Shown: positions 1-64,000, counted from the stretch's first letter. The stretch: 64,000 nucleotides of DNA from an uncultured Gemmatimonadales bacterium (GCA_963798085.1 CAWCRS010000001.1:192001-256000); one strand, 5' to 3'. Notes: generated by a model not told the origin, from the letters alone. Numbers and translations: made by a program.

Positions 1-40
1 CGTAGATCTCGACGTATTGCACCCCCGGATCATCCCTGTT

Positions 41-691
41 CTATACGCTGTGCGCTGGCGCCAGCTCTGACATGCTGCCGGCGCCCTTCACTATTCGCAG
101 GATCACCGGAGCGGTAATGATGCCGAGGATGAGCCCGCCCACCAGCAGCACGCCCACGTACAGCAGGGCGCCGACGATGCCCGGGATTTTCGGCAGATAG
201 CGATCGCTGACAATGATCATGCCGCTGCCCAGGCACCAGCCGATGGTCGCCGTGGGTACCCACCACAACGCCGCACGCGAGCGGCGCCGGAGAACGCGCC
301 ATTGCAGCACACTCACCACGACCCCACCCGCCACCACGAGCAGTGCGAGAGAGTAGGGGCGCTGCGTCATCAGGGCTTTCAGAATGTCCGACACCATGAA
401 CGGCGCGGTCAGGCCCGCCGCGGACGCGATCCACCAGCGTCGCGCATCGCCGACGCTCCCACGCAGCACCCTTGCCTGCAGAAAGCCCGTGCCCAGACCC
501 ATGCCCAGACCAATGGGAAACTGCGTGTTACCCAGTCCGACCATGCTGGTCAGCGCGATGAGGACGAGGACGAGAAGGAAGCCCACGGTCCAGCCGCCGA
601 ACGTCGCGCCGATCCAGCGCGTGAGGAATCGATCGCCGCGACTCGAGGCGTCAAGGACGTTGGACACGTTCGCGCTCCCGGTTGTGGTCAT
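41..691 (-). CDS. Multi-pass membrane protein (~6-7 TM), hypothetical
   Basis: 216-aa hydrophobic ORF with G-rich helices and a QWRVLR-type motif. Its start overlaps the SIR2-like stop (ATGA at 688-691). Confidence 0.8.
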   Translation of the reverse strand: MTTTGSANVSNVLDASSRGDRFLTRWIGATFGGWTVGFLLVLVLIALTSMVGLGNTQFPIGLGMGLGTGFLQARVLRGSVGDARRWWIASAAGLTAPFMVSDILKALMTQRPYSLALLVVAGGVVVSVLQWRVLRRRSRAALWWVPTATIGWCLGSGMIIVSDRYLPKIPGIVGALLYVGVLLVGGLILGIITAPVILRIVKGAGSMSELAPAHSV

Positions 692-1863
692 AGCGTGGCC
701 TGCGCGAAGCGTTCCGCGATCGCCGCGGCGAGCCCGCGGCCCGCGCCGAAGTCCCAGCGCAGATGATTGTGGTCGCCCACATGGTCGCCGAAAACGTCAC
801 GATAGTTCTCGACGCGCGCGGCGTTCCACACACGATCGACGACCAGGCAGCGCAGGTCGCGCGCGCGGTTCTCGTGCAGGGCTCGGCGGATCGCGGCGCG
901 GGTGAGAAAGTCGTCGCGGGGGAGCGAATAGCCGAGAAAGACGAACTCGTGTGCCGTCTGGCACACCTGCAGCACATCCTGCCAAATGCGCTGCTGTTCA
1001 ATGTAGCGGAACTGCTTGGCGAAAGTGGGCGCGGTGATGACCGGCGGACAGGCGAGCGGCGAGTGCACGGTTGCGCCGTCCACATCGAGCGGCAGCGCGA
1101 CCTCCGAGAAGGCGACAATACGCTGTTCGTAACGCGGGATGCGCACGTCGTTGCCGGCGATGAAGTAGGATTCACCATTGCCGATCCCCATTTGCACATC
1201 GTACCAGCCGACCGAGCCGTGTGGCTTGAGGACGAGCACATGCGGATCGCGCGCACGATGCTCGGCATCCCACGCGCCCAGCGTGTAGGAAACATCGCGA
1301 TGCAGATTCCAACCCAGATGGTAGTCGACTTCCTCGTCCCAGTTGAAATTGACGATCGCGTCTCGATCCGGTCGCACCGCAGCGATGGCGCCGGCCAGGT
1401 CCGCCGGCAGAGCGAGCGCGTCGCAAATGTCATGGAAATACGAACGTGTAACCGCCGCCAGATCGTGAAACAGGCTGCTCTCCGTCGAGGTTGCGCCGTT
1501 GCCGGCAGGCACGCCGCCCGGTCCCGGGCGCCGGTCCTGAACCAGCCAGGGGCTGTCGGCCAGCGTCCCTGCCATGGTGAAGAACTCCGCCACATCGATC
1601 TCATCAATGCGTGCACGACTGCTGGCGAAGTACTGGGCGAGGACCTGATCGATGATCCCGAGCAGCTGCCCCACGCGCTCCCGGTCGTTGCGCGTGCGCC
1701 GGACGCTGTTCGTGAAGCCGGGCGGGTATTTCCATGCGCTGCGAGACCGCGGGCCCGCAAGGTAGTCGACAATGCGGCGCATCAGATCACGGCCGACCGG
1801 ATACTGCGCGCCGGCCGAGAAGCCGGCGCCGATGAAATACACCCGTTCGAAAGAGCGCTTCAT
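688..1863 (-). CDS. SIR2-like (SIR2_2 family) NAD-dependent protein
   Basis: Motifs FIGAGFS, IVNFNWD, LKPHGSVGW, VITAPTFAK and FVFLGYSLPRDD. Likely start MKRSF at 1863. Confidence 0.85.
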   Translation of the reverse strand: MKRSFERVYFIGAGFSAGAQYPVGRDLMRRIVDYLAGPRSRSAWKYPPGFTNSVRRTRNDRERVGQLLGIIDQVLAQYFASSRARIDEIDVAEFFTMAGTLADSPWLVQDRRPGPGGVPAGNGATSTESSLFHDLAAVTRSYFHDICDALALPADLAGAIAAVRPDRDAIVNFNWDEEVDYHLGWNLHRDVSYTLGAWDAEHRARDPHVLVLKPHGSVGWYDVQMGIGNGESYFIAGNDVRIPRYEQRIVAFSEVALPLDVDGATVHSPLACPPVITAPTFAKQFRYIEQQRIWQDVLQVCQTAHEFVFLGYSLPRDDFLTRAAIRRALHENRARDLRCLVVDRVWNAARVENYRDVFGDHVGDHNHLRWDFGAGRGLAAAIAERFAQATL

Positions 1864-2027
1864 TGGGCGATCTGTGCGCACCGGCTCCGATGGATGGCGG
1901 CGAATCGAGCCGCGTGCCATAGTGTTAGCCGTATGCGGGCAGCGCAAGCCACTTGATCCTGACGCCGCCGCGGTCAGGCGAGCCCTGCGGTTTCAGACTC
2001 CGGGTCATCCGACCCGGACGCCTCGGC

Positions 2028-3125
2028 TCACTCCATCGTGATCACGACCTTGCCCCGCGCGTGCCCTGCTTCCTGGTAGCGGATCGCCTCGGGAAGCTCG
2101 CTGAGCGGCCAGGTCCGATCGATCACAGGCGTCAGTTTTCCGGTCGCCATCAGATCGCCCAGGATGTTCAGGTCTTTCACATTGAGGTTCGACAGGAAGA
2201 AGCGCATGGTCTGCGGCACGAAGCGCGTGTACACGAGCGCATTGAGCACCCGCGGCAGCGGCGCAATCCACTTGCCCGACGACGCGCCGATCATGATGAC
2301 GGCGCCGCGCGGCTGGAGCACCCGCCTGAGGTCGCGCAGCGAATGATTGCCCACCATGTCGAGAATCAGGTCGTAGTGCTGACCGCTCTTCGTGAAATCA
2401 TCCTTTGTGTAGTCAATGACTTCGTCCGCGCCGATCGAGCGGACCATGTCCACGTTTCTCGTGCTGCACACACCGGTGACGTGCGCGCCGAACGACTTTG
2501 CGATCTGCACGGCGAACGTGCCCACACCGCCCGAGGCGCCGTTGATGAGCACGTGCTGGCCGGCCTGGACCCTGCCGGCATCGCGCAGTCCCTGCAGCGC
2601 AGTGATCGCCGCCACGGGGACGGCCGCCGCCTGTTCGAACGTCATGTTATCCGGCTTCCGCACCAGCTGGTCCGCGCGCACCGTCATGTACTCGGCAAAC
2701 GCGCCGGTCCTGCCGCCGAAGACCGCGTCGCCCGGCTTGAGCTGCGTGACGCTCCTGCCCACCCCTTCGACGACCCCTGAGAAATCGACGCCCAGCCGTA
2801 TGTCCGCGGGTTTGCGCAACCCCATGACCATGCGCGCGATGTAGGGTTCGCCCTGCATGAAGTGCCAGTCGAGCGGATTGACCGAGGCCGCGCGTACGCG
2901 GATCAGGACCTGGCTGTCACCGGGGACCGGCTTCTCGATATCCACGAACTTCAGAACGTCCGGCGATCCGTAGTCGCAGTAAATGAAAGCCTTCATCGGG
3001 TCACCCGGCACAGCGGTGCGATCGCTGCAGCTGTTGTCCGACCTCCAGTAGGCAACGAGTCCCGTTGCCAGGATCCCGAGCAGCAGCGTGCCTGCGCTCC
3101 ATGCTGCAACGCGCTTGAGCTTCAT
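2028..3125 (-). CDS. NAD(P)-dependent MDR oxidoreductase (zinc-free, quinone-reductase-like) with N-terminal anchor
   Basis: Motifs AASVNPLDW, INGASGGVGTFAVQIAK and GHARGKVVI. Confidence 0.9.
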   Translation of the reverse strand: MKLKRVAAWSAGTLLLGILATGLVAYWRSDNSCSDRTAVPGDPMKAFIYCDYGSPDVLKFVDIEKPVPGDSQVLIRVRAASVNPLDWHFMQGEPYIARMVMGLRKPADIRLGVDFSGVVEGVGRSVTQLKPGDAVFGGRTGAFAEYMTVRADQLVRKPDNMTFEQAAAVPVAAITALQGLRDAGRVQAGQHVLINGASGGVGTFAVQIAKSFGAHVTGVCSTRNVDMVRSIGADEVIDYTKDDFTKSGQHYDLILDMVGNHSLRDLRRVLQPRGAVIMIGASSGKWIAPLPRVLNALVYTRFVPQTMRFFLSNLNVKDLNILGDLMATGKLTPVIDRTWPLSELPEAIRYQEAGHARGKVVITME

Positions 3126-3357
3126 GGATTTGCTTCCTGTGGAATGATCTCCGGGGCGGGCTTTGCGTTCGAGCCGCACGACTCGACCGCATGGGAGTGT
3201 ACTTTCGCCTGCATCGCCTCGCCGTACTACGAGAAAACCGGACGTGCAGTTTCGTTTCGTCGCTCGCGCTTGCGCAGGCAGCGACCGCGTCTGTTGGCGG
3301 AATCAAGGGGAACCGCGCCTCAAACATGGCGTTAGAGGTCCGGTGGCCGGCGCCGGC

Positions 3358-4698
3358 TCAGGCCCCGGCCAGCTCGCTCATGGCCTGATCAGCAGCGGTT
3401 TCGGCTTCGTGCAGGGCGACGACGCGCTCCGCAAGTGACGCGCGCAGCTTCCTGCAATCAGGCTCGGACAGCGGGAACGACGCCTTCGCCTGCTTCTGCA
3501 TGGTGTCCAGCTTCTCCCAGCACGCGTGCAGCCCGGCTTCGGCGTCGTCGCTTTCACTGTTGGCCAGCTCGGCTCGCCGCGCGCATGTCTCGCGGACTTC
3601 GCGGAACGCGGGCACATCATCGGGCAGTGCGGCGTGCGCCAGGTCCGACCACTGCCCGGCCAGCGCCCGATAACGCGCTGCAAGGGACTCCAGCGGCTTC
3701 TGCTTCGTGGCCTGTGCGGCCTCGTGGAGGAATTCCGCGAAGAGCGGACGGCACAACCCGCCGCCTGTGCCCTGGTACTCAATGCACTCGTAGATCAATG
3801 TCAGGCCCCGCCACAACCGGTGGCCGGACGGAAACACACGCGCCCAGCCTTCCTTGTCCTTGTCGCTGGTGAGCCGTTCGGCCCAGGTGCGCAGCGCACC
3901 CAGCGTGAAATTGCTTTTCGCCTGTCTGGGTGCGCCCTCACCCGCGAGTCCGCCGTGCGCGGCGCCCAGTGCCTGCCGCACGATCACCGAAAGCGCCGTC
4001 GGCTGCGTGATCTTCGCTGGCGCGCGCAAGGCGAGCACACGCGTCCTGTCTTTCTTGATGCGGCTGCGCGCGGCAGCGAGTGCGGCCAGCGGGATCGAGA
4101 CCGGCGCATCGCCCAGATCGCCAATGCTGGCGGTCTTCGCGACGTCGTCAATGCCGTACACTGTAATGACGTGGTAGGCCATGCCGTTCGGATCGACGGG
4201 CATGGCGCGGTGCGGCAGCAGTGACGCATCCACCCAGGCAATGCAAACACCGTGTTCGTCCAGCAGCGCGCGCAGGTTCTGCTCCGCCGGCTTCGCGCCC
4301 GACGCCTCCTTCACCACGACTTCCGCGCCCAGCCGTTCGGCAGCGCCCCGCAAGTATGCCTCGTAGTCGTGCCAGAGATGACGGCCGGCAAGGAAGAAGG
4401 AGGCAAAGTCGCCTTTCTCGTAGTAGAACGAGAACAGGCCAATGCCAATGCCGCCCGCGAGACCGAACGTCATGGCCTCGTTGAACGGCCGCTTCGTGTG
4501 CGGGTCGCGCAATCCCGCGGCTGTGAGCGCGACGCGCAGCGCCGTGGCGGCTGGGATGTTGCCGGGGAAGTGCGGCCCTTCCTGGCTATCGGTTGCAGAC
4601 GACTGCGCGATCACCCGGCGGCGCGCGCTGGCGTAGCTCTCGCCCGTCTTTTCCATGCGGCTGCGGACCAGTTGCTTGAGGTGCCTTTGGCGGGTCAT
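3358..4698 (-). CDS. BtrH N-terminal/DUF4872-like protein with basic N-terminal RARMxKTGESY-type motif
   Basis: Motifs EAMTFGLAGGIG, HVITVYGID and GTGGGLCRPLFAEFL. RBS GAGGAG. Confidence 0.75.
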   Translation of the reverse strand: MTRQRHLKQLVRSRMEKTGESYASARRRVIAQSSATDSQEGPHFPGNIPAATALRVALTAAGLRDPHTKRPFNEAMTFGLAGGIGIGLFSFYYEKGDFASFFLAGRHLWHDYEAYLRGAAERLGAEVVVKEASGAKPAEQNLRALLDEHGVCIAWVDASLLPHRAMPVDPNGMAYHVITVYGIDDVAKTASIGDLGDAPVSIPLAALAAARSRIKKDRTRVLALRAPAKITQPTALSVIVRQALGAAHGGLAGEGAPRQAKSNFTLGALRTWAERLTSDKDKEGWARVFPSGHRLWRGLTLIYECIEYQGTGGGLCRPLFAEFLHEAAQATKQKPLESLAARYRALAGQWSDLAHAALPDDVPAFREVRETCARRAELANSESDDAEAGLHACWEKLDTMQKQAKASFPLSEPDCRKLRASLAERVVALHEAETAADQAMSELAGA

Positions 4699-4805
4699 GG
4701 TCGGTTCTCCTCAGATCCGGAATGCCCGAACCCCACGCGCCCGGCCCTCCGGAAGTGAGTGAGCCGTCACCATGCTGGACCACGGGTCCGCTCGAGGACA
4801 TGCAT
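4699..4805 (-). promoter_or_regulatory. Candidate structured 5' leader RNA
   Basis: Minus-strand stems GGACC-CGT-GGTCC (inside GAGC..GCTC) and TCCGGA-GG-GCCGGGC-GCGTGGG-GTTCGGGC-AT-TCCGGA, abutting the RBS. Confidence 0.45.
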
Positions 4806-4925
4806 CCCCTTTACCCTCGCCCTGCCGGTCGCGTGGGAACCGGTCTGAGGGTCAGGCGCGAGCAGCGCCGAACACCAAGTTATCGGCCCGTGCGGGGCCG
4901 GCAAGGGCGAGGATGGCGACGGCGG

Positions 4926-5487
4926 CTAGCGCGGCCAGAGCCAGCCGAACATGCCGGCCGTGAGCAGCGCGTAGATCAACCCGTCCAGCGTCGCCTTGAG
5001 GCTGAGGCTCAGGCTGCGGCGATACCAGAATGGTCATCTGCCAGAGCGCCAATGTGTAGGCAGTGAAGGCTACCGCGCCGACGAAACGGAAAACGCTCAG
5101 GTAGTCCGCGCCGGGTGGCAGGGCGCGCCCCGCGACGTAGCCCGCGAACACGCCCACAACCACGAGGTAGAGGAACCAGTAGACCAGGTTCGTGCCGATG
5201 GGCATCGGCCCGTTGGGCATCACCGTCATCACGACGACGGGCCCCTGCTTCATCTTCTCGAGGAATCCGGGCGAACGCATGTCACGGCCGTCCGCGGCGC
5301 GCGGCACCATGTAGTCGCCGGGCGGAATCGTGAGCGGCCGCACGGCGTCGCGGAACCGCTCTTCGTCGGGCACACGCGGGTAGTCTCCCTTGTGCCAGGG
5401 CATGGCCATGTGGATCAGCCAGCTGACAATGAACAGGAGCACGGACGAAAGCAGGATCGGAAGCCACAACGCATAGAGCCCGGTCAT
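4926..5487 (-). CDS. Membrane protein, hypothetical; one frameshift at ~5030 (likely artefact)
   Basis: Reads [13 protein letters not shown]...WQMT. Removing one base restores [42 protein letters not shown]. Confidence 0.8.
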
Positions 5488-5756
5488 GGGACCTCCTGTG
5501 GTGTGTGCGGCGTTCCCTTCGCCTCGCGCGGCGAGGTGCCGACCCGGGTGCCTCGGGGGATGAGCGCGGACACGTCCAGGCGGCCGTCGCATGCGGCGCT
5601 CCGGATGTTACGCTTTTTCCTGCTGTCGGCCAGTGGACTGCCCCCCAACCAGGATGAGCCGGTCAATACGGGATTTCCCCTCGCCTCTGACGGGACAACC
5701 CCTCTGGCATCCGGATGCTGCCGCGGCACTGTTCAATGCAGTCGTACTCATGCGGG

Positions 5757-8567
5757 ATGTCTGGTATGGTCGTGGTTGCCCCGCTCTCCAGCGACGCCGA
5801 CGCCCAACCGACGAGCGGCCCGTCGGTGGATCGTTTCGCGCACTCCATGCGCGTGCAGCGTGCGGCGCTCTGGCTCACGCTGGTGCTCTACGCCGGCTTC
5901 GGCGCGCTCGACCCGTGGCTGGCGCCCGCCGCCGTCATGCGCATCTGGCTGATTCGCGGCGTCGTCAGCGTGGCGCTGCTCGCCGGACTCTACCTGCTGC
6001 GTGACTCGCCTTCCCCGGCCCGCGTGCAGGCCGTCCTCGTGTCCGCGGTCCTGTTCATGGGCGCGGGACTCACGGGCATTGTGCTGTTCGCGGGCGCCAC
6101 GGGCGGCGCGACGTATGTCGTCTCGTTCGTGCCCGTCGTGCTCTTCGCGCACGGCCTGGTGCGGCTCCGTTTCCTGCCCGCGACGGTCTCCTGCTGGCTG
6201 GTAACACTGGGTTATCTCGGCGCCGCCGCACTGGCCGGCGGCATGCCGGCGAGCGCACTGGCCGGACAGATCTTCCTGCTCGGCTCCGCCAACGTCATGG
6301 GCATGTTCGCCAGCTGGCAGCGCGACAGCTCGGCGCACTGGGCCAATGCACTGGCGCGCAGCGAAGCCCGCCTGCAGCTGCTGGTCGATTCCATGAACGA
6401 GGGCCTCGTCGCCGTCGACGACGCCGGATACGTGACCTGGGCCAACCGCAGCGCCTGCGAGATGTTCCGCCTGGATCCCGCCCGCGCGGCGGGACGCCAC
6501 CCGTTCGAGTTCCTCGATGCAGAGAATCGCAGGGTCTTCGAGCAGCAATTCAGCGTGCGCAGCGGCGGCCTGCGGCAGCGCTATGAGATCGACTGGGTGC
6601 GTACGGATGGCTCGAGCTTCAACTCGATCGTCTCGCCGCAGCCGCTGTTCGCGGGCGAAGGCCGCTTCTCGGGCAGTGTCTCCGTAATCACCGATGTCAC
6701 GCCGCTCAAGGAAGCCGAGCGCGCCGTGCGCCGCAGTGAGGCCCGGGTGCAGGCGATCTTCGCCAGCGCCGCGGTCGGTTTCGCCGTGATCGATCGTGGT
6801 GGCCGACTGGTGCAGGTCAATGAGCACCTCGCGGCGCTGACAGGCTACACGCGCGCCGAGCTGCGCGGCCGGACGTACCTCGACCTGATCCCGCCGCCCG
6901 ATCGCCCGGCCATCCAGCACAACATCGAGGGCTTCTTCGCCGGCGAGGTACCGCTCACGCGCGAAGAACGCTGCTACCTGCGCAAGGATGGCAGCACCTT
7001 CGTGGCGACGGTCGCGCCCGCGCCACTGCGCGTCGACCAGGACCAGGTCGAAGCCATTGTCATCTCCCTCGTGGACATCACGGCGCTGAAACAGGCAAGG
7101 GAAGCACTGGAGCAGAGCGAGCGGCACTTCCGCGAGCTGGTCGACTACGCCAGCAGCATCATCCTGCGCTGGGACGTGGATGGCACGATCCGTTTCGTGA
7201 ATCCGTTCGGCCTGCGCTTCCTCGGCTATGCTCGCGACGAGATCGTCGGCCGCAACGTCGTCGGTCCGATCGTGCCCGCGACCGACAGCAGCGGCCGCGA
7301 CCTGGCCGCCATGATCCGCGACATCACCATCCATCCCGAACGCTACCTGTTCAACGAGAACGAAATCCGTGACCGCAACGGCAGGCGTTACTGGGTGGTG
7401 TGGACGAATCGCGCGCTGTACGGCCCTGACGGCCGAGTTGCTGAAGTGCTCAGCATAGGAACCGACATCACGGAGTTGAAGCAGGCCAGAGAGGCCCTGG
7501 CGAAACAGCGGGACGAGCTGGCCGAGCTTAACGATTTCATACGCAGCGTCTTCGGCCGCTACGTATCCGACGCGGTGATGGAGGATCTGCTGGCGTCGCC
7601 GGCGTCCCTGCGCGTGGGGGGAACCAAACGTGCTGTTTCCATCCTGGTCTCCGACATCCGCGGCTTCTCCACGATCTGCGAAGAATTGTCGCCCGAGCAG
7701 GTAGTGGCGCTGCTGAACACGTACTTCGAGACCATGACCGCGGTCATCGAGCGCTACGACGGCACCATCGACGAGCTGCTGGGCGACAGCCTGCTCGTGC
7801 TCTTCGGCGCGCCCGTCGAAGCGCAGGACCACGCCGCCCGCGCCCTCGGCTGTGCTGTCGACATGCAGCTCGCCATGGCCAATGTGAATGCGCGCAATGC
7901 GTCGAGCGGTCTGCCCGCCATCGAGATGGGCATCGGCATCGACACCGGCAATGTGGTGGCCGGCAGCATCGGCTGCGCGCGCCGCGCGAAGTATGGCGTC
8001 GTGGGCAGCCACGTAAATCTGGCCTCGCGCATCGAGTCGTTCACCGTGGGCGGTCAGATCCTGGTGTCCGACCAGGCCAGGCGGGGCGCGGGAGAGGGCT
8101 TTGTTTTCGGGCGACGACTCGAAGTCCAGCCCAAGGGCGCGCGCGAACCGCAGCTGCTGCACGAAGTGCTCGGCGTGCGCGGCGCAGACCCGAGCCTCAG
8201 CGCCAGGCCCGAACCGGCCGGAACGCCCGTCGATCTGGACGTCACCTACCGCATCGTGGAAGAGAAGCACGTGTGCGAAAGCACATGCCGGGGCCGCATT
8301 GTACGACTGTCACGCACCTCCGCCGAAATGACCTGCAGCGCCACGCCGCCTCTGCTGACTAACCTGCTGTTATGGATTGGCGGCGGGCCAGCCGGCGAAG
8401 CGGCCGGGGAAATCTACGCCAAGGTCGTGGACCATGCCGGGGCCGGCCCCGTGACGCTGCGCTTCACTTCGGTACCGCCCGCGGCCAGGCGGTTCTTTGC
8501 GCAGGTGCTTGCGGCCTCGCCGGAGGAAGCAGCCGCGCACGCTGCGGAACCCGTTTCTGCCAGCTGA
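5757..8567 (+). CDS. Membrane-bound PAS-PAS-PAS class III nucleotide cyclase (adenylate/guanylate cyclase) with PilZ-like C-terminus
   Basis: N-terminal TM helices, three PAS/PAC repeats, and motifs SDIRGFS, IDELLGD, MGIGIDTG and VNLASRIE. Start uncertain; the ORF is open from 5715. Confidence 0.92.
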   Translation: MSGMVVVAPLSSDADAQPTSGPSVDRFAHSMRVQRAALWLTLVLYAGFGALDPWLAPAAVMRIWLIRGVVSVALLAGLYLLRDSPSPARVQAVLVSAVLFMGAGLTGIVLFAGATGGATYVVSFVPVVLFAHGLVRLRFLPATVSCWLVTLGYLGAAALAGGMPASALAGQIFLLGSANVMGMFASWQRDSSAHWANALARSEARLQLLVDSMNEGLVAVDDAGYVTWANRSACEMFRLDPARAAGRHPFEFLDAENRRVFEQQFSVRSGGLRQRYEIDWVRTDGSSFNSIVSPQPLFAGEGRFSGSVSVITDVTPLKEAERAVRRSEARVQAIFASAAVGFAVIDRGGRLVQVNEHLAALTGYTRAELRGRTYLDLIPPPDRPAIQHNIEGFFAGEVPLTREERCYLRKDGSTFVATVAPAPLRVDQDQVEAIVISLVDITALKQAREALEQSERHFRELVDYASSIILRWDVDGTIRFVNPFGLRFLGYARDEIVGRNVVGPIVPATDSSGRDLAAMIRDITIHPERYLFNENEIRDRNGRRYWVVWTNRALYGPDGRVAEVLSIGTDITELKQAREALAKQRDELAELNDFIRSVFGRYVSDAVMEDLLASPASLRVGGTKRAVSILVSDIRGFSTICEELSPEQVVALLNTYFETMTAVIERYDGTIDELLGDSLLVLFGAPVEAQDHAARALGCAVDMQLAMANVNARNASSGLPAIEMGIGIDTGNVVAGSIGCARRAKYGVVGSHVNLASRIESFTVGGQILVSDQARRGAGEGFVFGRRLEVQPKGAREPQLLHEVLGVRGADPSLSARPEPAGTPVDLDVTYRIVEEKHVCESTCRGRIVRLSRTSAEMTCSATPPLLTNLLLWIGGGPAGEAAGEIYAKVVDHAGAGPVTLRFTSVPPAARRFFAQVLAASPEEAAAHAAEPVSAS

Positions 8568-8602
8568 CAACGAAGCAGACTCCGCAGAGCGCGTCGCCTG
8601 CT

Positions 8603-9466
8603 CTACGTGTCATTGCCATCCAGACCGGTGAGCTGCGAACTGACCTGCCAGCACGACTCGATCAGCGCGGTGTCGTAGCAGAAGGGCGCCGCCTTCGTCT
8701 CCCGCAGCTTGTCGTAGTAACGACCTGTTGCGCCCGCGGTTCCGGGGTCGGCCGCCAGGCGCACGACCGCGCGCGCTGCCTTCTCCGGCGAGTCGCGCAT
8801 CCACTGGAAGAGATGGAGCAGCCCGCCCAGCCAGTGGCCGCTGCTCGTCCAGATGCCGGTGGCGATCGAGCCGGGATGCAGCGCGCTGACCGTGACGCCT
8901 GTGCCGGCCAGTCGCTTCGCCAGTTCGAACGTGAACAGAACCTGCGCAGCCTTCGAGTCCGCGTACGCCCGCAGCGCGTTGTACTTGCCCTGGCCGCGGA
9001 AGATGTCCTGCAGCGGCTGGCGCTGCAGGCGGGCTACCACGTGCATGCCCGAAGAGACGTTGACCACTCGACCCTGTGCCTGGCGCAGCGGTTCGAGCAG
9101 CAGGCGAGTCAGCAGGAAATGGCTGAGATGATTGACTGCGACGGTCTGCTCGAAGCCATCGGCCGTAATGATGCGTTTGGCGGCGATGCTGCCCGCATTG
9201 TTGATGAGTGCATCAAGCCGGTCGTGGCGCGCCAGGAAAGCCTGCGCGGCGGCGCGTGTTTCCGCCAGCGAGTCGAGGTTCGCCAGCAGCAGCTCAGGTT
9301 CGCGGCCGCCGGCGCGGCGGATTTCCGTGCACACCGCCTCGCCGCGCTCGCGCGTCCGGCTGAGCAGCGCCACAGCCCAGCCCTGTTGCGCGAGCGCCAG
9401 CGCAGTGGCTCTGCCAATGCCGCTGGTGGCGCCGGTCACGAGCGCGCGTCGAGCCGTCGTGTTCAT
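8603..9466 (-). CDS. SDR family oxidoreductase (retinol dehydrogenase-like)
   Basis: Motifs TGATSGIG, NNAG, YADSK and LHPG. Confidence 0.93.
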   Translation of the reverse strand: MNTTARRALVTGATSGIGRATALALAQQGWAVALLSRTRERGEAVCTEIRRAGGREPELLLANLDSLAETRAAAQAFLARHDRLDALINNAGSIAAKRIITADGFEQTVAVNHLSHFLLTRLLLEPLRQAQGRVVNVSSGMHVVARLQRQPLQDIFRGQGKYNALRAYADSKAAQVLFTFELAKRLAGTGVTVSALHPGSIATGIWTSSGHWLGGLLHLFQWMRDSPEKAARAVVRLAADPGTAGATGRYYDKLRETKAAPFCYDTALIESCWQVSSQLTGLDGNDT

Positions 9467-10524
9467 GTCGCGTCAGCTTCAGTCTTCGCTGCGGCCTGTT
9501 GCAGCCGAGCCGCCGGCTTGCCGAATGGGGGCAGGACCACCCAAGCGGCGAACATGGCGCCGCTGATGGCCGAATACCATGCGGCCCGCGCGATCCACGC
9601 GGGATCGACGAGCCCATTGAGCGGACCCAGCGGCACCGGCGGCCTGCCGGGCGGTCCCACCGGCAGCATGGCCAGCGTCGTCGCGATCTGGACGGCGAGA
9701 CCCGCGATCACGCCGGCTCCCGCGCCTGCGGCAATGCGCGACGCAGTGCCGTGGATGCGCGGCACAATGGTGAGCACGGCGGCCGCAATCGCACCCAGCA
9801 TTGCGGCGTGCACTACGTACCCGCTGATGACCGTCAGGCTGAGGCCACCGGCGTAGACTGCATCGTAAACCCGCCCGAACAGGTAGCCGGCCGCTGCGCC
9901 CGGGACGGGCGGCCAGCGCCTGTTCCTCCGGCTCATGCGCAGTCCGAGTTCCAGTCCGAGCAGCACAGCCAGGAACGCCGCCCATTCTTCGACGTCGGGC
10001 TGAAACGTGTGCTTCGCCTGGACCACGACTTCCTCGAGCTGCGCAGCGCTGGGCCGCAGCGTGATGGCCACGTTGATCGTGCCAATGGGCCGGTTGGCAC
10101 GGTTCACGGGCAGCTGCTGCGGCTGCAGGTACGGCTGGAAACCGATTGCCCGCACGTCCAGCACGACGATCGCACTGTCCACATCGATGCTGAAGGATCC
10201 GCCGGCATCGGTGGTGGCGGTCCGGTCGCCGACCCGCGCCATGGCGCCCGCAACAGGACGGCCAGCGGTGTCCGTTACCTGACCCGTAATGCGACCGCGC
10301 ACGGCCTGCGAGTCCGGCGTGTAGGGCGAGCGCTGCCCCGACGGTGCCTGCTGCACCGGCGGCTTCTTGTCCTGCGATGTGTCGCTCGAGTCGGCCGCAC
10401 CTCGCGCCGCTGCCTGCAGCGGCACGCCCGCCGCCGTGGCTGGGGCCGCCAAACTCGCGATTAGCAGGAGCCCGATCCGGCCAGCCTGTCTGACCACGTT
10501 CCGGCGGCGTGCGTTTCTGCTCAT
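9463..10524 (-). CDS. Carboxypeptidase-regulatory-like domain protein with C-terminal TM helices
   Basis: Signal/TM segment, then GRITGQVTDTAGRPVAGA..TTDAGGSF..RAIGF..LEEVVV, then ~5 TM. ATGA overlaps at both ends. Confidence 0.75.
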   Translation of the reverse strand: MSRNARRRNVVRQAGRIGLLLIASLAAPATAAGVPLQAAARGAADSSDTSQDKKPPVQQAPSGQRSPYTPDSQAVRGRITGQVTDTAGRPVAGAMARVGDRTATTDAGGSFSIDVDSAIVVLDVRAIGFQPYLQPQQLPVNRANRPIGTINVAITLRPSAAQLEEVVVQAKHTFQPDVEEWAAFLAVLLGLELGLRMSRRNRRWPPVPGAAAGYLFGRVYDAVYAGGLSLTVISGYVVHAAMLGAIAAAVLTIVPRIHGTASRIAAGAGAGVIAGLAVQIATTLAMLPVGPPGRPPVPLGPLNGLVDPAWIARAAWYSAISGAMFAAWVVLPPFGKPAARLQQAAAKTEADAT

Positions 10525-13500
10525 CCGATTGTCCAGTCCAGCAGCGCCAGGGCAAGGCCGGCCACGAACGCGAATACCAGCGCACGCAGAACGGTCCCCA
10601 GCAGATTGCTGCGAGGTGCAGCAATGTCCAGCAGCGACGATGCGCCTTCGATCTCGCCTGCGGATTCGGCCGGCGTCGTCGCATACCAGTGGAAGCCGAG
10701 GACGATCACCGAGATCACGAAGCCCGCGCTGGTAACGGCCATGCCAGCGCCGCGCAGCCCGTCGGTCTGTTCGATCGAGGCCGCCAGCACGTACTGCAGG
10801 GCTGCGCCCGCCAGTGCCAGTCCGGCGTGAAACCATGCGTGCATCAGGCGCGCCGCCCGACCGTAGAGTGCCTGCGCCGCCGCAATGGGCACGGAAACCG
10901 CCGCGACGGCAATCGGAATGGCGATCAGCAGTGTGGTGGATGCTTCGCCGCTGGCCAGCAGATTCGCCGCGAAGAAGAGTATGATGGCGATCAGGCTGAT
11001 CAGCTGCGCCGCCGCTGACCAGCGCATGAGCCCGCGCGCGCGGCGCCATGCGCGGTCTTGACGCTCGTACGCTGCTGGCGAGGCACCCGTTGCGCGGTAC
11101 CAGCGCAATCCCGCAACCGCAACACCCGCTGTGTACAGCTCACAGACGACGACGAGTGCTGCCGCCGGGAGTGACCACCTGTTCCTGTCAACGGCGTGGA
11201 TCGCGGTCCAGAGGGCAGGAATCTGTGCCAGAAGTGCCGTGATGGTGAGGCTGCCGAGCCAGGCCGCCGGTCGCAACCCGCCTGCGCGACCGGCCAGCAG
11301 GAGCGCGACCGTCAGCGGCACGGCCTGAGCACCCACGTACCAGGTCGCAATCAGAGCTGGGGCCCATGGGAAGGCGAGGAACGAATGGTCGTAGTGTATC
11401 CACACGGCAACGATCAGTAAGCCAGCCGCGTAGACCAGCAAAGTGCAGCCGGCAACGAGCATGAACCGGCGGGCCCAGACGCGCGCGTGCGCCTCCATGC
11501 CGCCGGGTACCGACACGTAGCCGCGCCGCCACGCGCGCAGCCACAGATAGCCACCCACCGTGACCATGTACGAGAGCGCCGCGGAACTGATGAGCGCCGC
11601 TGGCCCGGACCATGACCCGCTGGTGCCCCACCCGAAGATCAGCGTCAGCGCAATGGCACCGGTGCTGATGCCGCCGAACCAGCGGAGCGGCTGATTGGCA
11701 CCGGCCAGACCAACCGCAAACAGCATCGCGCTGAGCAGATACAGTACGATCAGCGACAGCACCTGCGCCGTCGTCTGCGGCAGACCGCCGAGTGTCAGGA
11801 TGAGCATCGACAGAAGGCGATCAATGGGCGCGACGGCCACGATCAGCCACAGTGGGAGGCTCGCCAGCAGCAGCACGCGCGCGGCGTTGCGCATGGTGCG
11901 CGCAGCCGGGTCGTCCGCTGCGCTCGCCGCGGCCTGTGTTTCGCCTGCACCTTCACCGGCGAGCACCGGCCTGACTCGCTTGTACCAGCCCGTGCTGCGC
12001 CGCACCAGCATGACAAGGAACCCGGCGGCGCCGAGCGTCAGCCCCACGCCGTAGCCGAGACTTCCGGTGACAAGGAACGCGAAACCGGCAATCAGCGCGT
12101 ACGCCGCAATGCTTGCGATCGGAAACAGGAAGCCCAGCGATACCAGTCCGCGTGTCTGCGTCGACCAGCCCAGCACGATGAGCGCCCCGCTCAGCGGCAG
12201 GACGTGCACCCCGGCCACGACGCCGAGCACAGTGGCGCCACCGACATGGATGACCGCCAGCAGTGTGGCCGCAGCCGGCAGCAGGCAGGCGACGAGACTG
12301 AGGAGAATCAGGCGCTGGCCAATGCGCAGCGTGCCCAGGCGGATCGCGGACGCGCGCACGCCACGCCACTGATTCCACGCGGGCAGCATGATCAGCACAC
12401 CGCCACCCGCGAGCACGAATTCCGCGACTTTGCGCCAGAGCGGTTCCGCGCCCGGCGACAGTCCCTCGGCAATCACGGTGAACAGCGCAATGCCGACGAA
12501 ATAGGCTGCGGCCGCGCGCACCAGCTTGTGTCGCACCACCTCGGCCAGGATGATCAGCGACACGCCCGTCGAATACATCATCGCGGCGGCCAGGAAATGC
12601 AGCACGGCGCTGTGACTGCCGACGCGATCCGCGAGAATCAGCAGCAGCCACGCCGTCGCTGCCGATCCGATCAGCAGGCGGGTCGCGTTGCGCAGCCGAC
12701 GGACCGCATCCTCGAGCACGCCGCCCGTCGGTCCCACCGCGGAGAAGAAGCGTTGCAGCAGCGGCGGCACCGGCACTGCGAGACGGTCCGACATGAAGGT
12801 CGCAAAGACATGCTCGCGCAGCGGACTGTCCTTCGATTCCCGCCGCCGGAGCATGCCGAAGATGCGCCGACCCAGCGCGGGCACGGGATTGTCCAGTGCG
12901 ATCTCGAGCACTTCCGCGTCGCCCGGCTCGTGCAGTGCGGACTCGAGCAGCGCATCCACCACGTTCTGGATGTCGGTGCGCTGGGCCGGTGTCAGATCCC
13001 GAATGAGCCGCGCGCGCAGCCAGCCCGGCATGCGACCCGTGCGGAACCAGGGCAGCCGGTTCAGCAGCGCGAGCCGTTCCTCGTTGAGCTGTGGTTGTCC
13101 GTCCTCATCATGGAGGTACCGACCCAGACGCAGCGTCAGCGGCCAGTGAAGCTCCGGATAGACGGCGCACGCGGTCAGCCACAGCAGTCCGGAAGCGCCG
13201 CCCAGGTACCAGCGCAGGTCCTGGATGAGGTCCTCGATCACCTTCGCGTCGGGCGGATGGTCATCCGTCCAGCGGTCGGCGCGCTCCGCCAGCAGGGGCG
13301 GCATGGGCCGCATGTTGTCGTCGACGCGCCCCCGCCATTGCTGCGCTGCGCCCGGGTTCGCGACGAGCGCATCGAGTCCGGCCTCGGTCGCGGGAAACAC
13401 GAGCATGCCGGTGCCCGTGAGCTTGTCCTCGCGCGGTCCCCAGTTCGCGGGATCTTCCGGCGTCAGCAGCGCGCGCAACGGCCAGCCATCGAGCTGGTCG

Positions 13501-14609
13501 GTCCAGCTCTCGAGATTGCCGGTGAAGGGGCTCAGCAGGGCATCGCCATCCGAGAAGATCATCAGCCTGCGGTACGGATAGCGCGATTCCAGCTCGTTCA
13601 GCGAAAGCGGACGCGCATTGCGGGGCGCGTAGCGCTCGTCCGGCACACAGACGCGCGGGTCGCGGGCAAAGTAGTAGCGGTGAATGAAAACACCGTGTTC
13701 GATGAGCCAGTCGATGAGGTCGTCGAAGAACCGTGCCTGGTGATCGCGATAGCTCAGACGATCTACCAGCACGAGGTACTCGGGCACTGTCAACTGCTGC
13801 GTGTCCACGCGGCGAAACTCTCCCGGGTCCTGCACCGTGCGCATCACGCTGGCCTCGATGTCCAGGAAAGCGGGGCCGAGACGGCGGTGCAGGCGGAAGT
13901 TCTGCGCCACGCGGAACATCAGTCGGCGATCGAACACCTGCGTTTCCTCGCCGCGCACCAGCAGCTTCGCTACCGGCGGTGTTTCGCGGGTGATGCGCCG
14001 CGCCAGGAACCGCCGGGCCGACAGATACTGCAGCAGCTGCTGCACCAGCAGCGCCAGGACCACGAGTGCGCCCAGCCACAGCATGATGTGCCGGTGCCGG
14101 GTCGCTTCCTCCGCCGGTGGCGTGACAACCGGAGTTGGAACCGGATTGGCCACAACCGTGTCGGGCGGCGGCGGAACTAACGTCTCATTATCATCCTTGT
14201 GCGGGATGAGCAGTGTGGCAGTGACGAGGAGCGCCGCGACCACCAGCGCGGCCACACCCCATTTCAGCCAGCGCGAGAGTCTGCCTGCACGGGAGAGGTC
14301 GCGCTGCAGCGTCTGCCGCGCTGGGCTCGGTACCGGCGAGGGCGCAGGCTGGAAGTGCAGTTCGCGGGTCTCGGACCAGCGCTGGAAGCGACGCTCGAAT
14401 TCGGCCTGCTGCTCGGGACTGTTGCAGAGGAGTGGTGCCAGGTAGGAACGCAGCCGCGCGGGCTCTTCCGGCAGCTCGCCGCGCGCGGCCAGCAGCAGGA
14501 TCAGGTTCTGTACATTGATGAACTGGCTGGTGCCGATGTTGTAGCCGTCGGCGCGCAGCGACTCGACGAAGTCGAGCAGCTCATCACTCAGCGCCTGCGC
14601 CGCCTTCAT
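10521..14609 (-). CDS. vWA-domain component of a MoxR ternary system with C-terminal multi-TM region
   Basis: CoxE-like N-terminal helices, LDIEASVMRT, vWA motifs YLVLVDRLS and LMIFSDG, helical WLTACAVYPELHWPLTLRLG/LPWFRTG region, then ~20 TM. Confidence 0.85.
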   Translation of the reverse strand: MKAAQALSDELLDFVESLRADGYNIGTSQFINVQNLILLLAARGELPEEPARLRSYLAPLLCNSPEQQAEFERRFQRWSETRELHFQPAPSPVPSPARQTLQRDLSRAGRLSRWLKWGVAALVVAALLVTATLLIPHKDDNETLVPPPPDTVVANPVPTPVVTPPAEEATRHRHIMLWLGALVVLALLVQQLLQYLSARRFLARRITRETPPVAKLLVRGEETQVFDRRLMFRVAQNFRLHRRLGPAFLDIEASVMRTVQDPGEFRRVDTQQLTVPEYLVLVDRLSYRDHQARFFDDLIDWLIEHGVFIHRYYFARDPRVCVPDERYAPRNARPLSLNELESRYPYRRLMIFSDGDALLSPFTGNLESWTDQLDGWPLRALLTPEDPANWGPREDKLTGTGMLVFPATEAGLDALVANPGAAQQWRGRVDDNMRPMPPLLAERADRWTDDHPPDAKVIEDLIQDLRWYLGGASGLLWLTACAVYPELHWPLTLRLGRYLHDEDGQPQLNEERLALLNRLPWFRTGRMPGWLRARLIRDLTPAQRTDIQNVVDALLESALHEPGDAEVLEIALDNPVPALGRRIFGMLRRRESKDSPLREHVFATFMSDRLAVPVPPLLQRFFSAVGPTGGVLEDAVRRLRNATRLLIGSAATAWLLLILADRVGSHSAVLHFLAAAMMYSTGVSLIILAEVVRHKLVRAAAAYFVGIALFTVIAEGLSPGAEPLWRKVAEFVLAGGGVLIMLPAWNQWRGVRASAIRLGTLRIGQRLILLSLVACLLPAAATLLAVIHVGGATVLGVVAGVHVLPLSGALIVLGWSTQTRGLVSLGFLFPIASIAAYALIAGFAFLVTGSLGYGVGLTLGAAGFLVMLVRRSTGWYKRVRPVLAGEGAGETQAAASAADDPAARTMRNAARVLLLASLPLWLIVAVAPIDRLLSMLILTLGGLPQTTAQVLSLIVLYLLSAMLFAVGLAGANQPLRWFGGISTGAIALTLIFGWGTSGSWSGPAALISSAALSYMVTVGGYLWLRAWRRGYVSVPGGMEAHARVWARRFMLVAGCTLLVYAAGLLIVAVWIHYDHSFLAFPWAPALIATWYVGAQAVPLTVALLLAGRAGGLRPAAWLGSLTITALLAQIPALWTAIHAVDRNRWSLPAAALVVVCELYTAGVAVAGLRWYRATGASPAAYERQDRAWRRARGLMRWSAAAQLISLIAIILFFAANLLASGEASTTLLIAIPIAVAAVSVPIAAAQALYGRAARLMHAWFHAGLALAGAALQYVLAASIEQTDGLRGAGMAVTSAGFVISVIVLGFHWYATTPAESAGEIEGASSLLDIAAPRSNLLGTVLRALVFAFVAGLALALLDWTIG

Positions 14610-15603
14610 TCCGTCTGCGTGCCAGCCAGTTGCGCACGGCCAGGGCGGCGGACTCGAGATCGTCGCCGTTCTTGACCAGGGTCGCGAGCGTGCTCACGAT
14701 GCGGTCCGTGTCGAGAGCGCGCAGCGGGTTGTCCGCCGCCGGCGCCAGCCGGCGCAGCGTGACCAGCCAGTTGAGCAGCTCCGCCGTGGACGGCTTCTTC
14801 CGCACCTGGCTGCGATTCTGCCGCAGCTCGTAGAACAGCTCCAGTGCGTCACCCAGGAACGGCTCGTCGAGATCGACATCACCACTCAGGCGGGCGGTGA
14901 CGATCTCGATCATGCGCTCCTTCTCGGGGAACGGAATGTGGTAGTACGTGCAGCGGCGCAGGAACGCGTCCGGCAGGTGCTTCTCCGAATTGCTCGTGAT
15001 GATCAGCAGCGGCGGGCTGTCGCGGTCTGCTTCAATGCGCACGTTCTCCAGCTCGGGGATGCGGAAATACATGCCCTCCAGCTCGCTGAGCACGTCGTTG
15101 GGAAAGTCGCGCGGCGCCTTGTCGATCTCGTCGATCAGCACCAGCGAGCGCATGGGCTGCTCCGGCACCAGCGATGACGGCAGATACTTCGAGCTCAGCT
15201 CTCGTTCGCAGGTGCGCAGGATCGCCGTGCCCAGCGCATTGAACGTGATGTAGTCGAGCGCACTGGCACTGTGTTTGTCCTGGTGGTAGCGGCCCAGCGC
15301 ATCGTAGACGTAGAAGAGGTCCCTCGCCGTGCTGGTCGACTTGGTCTCGAACTTCAGCGGCAGCCCGAACCCCAGCTCCCACGCCACGCTGTACGCCAGC
15401 TGCGTCTTGCCCGTGCCCGGCTCGCCCGTCAGCAGCAGCGGCTGGTTGAGCAGCAGCGCGACATTCACGGCATCGCGTAACCCCGCGTCAGGCACGTAGC
15501 GGTCCGGCCGCGTGTCCCATGCACGCCGCGAGCGCGGCAGTGCCGCATAGCCGTCGGACACGGGCTCCTGCCGCGTGCCGAGATAGAACGGGAACTCCAG
15601 CAT
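14584..15603 (-). CDS. MoxR family AAA+ ATPase
   Basis: Walker A GEPGTGKT, Walker B LIDEIDKAPRDFPND, and ITSNSEKHLPDAFLRRC. Confidence 0.95.
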   Translation of the reverse strand: MLEFPFYLGTRQEPVSDGYAALPRSRRAWDTRPDRYVPDAGLRDAVNVALLLNQPLLLTGEPGTGKTQLAYSVAWELGFGLPLKFETKSTSTARDLFYVYDALGRYHQDKHSASALDYITFNALGTAILRTCERELSSKYLPSSLVPEQPMRSLVLIDEIDKAPRDFPNDVLSELEGMYFRIPELENVRIEADRDSPPLLIITSNSEKHLPDAFLRRCTYYHIPFPEKERMIEIVTARLSGDVDLDEPFLGDALELFYELRQNRSQVRKKPSTAELLNWLVTLRRLAPAADNPLRALDTDRIVSTLATLVKNGDDLESAALAVRNWLARRRNEGGAGAE

Positions 15604-15619
15604 TTTGGATCCTCGCCGA

Positions 15620-16927
15620 TCAGGCCCTGATTTCCTTCAGGATGGTCTCGAGATGGCCCGCCAGCGGGTCCATCGAGATGCGTTTGGCGTCGTTCACGAC
15701 CTGCGGATTCTCGTAGAGCCGGCGGATGCGCGTGCGCACGTCGATCGCACGGCCGCCGACGAAGTCGCTGACATCATCGAGATCCGCCCACAGCTCCGCA
15801 TCCTCGAGCCGCACATCCGGCAGCTCGCGCGCGATCAGCATGCGTGTGTTGGGAAACAGCTTCTCGCAGACCGCGATCAGGCCGTGCTGCTCGAGCAGCT
15901 CACGCACCGCGCCGGCAAGACGGGACTCGCCGCCCAACCAGCGTGCAAGCAGACCCTGCCGGCCACTCACGGGATAGCGTATGCAGAGGAATGCGAACAG
16001 CGGCTCGCCAGCGCTGCGCCTGGGCCAGTCGTTCCAGAATTTCACGAAATTCTGAATCGACTGGCGAGGTCCCGCCTTCAGGTCCTCCGGCTCGACATAG
16101 GTGTGCACGAGCACGGGCCCCTGATGCGCATCCAGCTCGGCCGCAATGGTCTCCATGTCGGAGACACGCTTCAGCGCGCGCTCCGAGATACGCGCCATCA
16201 TCTGCGCGGCGAACTGTGCGGCGTCCGTAATGCGCTCCGGCCACGATACCGGGATGTCACGTACAGGCTTGAGACCGCTGCTGGCAAACGCCGCGGGCAG
16301 CGAGTACCTCGCCAGCACATCGACCAGCTCGCGATGACACTCCGAGCGGTTGCCGTGCACGATGCACACGACATTGCGCGTGTCGTGCGACGACCACACC
16401 TCCTGCGCCTCGCCCTGCACCAGCCCGATCTGCTCGCTGCGGTCACAGCGATACGCGAGCAGCGGCGGGATCGCACGGTGACGCTGGTCCCGGATCTTGC
16501 TCGTCTGCCAGTTCGCGACCGCCTTGCGCACCTCCGTGCTCAGCTCCTCGATCGTGGTGAAACGCTTGATCGTGCGGCCCGCTTCGACGTTGCCAATGCG
16601 ACTCAGGAAATCCGCCAGACGCGCGTCCCGGTCCTCCACATCGACGAACTTCTCGAAGATCAGACAGTCCTTCTGCCCGGCTACCGCCTGCTCGTACTCG
16701 TCGATCGTGTACTGGCCGTACTGCCGCCAGAAGATGCCGATGTACAGATCAGACGACGAAAGCTCGTTCAGGTAGACCTTGCGTCCTTCGACCGTCTGTG
16801 CACCCGCATCCTCCTCGAACAGCCAGGGCTCCACCTCCAGCGTGCGCAAGGCGGACTGCGCCGCCTTGCGCTCGTCGCGCAACTCGGCCATGCCGGAGCT
16901 GATGAAGACCTTGAGACGGACACTCAT
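15620..16927 (-). CDS. DUF4062 (TIR-like) domain fused to inactive STAND (iSTAND) domain
   Basis: KVFISS..LRDER..DLYIGIFWRQYG..TIDEY (DUF4062). LLAYRCDRSEQ..VCIVHGNRSECH (degenerate P-loop, iSTAND-like). Confidence 0.8.
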   Translation of the reverse strand: MSVRLKVFISSGMAELRDERKAAQSALRTLEVEPWLFEEDAGAQTVEGRKVYLNELSSSDLYIGIFWRQYGQYTIDEYEQAVAGQKDCLIFEKFVDVEDRDARLADFLSRIGNVEAGRTIKRFTTIEELSTEVRKAVANWQTSKIRDQRHRAIPPLLAYRCDRSEQIGLVQGEAQEVWSSHDTRNVVCIVHGNRSECHRELVDVLARYSLPAAFASSGLKPVRDIPVSWPERITDAAQFAAQMMARISERALKRVSDMETIAAELDAHQGPVLVHTYVEPEDLKAGPRQSIQNFVKFWNDWPRRSAGEPLFAFLCIRYPVSGRQGLLARWLGGESRLAGAVRELLEQHGLIAVCEKLFPNTRMLIARELPDVRLEDAELWADLDDVSDFVGGRAIDVRTRIRRLYENPQVVNDAKRISMDPLAGHLETILKEIRA

Positions 16928-16973
16928 TCTTTTCGCTGGCGCTTCTGCTAAAGGATCGTTAGAGGCATTGCCG

Positions 16974-17154
16974 GGGCTGGGGCTGGGAACTCATGGCTGC
17001 CTCGGGTCTCCGTCGCGCGGGATGCAGCACGGTGGCCTCTGTTTTTCCTGCGCACTCACGCAGCACGACAGGTCAGACCGGACGGCGCGCCGGCTCCGGA
17101 CCGCCACGACCCGACCCGCCGTGTGTTCCCAGCCCCAGCCCGAGCCCCAGCCCG
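16974..17154. repeat. REP-like inverted repeat pair
   Basis: GGGCTGGGGCTGGGAAC at 16974-16990 and its exact reverse complement at 17125-17141. Confidence 0.7.
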
Positions 17155-17399
17155 ATTTCAAAAAGAAGCGGACGGGCGTCGTCGCCTGAAACGCCTCCGG
17201 AAGCTGCCTGTCGAAGGGTGCCGCGATCCCCGGCGAGGCGCGGGACGGGAGGCGATCCGGGCCCGCCGGGTGGCTGACGCTGCACCCTCGGGCGCGCTGC
17301 GTCAAGGCAACGCGCGCTCTGGACGTGCCCTGGCCGCATCCTGCACGCGACGGGACGCCCTCGTGGGCCGCGCGTGCCTGCAGCGCTGCGCCGCCGCGC

Positions 17400-17894
17400 T
17401 CACTTCGGCGGCCACGCGCCGAGGAGATGGCGCACGTCCACGATCTGGGCCGTGTGATACGCGTTGTGCACCAGCGCGACGAGCACCGTGCGCAGGTACG
17501 TCTGGCCGGTGCCATGCGGGATGCGCTGCGTCAGGTCGCCGCGGTACTTCGCGGTGAACTGCGCGATCGCTTGTGTATCACGACTGATCTGAGCGAGGCT
17601 CGCGCTCCATTGCCGTGCGGTGGGCTTCGCGCCGGGGCGAGGCCAGTAGTCGTCCGGCCACTTCAGCTTTTCTTCGTACTTCGGATTCGTCAGGAAGTCG
17701 AGCAGGTCCTGCTGCGCGAGCCGGATGTGCTCGACCAGGTCCCACAGCGAATGGTCGAGCCCCTGCGGGCGCACCGCACGCAACGTCGCGGGCAGGCCCT
17801 GCAGCGCGTGCTCGAGCGATACGTGGGCCTGCTCCCAGTCCAGTGACGAGGCGATGATCGCCTTCCACTCGCCGGGTTTCGTTTTCGTGGCCAT
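17400..17894 (-). CDS. DinB family protein
   Basis: Motifs HSLWDLVEHIR and HNAYHTAQI. Confidence 0.9.
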   Translation of the reverse strand: MATKTKPGEWKAIIASSLDWEQAHVSLEHALQGLPATLRAVRPQGLDHSLWDLVEHIRLAQQDLLDFLTNPKYEEKLKWPDDYWPRPGAKPTARQWSASLAQISRDTQAIAQFTAKYRGDLTQRIPHGTGQTYLRTVLVALVHNAYHTAQIVDVRHLLGAWPPK

Positions 17895-17948
17895 TGCGCC
17901 TTTCCCCACGGTTGCGGCGCCCGGCACGCGCCCGGGCGCCCGGAGTAA

Positions 17949-20684
17949 CTACTTGTTTGCGTCCAGCACTGCCTTGCGATCCAGCCAGCTCTGTCCGTCC
18001 GTGATCCACTTCGGTGCGGGCTCGCCCTTGAGATAGTGCGCGAACCACTGGAGGATGCGATGCTCGTAGTCGAGCGCATTCTCCCGCTTGCCCAGCCCAT
18101 GGCCCTCGCCCGGGTAAAGCAGCATAACCGCCTGTTTGCCCGCGCGGCGGGCATAGTTCCAGAACTCGACGCCCTGGTGCGGGTCCACGGTGCCGTCGTC
18201 GCCGCCGATCTCCATGAGGATGCTCTGCGCGGGCATCGCGTTCACCTTCTCGATCGGGTTGTTGCGCGACATTGCCGCCCAGTCGTCCCACGGCGGCACC
18301 TCCATGCGGAACTGGCCGGTCTCCCAGTGATCGAACTCGGGCACGGAACTCCAGTGCATCTGCCCGGCGAAGCTGATCATGTCGGTGATGCCGGCGCCGG
18401 CGACCGCGGTCTTGATGTACTTGTCGTGCGTGGCAAGGAAGTACGCCTCATAGCCACCCTGCGAGTGGCCGCAGTGGCCGATGTTCGCGGGATCGACCAG
18501 CCCGCGGTCGAGCACCGACTTGATCGCGCCGTCCACCGCGGCCTGCGTGTCCAGACCGAACTGGCGCGGCCGGAACACGATGTCCGGCATCAGCACGAAG
18601 TAGCCGTTCTGCGTGAAGACGTTGGCGTTGTAGTAGTCCGTTTCGCGCGGCACGATGTAGCGGTGCAGCCCCTGCGAGAGCAGCTCGTACGTGTACACGA
18701 TCATCGGGTACTTCTTGTTCGCGTCGTAATTCGCGGGATAGTAGAGGATCCCCTGCAGCTGCTTTCCCAGCGTGCTCCGGTAGTTGATCAGCTCGGCCCG
18801 GCCCCAGGCGTAGTTCTTCTGGAACGGGTTCGTCTCCGTCATCTGTTGCGCTTCCGCCAGCGTCGCGTCGCCCACGAACACGTCCGGCGAATCCTCGAAC
18901 GTCTGGCGTACGAACGCGTAGCGCTCGGCGCTGTCGGCCTTCGCGAGTGCGTTCACCTGCGCGTCCTCGAACACCACGCGCTTCACCTGGCCGTTCGGCA
19001 GCAGCTGCGCGTACCCGCTCTGCTTCGTCTTCTTGCCGTACAGCGAGAGCCAGACCGGCTGCGAACGATCGACGACGCGGTCCCTTGCGGAACCGCCGAA
19101 GCCGAAGGGGTCGAAGCGCCCGCCGAGCAGGACGATGCGATACTGCACGCCTTCCTTTGCACCGTCGGTGAGTCGCGTGCCGCCCGAGCCATCCGGCGCG
19201 AGTGCCCACACGTCGTATTCGGTCGTCACAAACATCGTGTTGCCATCCTTGCTCCACGTCGGCGCACCCCACGGACCGAGCACGTCGCTCGGATGGTCGT
19301 CGTCCCGGTCCACGAAGTCGGCGTGCTGTGACGTGCGCACCTTCTCCGTGACGTTAACCCTGGCGCCGGTCGCAATGTTCACCAGCCAGAAGTCCTTGCC
19401 GTCGAACCACGACACGCGCTGGCCGGTGGGATCGGCGTCATACAGGAAGCGGATCTTCTCGAGCAGCTTCTTCCGCACGCCCGTGCCGATGTCGACTGTG
19501 TAGAGGTCCTCATCGCGGCGGCCGAACTTCTGGCCCCAGGCGTACGGTTTGCGATCGGTCTCCGTGAGGTACCGGTCACCATCCAGCACCGTCGCAGACT
19601 CCTGATCATCGCTGCCGAGCTGCAGGACGCTGCCGTCCGCGTGCCAGGCGGCGACCAGCGTCGCGCGCAGGTCGCGCTGCTCCGACGAGCGCTGCTGCGG
19701 GATCGCCCGCACATCATTGACGTGCCAGATCTCGACGTCGGAGACCTTCTCCTCGCTCTTCTTCACAGCGTTGGCGGTGTCGTGGCGCTCCTGAAGGCCG
19801 AAGTAGATCGTGCGGCCGTCGTCCGACCACGCGGGCCGGCGGTACTCGGCAATGCGCATCTTCGCGGGGAAGCCGGGAGCGGTCGCCGGGTCGAGCGTGC
19901 GCGGCGGGGCGCCCGTCGCGGGCGAGTCCCACGTCAGGATCACGTGCGCCGTGTCGCTGAACTCCTTCGAGACGCTCGTGCGCAGCACGGCGAGCGCGTC
20001 CGACTTCTCGCGAAACGCAAGCGCGCGATACAGCGATGGCGACGACTCCAGCACGCGCACGGCCCCGGTGGCGCCATCGTAGAGTTGCACGGCATTCCCG
20101 CCGTCCACCGTGATGGCGAGGGCGAGATGCGGCTTCGCCTCGCTCCACACCTGCTCGGACACGTTGGCGAACGCGACGCGCGTCCCTCTGGAGAGGTCGA
20201 GCACGAGCACATCGTTCACGCGCTTGCCTTCGGCCGCGTAGCGCGTCAGCGAGACGAACCCGCCGGCCGGCGCGAACGCGAACCCGCTCACATCGGGAAG
20301 CGCGATCGTGTCGCCCGTCGCGAGGTTGCGCGCGACGAATGTCGTGTGCACCGGCTTCTTCTCCTTCGTGAGCCGTTCGCGCTCCTTCGTCGACACGCCG
20401 ACGAGACAGGCAAACCACCGCGAGTCGTTCGAGAACGACGCCGACTGGCCGAAGGGGATGGTAACCTGCGCGTCATGCGCGCCACCGCGCAGGTGAAGGC
20501 TGCCGTCCTGGTCGCCGCGGGTGATGGACCAGCTGAGCCACGCGCCGTCCGGCGAAAGTCGGTTCTGACCGAGTGTTTCCCACTGGGCCAGGTCTTTCTG
20601 CGTGAGCAGGGGTTGGTTCTGCGCACGCGCCGAAGTGGCGAGGGCGAGGACGAGGAGCACGGAGCGAAAGAGGATGCGTGCCAT
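17949..20684 (-). CDS. S9 family (prolyl oligopeptidase/acylaminoacyl) peptidase, secreted
   Basis: Signal peptide, beta-propeller repeats, and catalytic motifs GHSQGG, DGTV and GEGHG. Confidence 0.93.
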   Translation of the reverse strand: MARILFRSVLLVLALATSARAQNQPLLTQKDLAQWETLGQNRLSPDGAWLSWSITRGDQDGSLHLRGGAHDAQVTIPFGQSASFSNDSRWFACLVGVSTKERERLTKEKKPVHTTFVARNLATGDTIALPDVSGFAFAPAGGFVSLTRYAAEGKRVNDVLVLDLSRGTRVAFANVSEQVWSEAKPHLALAITVDGGNAVQLYDGATGAVRVLESSPSLYRALAFREKSDALAVLRTSVSKEFSDTAHVILTWDSPATGAPPRTLDPATAPGFPAKMRIAEYRRPAWSDDGRTIYFGLQERHDTANAVKKSEEKVSDVEIWHVNDVRAIPQQRSSEQRDLRATLVAAWHADGSVLQLGSDDQESATVLDGDRYLTETDRKPYAWGQKFGRRDEDLYTVDIGTGVRKKLLEKIRFLYDADPTGQRVSWFDGKDFWLVNIATGARVNVTEKVRTSQHADFVDRDDDHPSDVLGPWGAPTWSKDGNTMFVTTEYDVWALAPDGSGGTRLTDGAKEGVQYRIVLLGGRFDPFGFGGSARDRVVDRSQPVWLSLYGKKTKQSGYAQLLPNGQVKRVVFEDAQVNALAKADSAERYAFVRQTFEDSPDVFVGDATLAEAQQMTETNPFQKNYAWGRAELINYRSTLGKQLQGILYYPANYDANKKYPMIVYTYELLSQGLHRYIVPRETDYYNANVFTQNGYFVLMPDIVFRPRQFGLDTQAAVDGAIKSVLDRGLVDPANIGHCGHSQGGYEAYFLATHDKYIKTAVAGAGITDMISFAGQMHWSSVPEFDHWETGQFRMEVPPWDDWAAMSRNNPIEKVNAMPAQSILMEIGGDDGTVDPHQGVEFWNYARRAGKQAVMLLYPGEGHGLGKRENALDYEHRILQWFAHYLKGEPAPKWITDGQSWLDRKAVLDANK

Positions 20685-20910
20685 CGGAGTGTGCGGTGAG
20701 GGTTGCGGTCGGTTCCGCCATGGAGTGCCGATTCGGCGGGTAGCTTACGAGCCGGGAGGACTGCACCGCAAACTCCCGGCGTGTCGTTGGCCGCCACGCG
20801 TCCGCGTCGCGTGGGCACGCCACACGGCGCTGGACTCGCCCTTCGTCCCGCACCTCGCGCCATGGCGCGGGGCCGCACGCACATTCGGTCGTTCGAGGCG
20901 AAGCCATCGG

Positions 20911-22686
20911 GTGACACTGTCCGTCCAACGGGATGCACACTACCAGGAATGGTCCAGCGCCCTGCCGCGCGCGCTCGCCGCGTTGCTCGCGGCGCTCGCG
21001 GCGGGCGGTCTACGGCCGCTGTCCAGCCAGGCCAGCGCGCAGGCGACGGCCATGGCCGGGCGCCCCATCCCCACCGGCGTCGAAACGCACCTCGCGGAGT
21101 GGCTGAGCCGTGCAGAGCCGTTCGGCATCACGGGCGCGGTGGCGGTGCTGCGCGACACAGTCCTCACGCTCGCGGAAGGCTTCGGTCCACTGAACCCGGA
21201 TGGCGGACACATCGGACCCGACACGCCGTTCCTGCTCGCGTCGCTGTCGAAGCAGTTCACCGCGACCGCGATTCTCCAGTCGGCGGCAGCGGGCCACCTG
21301 CGACTCACGGACTCGATCGCGCAGTACTTCCCCGACACGCGCGGCCCCGTTCGCCACGCGACGATCGCGCAACTGCTCTCGCACACGAGCGGGATGGTCT
21401 ACATCGAGCCGGGGATGTTCGACCCGGCGCCGAACCGGCCCGCGTTGATGCGGGAATTGCTCGCGCTCCCGCTCGATTTCGAACCGGGGGCGCGCTACAG
21501 CTACTCCAGTCCAGGTTACGCGGTGCTCGCCGGCATCCTCGAGATCGCCGAGCACAAACGGTTCGAGGATGTCCTGACCGAACGCATCTTTCGTCCCGCC
21601 GGCATGACGCACACGACGTTCATGGGACGCCCGGTGAGCGGCGCGCCGAATGGCGTGCAGATGGGCGAGGACCAGGGTCCCATGAGCGACATTCCCGGTG
21701 TGGATCGCGCGGTCGGGAACGGGTCGGTCATCAGCACGGCGCGCGATCTCGCGCGCTGGGAAGTCGCGCTCCGCCGGCATACCGTGCTCGATGAGCGCTG
21801 GACACGCGAGCTGTTCACGCCGCGCACCCCCGCAGGCGCCGGACAGTACGCGTTCGGCTGGAACATCACGCCCACACCGCGCGGCACCACGCTCATCTAC
21901 CACGCGGGCGACCTGGGCCCGTTCAACGCGGAATTCCGCCGCTACGTGGACGACAGATTCACGCTGATCTGGCTCTCGAACGCGCGCCTCGCCAGCAGTG
22001 GAACGCGGGCCGTCGTGACGGCGGTGGCCGCAGGGTTCATCAACGGTACGCCGGTGACAATGCCCCCGCTGGTTGCTCCGCGAGACACGAATGCGGAGCG
22101 GAGCGTCAGCGGCCGCTACGTGCTGCCGCATGGCGACACGCTGGTCGTCACGCGAACGGCGGGCGGTGTTGCGATTGCCGCAGCCGGCGCCGAGGCCGTC
22201 GCCGCGCTTGGCGGCGGCGAGGATGCAGGCGGAATCGCGAGCCGCGTCGCCAGCGCACTCGAGGCGCTGCAGCACGGCAACGACTCGGCTTTCGCGGGCA
22301 TTCTCCATCCGGCGGTCGGCGCGTCGGGGGTTGCGGGGCGTGTGCGCCAGCTGCTGTCGAGTCTCGCCGATTCAATCGGCTCGCCGGTGCGGCTTGCCGC
22401 GGTGGGATTCGTCCCGACCGGGCCGGGCGCGGGCACCGCGTGGGTGCGGGCGCGCGGCCCGCTTGCATCGCTGATGCTGAGTTTCGGCGCGACCGGGGGA
22501 CGCCTCATCGCGTTCCCGAATCCGACGCCGTACGCCGCCGAGCAACGGCTGCGCAGCGCACCGGGCGGCGGCTTCGTCGCGTTCGATCCGCTGTCGCTGC
22601 GCGTGACGAGCGTTGCGCGCTCCGGGGATCACATCGACGTCGCCTTCGGCGGCGCCGCGCCCGTGCGCGCGGTGCGCGTTTCCTGA
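20911..22686 (+). CDS. Serine hydrolase, beta-lactamase/AmpC-like family
   Basis: SLSK (SxxK), LLSHTSG, YSYSSPGY and HAG. Start codon uncertain. Confidence 0.88.
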   Translation: MTLSVQRDAHYQEWSSALPRALAALLAALAAGGLRPLSSQASAQATAMAGRPIPTGVETHLAEWLSRAEPFGITGAVAVLRDTVLTLAEGFGPLNPDGGHIGPDTPFLLASLSKQFTATAILQSAAAGHLRLTDSIAQYFPDTRGPVRHATIAQLLSHTSGMVYIEPGMFDPAPNRPALMRELLALPLDFEPGARYSYSSPGYAVLAGILEIAEHKRFEDVLTERIFRPAGMTHTTFMGRPVSGAPNGVQMGEDQGPMSDIPGVDRAVGNGSVISTARDLARWEVALRRHTVLDERWTRELFTPRTPAGAGQYAFGWNITPTPRGTTLIYHAGDLGPFNAEFRRYVDDRFTLIWLSNARLASSGTRAVVTAVAAGFINGTPVTMPPLVAPRDTNAERSVSGRYVLPHGDTLVVTRTAGGVAIAAAGAEAVAALGGGEDAGGIASRVASALEALQHGNDSAFAGILHPAVGASGVAGRVRQLLSSLADSIGSPVRLAAVGFVPTGPGAGTAWVRARGPLASLMLSFGATGGRLIAFPNPTPYAAEQRLRSAPGGGFVAFDPLSLRVTSVARSGDHIDVAFGGAAPVRAVRVS

Positions 22687-22790
22687 ACACTCCCCGCACC
22701 CGCCTCGTGACGGCGGCTGCGGGCGGGCCACGCGCCAACCCTGAAAGACGGCCGCCCATCGATGCGATGGTGGCCTGCACCGGAGCTTGA

Positions 22791-25200
22791 ATGCGTCAAC
22801 TCGAATGGCTGGTTCAGCTGCGCGCCGACGTGACGTTCGCGCTGCGCAGCCTGCTCAAGGCGCCGGGCTTCGCGGCCGCGGCGATACTGACGCTCGCGCT
22901 CGGCGCGGGCGCCACCACCGCGATCTACAGCGTCGCGCGCGCGGTCGCGCTCCGGCCGTTCCCCATCACGCACGCCGAGCGCGTCGTGCGCATGTACGAG
23001 ACGAATCCGTCCACCAACGCGTTCGCGACATCGGAGCTCAACTATCTCGACTATCGCGATCAGACGACGAGTTTCAGCGCGTTCGCGGCGTGGATCCCGC
23101 GCAGCTTCAGCCTGCTCGGTCACGGCGACCCCGTGCAGCTGAACGGATCGGCCGTGACGGCCAACTACTTCACGGTGATGGATGTGAAGCCGGTTTCCGG
23201 GTCGCTCTACGGGCCCGACCAGGATCGGCCTGGCGGTGATACCCACGTCGTGGTGCTGAGCGAGGGCGCCTGGAAGCGCGTGTTCGGCGCGGATCCCGCG
23301 ATCGTGGGCAAGTCGCTGGACTTCGATGGTGTCGGCTACCTCGTGCTGGGCGTGATCCCCAATGAAGACTCGTACCTGCCGAGCGATTTCTGGGTGCCGC
23401 TCGCGCCCAACCCGCAGGGCGTGCGCAACGTGCACAACCTGCGCGGCCTCGCGCGCCTCAGGCCGGGCGTCACGCTGGCGCAGGCGAACGCGGATATCGG
23501 CGCGGTCGCGGCCCGGCTCGCGAAACAGTATCCCACCACGAACGGCGACTGGGGCGCGCGCGTCGGGCCCTTCGAGCTGTGGATCCTCGGACCGAACGCG
23601 CGGCCGCGCATGCTGAAGCCTCATCGGCGCATCCGTGTTCGTCCTCCTCCTCGCCTGCGTGAACGTGGGTAATCTTCTGTTAGTGCGCGGCACGGCCCGC
23701 CAGCGCGAGCTGTCGGTGCGCGCCGCGCTGGGCGCCGGACGCGCGCGCATCCTGCGGCAGCTGATCACGGAGAGCGCCACACTCTCGCTGATCGGGTCGC
23801 TCGCAGGCCTTGCCATGCCGCAAGCGTGCTGCCGCTGCTGCGCAGCGTGAGTCCCGGCAATATTCCGCGACTCAACGAAGCGGACATCGACGGCAGCGTG
23901 CTGCTGGTCGCGCTCGGCGCCACGGTGCTCGCCACGCTCGCGTTCGGCATCCTGCCCGCGCTGATCGCGACACGCATGAATCTGCAGTCCGCCCTGCGCC
24001 AGGGCGGGCGCTCCGTTTCCGCCAGCGGTCGCGGAATGCGGCGAGGTCTGGTGGTGGCCGAGGTCGCACTGGCCGTGCTGCTGCTGATCGGTGCGGGATT
24101 GTTCGGCAGGAGCTTCACCAACCTCAGCGTCGTGTCGACCGGTTTTCGCTCTGACGCGGTCCTGCAGCTCACCATGCCCGCGCCCGTCGGCCTGCCGCGC
24201 GATCAGCGACTCGCGTTCTTCGAGAGCGTCGACGCCGCCGTGGCGGCGGTGCCGGGGATCGTCAGCGTGGGCGCAACCAACATCGTGCCCTTCGCGGGCG
24301 GCAACTCCAACACGCAGTTCATCGCGGAAGGCCATGACGCGCCCGGCGAATTCTTCGCCGCGAACTGGCGCACGGTCACGCCAGGGTTCTTCCCCACGCT
24401 CGGCATTCCGCTGAAGAACGGCCGGCTGTTCACCGCGGACGACCGCTCGGACCACGGCCGAGTGGCGCTGATCGACGAGACCATGGCGCAGAAGCTCTGG
24501 CCGAACGGCGATGCCATCGGCAAGCACATGGTCGCGGCCACCAGCAAGCGCGCCCCCGAAGACCGCATCGAGATCGTCGGCGTGGTGGGTAGCGTGCGCG
24601 ATCTCATCCCCGCAAACGATCCCGCGCCCACCGTCTACATCCCGATGGCGCAGAGTCCGTGGCCGTTCATGACGTATCTGGCGAAGGTGCGCGCGGACCC
24701 GCAGGGCGTGAGCGACGGAATCAAGCGCGCCATGCGCGCCGCTGCACCCAACACACCCGTGCCCACGGTCACGCGGCTCGCCGTGAACCTCGAGAACGCG
24801 ATCGCACCGCAGCGGTTCACCGCATGGCTGCTCGTGGTGTTCGCCGTGATGGCGATGACGCTCGCGGCGGTCGGGATCTACGGCGTGATCTCGTACGGCG
24901 TGGCACAGCGCACGCCGGAAATGGGCATCGCCTCGCGCTCGGCGCGGAACCTCGCCGCGTTGCTAAAATGGTGTTATACGACGGCTGCACACCTGCCGTG
25001 ATCGGCGTGGTCCTGGGATCACTGCTCGCGTGGTGCTCTCGCGACTGCTCACTTCGCTCCTCTTCGGCACATCCGGAACAGACCCGCTAACCTACACCGT
25101 GGTGGCAGCGGTGCTGCTCGTCGTATCGGCCGCGGCAAGCTATGTGCCTGCCAGGCGGGCGGCGCGGCTGGATCCGCTGGCGGCGCTCAGAACGGACTGA
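22791..25200 (+). pseudogene. ADOP/MacB-FtsX ABC permease, split by ~4 frameshifts (possibly sequencing errors)
   Basis: Motifs [57 protein letters not shown] and PARRAARLDPLAALR, spread over different frames. Confidence 0.85.
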
Positions 25201-25408
25201 TGAGAACACAGGACAGATGCGCTGGTAGTCGGTCATGGCGGTCGGTGCACAATCAAGCCTGCGACTCAGACGATCAGAAAGAGGCAGCTTGCCGCGCCCC
25301 AGGCAAGCGAATCAGTCGATCTGCGTCGATCCGGAGTCGGCCGGTTCTGCTTCAACCGGGTGACCTGGCGAGCGACAGACCAATGCATGTCGTTTGACAA
25401 TAAACTCT

Positions 25409-25972
25409 TCAGAAACCGATGCTACTACCGCGACACTCAATCGGAATGTGCAACAACGCTGTGCTTATCGCTCCCCCCGAGGCCCGCTGGACACCGCCTG
25501 CGACGAGCACGCCGTTGGAAACAGGCGCAACCGCGATTCGGGAAATGTATCGCACAGGGAGCACGGCCACGGTTCGGATACTGTCGTCAACGAGTTGCAC
25601 AATTCTGATCTGGCGTCTGCCTGACACGCGATTCACGTGATCAATAACCCATAGTTGATCTGGGCCTATGCGGATCGGATGGACGGCTGCGTTGGCTGTG
25701 ACACTAGAATCAAGCCGCAGCACGGGCATTCGGCATTTGCTCGGCCCTTCACGACTGCGCGGGCCTCGCGGCGTTGACCGCCCTCGTCCGCGGTCCGTGC
25801 GGTCCAGCTGATTACGAACCCAGGGGCGCGATCGGTCACGATTGGCTCAAGGACCTCACCATCACTGCTTGACGCGATCTTTGCTTGAATCTGCCACGTT
25901 GGTTTGTCGGTCCAGGCGAACAAAGAATTGCCATCTTCCGGAAGCGAATGATCTGGGTGTACCGCGAAGAGC
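25409..25972 (-). pseudogene. Remnant (3' part) of a beta-rich hypothetical gene adjoining the IS fragment
   Basis: Protein-like reading frames 25666-25970 and 25409-25729 joined by a frameshift; lower GC. Confidence 0.4.
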
Positions 25973-26240
25973 TCGAGGCAGGTCCAGGCGTTCACCGATC
26001 TCCTTGTTCTCGAGGCCTTCGGCAGCCATGAGCACAATCTTCGCTCGAACGACTTCGCGATACGGTAACGTATACTGGCGGCTCCGCGTCTGCAGGCAAT
26101 CTGCCGCTAACCTTCGGAGTCAGCCTGATGCGGTATGGGCTCTCTCTGGGCATAGTCTCCTCCGGTTGGAGAACAATTTGCCACGAGAGGGCTTCGAAGG
26201 CCACAACAATACCTGATCTTATTTATGTCCGGGTGGACTA
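25973..26240 (-). mobile_element. IS630-family remnant (left end and truncated transposase N-terminal HTH)
   Basis: MPRESPYRIRLT../RQYTLPYREVVRAKIVLMAAEGLENKEIGERLDLPR, frameshifted and truncated. RBS GGAGGAG. TA-starting end TAGTCCACCCGGACATAAATAAG. Confidence 0.75.
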
Positions 26241-26513
26241 GCGCGCGGGGATGGCGCACCCTGATTGCCAGATCCTTGGGCACGGACTGGGCGAGAACCC
26301 ACTCGTTCATAGACTCTTGAACATGCCCCGAATTCCGCCGGGCAACTTTCGGCGTCAAGCATTCCACAGAAACAATCCCTTGGCCGTGCGATCCTCTCCC
26401 GGCCCGTACACGCGATTCTGGAGGCTCGCGACAAGGCACCTTCCGCGGGCGGCCGCGCCGTGCGCGGTCTCCTCGCCTTCGCTCGGACCCAGGCAGCAAA
26501 CGGATCCATCATA

Positions 26514-26711
26514 TCAACAACAGCAGAACGGATTGCCATGCGCCGGCAGCAGGCAACCCAGACACTCAACCGTCCACGGAATCGGGACAGGTCCATTACT
26601 CAAGCCGCTTGCCGATTGGCTTGGCACGCTCAGCTCGCGCCCGAGCGTCGCAGTTTGCGTAACGGGCGGTCTTCTTTCGCTGTTTGCAGCAGGAGAGGTG
26701 AGTTGGGGCAT
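26514..26711 (-). CDS. Small 65-aa peptide with Cys-rich C-terminus
   Basis: GGAGGTCAC-ATG start. Ends WTVECLGCLLPAHGNPFCCC*. Confidence 0.4.
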   Translation of the reverse strand: MPQLTSPAANSERRPPVTQTATLGRELSVPSQSASGLSNGPVPIPWTVECLGCLLPAHGNPFCCC

Positions 26712-27122
26712 GTGACCTCCGGGGGTGAGAGTCAGCTGCACCTGGAAATCTTGGTGTTCCTTCTGAGGTTGCGGATCGGAATCGATCGAGGACAGCCTCG
26801 CTTTGCTCCGTCCGTCCGCGCCGTGTAATGTTTCGACAGCCTACGTCGATGCCTGGGGGAGCGCGATTGCCAAGCCAGCCCAACCGACACGCAACACCAA
26901 CCGCGCCGTCGGAAGCGGTCGGTCAGCCCTGCTTCGGAGTTGTTCGTGGGCCCGTGCTACAAGCGCGAAGGAACGCCTTTGGGGAGGGAAGGCTGTACCC
27001 CGCTCAACAAGCCACATAGATACGCTTGGAACGTTGCCGTCAATATTCCGCTCGCTTTGTGGCGGAATCTGATCGCGTACAGATGTCGCACACACGTGGC
27101 CGCGCTACCACTAACAGCAGCG

Positions 27123-28711
27123 TCAGTGAGGCCGGTCCTCTGAAGTCGCCTTCGGTGGCGTCACGTTGCGCGTCGACTCGATGAACCTGGCCAGGTCCTG
27201 TTTCAGCGCCTTGTGTGCGGAGGGCCGGATGTAGATCATATGGCCGGCCTCGTAGTAGCCGAACGACACGCGATCCGTGATCTGTTTGTCGTAGGCGAGG
27301 TGCGTGAAGTTGAACTCGGCGCCGCCCATGATCGTCGCCATGTCGTAGTAGCCGATGGCGACGAACACCTTCAGGAACGGATTGCGCGCCATCGCTCCGC
27401 GCAGCGCCTCCGTCATGTCCATGTAGCTGTTCTGCGTCGTACGTCCACGGCCGCACGTTGCCGGACGTCGGGTAGTGCAGGTCGGTCTTCCAGCCCAGCT
27501 CGTTGCGCACGTAATCCTGGAAGAGCGCCGTGTACGGTCCCTGCAGTCGCCTGGTTCGACGGATCGAATTCCTGGCGCTCGCCGGCGGCATCGAGGTCCA
27601 GCGCCGTGAATCGTCCGTCGAGCCGGCCGATCATCAGGCGCTGATCACGCAGCAGCTCTTTCCGGAACCGGCCGGCGCTCACCCGCAGGTTGGCGCTCCA
27701 GAATGAACTGCGGCGAGATGCCGGTGAGCCGCGCGAGCTTGTTGCGCGATCGCGGTCTTCTCGGCGTCGCGTGAGCGTGTTGCCCTTCGTCAGTGCGGTC
27801 ATGTACTCGCCCCAGCGCGAAGGACCTCGCCTGGTCCACGACCTGCTTCAGCGGTCAGTGATTGCAGGTCTGCCGGAGCCAGCTTCTTGTGGTACCACGC
27901 GTCGGCCGTGAACGTCTCGATGTTGCGACGCCCACGCGACATCGTTGTCGCGGTGCCGGTGAGAGCGTCTGGTAGGTCAGCAGCGACGAGATCAGGACGA
28001 TGCCGTTCAGCTCGATGCCGTGTCGCTGCTGCAGCTCGGCGGACAGGCCTGCGGAGCGGATCGTGCCATAGCTCTCGCCGATCAGGTACTTGGGTGACTC
28101 CAGCGGTTGTAGGTGGTCAGCCAGCCGTTGATGAACTCGCCGAACGCGCGGATGTCTGTCGTCTGCCCGTGGAACTCGCCCGGAGTTCACGCCGTGCGCG
28201 GTCCGGCTGTAGCCGGTCGATACCGCATCGACGAAGACGAGATCGGTGGCATCGATCAGCGAGTACTCGTTGTCTTCGAGGTGGAACGGTGGCGCCGGCT
28301 GGAATCCATCGTCCGCCATGCGCACGTGCTTCGGCGCGAACGAGCCCATGTGCAGCCAGATGGTCGCGGCGCCGGGCCCGCCGTTGTAGAGGAACGAGAT
28401 CGGGCGCGTACTGCGGTCCTCTCCATCCTTCGTGTACGCCACGAAGAACATGCGTGCCGCGATCTCGTTGTTATCGAGGCGGATCGGAATCGTGCCGACC
28501 GTGGCGGTGTAGCGGATTTCCTTGCCATCAAGGCGAACGGTGTGCGACGTCGTCGAGCCACATTCTCTTCGGCCGGCCCGAAGTACTCGACGCGCGCGGC
28601 AGACGGCGCGGCCTGCGCCTGATTGCCACGGCCCTGCGCAGCAGTCGTCGAGAACACGGCGCCCGTCAGCAAGGCGCCGATCAGAAGGGAACGTCGCATC
28701 GCGTGCTCCAT
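27123..28711 (-). pseudogene. S10 family serine carboxypeptidase, multiple frameshifts (possibly sequencing errors)
   Basis: Motifs FLYNGGPG, LVFVDAVSTGYS, GESYGTIR, IGRLDGRF, GYYDMAT and YYEAGHMIY in different frames. Confidence 0.88.
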
Positions 28712-28800
28712 GAGATCGCCTCGTGTGTGTTGTCGCTCCATTGAGAATTTGCAGTATGGCGGGCACGAGGGTCGCGGGCAACGCGAAGCCACCACGAGGC

Positions 28801-28840
28801 TTGACAGGTTGCCGCCGTTTATCCATCCTTATATGCGGAT
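28801..28840 (+). promoter_or_regulatory. Sigma70-type promoter with overlapping candidate SahR operator
   Basis: TTGACA at 28801, 17 nt spacer, CATCCT. Imperfect palindrome ATCCTTATATGCGGAT at 28825-28840. Confidence 0.55.
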
Positions 28841-29807
28841 ATGCGGATGACTACCCCGAGAATGATCATCGCCGGGCACGATGTCTTCGACCGGCTGCAG
28901 ACCCTGTCCGACGAGACCCGGTCACGGCTGCTGCTTCTCCTTGAGGAGCACGAGTTTACGGTCTCCGAGCTGTGCGCCGTGGTGCAGCTGCCCCAGTCGA
29001 CCGTGAGCCGGCACCTCAAGGTGCTGGCCGATGCGGGCTGGGTGCGTTCCCGCGCGGAAGGTCCGAGCCGACACTATCGGATGGCTTTGCTGGACCAGCC
29101 GGCGGCGGAGCTATGGCAGGTGGTGCGCCAGGGCGCGGCTGCTTCGAAGCAGGTGGCCGCGGACCGGGAGCGGGCGAGGACGGTGCGGGGCGCGAGGCGG
29201 GCGCGCTCCCGCGAGTTCTTTTCCGCCGCAGCGGCGGACTGGGATCGTCTGCGCACCGAATTGTTCGGTGAAGGAGCGGAGCGTCTGCCGCTCTTCGGTC
29301 TGCTCGATCCCGGGTGGACGGTCGCGGACCTGGGTGCCGGCACGGGTGCGCTGACAGAACTGTTAGCGTCATTCGTGCAGCGCGTGATCGCGGTGGACAG
29401 CTCGACCGAGATGCTGGATGCGTTGCGGCGCCGGCTCGACCGGGTGACGAATGTCGAGACGCAGGCGGGCGAGCTGGAATCGCTGCCCATCCGCAGCGGC
29501 TCCGTCAATGTCGCGTTCATGGTACTGGTGCTGCACTACGTGGTGGAGCCGGCGGACGTCCTGGCGGAAGCGGCCCGCGTGCTGCGGCCCGGCGGTCGCC
29601 TGATCCTGGTGGACATGCGCGAGCACGAGCGCGAGGAGTACCGCGACACCATGGGGCATGTCTGGACCGGGTTCAGTGAGGAGCAGAATGCGCGCGTGGG
29701 CGGCGCGCGCCGGCTTCGCCGCGGTGACGCTGCGGCCGGTACCGCCGGGGGTCGAGGCGAGGGGCCCGCTTCTGTTCGTGGCCACCATGATGAAGGCGAC
29801 GACGTGA
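28841..29807 (+). CDS. sahR: ArsR-HTH + SAM-methyltransferase-domain regulator (SahR-like); frameshift at ~29688
   Basis: Motifs [21 protein letters not shown] and VADLGAGTG. Directly upstream of ahcY. Removing one A restores [23 protein letters not shown]. Confidence 0.8.
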
Positions 29808-29886
29808 GTACGGTTGCCGTCGTGGATCTGACATTCTGTTAGTAGTGGTTGCGGAAGACACATCTCACACGAAGAGGACGGGACGA

Positions 29887-31365
29887 ATGGAAAGTGCTGT
29901 GGTGACGCGAGGCCGTAACGGCGTGACGGCGGAACGGCTGCCCTTCAAGGTGGCCGACCTGGATCTGGCCGAGTGGGGGCGCAAGGAGATCCGGCTGGCG
30001 GAGCAGGAGATGCCGGGGCTCATGGCGGTGCGTGCCGAGTTCGCGGGTGCGCAGCCGCTGGCCGGCGTGCGCGTGATGGGCTCGCTGCACATGACCGTGC
30101 AGACGGCCGTGCTGATCGAGACGCTGCAGGCGCTGGGCGCGGATGTGCGCTGGGTCTCCTGCAACATCTTCTCGACGCAGGATCACGCGGCGGCCGCGGT
30201 CGTGGTGGGCAACGGCACACCCGCCAACCCGACCGGCGTTCCTGTCTTTGCGTGGAAGGGCGAATCGCTCGACGAGTACTGGTGGTGCACCGAGCAGGCG
30301 CTGCGCTGGCCTGATGGCGGCGGCCCCAATCTCATCGTGGATGACGGCGGCGATGCCACACTGCTCGTGCACAAGGGCGTCGAGTACGAGGCGGCGGGCG
30401 CCATTCCCGCGTTCGATGAGGCGAACGATCCCGAGGAGTGGGGCGTGATCCTCGAATTGCTGCGCAAGGTCGCGCGCGAGGATGCCGGCCGCTGGACGCG
30501 CATTGCGAAGGAGCTGCGCGGCGTGTCCGAGGAAACCACGACGGGTGTGCACCGCCTCTACGACATGGAGCGCCGGGGCACGCTGCTCTTCCCCGCCATC
30601 AACGTGAACGACTCCGTGACCAAGTCGAAGTTCGACAACATCTACGGCTGCCGTCACTCCGTGATCGACGGTCTCAACCGCGCCACCGACGTGATGCTCG
30701 CGGGCAAGGTCGCTGTAGTCTTCGGTTACGGCGAGGTCGGCAAGGGCTGCGCGCAGGCACTGCGCGGCCAGGGCGCGCGCGTGATCGTCACCGAGATCGA
30801 TCCCATCTGTGCGCTGCAGGCGGCCATGGAGGGCTTCGAGGTCAAGACCATCGACGACGTGATCGACTACGCCGACGTATTCGTCACCGCGACCGGCAAC
30901 CGCAATGTCATCACGTTCGATCACATGGCGAGGATGAAGGACAAGGCGATCGTCGGCAACATTGGCCATTTCGACAACGAGATCGACATGGCCGGCCTGA
31001 AGCGTCGCGGCGTCCAGCGCATCAACATCAAGCCGCAGTACGACGAGTTCCGCTTCCCCGACGGCCACAGCGTACTGATCCTGGCGGAGGGCCGCCTGCT
31101 CAATCTGGGCTGCGCTACGGGACATCCCAGCTTCGTAATGTCCGCCAGCTTCACGAACCAGGTGCTGGCGCAGCTCGAGCTGCACCAGAATGCCGGCCAG
31201 TACGAGAGGCGGGTGTACACACTGCCCAAGCGTCTGGACGAGAAGGTCGCCCGCCTGCATCTCGACAAGCTGGGCGTGAAGCTGACGAAGATGTCGAAGG
31301 AACAGGCTGACTATATCGGCGTCCCGGTGGAGGGTCCGTACAAACCCGATCACTACCGTTATTGA
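29887..31365 (+). CDS. ahcY: Adenosylhomocysteinase
   Basis: Motifs [53 protein letters not shown] and [10 protein letters not shown]. Confidence 0.99.
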
Positions 31366-31435
31366 TGGTTGGGCTGACGGGTGGAGGGGTTCGAGGAACG
31401 GATCGAGAACTGACTTAACAGATCAATATCACGCG

Positions 31436-31482
31436 GAGGCGCGGAGCCGCGGAGGTGCGCACCCTCCGCGGCTCCGCGCCTC
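31436..31482. repeat. Perfect 20-bp inverted repeat (REP/terminator-like hairpin)
   Basis: GAGGCGCGGAGCCGCGGAGG, 7-nt loop, CCTCCGCGGCTCCGCGCCTC, downstream of ahcY. Confidence 0.8.
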
Positions 31483-31792
31483 TGTATGATGATGATGAAC
31501 CGCTCGTTGGCTGGCCCGCGATTCGGCGCGGCACCGTCCCTGATACGGGTCCGGAGCGAGTCCCGAAGGACAACGGGCATGTTGCAATGCGAGCCGGCAG
31601 AACGCGACGGTTCTCGCTCCATGGTTGCGTGTGGGATCGCGTTTCCCTGCAGCGTCCCAGCCAAGGATCGGTACCGGCAGAGAAATTGCTCCAGCGGGAC
31701 AGCACGCGAAAATGGGTATACCGGCAGAGTCGCCGCGACCGCAATCACGCTTCCGTGATCGCGACTGTCATCCGTGTGCGCAGAGGTGGTGG

Positions 31793-32476
31793 ATGAGACG
31801 CGAGGCAATACGGATCCTGATCCTGCCGCTCGTCCTGGCGGTGGTCGCGAGCGCGTCATGCGACAGCGGTCGCAGCGTGACATTGCCGCTCGAGCCCGGA
31901 ACCAGCATCGCCTTCAGCCGCTCGCCCGTCGGCTGGTCCGGCATGACCAAAGCCGACCTCAAGGCGCTGGAAAAGAGCGAGAAGGAGCGGGTCAAGGCTG
32001 AGAAGGAACGGCGCCACGCAGAGACCAAGGCGCTGCACCAGCAATGGGAGGACTTCAAGCACCTCGGCTATTCCAAGGACCGTGGGGACTCGCCCCTGCT
32101 GGTCTGCGAGCCGCACGACTACGACGCCGCTGTTGCCATCATCGGTCCTGAGGGTGGCGAGCTGACGCTGGGCGGGCAGAAGCTCATCGTCCCGGCGGGC
32201 GCCCTCTCCGCGTACACGGTCATCACCATGGAGATGCCGGCCTCGCTGCATCTCGAGGTGGAGTTCTCGCCCCACGGCACATTCTTCGACAAGAGCCTGC
32301 AGCTACAGCTTGACTACAAGAACTGCTTCGTGCCGAAAGGCGAACGGCCCGCCATTGTCTACGTCGATGACAACGACAACATCCTCGAGTGGCCATTGTC
32401 GATCGACCTCAAGCATCTGGGCATCGTCTTCGGCTGGATCGACCACTTCTCGAAGTACGCCATGGCATCGAACTGA
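31793..32476 (+). CDS. Putative lipoprotein with coiled coil and ZU5-like domain
   Basis: Lipobox-like ASASC; IGPEGGEL..LIVPAGAL..VEFSPHG..IDHFSKYA. Confidence 0.75.
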   Translation: MRREAIRILILPLVLAVVASASCDSGRSVTLPLEPGTSIAFSRSPVGWSGMTKADLKALEKSEKERVKAEKERRHAETKALHQQWEDFKHLGYSKDRGDSPLLVCEPHDYDAAVAIIGPEGGELTLGGQKLIVPAGALSAYTVITMEMPASLHLEVEFSPHGTFFDKSLQLQLDYKNCFVPKGERPAIVYVDDNDNILEWPLSIDLKHLGIVFGWIDHFSKYAMASN

Positions 32477-32759
32477 GCAGCCGGGCACGGCGCCGCCCGG
32501 CAGGCGGAGAGCCAAACGGCCAAAGACGGTACCACCAACGGGCCCTGTGCCGGCGACGACGCAGGGCCTGATCGCATGATGGGCCGCCGCGTGGCACTGC
32601 TCCGAATCCAGGTCGTCCTGCGCCCGGGCAGGCCGGTCCGTCGAACCAGCCTTGTTTCTTTCCGCCACCCGGCCCGAGCGCCCACCGGGCGCACGGTAAG
32701 CAACCGTCAGCCATTCCCGGCGAGCCCTCGTCACCCCCCGCAACGCTTCTCAGGACAAC

Positions 32760-34577
32760 CTAGATCCCAGCCCGCTCCCTCGCCTTGACGATCACGGCCG
32801 CCATCACGTCCTGATGCGACCCGAACGTGTCGTCCACGATGTTCAGCGTCGGGATCTGCACGTCGGTCAGCGAGAGCGTGTCGTTGCGGAACGTGCTGAA
32901 GCCGGACTCGTGCACGCCCGAACTGCCGCGTCCGGGCGCGGGATGGCTCAGGTGCTGGAAGAAGCGTGCGTACTGCAGGATCACGGGCGCGGAGAGGCCG
33001 CCGCCGAAGGAGTGGTACATTGGGATGAAGGAGAGCATCGCGTCGTAGTGCATCTCACCTACCGCGACCACGTGCGGGTAGCGCGCGCGCAGGTCTGCGA
33101 CGAGCCGGCGCGTGCCCTCGTGCATGTCGGCCTGCGGGTTGTTCACGAAGCCACCCACGATGTCGAGGAAATACGCGTCCGGCCCATAGTGCTCGATGAT
33201 GTCGGCAATGCGGCTGCTCAGGTGGTTGCGCCAGGAATCGACGCCCAGGTTCATGTACGACAGGAAGCCTTCCTGATGGCGATCGTTGTCCCAGTCCACC
33301 CAGTTCAGGTCGAAGCGATCGCCATCGACTTTCTCGGTGAACGCGTCCGCCATGCGCGCAAACTCGGGCTGCTTGCGGTTGGCCGCATTGGCGCCGAACA
33401 TGGGCATCATGTGGAAGCCGAGTCGTCGCCCTTCCTGCACCAGCGTGCGGAAGCCCGCGGCGCCGCCCATGCGCGGTGAGGGCTGGTACAGCGGATAGTC
33501 CCAGTAGTAGCGCCCGTCCCACGCGGCGAGGAACGCCAGCACGCGGCCCGCGGGAATCCGTGTGGCGATCCAGCGCAGAATCTCGAGCTGGCGCGCATAA
33601 TCGTTGAAGATGAAACCCGTGTAGTGCTGGCCGTGCAGGGTGACGGCCAGGGCAATGCCGCGCATCCAGTCGGGCACATCGGCGCGCGTCTCCCAGCGCG
33701 GAATATTGAACGCGTGCTCGACGCGGTCGTAATGCGCACGGATCACGGCTTCAGGCGACGACCCTCTTCCCACTCTCCACGTCGGAACCGTCACGCTCGT
33801 CTGCCGCATCCAGCCTTCCGTCTCGAACATGGCCTCGACGCGGTAGGCCTGCTCGCCCGGCTGCAGGAAGAAGCGTTTCGTGCGCACGCGGTCATCGAGC
33901 GAGGACACGTAGAACAGCCTGTTATCGGCAGGCAGGATCATGAGCAGCGGCGTGTTCATGCCGCGCGATTCTCCCGGCCCGAACAGGTCGCCACCCGAGA
34001 ACGGGTAGCCGTACAGCAGCTCGTCCTCACGCGTGTCGGCGAAGCCGCCGCCCGTCGAGATGCGGCCGCGTGGGACGTTGCGGATCACGGTGGTGACCGC
34101 CTTGATGGGCCGGTCCATCGTGACCGTGGCACTGGAGTCAATGAAATCGCCGTTGCGCCGGAGTGTCGCGTGCACGCGGCCGGCTGTCTTTTCCTGCCCG
34201 CCGGCCCAGACCAGTCCCGTGCAGTCGATGTCCACGCCGTCCGGCGTCACCTTCGCGCTCAGCTTCTCGCGGTCCAGTGCGTACGCGTTCTCGTGGGTGA
34301 ACACGAGGAACCCGAAGGCCAGGTCCTGGCAGGTCACGCACGGCTCGGGGAAATCGAAGCTGAACTTGTCGAACGAGCGGCCGCGCGGCGGCACCCACAC
34401 CTCGCTCGTCGAGCTGAGCGGCAGGATTTCGCCATCCGCGACCACCGGCGTCCGCGGTGGCGGCGCGTCGGGCGGGAGCGGCGTGGGTTTCTCCGCGAAC
34501 AGCCCCATTTCGGGGGCCGCGAGTGAGGCGCCGGCGACGGCGCCCATGGACTGCAGCCAGTTTCGACGGGAGATCAT
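32760..34577 (-). CDS. Tat-exported putative glycoside hydrolase-like TIM-barrel protein
   Basis: Tat motif SRRNWL; WDGRYYWDYP, MGGAAGFRTLV and YGPDAYFLD. Confidence 0.65.
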   Translation of the reverse strand: MISRRNWLQSMGAVAGASLAAPEMGLFAEKPTPLPPDAPPPRTPVVADGEILPLSSTSEVWVPPRGRSFDKFSFDFPEPCVTCQDLAFGFLVFTHENAYALDREKLSAKVTPDGVDIDCTGLVWAGGQEKTAGRVHATLRRNGDFIDSSATVTMDRPIKAVTTVIRNVPRGRISTGGGFADTREDELLYGYPFSGGDLFGPGESRGMNTPLLMILPADNRLFYVSSLDDRVRTKRFFLQPGEQAYRVEAMFETEGWMRQTSVTVPTWRVGRGSSPEAVIRAHYDRVEHAFNIPRWETRADVPDWMRGIALAVTLHGQHYTGFIFNDYARQLEILRWIATRIPAGRVLAFLAAWDGRYYWDYPLYQPSPRMGGAAGFRTLVQEGRRLGFHMMPMFGANAANRKQPEFARMADAFTEKVDGDRFDLNWVDWDNDRHQEGFLSYMNLGVDSWRNHLSSRIADIIEHYGPDAYFLDIVGGFVNNPQADMHEGTRRLVADLRARYPHVVAVGEMHYDAMLSFIPMYHSFGGGLSAPVILQYARFFQHLSHPAPGRGSSGVHESGFSTFRNDTLSLTDVQIPTLNIVDDTFGSHQDVMAAVIVKARERAGI

Positions 34578-34810
34578 GTGCGAGCCTTCGTTGCGGTGCC
34601 GCAGGCTAGGTCGGGCCTGATGGCAGTGTCAAGGTGGGACGGCTTTGGGGCTGGTTGCTCGAGCTGGTTGCTGGGGAACACATGAACGAACTGCCATTCG
34701 GATCGACCAGCGTTGATGACACCGCGGGCCGGGAGGCGTCGAGGCTTCCCGGCCCGCTGCTGTTCTCGCCTTGCGTTGCGCGTCGCCAGTCGTGTGCGGC
34801 GGGCCGCTGC

Positions 34811-36304
34811 CTACTGGCGGTTCAGTGTGGTGCGGCCACTGGCTTCGCTGCCATCCAGGAAGTAGACGGTGAAGTCGAGGATCACCTGTGTCTGCGTGAT
34901 CGTGCCTTCCGCTTCCCAGCACTCGATGCCGTTGCCGATGTTCTTGCCCGACATCGAGATCTTGCCGTCGCCATCGATCGCGAAGGTCACGTCACCGTAC
35001 ACCTGCACGGAGGCAGTCGCCTGGATGCCGGTATCATCGTACGTGGTCAGCTTCGACTGCTGCGGCGCACCGCCCGGGTGGCCCAATGCGTTGCCCGTCG
35101 ACGAGAATGTCAGCGTCACGGTCTTCGCGACACTGTCGACCGCAATGGTGAGCGCGCTGGTGCCCGTCGATCCGAACGTGCTGTTGACCCATGAGCCGTT
35201 CCACTGGCCCACCCATTTGGTCGCATTGAAGAGCGCGGCGGCATTGGCCGTGAACACGACCGGGTTGCCGGTGATGCCGTTGCCGGTCCCCGTCGCCGCC
35301 AGCTGATTGACGCCCGTGCTGCCCAGCGTCCAGCCGCCCACTGCGGCGGTGCCATCGGCCGCCGTCGATTGCGAGCCGCCTGTGACACTGCCACCGCCGG
35401 CGGTAACAGCGAATTGCACGGGCACACTGGCAGTCGCGTTGCCATACTGGTCCTTCAGCTGAACCTTCGGTTTCACGGTCACGGCGCGGCCGGCAATGCC
35501 GTTCTGGTTGTTGCCTTCGACGGCCGCAATGTTCGTGGGCGGCCCCGCGTTCGCCGTCGCCGTGAACGTGGCCGGATTGCCTGTGATACCGCTGCCACCC
35601 ACACTGGCTTGCAGGCTGTTAGGACCGGCCGCCTGGCCCAGGATCCAGGCCGCCACAGCGGCCAGCCCATCGGAGTTGCTGACCGGCGCTGCCGTGGTGA
35701 TGGTGCCGCCGCCACTGGCAATCGAGAAGGTGACGGTCACACCCGCGACGCCGTTGCCGAAGGCGTCCGTGGCCTTCACGCGCGGCGGCGTAGCGACGGC
35801 CATGCCCACGGTGCCGGTCTGCGCATCGCCGGCATTCTTCGCGAGCGCGGCCACGGGACCCGCACCCGCGCTCGCGGTGAACGTGACGGTGCTGCCGGTA
35901 CCCGTCTGGCCTTGCAGTGTAACCTTGAGTTCCTGACTGGCGCCCGCCTGCTGGCCGAGTGTCCATGTCGCGGCGGCAAAGCCGTTGTCATTGGTCGTGG
36001 CACTGGCGGGTGTGACGCTGCCGCCGCCTGACGTCACCTCGAAGGTCACGGTGGCACCGGTGATCGCCTTGCCGCCATCGCCTGTGACCTTGACCCGCGG
36101 CTGGACCTGCAGCACCTGGCCCACAGTGCCGCTCTGGTTATCGCCGCTGTCCTTGGTGAGCGTGCGCACTTCCGGAGCGCTCTCGCTCTTGCAGCCGGCA
36201 AGTCCCGCCAGCAGGACGGCGGCCGCGGCGGCGACCCGCAACCCGCCAGTACGATTCGCCCTGCGCGCAACAATGATTTCGCGACTGCGCACCCCGTGCA
36301 TCAT
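34811..36304 (-). CDS. Ig-like (Big_1/invasin-type) repeat lipoprotein
   Basis: Lipobox LAGC. Three GDNQ(S/T)G..VKV.D..GN.V.GV.VTF..GGG..WTLG repeats. Confidence 0.85.
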   Translation of the reverse strand: MMHGVRSREIIVARRANRTGGLRVAAAAAVLLAGLAGCKSESAPEVRTLTKDSGDNQSGTVGQVLQVQPRVKVTGDGGKAITGATVTFEVTSGGGSVTPASATTNDNGFAAATWTLGQQAGASQELKVTLQGQTGTGSTVTFTASAGAGPVAALAKNAGDAQTGTVGMAVATPPRVKATDAFGNGVAGVTVTFSIASGGGTITTAAPVSNSDGLAAVAAWILGQAAGPNSLQASVGGSGITGNPATFTATANAGPPTNIAAVEGNNQNGIAGRAVTVKPKVQLKDQYGNATASVPVQFAVTAGGGSVTGGSQSTAADGTAAVGGWTLGSTGVNQLAATGTGNGITGNPVVFTANAAALFNATKWVGQWNGSWVNSTFGSTGTSALTIAVDSVAKTVTLTFSSTGNALGHPGGAPQQSKLTTYDDTGIQATASVQVYGDVTFAIDGDGKISMSGKNIGNGIECWEAEGTITQTQVILDFTVYFLDGSEASGRTTLNRQ

Positions 36305-36308
36305 GCCA

Positions 36309-38537
36309 TCATCCCTGCGGGCCCTGCCTGCCGCCCGCTGCAGAATTCGTGCGTTTCGGCACCGGCTCGCCGGGCCACCAGTTCCAGCGCCACGCAAGGC
36401 GCAGCAGCGCAGGCGCGACCAGTAGTCGCACCAGCGTCGCATCCAGCGCAATGGCCGCTGCCAGCGCAAAGCCGACCAGCTTCACGGAAACGAAGCCGCT
36501 GGCAACAAAGGCCAGGAACACGCCGGTCATGATGGCTGCGGCTCGGGTGATGACGGCCGCGCTGCGCGCCAGCCCATCGACGATCGCGTCCGCACCCGTC
36601 TCGCCACACCGTCTCGCCTCCGCGACGCGCGCCAGCAGGAACACCTCGTAGTCCATACCTACGCCGAAAATCGCGCAGAAAGCGATCATCGGCACGCTCG
36701 GCAGAATGCCCGCGAGAGGCGCAGCAAGACCCAGCCACTGTATACCGACGCCATGCTGGAACACCAGTGTTGTGAGGCCCAGCGCGGCCCCGACGGACAG
36801 CAGATTCAGCAGCACGGCCTTGAGCGCGAGCAGCAGCGAACGCAGTGTGAGGAAGAGTACTGCGAAGGTCAGGCACAGGGCGAGCGTGACCACGCCGGCG
36901 GCGTGCGTCTTCAGCGCATCGGCATAATCGACGCTGTACGCGGCGGCGCCGCCTGCCAGCACGTGTGCGCCGGGCACGCCCGCAGTGGATGCCGCGTCGC
37001 GTCGCAGCGCGTGCACGAGTGCGGCCAGTTGTGCCGCGGACTGTCCGGCGGCGGGCGCCACTTCCAGCAGTGCTGCATGGCCATCGCGACTCACCAGGCT
37101 GCGCAGCACGGGCTCGGGAAAGACGCGGCGCACCGCATCGGGACCCACACCGCCTGCGGCCGTGTGCACACTGCGCACGGCACCGATGCGCGCATCCGCG
37201 AGCAATGCCTGCTCCACGTGAGCCAGCGCGGCAAACCCTTCCGGCGTGAGAACGCTGGCGTTGTCAGGCAGCTCCAGCACGAGGCGCAGGCCCAGCGCCG
37301 CCTCCAGCCGACCCATGCTGCACAATTCTCGCAGCGCCTGTACCGACTCCATCGATGGTGGCAGCGTTTCCGGTCCTTCCACGCTCGCGCGCATGCGCAG
37401 CGCGGATGCGGCCAGCAGCAGCATGGGCAGTCCGCCTGCCAGCAGCGCCCTGACAGGGTGTTCGACAACGCCCCGGCCCCAGGCTCGCCAGCCTGCTCCA
37501 GCCGCTGGCGCAGCAGCGCGGCGCGCGGCGAAGCGGGCCAGGACCGGACCGAGCGTCGTCGCCACGACCACAGCGGCAAGCACCGCGCACACACCGGCCA
37601 GTCCTGCGGAGCGCAGCTCGGACACGGGCGCCAGTGCCAGCGGCGCAATGCCGGCTGCCGCAGCGGCGCCGGCCGTCAGGACGGTGCGCGTGGCTGCGCG
37701 CATTGCCATCGTCTGTGGTAACGGATGGAAGGCGACGCTGCCCTTGGCGTCCGCGGCAGGAGTGGAAACGCCTCTGCCGTCTGCCTGCGTTTCGCGTGCG
37801 CGGCGCAGGATCAGCAGCGCGTAGTCGATGCCCAGCGCCAGTCCCAGCAGTGACACGACACTGGGCGCGAGCACGGTGAGTGGTGTGAAGTGGGCGACGA
37901 GCGCAGCGCCGCCCAGTGCCAGCAGCACCGTGAGCGCACCAGCAGCCACGCCCGCGAGCGCGCCGGCAATGCCGCCGAACGCCCAGACGGCGAGCACGAG
38001 CGAGACCGGCAGTGCGCGCAGCTCGCTCCTGTGCGCTTCCGACGCACCCGCCGAACGCAGATCCACCTCGAGTGCAGCCATGCCGGTCCACTGCAACGCG
38101 CGCACACCCGGTGGCTGCATTGCGGCCGTCAGCGAACGCAGCCTGGCAACGGTGGCGGCCGCAGGCGAGTCCGCGTCAATGCCGACAACGGCGATCGCGC
38201 CGCGGCCACCACGGCCGATCAACAGCGTGTCCAGCGCATTGGCGGGAGACAGGATGCGTGTGACGAAGGACAGCGCCGCAACGCGCGTGGTGATGGCGCG
38301 TACAATGGCGCGGCCGCTGTCGCTGTCCGCGTCCTCGAGTCCTTCCATGACGAGCACGGCATTGTGCGCGAAAGGCGAAGCGAAGCGCTCGACCAGCATG
38401 CGATCCACGCGCACCGATTCCGCGGCATCCAGCCGGCTCGTGGTCTCCAAATGCCGGCCGAGTCGCGCGGCTGGCAGCACGGACAGCGCGGCCAGGCTCA
38501 GCACCAGTGACACGCCGAGCACCCGCCCGCGCGTCAT
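36309..38537 (-). CDS. MMPL/RND family transporter
   Basis: Motifs LGLALGIDYALLI, ALKAVLLNLLS, FGVGMDYEVFLL and DATLVR. Confidence 0.92.
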   Translation of the reverse strand: MTRGRVLGVSLVLSLAALSVLPAARLGRHLETTSRLDAAESVRVDRMLVERFASPFAHNAVLVMEGLEDADSDSGRAIVRAITTRVAALSFVTRILSPANALDTLLIGRGGRGAIAVVGIDADSPAAATVARLRSLTAAMQPPGVRALQWTGMAALEVDLRSAGASEAHRSELRALPVSLVLAVWAFGGIAGALAGVAAGALTVLLALGGAALVAHFTPLTVLAPSVVSLLGLALGIDYALLILRRARETQADGRGVSTPAADAKGSVAFHPLPQTMAMRAATRTVLTAGAAAAAGIAPLALAPVSELRSAGLAGVCAVLAAVVVATTLGPVLARFAARRAAAPAAGAGWRAWGRGVVEHPVRALLAGGLPMLLLAASALRMRASVEGPETLPPSMESVQALRELCSMGRLEAALGLRLVLELPDNASVLTPEGFAALAHVEQALLADARIGAVRSVHTAAGGVGPDAVRRVFPEPVLRSLVSRDGHAALLEVAPAAGQSAAQLAALVHALRRDAASTAGVPGAHVLAGGAAAYSVDYADALKTHAAGVVTLALCLTFAVLFLTLRSLLLALKAVLLNLLSVGAALGLTTLVFQHGVGIQWLGLAAPLAGILPSVPMIAFCAIFGVGMDYEVFLLARVAEARRCGETGADAIVDGLARSAAVITRAAAIMTGVFLAFVASGFVSVKLVGFALAAAIALDATLVRLLVAPALLRLAWRWNWWPGEPVPKRTNSAAGGRQGPQG

Positions 38538-39079
38538 TCCCTGATCTGACGCTGCTTCGCCCGCCGGCGCTGGCGCACCACCGTGATGGCCATGTCCTCA
38601 ATGTGCCGGGTATCGCCGCGCAGCGCCGGCCGCTGCGCGCGCTCATGCTCGATCACGAGAATGCGACTGAACGGCACTTCGATCCAGCGTGCCATGACGC
38701 GGTCCAGCTTGCGCGAGCCGTAGGGCGGATCCGCAAAGGCAATGTCGTACTGGCCTTCCGGCAGCCGCTCCACGAACGGGATCGCATCCTGCTTGAAGAT
38801 GCGGGACCGCGGCCGTGCGCCCAGCTTCGTCACGTTCGCTTTCAGCGAGTGCAGCGCGGACGGGTGATTCTCCACGAAATCGCAGGTTAGTGCGCCGCGT
38901 GACAGCGCCTCCAGACCCAGCGCCCCCGTGCCCGCGAACAGATCCAGAAGGCTGCTGCCCGCCAGTTCGTCATCCAGCATTTCCATGCACAGTGTGCGCA
39001 CTGCCTCGGCAGTCGGGCGGACTCGCCCGGCCGGCGAGACCAGCGACTGGCCGGCCCAGCTACCGGCTACGATGCGCAT
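38534..39079 (-). CDS. rsmD: 16S rRNA (guanine966-N2) methyltransferase RsmD family
   Basis: Motifs MRIVAG, RPT, LDLFAGTGALGLEALSRGA and DPPY. Confidence 0.9.
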   Translation of the reverse strand: MRIVAGSWAGQSLVSPAGRVRPTAEAVRTLCMEMLDDELAGSSLLDLFAGTGALGLEALSRGALTCDFVENHPSALHSLKANVTKLGARPRSRIFKQDAIPFVERLPEGQYDIAFADPPYGSRKLDRVMARWIEVPFSRILVIEHERAQRPALRGDTRHIEDMAITVVRQRRRAKQRQIRE

Positions 39080-39094
39080 GATCGGGGATACGGA

Positions 39095-39253
39095 ACGGGC
39101 TGGGGCTCGGGCGGGGGCTGGGGCTCGGGAACGGCGAGAACGGAGTGTGCTGCATTGCTCGGGCTCGTTGCTGGCGCCGTTGCCGGGGAACGGCGTGAAC
39201 GGAGTGTGCTGCGTTGCCCGGGCTCGTTGCTGGCGCTGGTTGCTGGGGAACGG
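39095..39253. repeat. Tandem ~59-60 bp direct repeats of a REP-like family
   Basis: GGGAACGGCG..AACGGAGTGTGCTGC.TTGC.CGGGCTCGTTGCTGGCGC units starting at 39127 and 39186, partial third at 39246. Confidence 0.75.
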
Positions 39254-39307
39254 AAGCAGACGGATCGCCAACGCCAGTGATTCTGTGGACGGGCGCGGTG
39301 GGCGTTG

Positions 39308-40792
39308 TCAGGCGGCGTCGATCCCAGCCCGTGCCCCGGCCCCAGCCGCCTTCAGTGCCCCCTGCATCTGTGACACCAGCCAGTCGGCTTCCTGCCGGTT
39401 GGAGACGCCAGTGCCCGCACGTACGCGGCGGCCGTTCGTGCGCAGCAGCACGATGTCGTACCAGGCGCGCGCGGATTGTGCGACAGTCTGCTGCTGCTGC
39501 ATGCCGATCACGAGGCCAATGTCCTTCACGTCGTCTGCCACGATCTGCTCGGTGCGTGTCGTGCCCAGCAGCCGGCGGCGGATCGTGATGCCAGCGCGCG
39601 TAACTTCGACTGTCGTCGAGCCGAACCATGCGCTGAGACTAACATACAGGAACAGAAAACCGAAGAAGCCGGATGGATACGCGAACAGTTTCGGCACGCC
39701 CAGCAGTGGCAGGCCGAAAGCCGCGGCCAGGAAGATCGCGGTCATGACGGTGAAGGACGAGGCCGCGCCGACATTGCGGGCCGGCCCGAAACAGAACTCC
39801 GTGCCGCCGCTCTCGCCGACGCCGACGCGAACGCTGGCGTCAGCGGGATCGAAGGCGGAGGCGTCGTCGTCGCCGACCATCCGATGCGCCGACGTGACGG
39901 CACGTCCGCCCACCGCCTGCGCGTGGGTGGTGCCCCCATTGCGCGGCACGCCGCGGAACACCGGCACCTCGAAGCGGCTCTGGTAATCCACACCCGGCAC
40001 CAATGCCTCGGCCTGCAGCCGCCAGTGCACGGAAGAACCCGTCGCGTCCGGCTCGCTGCTCGGCGCATCCGGCGGGATCGCGAAATTCACCGGAATGACC
40101 GCGCCCATCGTCTCGCGGCGCAGGTCATCTCCGTGCACGCGCTGCTCGTTCTGCCACAGCACGTTCTCGGTGGCGCTGTCGTCGTTGGTGCGGTTGTAGC
40201 GGCGCACGCACGTCAGCGTGAGCCGCACGCTCTCGGGCGGCGGGTCGAGTCGCGTGATGATGCTGCCGCGCAGCTCGCCGCCTGCCGGGGCCGGCAGCGT
40301 CTCCAGCTCGAATACCGAGTTACCGAAGCGGCGCCAGCGCAGGGTGGCGCGGATCGCCCACACGATCATGCCCGCGCCCACGAGCGGGAACACCAGCCCG
40401 ATGACGGCAGGCTTGTTGCCCTTGCGCAGCTCGTCGGGCAGCAGGAAGAGGATGGGGGACGAGACCGAGTTCCACAGGATGGCCAGGGCCCACGCGCCGG
40501 CCGTGGTGGCGCGCTCGGTGCTGCGGATGCGACGCTCGGCCCATCCGGGATCCCAGAACCACGGCTCGCGCGGATGCTCCGCCTTGAGCTGCGTCAACTG
40601 CTTTTCCCGCTTGCGGCCGAACCGGGCCAGCACGAGCAGGCCGCCGCCCGCCGTCGTGAACGCGACGCCCACCGCGAACGCCAGGGCCACGCGCTGCGGA
40701 TCGCGACCGTGCGCGAGTTCGTGCACGGCCCGCTCCAGCGACAAAAGGCCGAGGCCCAGAAACGGCAGCGCGAACAGCGTGAGGCAGCCCAT
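39308..40792 (-). CDS. Membrane protein (DUF3592-like, with an arrestin-like beta domain), hypothetical
   Basis: Several TM pairs flanking a beta-rich soluble domain (WRLQAEALVPGVDYQSRFEVPVF). Confidence 0.7.
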   Translation of the reverse strand: MGCLTLFALPFLGLGLLSLERAVHELAHGRDPQRVALAFAVGVAFTTAGGGLLVLARFGRKREKQLTQLKAEHPREPWFWDPGWAERRIRSTERATTAGAWALAILWNSVSSPILFLLPDELRKGNKPAVIGLVFPLVGAGMIVWAIRATLRWRRFGNSVFELETLPAPAGGELRGSIITRLDPPPESVRLTLTCVRRYNRTNDDSATENVLWQNEQRVHGDDLRRETMGAVIPVNFAIPPDAPSSEPDATGSSVHWRLQAEALVPGVDYQSRFEVPVFRGVPRNGGTTHAQAVGGRAVTSAHRMVGDDDASAFDPADASVRVGVGESGGTEFCFGPARNVGAASSFTVMTAIFLAAAFGLPLLGVPKLFAYPSGFFGFLFLYVSLSAWFGSTTVEVTRAGITIRRRLLGTTRTEQIVADDVKDIGLVIGMQQQQTVAQSARAWYDIVLLRTNGRRVRAGTGVSNRQEADWLVSQMQGALKAAGAGARAGIDAA

Positions 40793-40814
40793 CACTCTAA
40801 CGGGTTGTTAAGGA

Positions 40815-40872
40815 ACGGGGACGGTCGGGAGCGGGCCCGCTCGAGGTCGTGCCCTGCCCTTTCCGTCCCCGT
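40815..40872. repeat. Inverted repeat / hairpin
   Basis: ACGGGGACGG ... CCGTCCCCGT in an intergenic region. Confidence 0.5.
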
Positions 40873-40986
40873 GCACTCCTGCGTACAGCTCCCGTCGAGT
40901 GCTTCGGCACCTTCGCGGCGGTTCTTGAGCCCCGCCGCGCGGCCGGCCACCTGCGATCCGCCGGCCGCTGTCCTGCCTTCCTGTCT

Positions 40987-43701
40987 TCAGCGGTCCGGCT
41001 GGTTCTCCGTCACCTTCTTGGGCTCGGGTTTGGTCGGATTCTTCACGTACTTGTCCAGCCAGGCCGTCCACCTCGCCCACAGGTCGAGACGCGTCTCCAG
41101 CGCGGCCGGGCCGTGATCCTCATACGGGTAGAGGTACATCGACACGGTCTTGCCCAGCCCGTTCAGTGCCTGGAACAGACGAGGCGAGTTGATCGGGTCC
41201 GTGCCCACGTTCTGGTCGTGCAGGCCGTGATACATGAGCAATGCGCCCTGCAGGTTGGTGGCGTACAGCATGGGCGACATCGACAGGTACACATCCTTCG
41301 CCTGCCACAGATCGCGCCGCTCGTTCTGGAAACCGAGTGGCGTGAGTGTGCGATTGTAGTTGCCATCGCCGGCGATGCCCGCCCGGAAGAAAGGCGTGTG
41401 CACCATGGCGTTGACCGTCGAGAACGCGCCGTAGCTGTGACCGCCAATGCCAATGCGCGAGCGATCCACGAGACCGCGCTTGTCCAGCTCATCGATGGCC
41501 GCGGCCAGGTTGTTGCGCAGGTCGTTCTCGTAATTGTTGTTCATCTCGCCCGTGGCGCCGACAATCGGCGCATCCGGCTCGACTACCGCATAGCCCAGCC
41601 GGGCGAGGAACTGCAGCGACGCAATGTTGAAGCTCTGGAACGCGTTCTTGTTGAACGTGCGCGCGCCGCGATCGTACTCCTCCTGGCCCGCGTACTCGCG
41701 CGGATAGAACCAGAACATCGCGGGCGCCCGCTGTCCCTGCTGCCAGCCCACGGGCATCATCACATTGACGCGGAACTTGAAGCCATCCGGCCGCTCCACC
41801 GTGAACGCCTCGCGATGCGCATTGGTGAGATCGGCCGTGTAGTCCTTGTTCTGCGTGAGCTGCACATCGCGGCCGCCATCGTGCAGGAACTGCTGCGTCA
41901 CCTGCATGGGGCTTTCGCGCGAGAGCACCAGCTTCGATGCATCATTGTCGAGCACGGCCGACACGCTCTCCGAAACACCGTTGTTATTGCCCTCGAAGAC
42001 CCGTGTCTTCTGACCCGTGCGGATCGCGACCCTGTCGATGAACGAGCGGGGCGCCACCTGCAGCGGGTCCTTGTCGTACTGCATGCCCTGGTAGTAGACA
42101 CTCGAGCCGTCGCTCGAGAGCAGCACCGCGCCCGTACCCGCGCCGCCGCCGCGGCCGAACCCGCCAAAACCACCCCCACCGCCCACCGTGCCGGCCGCCG
42201 CCACGAGACTGCCCGGATTCGCGTAGATGTCGTCCGTGCGGTACTTCGCGAGCGTGTACTTGTGGCTGGTGTCGCTCAGGTAGAGTGCGGTTTCCGTCGT
42301 GGCAGGACCCTGCCGCTCGGTGAAGAAGAGCACGCTCATGTCGGGCGAGAAGCGATGCCCCTGCATGCGCGTGTCCTGCTCGTAGACGATCTTGAGACTG
42401 GCCGGCGAATTGTCGAACGGCGCCAGCCACTGCATCACGCGATCCTTGCGCCGCGGACCGTTCTGTCCCCCCTGCCCGCCGCGGCCGCCCGCCATGTCAT
42501 CGGACTGCGCCGTGTCCTGCTGTCCGGGTGGCAACGCCTCCTGCTCGAGGAACGTCAGGCCCTTGCCATCGGTGCGCCACGAGATCTCGCGACGCTGCAG
42601 GTTGGCGTCGCCACCCGGTCCGCCGGCGCCCGGCGCCGTAACCGGATTGTCAGCCTGCACGCCCAGGTTCAGCTCGCGCTTGTTCAGCTGCGCCAGCACC
42701 TTGCCCGACGCATCCCACACTTCCTCGACGGTGCCGAAGTTGGCGACCGGCACCACGTAGCTGTACGGCTTGACCATGCGTGTCACGCGCACGTACTGGC
42801 CATCAGGCGAGAAGTCGATGCTCGTGGCCATGGTGGGCGCGCCGAACTTCGTGACCACGCGACTGGTGACATCGACCAGCGCGATCTGGCCCGTGCCATC
42901 CCAGTCGAGCAGCGCCTGGTCGTACGGCGTAGCCATCAGGCTCGCGTAATTGCGCAGCCGGTTGCGATCGGATTCCTCCGCCACCTTAATGTGTGGACCC
43001 ATCGGCTGCGCCGGCTCGACCGGCATCGCCGGCCGGTTGTCCGGCACCAGTACCGTGGCAACACGCTTGCTGTCCGCGGTCCAATCAATGTCGGTCACCA
43101 GTGTTGCGAGCACCGAGGTGCGTGTCACCTGCCGCGACTTTCCCGTCGCCGCATCGGCTACCCATATGTGCGTGGCATCATCGCCCAGCACGAAGTACGC
43201 GATGCTCCTGCCGTCGGGAGACCACTTCGCATTCGACACACGCGCACCCGGCGGAATCTGGATCGCGCGCTTCGATCCGTCCTTCGCGGAAATGATCTCG
43301 ATCCCGACATTGCTGCGGATCGTGAGATTGCGATCGCGGTTGCCCTTGTAGTCGATGAACTCGCCACCGAGGTCGTGGAACGGCTTCGAGAACAGCGGCA
43401 TCTGCACCGGACCGTCGCTGATCTCGTGCAGGAACCACTGCCGGTCCGGACTCAGGTTGCCCAGGGACACGTTCAGATAACGCGGTGCCATCACCGCATC
43501 CAGGATTTCCTTCGGCGGCTTCGCGTAGGTCTCCTGCTGGATGATCTGCTCCGCCCATCCCGCGGCCTGCGTGCTGGCGCCGCCCGTGCTCTGCTGCGCC
43601 GACAGCACCACCGGCGAGACGAACAGTGTGAGGACCGCCGTGTGTGCGAGCGCGCGGCGGGTGACACGTCGCGCCACAGGGAACGCACGTGGACGAGTCA
43701 T
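40987..43701 (-). CDS. S9 family peptidase, secreted
   Basis: Motifs GGHSYGA, YNRTLTPLGFQNERR, DQNVGT and YEDHG. RBS GGAGG before MTRPRAF. Confidence 0.93.
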   Translation of the reverse strand: MTRPRAFPVARRVTRRALAHTAVLTLFVSPVVLSAQQSTGGASTQAAGWAEQIIQQETYAKPPKEILDAVMAPRYLNVSLGNLSPDRQWFLHEISDGPVQMPLFSKPFHDLGGEFIDYKGNRDRNLTIRSNVGIEIISAKDGSKRAIQIPPGARVSNAKWSPDGRSIAYFVLGDDATHIWVADAATGKSRQVTRTSVLATLVTDIDWTADSKRVATVLVPDNRPAMPVEPAQPMGPHIKVAEESDRNRLRNYASLMATPYDQALLDWDGTGQIALVDVTSRVVTKFGAPTMATSIDFSPDGQYVRVTRMVKPYSYVVPVANFGTVEEVWDASGKVLAQLNKRELNLGVQADNPVTAPGAGGPGGDANLQRREISWRTDGKGLTFLEQEALPPGQQDTAQSDDMAGGRGGQGGQNGPRRKDRVMQWLAPFDNSPASLKIVYEQDTRMQGHRFSPDMSVLFFTERQGPATTETALYLSDTSHKYTLAKYRTDDIYANPGSLVAAAGTVGGGGGFGGFGRGGGAGTGAVLLSSDGSSVYYQGMQYDKDPLQVAPRSFIDRVAIRTGQKTRVFEGNNNGVSESVSAVLDNDASKLVLSRESPMQVTQQFLHDGGRDVQLTQNKDYTADLTNAHREAFTVERPDGFKFRVNVMMPVGWQQGQRAPAMFWFYPREYAGQEEYDRGARTFNKNAFQSFNIASLQFLARLGYAVVEPDAPIVGATGEMNNNYENDLRNNLAAAIDELDKRGLVDRSRIGIGGHSYGAFSTVNAMVHTPFFRAGIAGDGNYNRTLTPLGFQNERRDLWQAKDVYLSMSPMLYATNLQGALLMYHGLHDQNVGTDPINSPRLFQALNGLGKTVSMYLYPYEDHGPAALETRLDLWARWTAWLDKYVKNPTKPEPKKVTENQPDR

Positions 43702-43841
43702 GTGGCCTCCGTTTGAAGCGAGCCGGCGGACGCGGCCAGGCTCGATGCGCGTGGGGGTGTTCAGTCCGGGCTTCCCAGCGGGGGCTGGGGTTGGCGAATA
43801 TGTGCAGGCCGCAGCCGCCCAGGCAAGCGGGCGACGCTTTC

Positions 43842-45326
43842 TCAGAACCGGCTGTGCAGCCAGAGCCCGACGAAGAGACCGTAGAAGAGCGCCGTCGCCA
43901 CCAGACCCGCACGCCGCCAGAAAGGCGGCCGCAGCGGCCGCGGCAGCAGGCGGGTGTTCACGTAGAGCAGGTGCAGGGAGGCGATGATCATCACGATCCC
44001 CGCCATGTTGGCGCCCAGCTGCAGCAGCACGATGGGCTGTGCCAGCCGCATGGCGATGATGCCCCACATCACGATCAGCGCCAGAACACCGTAGTAGACG
44101 ACGCGCACATCACCGCCCCGCCACGCGCGGATGCGACGGCTGCCCGTCCACAGGATGTCGGTGATGGCGCGGCTCATCCCGTCCATCACATCGAGCTGCG
44201 TCTTGAACAGGATCCACGCGCCCATGAACGCGACAATGAAGCCGAGCAGCGGACCCGCTTGCGCGGCGACAGCCTGCGGCAGCGCGGCCGCGGTGCCCAG
44301 GCCGCGAATGTCCTGGCCATTGGGCAGGAAGGAGACATAGAGCAGCGCCGGCAGAAGCATCCCGAGCAGTGCGCCGATGAAGAAGATGCACCACTGATCC
44401 ACGCGCACGATGCGCCACCAGCCTCGCCAGTGCCGCATCGATTCCGCATCCGGTGTGAAGGTGAAACCGCCGTGCGCGAGATTCACCTTCTTGCCCCCCA
44501 CCGCCGCGGGGATGTAGCCCGCGACCTGGCCCATGCCGTAGCCCTTGTCGCGTGCCCAGTTGGCGAGCGTGAGGTTGGAAGTGCCGCCCGCACCGGAGTA
44601 CGCTGCGAACGCGCCGATCAGCATGAAGTCCGCGCCCTGCGGCAGCAGATTGAAGGCGTGCGTCGTCGTATCGAATCCGACGAACCCGGCAATACCCGCG
44701 GCCCATGTGTGCGGCGCGACGAACGCAACGCAGAACAGCGTGAGTCCGCCCAGGATGCCGATGATGAGGATCCAGTTGAGCACCTCGAGCGTGCGCTCAA
44801 TGCGCCGGCCGATCAGCAGCACGCTGACGCAGGCGAGGAAGGCGACGACGCCGATCAGGTACACGACGTTTCGATCCGCCGCTGCCGGCAGCCGCTGCGT
44901 GAACAGGAAGAAGAACGCGCCCGCGGATGTAGCTGCCCATGCCGGCCAGCCCGTCTGCAGGAAGTAGAGCAGCGCGTAGAACCAGGCCCAGAAGGTCGAG
45001 TTCGGGCGCGTGCGCATGAAGCCCGTGAAGGCGGGCTCGCCGGTGGCCAGCACATAACGCACGAGTTCGGTGTTGAGGATGGTCTGCAGGAATACCGCGA
45101 TGCCTGTGACCCACAGCAGCGCGAGCCCGTACTTCACGAAGGCGGTGGGCCCCAGCAGGTACTCGCCGCTGCCGATCGAGAGACCTAGTACGATCACACC
45201 CGGCCCGGCCACGCTGATCCAGCCCAGGCCTCTGGGCGAGGGCGGCACGGGCAGCTCCGACTGCGTCCAGGGCGGCAGCCCGGACCTTGCCTCCGGCGCG
45301 ACCTGCGCGTGGTCACCCGCCGGCAT
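43842..45326 (-). CDS. Nramp-like family transporter
   Basis: GPGVIVLGLSIGSGE, ~11 TM helices and NWARDKGYGMG. Confidence 0.8.
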   Translation of the reverse strand: MPAGDHAQVAPEARSGLPPWTQSELPVPPSPRGLGWISVAGPGVIVLGLSIGSGEYLLGPTAFVKYGLALLWVTGIAVFLQTILNTELVRYVLATGEPAFTGFMRTRPNSTFWAWFYALLYFLQTGWPAWAATSAGAFFFLFTQRLPAAADRNVVYLIGVVAFLACVSVLLIGRRIERTLEVLNWILIIGILGGLTLFCVAFVAPHTWAAGIAGFVGFDTTTHAFNLLPQGADFMLIGAFAAYSGAGGTSNLTLANWARDKGYGMGQVAGYIPAAVGGKKVNLAHGGFTFTPDAESMRHWRGWWRIVRVDQWCIFFIGALLGMLLPALLYVSFLPNGQDIRGLGTAAALPQAVAAQAGPLLGFIVAFMGAWILFKTQLDVMDGMSRAITDILWTGSRRIRAWRGGDVRVVYYGVLALIVMWGIIAMRLAQPIVLLQLGANMAGIVMIIASLHLLYVNTRLLPRPLRPPFWRRAGLVATALFYGLFVGLWLHSRF

Positions 45327-45833
45327 CGTCGCTTCGGTTCTCGCGCTCACCCACGCCTCCCGTCGCAGGACCCGCGCACCACTGCCGCGCGCACCGGCTC
45401 TGGAGCTAACCCCCTGCCGTGATGCGAGCAAGTCGGCGACGCCCGCTGGTGCACACTAACGCGGCATTGGCGCGGATCCAGCCGCGTCACTGCAATGACC
45501 GGATGATTTCTCGGAATACACGTTCGACCGGCGCACCCCGGGCGGGTCTTCGATCCGGCCGACCGGGTCGGCCTCGTTGCGGCCGCGGGACTCGAGTCAC
45601 GGATCGCCGATCCGCGTGCAGCGGCGACTTCGAGCGGGACTGTTCCTGAGGTGCTCATCATGCAGCCGAACGCATGCGTCACCCACCGCCAGGGCGGCGA
45701 GAATCGTCACACACTCCAGGCCGTCGGGAGAGCCTGAGCCGTCGAGCCTGTACCACCGCTCGCTGGCTCTCGCCCGCCGTGGTATGATTGGGCACGTGCA
45801 AGCCGGCGTACGCCCTCAACGGCGAGGGTAGTC

Positions 45834-47180
45834 ATGGCGCGTTCAGTACTGGTTCCCGTTCTTGCGACGGCTCTGGCCGCCGCCGGTTGCGGCGCGGTGG
45901 CAGGGATCCTGGGCGCACCGAAAATCGTGTCGGTCACGGTCATCGCGCCCGCCGGCCTTCTCCTGGGTGACTCCGCACAGGCGACCTTCGACGCCCAGGG
46001 CGATGACGGCAAGACTCATAATGGACGACCCGTCACCTGGAGGAGCAGCGACCCTTCTGCGCTTCCCATAGACGACCACGGCAAGATGGTCGCCCGTATC
46101 GCCGGACGGACGGTGACGATCTCGGCCGAGGTCAATGGCACGACGGGAACGGCTACCGTTGGCGTGGCCAGCGACGACAGTCGCTTCGCGTATGCCCTTG
46201 CCGACCAGCCGACCGCCGCGAGCCCGTATGTGCCCGATCCTGCCAACCGGTACAACTCGAGCGGCGGCACCATCGAGATCACACGGACTGCCGTCGGCCT
46301 GTACTCGGTGCGCTTCGCGGGGCTGGGTCGGACACCCGGCCAGCGCGACAACGTCCAGGTCAGCGGCTACTCCGCGACATCGCCCACGTTCTGCAAACCG
46401 GACCTCTGGGATGCCAGTGGTCTGGATCTGCGTGTCGCCGTGGCTTGCTTTTCTCCCAATGGCACGCCCATCGACAGCCGCTTCACCATCCTGGCGACGG
46501 GCGCATGGGCGTTCGGCCAGACGGCGCCCCTCGCCTTCGCCGTTGTCATGCCGGACAGCGGCACGTTCGTGCTGGACAGCGCCGCCACAACCCGGAACTC
46601 GACCGGGGGCAACGTCCTCGAGGGTCGCGTCGCGGAGGGACAGTACGCGATGGACTTGAAGGGACTCGAGGCCGCGTGGGTCGCAGCACCGGCGGCAATC
46701 CAGGTTACTGCCATGGGAACGGGGCCCAGGCGTTGCCGGCTCATCGCCTACGATCGACCGAACGCTGGCCTCGGACTGAACTGTTCCAAGCTGGGCGGCG
46801 GCCCGGGCGACGCGCCGTTCAGCATGCTCTGGCTGCAGCACGGACGGCCTTCCATGCGCTTCGGTTTCGCCTACGCCCATCTTCCAAACACGACGACGGA
46901 CTACAACACCGACCCCACGTTTCTGATCAACTCCTCGGGGGGTTCCGTCAAGTCGCGCAAGACGGCGACCGGACAGTATCACATCGTGTTCGCGGGCCTC
47001 GGCCGACCGCCGGGTGCAACCGAGACGGTCCTGGTATCCCCTTTCATCACTACGGATCGCGTCTGCGATATTACGGCGTGGGGCAACACCGGCGTGAGCG
47101 ACCTGTTCGTCAATGTCTCCTGCGTCAACCCCTCGGGTGCAGCGACCGACACTCCCGTCAGCGTAATGGTGGTCCAGTGA
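45834..47180 (+). CDS. Lipoprotein with Ig-like (Big_2) domain and three Cys-paired beta repeats
   Basis: Lipobox AAGC, VTWRSSDP, and repeats FAYA..NSSGG..G.Y...F.GL. Confidence 0.75.
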   Translation: MARSVLVPVLATALAAAGCGAVAGILGAPKIVSVTVIAPAGLLLGDSAQATFDAQGDDGKTHNGRPVTWRSSDPSALPIDDHGKMVARIAGRTVTISAEVNGTTGTATVGVASDDSRFAYALADQPTAASPYVPDPANRYNSSGGTIEITRTAVGLYSVRFAGLGRTPGQRDNVQVSGYSATSPTFCKPDLWDASGLDLRVAVACFSPNGTPIDSRFTILATGAWAFGQTAPLAFAVVMPDSGTFVLDSAATTRNSTGGNVLEGRVAEGQYAMDLKGLEAAWVAAPAAIQVTAMGTGPRRCRLIAYDRPNAGLGLNCSKLGGGPGDAPFSMLWLQHGRPSMRFGFAYAHLPNTTTDYNTDPTFLINSSGGSVKSRKTATGQYHIVFAGLGRPPGATETVLVSPFITTDRVCDITAWGNTGVSDLFVNVSCVNPSGAATDTPVSVMVVQ

Positions 47181-47439
47181 CCGGCGAAGGCGCGGGCCGC
47201 GATCTGGCCGAGGCGCGCGGGAGCGGATGGCCGTGCAGGCAGGGTGAAACACGCGGTTAGTACGAGGGAAGTGGACGACTCGGGAAGTCCCTCAGACGCC
47301 ATCGTCTTCTCGAAAACATCACGAAGCAGGCGACAATGGGGCTTCCGGTCGCTCTCCGTTCCGTGATATGCACGGGATGATCGCGGTGTGTGACCGGGCA
47401 GCCTGCAGCATCCCGCCGCGGTGAGCCGCAGCGCCGATC

Positions 47440-48547
47440 TCAGCGTCCGCTTCCGGCGAGCGGCAGCTTCGCGTCGATCAGGTGCAGGCCAATGTCGTCG
47501 ACACTGGCGTTCGCGCTGGAGAGCACGACCACGCCAATGCGCGTCGCCGGGTCGAACCCGGTGAACGAGCGATAGCCGCCAGTCCCGCCGTTGTGCCACA
47601 GGACCTCGTGATCACCCACGCGCAGCACGTGCCAGTTCATCGCCACCGACAGGTTGGGATTCCCGGTCGGCTCGCGGTCCTGGTGTGTGCGTGCCATGGC
47701 CCGGCCCAGCACGGTTGTCGTGTCCGGCGTGATGCTGGCCACAATGAATGCGAGCATGTCCGTCGCGTTCGAGCGCAGCGCGCCCGCACCCGCGAGTGTC
47801 GGCAGAATGCCAGCTCGGCACCTCGCGCCCGCTCGCGTCGTGCCCGACGGCAAGCCGCGCGCCGGCGGCGGGTGTCATTGTGATGATCGTGTGTGTGAGG
47901 CCCAGCGGCTCGAGCACACGCTGCTTCAGCACCGCCTCGTAGCTCATGTTCGCGCGCAGCGCCAGCACGTGTCCGAGCAGTCCGACGGCCAGATTCGAGT
48001 ACTCGTACTGCGCCCCAGGCGCGCGCGTCAGCGTGTAGCCCGACAGAAACGCGTACAGCTGAGCCACCGTGTAGTCCGCGTATGGATCCGTGGGGTCCTT
48101 CGGCTGCAGGTTGTTCGGGAGTCGAGGGAGCCCCGAGTTCTGGTGCGAGATATCGAGCAGTGTGATCGGGTGGTCGTCATACACGGGCATGTGCACGCTG
48201 GCCGGCAGGTACTTTGACACCGGATCCCCCAGCGCCACCTCACCCCGCAGCGCCATGTCCGCCAGCAGCGTGGCGGTGAACACCTTCGTGATCGAACCGA
48301 TCTCGAACAGCGACGTGCTGTCCGCCGCGACCCCACCCGCTCGCAGCGGTCCGATCGCGACAAAGGAGCGCGATCCCGCCCCATCGACCCGCCCCACGAC
48401 GATCGCCGCGTGCGTGGGCGCGGCCCGCTCACGCAGCACCCGCAGCAGCGCACTGTCCGGCATTTGCGCGTGCACGGCGGCGGGCAGCAGGCTGAGCCAC
48501 GTGCATGCGAGAGTGTGGCGTAATATCGCCCCGGACCGTCTTGGCAT
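47440..48547 (-). CDS. Serine hydrolase, beta-lactamase family; frameshift at ~47807
   Basis: Motifs FEIGSITK, YSNLAVGLLG and WHNGGTGG. Removing one base restores SWHLPTLAGAGALRS. Confidence 0.88.
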
Positions 48548-48731
48548 TCGTGGCGTCTGATACATACCTGCCGAGCTCCTGGCTCCTCCGCTCATGTCAC
48601 AAGCGTTCCTGTCCACGTTCATGCCTCTTTTTCCTATTCCCTGCATCCCCGATCCGCATGGCGGCATCCCGGATTGTTACATGCCATGTCAATTCCGGCC
48701 ATAACCCAAGAACGCCAAGGGGGTCCGAGAG

Positions 48732-50531
48732 TCAGCGGCCCACCAGCACCACCGCCTCCAGCAGCGTCAGCTCCACACCGCCAGCCTCCGTCTTGCGACC
48801 GGTGATGCTCGTGAGCAGCAGCCGCACCCGCACCCCCGCGCTGTCCAAACTCAGCGTTAGGGGCGCCATCCCGTGACTGCCCGGCTGCGGCGTCGCCCGG
48901 GTCGCCTCCTCCAGCGCCGGCAGCACCCACGACATTGCCACGCTCATGACCGGCTGCCCGCCGCGCGTCACATGCAGTAGCGGCGGCGAGGTGTCGTACG
49001 TGAACGAGAGCGAGTCCCCGCCCAGCGGCAGGCTGAAGGGCCGCGCCAGGCTGGTGCGCAGCAGCACGTCGTAACCGGCCACATCGAGGGGCTCGCCGGA
49101 CGGGTCCGAGTAGAACGTCAGGTACTCGGACGGCTGCGCCTGCCAGCGCGTCACGTAGGCCACGCCCATGCGGTCCAGCACGGCGCGCTCGATGGGGTCC
49201 TCCAGGCCCTTCTCCGGTTCCGGCGGTCCCTGCGCCGCGGCCGCACGCAGTTCGGGCGAGGCCAGCGCCAGTGCCGCCTGCCCGTGCGTGCGCGTCAGGT
49301 AGCGCACGGTGCCGCTGATCTCGCGCCGGTCCTCCCAGGGTACGTCCCTCGTCGCCCGTACCACCTGCTCGTTCACCAACAGGCCATTGCGCATCATGAT
49401 GGCGCGCAGCCGGGTCGCCTGACTGGTGGCCGACACGTGGTACGCGGACCACGGACCCGCCATTGTCAGCAGCGCCACCAGGCACAGCGTCACGGGGATG
49501 ATGCGGATGTTGCGCGACCCTCTCGCACCGTAGTACAGCGCGATCAGCGCCAGCCACACCGCCAGCACGCACAGGAAGTAGCGGCGCTCGGTGAAGCCGT
49601 ACTGGTTGATGCGCTGCCCGATGGCCATGAGCAGCATGGCCACGGATGGCAGCAGCGCCACGTAGAACCAGCGGCCGTACACATCCACCCAGCGGTTGTC
49701 CGCACGCTCGCGCAACGGGTGCACCAGCAGCAGCGCCAGTGTCCCTGCCGCGGCCACACCGGACACGAGGTAGCCGATCCAGCCGCTGGGCCACGTGTGC
49801 GTCACGATCACGCGCACCAGGTACGCGGTGAGAATCAGCAGATAGACACTCACCACCGGAATCAGGATGAACTGCGCGAAGATCTTGAGGCCGCCCGGGT
49901 AGTCGCTGCGCTGCTCCAGCGCGGCCAGGTCCGCGGGCATGCCGCCCAGGAAGAACCACGGATGGAAGATGAACGCCAGCAGTACCCACAGCCATTCGTA
50001 CGCCCGGTCGCGCACGTGCACGCCGAACAGATGGTCGAGCGCCAGCAGCGCCAGCGCCAGCGCGGCGAACAGCACCACGGTATAGAGCGCGGCGAGCAGA
50101 TAGCGCAGGAATAACACGCGGTTGTACTGCCAGAAGCCCTGCAGCGTGGTGTTGCCGCCGAACGGCAGTACCGCAACCATGAGGTGCAGCGCTACACCCA
50201 GTTGCACGTAGTGCGTCCAGAGCAGCGTGTCGGACCAGCTCCCCGCCGCGAACCGGAACAGCAGCAGCACGCCCACGCCACCCGCCGCCGTGCCCAGCCG
50301 CAGGCGGGTATTCCAGCCTCGCCGCTCCGCGAGTGCCTCCAGTGCCGTGAAGAGCGGCAGACCCAGGGTCGCGGAGAGCAGCATGCGCAGCAGCACGCTG
50401 TCGGTGCCCGGCGACTGGATCATCGCCAGCGCGATCAGCGCGCAGAGCACCGCGGACAGCAGCGCGAACGGGAACCGCACCAGTGCGAGCCTCGCCTGCT
50501 GCGCCGCCTGCTCGACCGATAACAACCGCAT
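48732..50531 (-). CDS. DUF4153 domain membrane protein
   Basis: Motifs FWQYNRVLF, LILTAYLVRV, RINQYGFTERRY and GPWSAYHVSATSQ. Confidence 0.85.
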   Translation of the reverse strand: MRLLSVEQAAQQARLALVRFPFALLSAVLCALIALAMIQSPGTDSVLLRMLLSATLGLPLFTALEALAERRGWNTRLRLGTAAGGVGVLLLFRFAAGSWSDTLLWTHYVQLGVALHLMVAVLPFGGNTTLQGFWQYNRVLFLRYLLAALYTVVLFAALALALLALDHLFGVHVRDRAYEWLWVLLAFIFHPWFFLGGMPADLAALEQRSDYPGGLKIFAQFILIPVVSVYLLILTAYLVRVIVTHTWPSGWIGYLVSGVAAAGTLALLLVHPLRERADNRWVDVYGRWFYVALLPSVAMLLMAIGQRINQYGFTERRYFLCVLAVWLALIALYYGARGSRNIRIIPVTLCLVALLTMAGPWSAYHVSATSQATRLRAIMMRNGLLVNEQVVRATRDVPWEDRREISGTVRYLTRTHGQAALALASPELRAAAAQGPPEPEKGLEDPIERAVLDRMGVAYVTRWQAQPSEYLTFYSDPSGEPLDVAGYDVLLRTSLARPFSLPLGGDSLSFTYDTSPPLLHVTRGGQPVMSVAMSWVLPALEEATRATPQPGSHGMAPLTLSLDSAGVRVRLLLTSITGRKTEAGGVELTLLEAVVLVGR

Positions 50532-50690
50532 GTTACCACCCGCGTTTGCCGGTGACCGCGCCGTGCCCTCGTGCCAAGGTGGACGCGAGCCGCCGTGGCT
50601 GGCAAGCCTCCGGTGGGGTATGGTACCCAAACGCATGCGCCCGCGCTCGCCAGTCCGGCGCGGCGCGTGAACTCTGCAGCCGCGCAGGAA

Positions 50691-51632
50691 ATGATTGCAG
50701 GCGACGTCTCACCGTCCATCATTGCTTCGTTCACGCCCGCGCAGCGCGTGGCCGCCGCGTCGCTGTTCTGCCGCACCTGGCCGGATCGGTTGCCCGAGGC
50801 CTCCCTCTGGGAAGCGGAGCAGGAGCAGCCCGGCAGGTACCGCTGCGTGGCGCTGAACACGACAGGCAATGTCATCGCCCTTGCCAGCGCCTGGCACACG
50901 GGTGCGCACAAGTTCCGCATGGACCTGGTCGTGGAACCCGGACAGCGCCGGCGAGGACTGGGTAACATGCTGTTGGAGCAGCTGCTGACCGCTGCGCAGG
51001 CCATGGATGCGGCCACCCTGCAGGCCCGCGCCGGCAGCGACAACGCCGCGGCTCTCGAGTTCCTGCAGCGGCGGGGATTCCGCGAGACCATGCGCATGCA
51101 CTGCATGTCGCTGCGCCTGGAAAGCGCCGGCACGCCGGACTCCGCGGACATCGAGGACAGCCTCGCGGTGCACGGCATATCCATCACCACAATGCAGGCC
51201 GAGCTGATGCACGGCGACGGCGACTTCTGGGGCAGGCTGGGTGAGGCCTATGATGCGGCCGGTGACGAATGGCCCGATCCGGATCCGGGCGGTCCGAGAG
51301 AACCGCTCACCGCGGAGCGCGTTCGCGAAATGCTGAACCGCTGGCACGTGATCCCGGAGGCTCTGTTCGTCGCCCGCCATGACGCGCGCTACGTGGGCTT
51401 CACCGGGCTGGGACGTGCCAACCGCTCGATCGGCACCGGCGTGCACCCGCAGTTCCGCAACCTCGGCATTGCTACGGCGCTCAAGCTTCGTGTGCTCGAC
51501 TACGCACGCGCGCACGGCATCACGCAGCTCGAGTCCGCCAGCGGCAATCCCGCCATGCTGCGCGTCAACGGCAAGCTCGGCTTCCGCACGCACGCCATCG
51601 AGGTCCGACTCGTGCGCAGGCTGCGCCCATGA
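50691..51632 (+). CDS. Tandem GNAT family N-acetyltransferase
   Basis: Motifs VEPGQRRRGLG and TGVHPQFRNLGIATALK..NPAMLRVNGKLGF. Confidence 0.88.
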   Translation: MIAGDVSPSIIASFTPAQRVAAASLFCRTWPDRLPEASLWEAEQEQPGRYRCVALNTTGNVIALASAWHTGAHKFRMDLVVEPGQRRRGLGNMLLEQLLTAAQAMDAATLQARAGSDNAAALEFLQRRGFRETMRMHCMSLRLESAGTPDSADIEDSLAVHGISITTMQAELMHGDGDFWGRLGEAYDAAGDEWPDPDPGGPREPLTAERVREMLNRWHVIPEALFVARHDARYVGFTGLGRANRSIGTGVHPQFRNLGIATALKLRVLDYARAHGITQLESASGNPAMLRVNGKLGFRTHAIEVRLVRRLRP

Positions 51633-52345
51633 GATTCGTTTGCCATCGCGACGGACCGGGCGCCGGCCGCTCTGCTTCACACGGCGCGGTCCGCGCACTG
51701 GCCGCATTCGCGCTGCTCGTGTGTCCGTTGCCGCTGCGCGCGCAGAATGCCAATGCGCTCGGATCCGCCGCCTGGAGTCATATGCACATGGTGCTCGAGA
51801 AGACCATCTTCCAGGTGGACGTGCTCATGCTGGACGTCTGTCTCAATGCGTCCACGGCCGCGCGCGTCGCGACACTCGCGCCCCGCGCCGGTCGCGCGCC
51901 TGCCGCGGACTCCATCGCGCGCGCCGTGCTCGCTGCGTCGCACGCTTCCGCCCGCATCCGCATCTTGCGCGATCTTGCCTATGGGCGCTTCCTGAGCGGC
52001 ATGTCCAATGAATTGCAGCACGCGGCCGAGACGGGGTTCCTCGCCGACACGACCTTCCGCTCCATTCGTGCGTCGCTGCCCGACTGGTACTCGTTCCTCG
52101 AGAACCGCGACCTGCACGATGGCGATCAGATCCTTTATCGCTTCCGCGCCGATTCGTTGCGCGTCACGTACATCGCCCAATCCGGCGACACGCTGATGAC
52201 GCGGTCGAGTATCGGCCGCGAGCGCCGTAATTCCGTGCTTGCCACCTGGTTCGCACGCGGCTCCAGCTTCCGCAAACGACTGCTCGAGTCGCTGAACGGC
52301 TCCGCCGGCGAGCCCGCGTCGCCCGCCTGCGACGCGCACTCCTGA
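51629..52345 (+). CDS. Secreted hypothetical protein, possibly chalcone-isomerase-like fold
   Basis: Signal-like N-terminus, ATGA overlap with the GNAT gene, weak pattern similarity only (DLHDGDQILY, VLATWF). Confidence 0.6.
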   Translation: MRFVCHRDGPGAGRSASHGAVRALAAFALLVCPLPLRAQNANALGSAAWSHMHMVLEKTIFQVDVLMLDVCLNASTAARVATLAPRAGRAPAADSIARAVLAASHASARIRILRDLAYGRFLSGMSNELQHAAETGFLADTTFRSIRASLPDWYSFLENRDLHDGDQILYRFRADSLRVTYIAQSGDTLMTRSSIGRERRNSVLATWFARGSSFRKRLLESLNGSAGEPASPACDAHS

Positions 52346-52525
52346 CCTGCCGCACACCACCCGCCACGCACGCCTCATCCTCGCCTGGCATCGCTGCGGC
52401 CCCGGCGCGGCGCATTCCTGAAACCGCAAGCAGTGGCCGTCCGTTCAGTCAGAATCCATGCACGGTCGCTGCGCACCGCCATGACCGGCGCACGGTCCCT
52501 GCCCCACCCCAGCAGGCGGACAGCC

Positions 52526-53449
52526 ATGAGCGTGATCGAGACCACGGGCCTCACCAAGCGATTTCGCCAGCAGCTCGCGGTGGACGACGTTTCCTTCTGC
52601 GTCGAGCCCGGCCAGATCTTCGGCTTCCTCGGCCCTAACGGCAGTGGCAAGACGACGACGATCGGCATGCTGCTGGGCATCATTACGCCCAGCGCCGGCA
52701 GCTTCCGCCTGCTCGGGCAGGGAAGCAGACGCGGCCTGAACCTGGCGAGGCAGCGCGTGGGCGCCACCCTGGAAACACCGAATTTCTATCCGTACCTCAG
52801 CGGCCGCGACAATCTGCGCATTGTCGCCAATGTCAAACGCGTCGCGCACGCGCGCATTGCCGAAGTGCTCGACATCGTGGGCCTGGGCACGCGCGGCCGC
52901 GACCGCTTCGGCACCTACTCGCTGGGCATGAAGCAGCGCCTGGCCCTCGCCGCCACGATGCTCGGTGATCCCGAGCTGGTCATACTCGATGAGCCGGCCA
53001 ACGGTCTGGATCCCGAGGGCATGCGCGAAATCCGCGAGATCATCCTGCGCCTGCACGACACGGGCAAGACGATCTTCCTCTCGAGCCATCTGCTGTGGGA
53101 AGTCGAACGCACCTGCACACACGTGGCCATCATCAAGAAGGGCCGCATACTGCGCCAGGCCAGTGTGCGCGAGATCGTCGCCGGCACCGTGATCGCAGGT
53201 ATTCGCGGCGGCAACCCGGAAACGCTGCGTCGCATTGTCGCCGACTATCCCGCCACGGTGTCCACCGCGCTCGAGGAGGACATGGTCATGGTAGAGCTGC
53301 GCGATGATGACCTCGCCTCGCTCAACGCCTTCGCCGCCGCGCACGGCGTACATCTCTCGCACCTCGCGCTCCGCCAGCGCAGCCTCGAAGAGGTGTTCAT
53401 CGAAATGACCGGTGATGCCCTGCCGCAACCCGTCGGAGGTGCCGCATGA
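52526..53449 (+). CDS. ABC transporter ATP-binding protein
   Basis: Motifs GPNGSGKTT, YSLGMKQR, ILDEPANGLD and SSH. Confidence 0.95.
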   Translation: MSVIETTGLTKRFRQQLAVDDVSFCVEPGQIFGFLGPNGSGKTTTIGMLLGIITPSAGSFRLLGQGSRRGLNLARQRVGATLETPNFYPYLSGRDNLRIVANVKRVAHARIAEVLDIVGLGTRGRDRFGTYSLGMKQRLALAATMLGDPELVILDEPANGLDPEGMREIREIILRLHDTGKTIFLSSHLLWEVERTCTHVAIIKKGRILRQASVREIVAGTVIAGIRGGNPETLRRIVADYPATVSTALEEDMVMVELRDDDLASLNAFAAAHGVHLSHLALRQRSLEEVFIEMTGDALPQPVGGAA

Positions 53450-54277
53450 GCGCGCGTATCCTGCTGAAGAACGAAACCATCAAGAATGACGCGTTTCCTG
53501 CCCTTCCGCGTCACGATGCTCGCGTTTCTCGCGCTCCTGAGCCTCGCCTTCATTCAGCGGCACCTCGCGTCCATCCGCGTGCGCCAGCCAATGCCTTTCG
53601 CGTTGCCCGCGGCATGGAACGACATTCTGGGCGACCCGGCGCAGATCAGCCTCTTCTTCCTGAGTCTCCTGCTCGTGCTGCTCATCGCCAACGAGTTCAG
53701 CTGGCGCACGGCCAGGCAGAACGTGATCGACGGCCTCTCCAAGGAAGAGTGGTTCACCGGCAAGCTGCTGATCGTGCCCATGGTCGCCTTGCTCTTCTTC
53801 ATTCTGCTCGTGGGCATGGGCGCCGGCATTGCGGCGCTCGGTCCCGATGCGCCGCGCACGCTGCCTCTCATTCGCGGCGCCGATCTCCGCCTCATGGGCG
53901 GTCTCCTGCTCTGCCAGCTGGGCTACGGCGCCATTGCGCTGCTCATTGCCACCAATGTGCGTGCGCCCGGCTCCGCCATTGGCGTGTTCTTCCTGTACGC
54001 GGTCTTCGTCGAACGCCTCATCGGCGGCGCACTGCGCAGCGCGGGCGGCGTGCTGGCTTCAGTCGCGAGCTTCCTGCCCACCGCCGTCTTCAATGCGCTG
54101 GTCGAGCGCGTACAGTGGGATCCGCAGGCACTGGCGCAGCGCAACGAGGTGCTGGCACGCGCAGGTCGTCCGCCCGTGGAATTGCTGGACTCGCGCCTGC
54201 TCATTGCCGCGGCGGTGTTGTGGGCAGCATTGCTGATCGCCATCGCCTTCACCAGCTTCCGCCGACGCGATCTCTGA
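53446..54277 (+). CDS. ABC-2 type transporter permease; frameshift at ~53486
   Basis: MSARILLKNETIK joins MTRFLPF if one A is removed. Motif NEFSWRTARQNVIDGLSK. Confidence 0.88.
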
Positions 54278-54289
54278 TCGGAGGAGCCC

Positions 54290-57031
54290 ATGACTGCCAC
54301 GTTGCGCGCAGCACTCGCAATCTCCCTCTGCACACTGTGGCTGCCCGCAACGGGCACGGCGCAAAACACCTCGCCTGACCGCTGGACCATGGATGACATC
54401 CTGGGCGCGGAGTCCGCCGGCGGCTTCGACATTTCCCGCGACGGCCGCTTCGTGGTCTGGACGAAGTCGGAACTCGACCGCGAAAAGTCGCGTCGCTTCT
54501 CCAACCTGTGGATCACCCGCATTGCCGACGGCGAGACCTGGGCGCTCACGCACGGCAAGGATGCCTTCGGCTCGCCGCAGTTCTCGCCTAACAGCGAGCT
54601 CATCGTCTTCACCTCGTCGCGCGAGGCGCCCGACAAGTCGCCGGATGCGGCGGGCAGCCAGCTGTGGGCCATGCGGATGGACGGCGGCGAGGCATGGCCG
54701 CTGACCACCACACTGCGCGGCCTCCGCCAGTTCGAATGGAAAGGCAGCAGCAATGACACGCTCATCTTCAGCGCGCAGGAGGCCCTCAGCGAGTACGACC
54801 GCGCGAAGAAGAAGCGCGAGGACACGGCCTACGCGGTCGAAGATACGCTGGACAACCCGCCCGTACGGCTCTGGTCGCTGGCACTCGAGAGCAAGGCGAT
54901 CCGCAGGATCACTGATAACCACGATCCCGTCCAGTCCATGACATTGTCCGAGGACGGCACGCACGCGCTCACGCGCAATACTGTGTCGCTCTCCTACGGC
55001 TATGACGAGAAGCAGCCGCCCAACTCCTTCATTGTCGACCTCGCGACCGGTCAGCGCCGCGAGATCCTGCACCAGCCCGTCAACCTCGGCGGCCGCCAGT
55101 ACCGCGTGGTGCCGGGCGAAGCCGAGTGGACGCGCGATGGCCGCGGCATCTTCATCGGCTACGCCTACTCGACGCACCCGATCTACCGCTCCGCCAGTGT
55201 CGAACGCTTCGGCTACTATGACGTCGCTGCCGATCGCTTCGAGCCCATCGACCTGGCATGGCCGCGCGAGCTGGGTGGCTTCGAGGTCGTGCCCGATGGT
55301 TTTGTCGCGCTGCTCGAGGACGGCGTGCGCGTCAAGCCCGCACGCTACACGCGCGCCAGTCCCGGCAATGACGGCGATGGCAACGGCTGGACGCGCACGT
55401 GGATCGAAGGCGAGCCCGCCGGCCACTTCACCAGCTGGACCGTTTCCCACGATGGCCGCACTGTTGCCTACAACTTGTCGAGTGCGACGACGCCGCCTCA
55501 GCCCTTCGTCGCCACGCTCGAAGGCAATCGCATCACCGGCCCGAAGCGACTCGCGGAGCTGAACCCGTCATTCGCGAAGAAGCACGCCGTACGCGCCGAA
55601 GTCGTGCACTGGAAGGGCGCGCGCGGCGACAGTGTCGAGGGCATTCTCTACTATCCGTTCGACTACCAGGAAGGGCGACGCTACCCGCTCATCCAGAGCA
55701 TTCACGGCGGACCCGTCGGCGCGGATCGCGATGCCTGGACTTCCAGCTGGGCGTACCCGCTCGTGCTGTACATGCAGAAGGGCGCATTCGCGCTCAAGAC
55801 CAACTATCACGGCAGCTCCTCCTACGGCCTCGACTGGGTAGAGTCCATCGGCAACGGTCGCTACTACGACCTGGAAGTGCCCGACCTCGAGAAAGGCGCG
55901 GATGCGCTGATCGCGCGCGGGCTCGTGCACCCCGACAGCATTGCCACCGCAGGCTGGAGCAATGGCGCCATCCTGTCCACCGCGCTCAATGTCGCCGATC
56001 CGCAGCGCTACAAGGCCGCCATTGTGGGCGCCGGCGACGTCGAGTGGATCAGCGACTGGGGCAACGTCGACTTTGGCGCTTCCTTCGATAACTACTATTT
56101 CGGCAAGAGCCCGCTCGAGGATCCGCAGCTCTACATCCAGAAGAGCCCGTACTTCAAGCTGGATCGCGTGCGCACGCCCACGCTGCTGTTCACCGGCACG
56201 GAAGACCGCAATGTCCCGCCCAGTCAGAGCTGGAGCCATTTCCGCGCGCTGCAGCAGCTGGGTCACGTGCCCACCCGCCTGGTCCTGTTCCCGGGCGAGC
56301 CGCACGGCCTGGGCCAGCTGGCGCACCAGCGGCGCAAGATCGAGGAAGAGATGCGCTGGCTGGACCGCTATCTCTGGGGCCGTCCTGACACCAGCAACCT
56401 GGCACTCGCCGATAACTCGCCATTAGCCGGCCTGCTGCGCCTGCGCGATGCCCGCCGCGATGGCGCCCGCCTGGGTGAGCTGCATAACGGAGTGCTGGCG
56501 CCGGAGGTTGTGGCGCGCGGCAAACTGCAGGCGGGCCGCTTCGAGGTCACGCGCGCCCAGTGGCACGAATTCGATCCCGCGTATGTCGTGAGCCCCGGAA
56601 CGGACAACTATCCCGCCGGCGGCATCACCTTCGAGCGGGCACAGGAGTACGTGCGCTGGCTGGCGCAGAAGACCGGCATCGCATACCGCCTGCCAACAAA
56701 GGCGGAGCGCGCCGCGCTGGGCGGCAGTGGCGGCAATACGCTGGACTGGTGGGCCGGCTACAGTGTGAACCCCGATGATGCGGCTCGGCTGCGCGCGCTC
56801 CTGGCCACGCTGCCCGGCGCCTCGCCGCTGCTGCGCGAGGCCGGCGCCAGCAGCGACGCTTCCGGCAGTCCCGCGCTGTACGACCTGGGCGGCAATGTGG
56901 CGGAATGGGTGACGGGCGAGCATGGCGGCGAGCTGGCGGGCGGCAGTGCGGATCAACCCGCGGACCGCAGCGCGGGGCCGCTCCAGGCAACACCGCCTTA
57001 TCGCGGCCTGCGTATCGTCGTCGCCAGCTGA
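54290..57031 (+). CDS. S9 family peptidase with C-terminal FGE-sulfatase (SUMF1-like) domain
   Basis: Peptidase motifs IHGGP, GWSNGA, DRNVP and GEPHG, then FEVTRAQW, YRLPT.AE and LYDLGGNVAEW. Confidence 0.9.
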   Translation: MTATLRAALAISLCTLWLPATGTAQNTSPDRWTMDDILGAESAGGFDISRDGRFVVWTKSELDREKSRRFSNLWITRIADGETWALTHGKDAFGSPQFSPNSELIVFTSSREAPDKSPDAAGSQLWAMRMDGGEAWPLTTTLRGLRQFEWKGSSNDTLIFSAQEALSEYDRAKKKREDTAYAVEDTLDNPPVRLWSLALESKAIRRITDNHDPVQSMTLSEDGTHALTRNTVSLSYGYDEKQPPNSFIVDLATGQRREILHQPVNLGGRQYRVVPGEAEWTRDGRGIFIGYAYSTHPIYRSASVERFGYYDVAADRFEPIDLAWPRELGGFEVVPDGFVALLEDGVRVKPARYTRASPGNDGDGNGWTRTWIEGEPAGHFTSWTVSHDGRTVAYNLSSATTPPQPFVATLEGNRITGPKRLAELNPSFAKKHAVRAEVVHWKGARGDSVEGILYYPFDYQEGRRYPLIQSIHGGPVGADRDAWTSSWAYPLVLYMQKGAFALKTNYHGSSSYGLDWVESIGNGRYYDLEVPDLEKGADALIARGLVHPDSIATAGWSNGAILSTALNVADPQRYKAAIVGAGDVEWISDWGNVDFGASFDNYYFGKSPLEDPQLYIQKSPYFKLDRVRTPTLLFTGTEDRNVPPSQSWSHFRALQQLGHVPTRLVLFPGEPHGLGQLAHQRRKIEEEMRWLDRYLWGRPDTSNLALADNSPLAGLLRLRDARRDGARLGELHNGVLAPEVVARGKLQAGRFEVTRAQWHEFDPAYVVSPGTDNYPAGGITFERAQEYVRWLAQKTGIAYRLPTKAERAALGGSGGNTLDWWAGYSVNPDDAARLRALLATLPGASPLLREAGASSDASGSPALYDLGGNVAEWVTGEHGGELAGGSADQPADRSAGPLQATPPYRGLRIVVAS

Positions 57032-57040
57032 TCGCAGCAC

Positions 57041-57841
57041 GTGAGCGGCCCGCAACCGTGTTCCGTGATCGCGCACCGCGGCGCATCGGGATACGCGCCC
57101 GAACACACCTTCGCCGCCTGGGATCTCGCGCTCCGGATGGGGGCCGATTACCTCGAGCAGGACCTGCAGATGACGGCGGACGGCGTGCTCGTCGTGCTGC
57201 ACGATGAGACGCTGGACCGCACGGCGAGCGGGCCTGGCTGCCGCGGCGCCGTGCGCGCGCAGCCGTGGTCGCAGCTCGTCGACTGCAATGTGGGCTCCTG
57301 GTTCAATGCATCACACCCGGACCGCGCCAGGCCTGACTACGCACAGCAGCGACTGGCCACCCTGGACCAGGTGTTAGCCCGCTACCAGGAGCGGGCACGT
57401 TACTATATCGAGACCAAGAAGCCGGCCGCGGCGCCCGGTATGGAACGCGAGCTGCTGCGCCTGCTGACGGCGCACGACTTGCGTCCTCGTTTTTCCGGCG
57501 ATGATCGCGTGATTGTACAATCCTTCAGCAGCCGGAGTCTGCGTCTGATCCATGACATGGACCCGGGCATCCCGCTGGTGCAGCTGCTGCACCGCCGGGA
57601 ACCGAAGGCAACGCAGCGCCTGCGACTCGGGCGAATTGCCGCGTACGCGTACGGTATCGGTCCGGCGAAGGAGCGCGTGGATGGCTCGCTGTTATCGGCA
57701 GCGCACCAGCTCGGCCTCGTCGTTCACCCCTGGACCGTCAATGACGAGCCTGAGATGCGCCGGCTGCTCGAGCTGGGCGTTGATGGCATGTTCACCGACT
57801 ATCCGGATCGCCTGATCGCACTGCGGTCGGACACTGCCTGA
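57041..57841 (+). CDS. Glycerophosphodiester phosphodiesterase
   Basis: Motifs IAHRGASGYAPEHT, EQDLQMTADG..HD, IETK and GVDGMFTDYPD. Confidence 0.95.
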   Translation: MSGPQPCSVIAHRGASGYAPEHTFAAWDLALRMGADYLEQDLQMTADGVLVVLHDETLDRTASGPGCRGAVRAQPWSQLVDCNVGSWFNASHPDRARPDYAQQRLATLDQVLARYQERARYYIETKKPAAAPGMERELLRLLTAHDLRPRFSGDDRVIVQSFSSRSLRLIHDMDPGIPLVQLLHRREPKATQRLRLGRIAAYAYGIGPAKERVDGSLLSAAHQLGLVVHPWTVNDEPEMRRLLELGVDGMFTDYPDRLIALRSDTA

Positions 57842-58005
57842 ACCCCGCTCGCTGCCGGCTCTCCCCTGTAGGACTTTTTCCTAGGTGAAGATTACCCATC
57901 CGCGCCCGACCGACAGTCGGTATCGTGGAGTGGCGATAACAGCTCATGACAAGCCTGGGTTTCTAGTCTCCGGCGGGGCGTTCGGCGAACCCTGCGCCGG
58001 TACGC

Positions 58006-59089
58006 ATGAATCCGTACGGGGGATCGATGACGCGGACCAGCCGGGCGATCGGGACAGCAGGTGAGAGCCGTGTCCTGATCGTTGCGCACGATGAGGAAAG
58101 TGCGCGGCCGTTGCAGCAGGCGCTGCAGGCAGTCGGGATCCGCAACATCGAGATCCTGAATGACGCGCGGCGGGCGCTACCTTCGTTCCGTCAACTGGCG
58201 CCCGATATCGTCGTTCTGGAATCCGCCCTCGAACAAATGGACCCGTTGTCCCTGATGAAACAGATCCACGCGCGCGTTCCCGAGGATCAGTTCCTGCCCT
58301 TCATTGTGCTCTCGCCCGGGCCGGAAGCGCCGCTCAAGCGGACTGCGCTGGAAGAAGGGCTTCCGGCATTCTTCGAAGACACCCACAGCCCCGACGACAT
58401 CGCCCTGCTCGTGAGCGAGCTGACGTCGATCCGTCGCCAGGGGTTCGATCTGTTGTCGGCGGCGCGCGTGCGTACGGCCAGGGCGGACGCGACGGAAGTC
58501 GAAGTCGCGCGTCACCTCGCGCGCTTCGCCGAGTTCAAGGACCACCCCTACAGCGGGCATGTGCACCGCGTGGGTCACCTGTCGGGCCTGATCGGTCTGC
58601 TGCTCGGTCTCGCGACGGAAGATGTCGAGACCATTCGCCTCGCCGCTCCACTCCACGACGTGGGCAAGATCGGAATTCCCGACTCCATCCTGGACAAGGA
58701 GGAGCCGCTCACGCTCGAGGAGATGGATGTCGTCAAGACCCACACCACACTGGGCGCAACCATCCTCGCCGGCAGCTCGACGAAGCTGTTCCAGATGGCC
58801 GAGGAGATCGCGCTCTATCACCACGAGAACTGGGACGGCACCGGCTACACGCCCGGGCTCGAAGGCGAATCCATTCCACTCATTGGCCGCATCGTGCGAG
58901 TGGTCGATGCCTTCGAATGCCATCACCAGCGCTCGACCTTTCGCCGAACAATGGCGCCGCGACAGCGCCATTGAGTTCATTCGCAGTCAAGCCGGTCAGG
59001 CCTTCGATCCGCGCGTCGTCGACGCATTCCTCGAGGCCCAGGAAGAAGCCGAGGAGTCCGCCGACGAAGTGGCCCGGGGCCTCATCTGA
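58006..59089 (+). CDS. Degenerate receiver domain + HD-GYP phosphodiesterase; frameshift at ~58917
   Basis: Motifs LHDVGKIGIPD and HHENWDGTGYT. Removing one A restores DAFDAITSARPF..QAGQAFDPRVVDAF. Confidence 0.88.
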
Positions 59090-59106
59090 AAGGGCAGCGC
59101 TGAAAC

Positions 59107-59574
59107 ATGGATCGCGACCCGGAAGAACCTCGTTACATGCGCGCGCGAAACGGCAATCACGCGAACGGCAGGGATGGCGGCCGTCCGGAAGGGCACGCGC
59201 GTACCACACCCGCGCACCTGACCGCCGAGTCCAACAGCCTGTTGCGGCCCGAGACACAGCGGCTGCTGCGCGAATTCACGGCCACCCCGGCGATTTTCGA
59301 GTGCCCGGTCAGTCTTACACGCGAGGAAGCCCGCTCCATTCTCGGGATGATCGAAACCCGCTGGGTGGTCTCGCGCGCATGGGCGCGCACCATCGAGTGG
59401 GCGCTGCGTTACGCGTGCATTGCGCAACAGCTCGCAAGCCGCGCCGGCTTCCCCGCGTACGCGCGCTGGATCCAGAAGCACCGCATCGACCCCATGCGCG
59501 TGCTCCATGGCGAACTGACCGACGATACGCTCGGGCGTGATGGGCAGTCCGATACCGTGCTGGCGACCGGATGA
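59107..59574 (+). CDS. Hypothetical protein
   Basis: 155-aa ORF 17 nt after the HD-GYP gene, GC3-rich codons, no recognised family. Confidence 0.6.
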   Translation: MDRDPEEPRYMRARNGNHANGRDGGRPEGHARTTPAHLTAESNSLLRPETQRLLREFTATPAIFECPVSLTREEARSILGMIETRWVVSRAWARTIEWALRYACIAQQLASRAGFPAYARWIQKHRIDPMRVLHGELTDDTLGRDGQSDTVLATG

Positions 59575-59678
59575 CCCTGCGACGCCCACACGACTTCAAA
59601 ACGTTCCCCTGGATCCGCTAACAATGGCGGATCTGACCACTGTGCCGTAAGGCACACCCCTGAGGAGGCGGTACCACC

Positions 59679-59837
59679 ATGCAGAACACCAACGTGTTGC
59701 GGATCGGCAAGTTCCTGCTGGCAGTGGCCCTGGTTTCGATCGCGGCCGCATGCAGCGCCTCGCCCCTCGAGCCCAAGACGTACGACGACGGCCCGGGCGA
59801 GTGCTACCTCATGAACGGCCACTGGATCTGCCGTTGA
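59679..59837 (+). CDS. Small lipoprotein/peptide precursor (52 aa), absent from the ORF track
   Basis: RBS GAGGAGG. Translation MQNTNVLRIGKFLLAVALVSIAAACSASPLEPKTYDDGPGECYLMNGHWICR*. Confidence 0.8.
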   Translation: MQNTNVLRIGKFLLAVALVSIAAACSASPLEPKTYDDGPGECYLMNGHWICR

Positions 59838-59848
59838 TCAATGCAGCG

Positions 59849-59896
59849 CGGGTGATCCGCGGCATGTGGCCAGGGCCATGTGCCGGGGATCACCCG
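59849..59896. terminator. Long hairpin between convergent genes (candidate terminator)
   Basis: CGGGTGATCC..GGCATGTGGC pairs with GCCATGTGCC..GGATCACCCG, ~22-bp stem with G-U pairs and one mismatch. Confidence 0.65.
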
Positions 59897-59915
59897 TGTT
59901 CTGGTACTTCTGCCG

Positions 59916-62387
59916 TCAGTGTACTGCGTTCCCGGATGTGTCAGCAGGCCGATTGAGATCTTCTTCCCGCAACTGAAGCGAAGCAAACCAGCGCTTGCGC
60001 ATCAGGTACAGTCGCGTCTGCGGAACGTCACGCATGTAGTCTATCAGTGCGCTGCGTGCCTCTTCGGGACAATGCAGCAGCACCTGCACCGCCGCACTCT
60101 GCGGAATCAGCTCGTCACGGTGCGGCCTCATCTGCTCCTGCTTCAACCTGCGTTCTGCGGCGTCACGCCTTCCCGCTGCCGCTTCCACCGCCGCAAGCTG
60201 CAGATCCAGGCCCCTCGCCATGGCACTGTCCGCCGGATCCTCGAGCTTGGTCGTCGCATTGCGAACAATGTTCGCGGCCCGCACCGGGTCCGGCTGCCCG
60301 TTCCTGGCCCAGGCCATCAGGTTGAGCGCACAGCTGGCCGCCTGCCAGCGCGCCCCGGGCAATGACTGCATCCGCTCGCACCATGCCGCCGCCGCCGAAT
60401 CGCGTCCCTGATCGAACGCGGTCTCGAACAGCCGGTTGAGAATCGTGTTGCGGTCAGCCAGGAAGGCATCGGCATTGTAGGCATTCTCGGCATATGCCTG
60501 CGCGTGCTCCAGATCGCCGCGATCCGCCATTACCGAGCTCATCGTGCTCCATGCACCGGCCATGGTCGGGTCCTTGCCTGCCGCCTTCGTCGCATCCTTC
60601 AAAGCCCTGTCCAGCAGTGTCGTGTCCTGACTGAATCCCATCAGCACCTGGTTGTACTCAATGCGTGCGCGCAGTTCGAGCGCCTGAGGATTCTCCGGCT
60701 CGAGGGCAAGGCCATCGTTGGTGTACTGCACGGCCCGGGACAGCCATTCCACGGTTTCGTCCGGCGGGCATTTCTTGCCGCACAGCCACGCCATGGACCA
60801 GGCCAGCCGGCTGCGCACAATGTGCGGCAGAATCCAGTTCCGGTCGAGCGTGATCGCGCGCTGCAGTTTCCTGTCGGCTTCCGCAATGGCGTCTTCCGCG
60901 ACTTTCACGTCCGTAAACAGGTACGACTCGAAGGACGCGTCATACTCGTGCGCCTGCGCCACCAGGTCCCATGCCTCGCGGCTGCCCGTGCCTGATTCCC
61001 AGCGGTTCAGTTGTATCGCCTGGCCCAGCTCCTGCCGCAATTCAATGGAAATCTCGTCCATGAGACTGTCGATGACCGGGAAGAAGCCGCTGTCGCCATC
61101 CTTCACATCGAAGTACTTGCCGCCGATGACCAGTCCGGTAGCCGTATTCTGCAGCTGGACGTAGATGCGTTTCGTTCCGTCCGCTTCCGTGACACTGCCC
61201 GAGATCAGCGTGCGCGCCCTGGTGCGCGCGCCAATCGTATCGAGCGGCGCATTCTGACGGCGGAACGGCCGCACGCCGCGTGACGAGACCACATTGAGTT
61301 GTTTGATCTTGCTGAGGTGCTCGATGATCTCCTCGGTCAGCTGGTCCGCGAACGCGCCCAGCTTCGACGTGTCGCCTCGCACATCGAAGAACTCCACAGC
61401 CACTCTGTTCGCAGGCCAATTGCGCGCGTCCTTGAGGCCCGCCGGCTTGGCTCCTGAGACCATCCATGCAATGGCCGCCAGCGCGATGCCGCCGGCCAGG
61501 ACGATCGGGCGACCTTCACGCTTCCGTCCTTTTTCCCACAGGTACCGAGTCCAGCTGGCCGCCTCATCCGGAGTCGCGGGCACCACCAGCGAGTCCACAG
61601 CCTGACCGGTAAGGGGAGCCGGCGGCGGACCTGCGACCTGTCGATCTCGCCGCAGGATCTCGGGCCGCCTCGCCCGGATCTGGTCGATCACCTTTACCGT
61701 CTCGCGCGCCGGCTCGATCTCGTATTCCGACGCGAGGCGGACGCGGAATGCGTCGAACTCCGCCAGTGCCGTGGCCGCGTCGCCGGTTTCGTCGAGCAGC
61801 ATCAGGTAGGAGCGAAGCGTCGCCTCATCCAGCGGACGCAACCCGTAGGCACGTCGCTGCCAGGTGAGCGCATCGTTGAGGTCGCCTGCCCGGAAGCATT
61901 CCTCCGACCGCGATGCCGCCGCCTCGCCTGCCAGCCGGCGCAGCCGGCTGCGATGGAAATCGAGCCAGTGCTCGAAGTCGGTCGAGGGCACGCCGCTCAT
62001 GCCCTGCAGCAGATCGCCGCGGAACAGCTCGAGCGCGCCCTCCCAGTTCTTTGCCGCAGACGCTGCCTCGAACGCCCCCACGTCGCACCAGAGTCCAGCG
62101 CCTGCGCGCACTTCGTTCGAACCGCGCGCGCAGATCGAGCCCTCACCGAGATTGGTGCGCAGGAAGTGCAGCGCCTGGCTGAGCGCGCGACGGGCTCGCT
62201 CCTCGTCCAGGTCGTTCCAGAAAAGTCCCAGCAGATGATCCCGCTGCACCCAGTCGTGGCGCACTGCCAGCCACGCGAGCAGAGCCAACCGCTTCGGCTG
62301 CGCCAGGACTGCGGATACGTCCTGACCGGATCCTTCCAGCTGGGGCACGCCCAGCAGCCGTAACCGGATCACGTCACGTGAGTTCAT
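59916..62387 (-). CDS. SARP-type wHTH-BTAD regulator with TM helix, TolB-N-like domain and TPRs
   Basis: LRLLG..QPKRLALLAWLA..DLLQG..PLDE; TM IVLAGGIALAAIAWMV; RVAVEFF..LTEEIIEHLSKI..ISGSV; TPR-like helices. Confidence 0.88.
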   Translation of the reverse strand: MNSRDVIRLRLLGVPQLEGSGQDVSAVLAQPKRLALLAWLAVRHDWVQRDHLLGLFWNDLDEERARRALSQALHFLRTNLGEGSICARGSNEVRAGAGLWCDVGAFEAASAAKNWEGALELFRGDLLQGMSGVPSTDFEHWLDFHRSRLRRLAGEAAASRSEECFRAGDLNDALTWQRRAYGLRPLDEATLRSYLMLLDETGDAATALAEFDAFRVRLASEYEIEPARETVKVIDQIRARRPEILRRDRQVAGPPPAPLTGQAVDSLVVPATPDEAASWTRYLWEKGRKREGRPIVLAGGIALAAIAWMVSGAKPAGLKDARNWPANRVAVEFFDVRGDTSKLGAFADQLTEEIIEHLSKIKQLNVVSSRGVRPFRRQNAPLDTIGARTRARTLISGSVTEADGTKRIYVQLQNTATGLVIGGKYFDVKDGDSGFFPVIDSLMDEISIELRQELGQAIQLNRWESGTGSREAWDLVAQAHEYDASFESYLFTDVKVAEDAIAEADRKLQRAITLDRNWILPHIVRSRLAWSMAWLCGKKCPPDETVEWLSRAVQYTNDGLALEPENPQALELRARIEYNQVLMGFSQDTTLLDRALKDATKAAGKDPTMAGAWSTMSSVMADRGDLEHAQAYAENAYNADAFLADRNTILNRLFETAFDQGRDSAAAAWCERMQSLPGARWQAASCALNLMAWARNGQPDPVRAANIVRNATTKLEDPADSAMARGLDLQLAAVEAAAGRRDAAERRLKQEQMRPHRDELIPQSAAVQVLLHCPEEARSALIDYMRDVPQTRLYLMRKRWFASLQLREEDLNRPADTSGNAVH

Positions 62388-62505
62388 GCCGCCCTCCGTG
62401 CGCCGCGTAATACCCGGGTGATAGGCAGGTAAGGGTCAAGTGCAAGTTCGATAGCGACGGGCGAACCAATCCAATTCCTCCAACACAATTGCGAAGGAGC
62501 AACCG

Positions 62506-62976
62506 ATGATCGCTTTCCATCCGACCTACGAGGATCAGGACCATTCCGATTTCAACGTACGGGGAATCATCCAGCAGCAGGTCCGCGAGATCGTCGCCAG
62601 CCTGCCGCGTTCCACGCTCCGTTCAGGACGGACAGGTCCCGCCATGATCCGCCTCCTCGCGGTTGGTGAAGAGCGCTTCCGACTCGTCGTGGATCTGCTG
62701 CCGCCAGCTGACGGAGCGGATCCCGTTCCCGTCGCTTCTGTCGAACGGCTTGCCGCTGACGACGTCAACGAGCGCGCCCTGCGGGAGCGCTATCGCCTGA
62801 CGCACAAGGAAACACACGTCGCGATGTTGCTCGCACAACGGCGGTCCAACGCCGAAATCGCGGAGGCCTTGAAGATCAGCCCCCACACGGCCCGACGGCA
62901 CACGGAGAACGTCATGATGAAGCTGAACGTGAACAGTCGCTTCTCCGTGGAAACCGCACTTCGCGCCGTGGCCTGA
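62506..62976 (+). CDS. LuxR-type HTH transcriptional regulator
   Basis: LTHKETHVAMLLAQRRSNAEIAEALKISPHTARRHTENVMMKL. RBS AAGGAG. Confidence 0.9.
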   Translation: MIAFHPTYEDQDHSDFNVRGIIQQQVREIVASLPRSTLRSGRTGPAMIRLLAVGEERFRLVVDLLPPADGADPVPVASVERLAADDVNERALRERYRLTHKETHVAMLLAQRRSNAEIAEALKISPHTARRHTENVMMKLNVNSRFSVETALRAVA

Positions 62977-63186
62977 GCGGACTGCCGGAGGCTTCCTGCA
63001 ATACCGCCGACGGCTCGTTGCAAGCCATTGGCAGACGCCGGGTTCGCCGGAACGGTATACAATATATCACGGGGCTGTGCCCACGACCATGCCGGGGCAA
63101 CCCCGCAGGACCCGACACCTCGCAACCCCGGCGACAGCCTTGCGTGCAGGACAGATGACGCGCGGCCTGGCCGAATGGTTTGTGCG

Positions 63187-64000
63187 TTATTTCGGGAGTG
63201 ATACGTCCCTCGTGCGACGCACGAGCAGACCTGCGCCCACCAGGCCTGCGAGCATGGCGAAGCCACCCAGCGCGAGGCCCGGCTGTGTGGCCACAATCGT
63301 TGCCAGGACCAGCAGATAGAGGAAGATCGCCAGGGCGGGCAGGTAGGGCCAGCCGGGTACGCGCATGGGGCGCGCCAGCTCCGGCTGACGCAGGCGGAGG
63401 CGGAAGTATCCCGCGAGCACCACGAGGTCCACGGTGATCGCGACCAGCATCATGAAGCGGATCAGCCACTCGAACGCGCCTGTCACGGAAAGCCCCAGAA
63501 TCACCGCCGCGATGAACAGCATGGCGGCCACGGGAGTGCCGCGGCGGGAAACACGCCCGAACGCTGCAGGCGCCAGTCCATCGCGTGACAGAGCGAAAGC
63601 GACACGCGGCGTCGCCAGGAAGTTCACATTGAAGCTGCTCAGCAGGATCAGCAGCCCGCACACGGTTACCACCCTGCCCGCGGCGCTGCCGAACACACCG
63701 GCAATCGCTTCCTGCGCGACATTCTGCGAGCCCGCCATCTGTGCCGGCGTCAGCGCGCTCAGAAAAGCGACATTGATCAGCAGGTAGAGCACGGCCACCG
63801 TGGCCGCGCCACCCAGCAGGATGCGCGGCAGCGAGCGCCCGGGATCCTTCACCTCTTCCGCCATCTTCGCCGCATCTTCCCACCCGTAATAGGCGAAGGA
63901 CACCGACTGATACGCCAGCGCCAGGCCGAGCAGGCCGGCGTAGCGCGGCTGCACCGTCATGGATTCGTGAAAACCACGCGCGCTGCCCGCCCAGATGCCC
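63187..64000 (-). CDS. APC family amino acid permease (5' part outside the window)
   Basis: FAYYGWE..AEEVKDPGRSLP, PRVAFALSRDG and RPMRVPGWP. Frame open to the window edge. Confidence 0.92.
   Translation of the reverse strand, partial: GIWAGSARGFHESMTVQPRYAGLLGLALAYQSVSFAYYGWEDAAKMAEEVKDPGRSLPRILLGGAATVAVLYLLINVAFLSALTPAQMAGSQNVAQEAIAGVFGSAAGRVVTVCGLLILLSSFNVNFLATPRVAFALSRDGLAPAAFGRVSRRGTPVAAMLFIAAVILGLSVTGAFEWLIRFMMLVAITVDLVVLAGYFRLRLRQPELARPMRVPGWPYLPALAIFLYLLVLATIVATQPGLALGGFAMLAGLVGAGLLVRRTRDVSLPK

Follow-up and report, generated by a model that had tools for sequence, protein, structure and literature searches.

A predicted NIR NADase joined to an iSTAND, MoxR and vWA trio with a repeat membrane tail: a probable ternary conflict system in an uncultured Gemmatimonadales bacterium

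Do five closely packed genes on one strand of an uncultured Gemmatimonadales genome form one system of five parts, or a smaller system with neighbours, and what might it do? The window, a stretch of 64,000 nucleotides analysed at its full length, carries on its minus strand a NIR/DUF4062-iSTAND gene (gene 1; 15620-16927, 435 aa), a MoxR AAA+ gene (gene 2; 14584-15603, 339 aa), a vWA component (gene 3; 10521-14609, 1362 aa), a CarboxypepD_reg-type gene with TM helices (gene 4; 9463-10524, 353 aa) and a short-chain dehydrogenase/reductase (SDR) gene (gene 5; 8603-9466, 287 aa). The initial annotation described these as five co-directional, coupled genes with 16 nt between the first two, an overlap of 26 nt at the next junction and ATGA overlaps at the last two, and the ORF calls agree with both the number of genes and their junctions. 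The overlaps suggest one transcript and tell little about function, since an ATGA overlap is possible at 478 of the 3107 co-directional neighbour pairs of the genome (15%), as counted with a crude gene caller that overlooked gene 4. The boundary between genes 3 and 4 is not a frameshift, because the stop of gene 3 coincides with the end of its closest relative. Codon use places gene 4 at the 3rd percentile and gene 5 at the 62nd, so that the first three genes are not cleanly separable from them. A scan of the locus found no sigma-70-type promoter and five terminator-like sites, a number within chance, and the contigs built from the sequencing runs were short and shallow, none of them bridging the gene junctions.

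The first gene combines a probable effector with a degenerate nucleotide-binding domain. It scores 52.2 bits for DUF4062 and 44.2 bits for iSTAND (PF19995; cut-off 24), and the Pfam identities first proposed for the locus were recovered above curated cut-offs throughout (DUF4062 and iSTAND, AAA and AAA_5, CarboxypepD_reg, adh_short). Fold searches with the predicted model (pLDDT 90.4) returned a TIR/nucleoside-deoxyribosyltransferase fold for the NIR/DUF4062 domain (residues 1-149) and an ORC/Cdc6 fold for the iSTAND domain (residues 151-435); by this fold and by PF19995, the STAND-like C-terminus on which the initial annotation of 15620-16927 depended is present. HGNRSECH occupies the Walker A position, where GK[ST] is missing, which marks the STAND domain as the inactive type. 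The NIR domain matches the profiles of KpSwz (E 5.3e-15) and TEP1 (E 3.5e-9), and alignment to KpSwz identifies E77 (codon 16697-16699, minus strand) as the predicted catalytic glutamate. This column is the E97A position of KpSwz (PDB 10wc), with the numbering cross-checked through R18 and D71, and the residue is kept in 10 of 10 aligned iSTAND-fused NIR domains; the loop ahead of it is shorter than in the known NIR proteins. As NADase activity and its glutamate requirement have been demonstrated for DUF4062 proteins (2026 bioRxiv preprints on DUF4062/NIR), the NIR domain of gene 1 is an intact predicted NADase with its catalytic glutamate in place.

Gene 2 is a MoxR-clade AAA+ protein with predicted intact ATPase motifs. 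Both AAA and AAA_5 exceed their curated cut-offs, and Walker A (residues 60-67), Walker B (156-162) and the arginine finger (214-218) are preserved; by regular expression they are also kept in 74, 80 and 80, respectively, of the best 80 of at least 505 MoxR relatives.

Gene 3 has no match in Pfam, NCBIfam or PADLOC. In Foldseek its four top matches are the vWA chains of NorD, taken from NorQD complexes (best E 9.3e-4), and the vWA label rests on this fold match together with two retained vWA aspartates; the earlier name of a vWA protein with multiple TM helices thus holds by fold and hydropathy and finds no backing in Pfam. The layout comprises a four-helix N-terminus (residues 2-85 of the model, where a CoxE profile gives no match), two TM helices, the vWA domain, a vWA-L linker and a polytopic tail, and 23 segments count as hydrophobic when the lower threshold is applied. 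The TM hairpin (residues 117-193; 14031-14261, minus strand), delineated by hydropathy, encloses a proline-rich outside loop. Among the best 120 of 182 homologues, hydropathy places a TM segment N-terminal to the core in 119 and two TM helices ahead of it in 88, so membrane anchoring is, as far as hydropathy can tell, the rule in this vWA branch. At about residues 130-210, six related vWA proteins (P0015, P0029, P0038, P0071, P0087, P0088) give weak and mostly non-significant matches to the beta-sandwich of gene 4; these lie between the N-terminal TM helices, where gene 3 has only the proline-rich loop.

The vWA domain itself spans residues ~212-425 (13335-13976, minus strand) and was placed by its aspartates and by the NorD matches. 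Of 42 aligned vWA homologues, 30 have D283 and 32 have D354, and the MIDAS is non-canonical in that the DxSxS serines deviate. The top ten of a fold search with the whole model of gene 3 included Ro60, the Rea1/MDN1 MIDAS domain and NorD, on a par with receiver and TIR domains. The vWA-L linker that follows (residues 450-565; 12915-13262, minus strand), defined by conservation in homologues, is strongly conserved (mean column identity 45% over 42 homologues) and is present in all 120 of the best 120 of 182.

The remainder of gene 3 is a variable tail (residues 634-1322; 10644-12710, minus strand) that repeat comparison divides into five tandem repeats of ~140 aa with four TM helices each. With cut points picked by eye, comparison with window-shuffled controls gives z 3.0-7.0 for 5 of the 10 repeat pairs and at most 0.7 for the other 5. 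No family for the tail was found in Pfam, NCBIfam or PADLOC, and only two relatives with the same tail type were found, P0002 and P0003. P0003 carries a WD40 propeller as an insertion in the first outside loop of such a TM repeat, which fits a sensor role for the tail. A link to DUF2339 was considered and dropped, its sole Atlas row being weak (0.75, with DUF2339 in 16% of members). A scan of 64 vWA tails found WD40, TPR, FGE, PASTA, OmpA, PBP, IcmF and Yip1 domains. The IcmF tails (L014, L076) and a PBP tail followed by FtsW/RodA (L027) have, judging from their domains, been recruited from the machineries of type VI secretion and of cell-wall synthesis. Furthermore, bAvd genes lie directly 3' of FGE-tailed vWA genes at L016:6669-7034 and L051:14883-15362, which suggests that diversity-generating retroelements act on iSTAND systems.

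Which of these genes travel together was examined in the neighbourhoods of the best 80 of at least 505 MoxR relatives in GTDB genomes. A vWA core is encoded in 69 of the 80 loci, and iSTAND was detected at E <=0.001 in 51 of 72 upstream ORFs scanned (eight loci had no called ORF). The vWA gene lies 3' of MoxR in 48 of these 51 iSTAND loci, two of the other three stopping at a contig edge, and in 9 of 9 DUF4062 loci, which bears out the expected co-occurrence of homologous trios. The N-terminus of the iSTAND gene varies, with TIR_2 in 19 of 72 and DUF4062 above cut-off in 9 of 72, and with CHAT, caspase, trypsin, kinase, PNP, EAD and death domains elsewhere. As such, the conserved system comprises, on this comparative evidence, three genes: DUF4062-iSTAND, MoxR and vWA. 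Of the features of the iSTAND-MoxR-vWA ternary class to which the initial annotation assigned it, iSTAND, the MoxR motifs, D283 and D354, vWA-L with a variable tail, and the conserved order were found.

Genes 4 and 5, by which the system had been extended to five coupled genes, do not travel with the trio in the loci compared. Gene 4 encodes a signal peptide, a CarboxypepD_reg-type beta-sandwich and about four TM helices, and gene 5 an ordinary PRK06197-like SDR of the adh_short family with intact motifs. In a system of five genes, gene 4 might serve as an additional sensor at the surface or in the periplasm, and the SDR, predicted to bind NAD(P), might tune or use the NAD pool. The two ATGA overlaps point that way, and so does the fusion of CarboxypepD_reg-type domains to vWA proteins in this family (seen in 3 of 64 tails, each from Haliscomenobacter, and in 5 of the best 120 of 182 homologues). 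However, tblastn found a gene 4 orthologue or gene 5 homologue in none of the 80 loci (best 80 of at least 505), even though 1.1 kb or more follows the vWA stop in 46 of 67, and phmmer found one distant SDR, ~8.6 kb upstream of MoxR in L049, and none 3' of the vWA gene; because of this absence the five-gene extension is unsupported. Both genes are also missing from nine metagenome loci and from G190, the other genome of the phylum with this vWA branch. Close relatives of genes 1 and 3 share one 12,042-bp contig, in which the search for a gene 4 homologue gave no match. For gene 4 no homologue of comparable length was found apart from itself, and its beta-sandwich resembles common domains in 133 of 401 phylum genomes, nearly always over residues 70-175 only; the overlaps, too, are of a kind common in this genome. 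Gene 5 has its closest relative (55%) in G024, a genome without any match to the vWA profile, and in 11 SDR loci no other gene of the locus lay within 1.5 kb. An SDR beside a second system of the same genome (contig C5) was rejected as support for gene 5, being only 30% identical and opening a hexuronate-catabolism-like operon. A system of five genes is accordingly improbable. Gene 4 is probably co-transcribed and a possible accessory, perhaps a recent one because certain vWA proteins in the family contain a fused domain of this type, rather than a conserved part, and gene 5 is probably a bystander; a recent local link of both with the trio is possible because the compared loci are all distant (vWA core <=42% identity).

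The distribution of the trio is patchy. The vWA profile matches 2 of 401 phylum genomes, the source genome and G190, and the MoxR branch of gene 2 is present at full length in 0 of 40 relatives (weak matches only, E 3e-25 or worse); both tallies include four unpublished genomes (G016, G097, G187, G210), none of which is needed for any conclusion drawn here. A first scan of metagenomes with gene 3 returned no relative and a second returned nine distant loci, while flank synteny in five relatives revealed no empty site. G190, the only other carrier of this vWA branch, has a kinase-iSTAND gene, MoxR and a vWA gene with a TonB-C and Ig-like tail (L113:8063-14750, minus strand). Around the locus lie genes for a PAS adenylate cyclase, DinB, peptidases and transporters. 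The cyclase gene (5715-8567, plus strand; TM-PAS-PAS-PAS-adenylate/guanylate cyclase) is convergent on gene 5, and the PADLOC model PycC covers its cyclase domain only. At 22791-25001 and 27040-28826, a MacB-type ABC permease and presumably a serine-carboxypeptidase-like gene each seem to be split over several frames, probably through assembly indel errors or decay.

Two further loci occur in the source genome. The one on C5 (L112:5839-11615; G000:C5, ~247840-253610, plus strand) is a second NIR-iSTAND-MoxR-vWA locus of four genes, in which a VWA_CoxE gene is separate from a vWA-L-kinase-TIR gene and the NIR glutamate motif is kept; relatives of its vWA-L part occur in 33 of the 301 genomes from the phylum to which G438 belongs. 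A third locus of MoxR-vWA ternary type (L114:4076-11123; G000:C7, ~166075-173120, plus strand) encodes, in frames that seem partly broken, a TIR-fused gene without iSTAND match, MoxR, a vWA-like gene and a split linker-effector gene, and is possibly of the iSTAND2 or TERNS3 type.

Taken together, genes 1-3 are probably an iSTAND-type MoxR-vWA ternary conflict system ending in NAD+ destruction, a joint reading to which we assign a probability of roughly 0.6. The membrane-centred, anti-phage or envelope-surveillance role proposed at the outset draws support from the polytopic gene 3, the patchy distribution and the swapping effectors, and is weakened by the lack of a defence island at the locus, where PADLOC gave generic domain matches only. 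That lack, with NorD and NorQ as the best structural matches, would also suit a role outside defence, in which MoxR and vWA are a chaperone pair for membrane-protein assembly or quality control, as in NorQD and CoxDE, and NIR is a metabolic or signalling add-on. A conflict system is nevertheless preferred to such housekeeping, which we consider very unlikely, because effectors swap at both ends, the distribution is patchy and one genome holds three different loci of this type.

In the conflict system as we picture it, gene 3 would sit in the inner membrane with its vWA and vWA-L domains in the cytoplasm, as suggested by hydropathy and positive-inside loops. The 20-helix tail would occupy the hypervariable slot of the family and may register threats on or within the envelope, for instance an entering phage, a damaged membrane or another microbe touching the cell. 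ATP-driven remodelling is established for MoxR-vWA pairs in general, and here a MoxR hexamer would bind the vWA domain and spend ATP on remodelling the complex. This would cluster or free NIR-iSTAND, whereupon NIR domains would assemble and hydrolyse NAD+ and the cell would arrest; NIR may instead make a signal rather than exhaust NAD+. Genes 4 and 5 would probably be on the same transcript and dispensable. The non-canonical MIDAS, the missing defence island and a tail without a family count against this explanation.

The signal could also run in the opposite direction. In the model of Kaur 2020/2021 (PMC7159879, PMC8195603), which calls the iSTAND gene the sensor and the tails effectors, iSTAND would sense a cytoplasmic invader molecule, NIR would make an ADP-ribose-type signal and MoxR would free the 20-helix tail as a killer pore or depolarising channel. 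The fast divergence of iSTAND (mean column identity 17% over whole proteins) and the recurrence of polytopic tails (at least four TM segments C-terminal to the core in 27, and at least eight in 13, of the best 120 of 182 homologues by hydropathy) would be expected of it. By contrast, named tails are mostly binding folds, many of them periplasmic, the catalytic effector types concentrate on the iSTAND gene, and the assayed DUF4062 proteins deplete NAD+ directly (2026 preprints), so that this direction seems unlikely. A sensing tail and an acting NIR domain are favoured because the enzymes are found mainly on the iSTAND gene, whose N-terminus swaps among known effectors, and the binding folds mainly on the tail, which swaps among them.

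A more tentative idea, which we regard as possible yet doubtful, is that the three genes represent a divided NLR, in which the MoxR-vWA motor, placed at the cut, replaces a lost ATP switch. NLR proteins are ordered as effector, nucleotide-binding domain, helical domain 1, winged helix and sensor. NIR-iSTAND in gene 1 could then provide the effector, the nucleotide-binding fold and helical domain 1, and gene 3 the winged helix (vWA-L) and a C-terminal sensor, whereby a membrane-embedded sensor would control a cytoplasmic NADase resistosome in trans. That vWA-L is a winged helix was predicted first and then tested. An Atlas search with vWA-L showed WHD_MalT as the only Pfam family, in the second row (0.77; a lead only). 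Our own profile aligner matched vWA-L to 16 STAND winged-helix domains over 102 columns in the predicted register (z 2.5), but a decoy reached z 3.0 and an iSTAND-versus-NBD positive control failed. Winged-helix HMMs exceeded 5 bits in 15-16 of 120 vWA-L windows versus 0-2 in controls, but in a register other than the predicted one. Comparison by hhalign was non-significant with shallow, deeper and split-type profiles, neither Pfam on 14 vWA-L segments nor a PDB profile search gave a winged-helix match, and whole-model fold searches of gene 3 barely covered residues 450-565. Co-folding of vWA with vWA-L (residues 212-575) and iSTAND (150-435) scored 0.00 in two runs and speaks neither for nor against the idea. 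A term search found the idea neither in the available parts of Kaur 2020/2021 nor in the literature searched. If true, it would mean a single mechanism and a fixed signalling direction for every iSTAND ternary system, and a mechanistic link from these systems to Avs proteins and the NLRs of plants and animals.

Several known systems bear comparison with the trio. The class itself was defined by computation as iSTAND ternary systems, here the vWA-MoxR subsystem 2 (Kaur 2020, PMC7159879; 2021, PMC8195603), and our literature search found no experiment on any of them. Kaur 2020 (PMC7159879) describes N-terminal TM segments in ~28%, tails that bind peptidoglycan, and fusions of iSTAND to TIR or DRHyd. 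Hosts of the class tend statistically, though not strictly, towards a multicellular habit. Shared with those systems are the three core genes in the same order, a TIR- or DRHyd-type fusion to iSTAND, possibly the four-helix N-terminus, N-terminal TM, vWA and vWA-L followed by a variable tail, and copies within one genome that differ in their tails; the unnamed five-repeat, 20-helix membrane domain sets the present tail apart. DUF4062 is not named in the main text of Kaur 2020, and from the fold we infer that its 'DRHyd' corresponds to DUF4062. For VMAP systems, Dore 2024 (PMC10907252) argues that signalling runs in reverse to that of Kaur and in the direction favoured here. The Esr pathway of Schaalia odontolytica (bioRxiv 10.64898/2026.09.08.750141) is similar in that an experimentally tested MoxR-vWA core senses surface epibionts and relays a surface threat; unlike the trio, it is of the beta-propeller type with a kinase/FHA output, and the available part of the preprint describes no iSTAND or NADase.

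Similarly, the defence proteins Swarozyc, Avs2-NIR, Vulcan, Vesta and Evangelion (bioRxiv 10.64898/2026.05.01.722283, 2026.09.04.749371, 2026.06.25.731849) share the NIR domain and catalytic glutamate with gene 1, but carry their sensor on the same chain or in the next gene, and the main texts of these three preprints mention neither iSTAND nor MoxR. NorQ-NorD and CoxD-CoxE have in common the MoxR ring and vWA adaptor, and lack a third, inactive STAND subunit, an NADase and a hypervariable tail. The iSTAND ternary systems are widespread, with at least 505 MoxR relatives, and because DUF4062 proteins were shown in 2026 to be NADases, the NAD+ level offers a simple read-out for the NIR-armed copies, which can settle which end senses and which kills; the C5 system, with its soluble kinase-TIR tail, is a natural swap partner in the same genome. 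To summarize, the class was already known, and the present locus is, on comparative grounds, a real three-gene member of it that unites an intact predicted NIR NADase with an unnamed repeat membrane tail.
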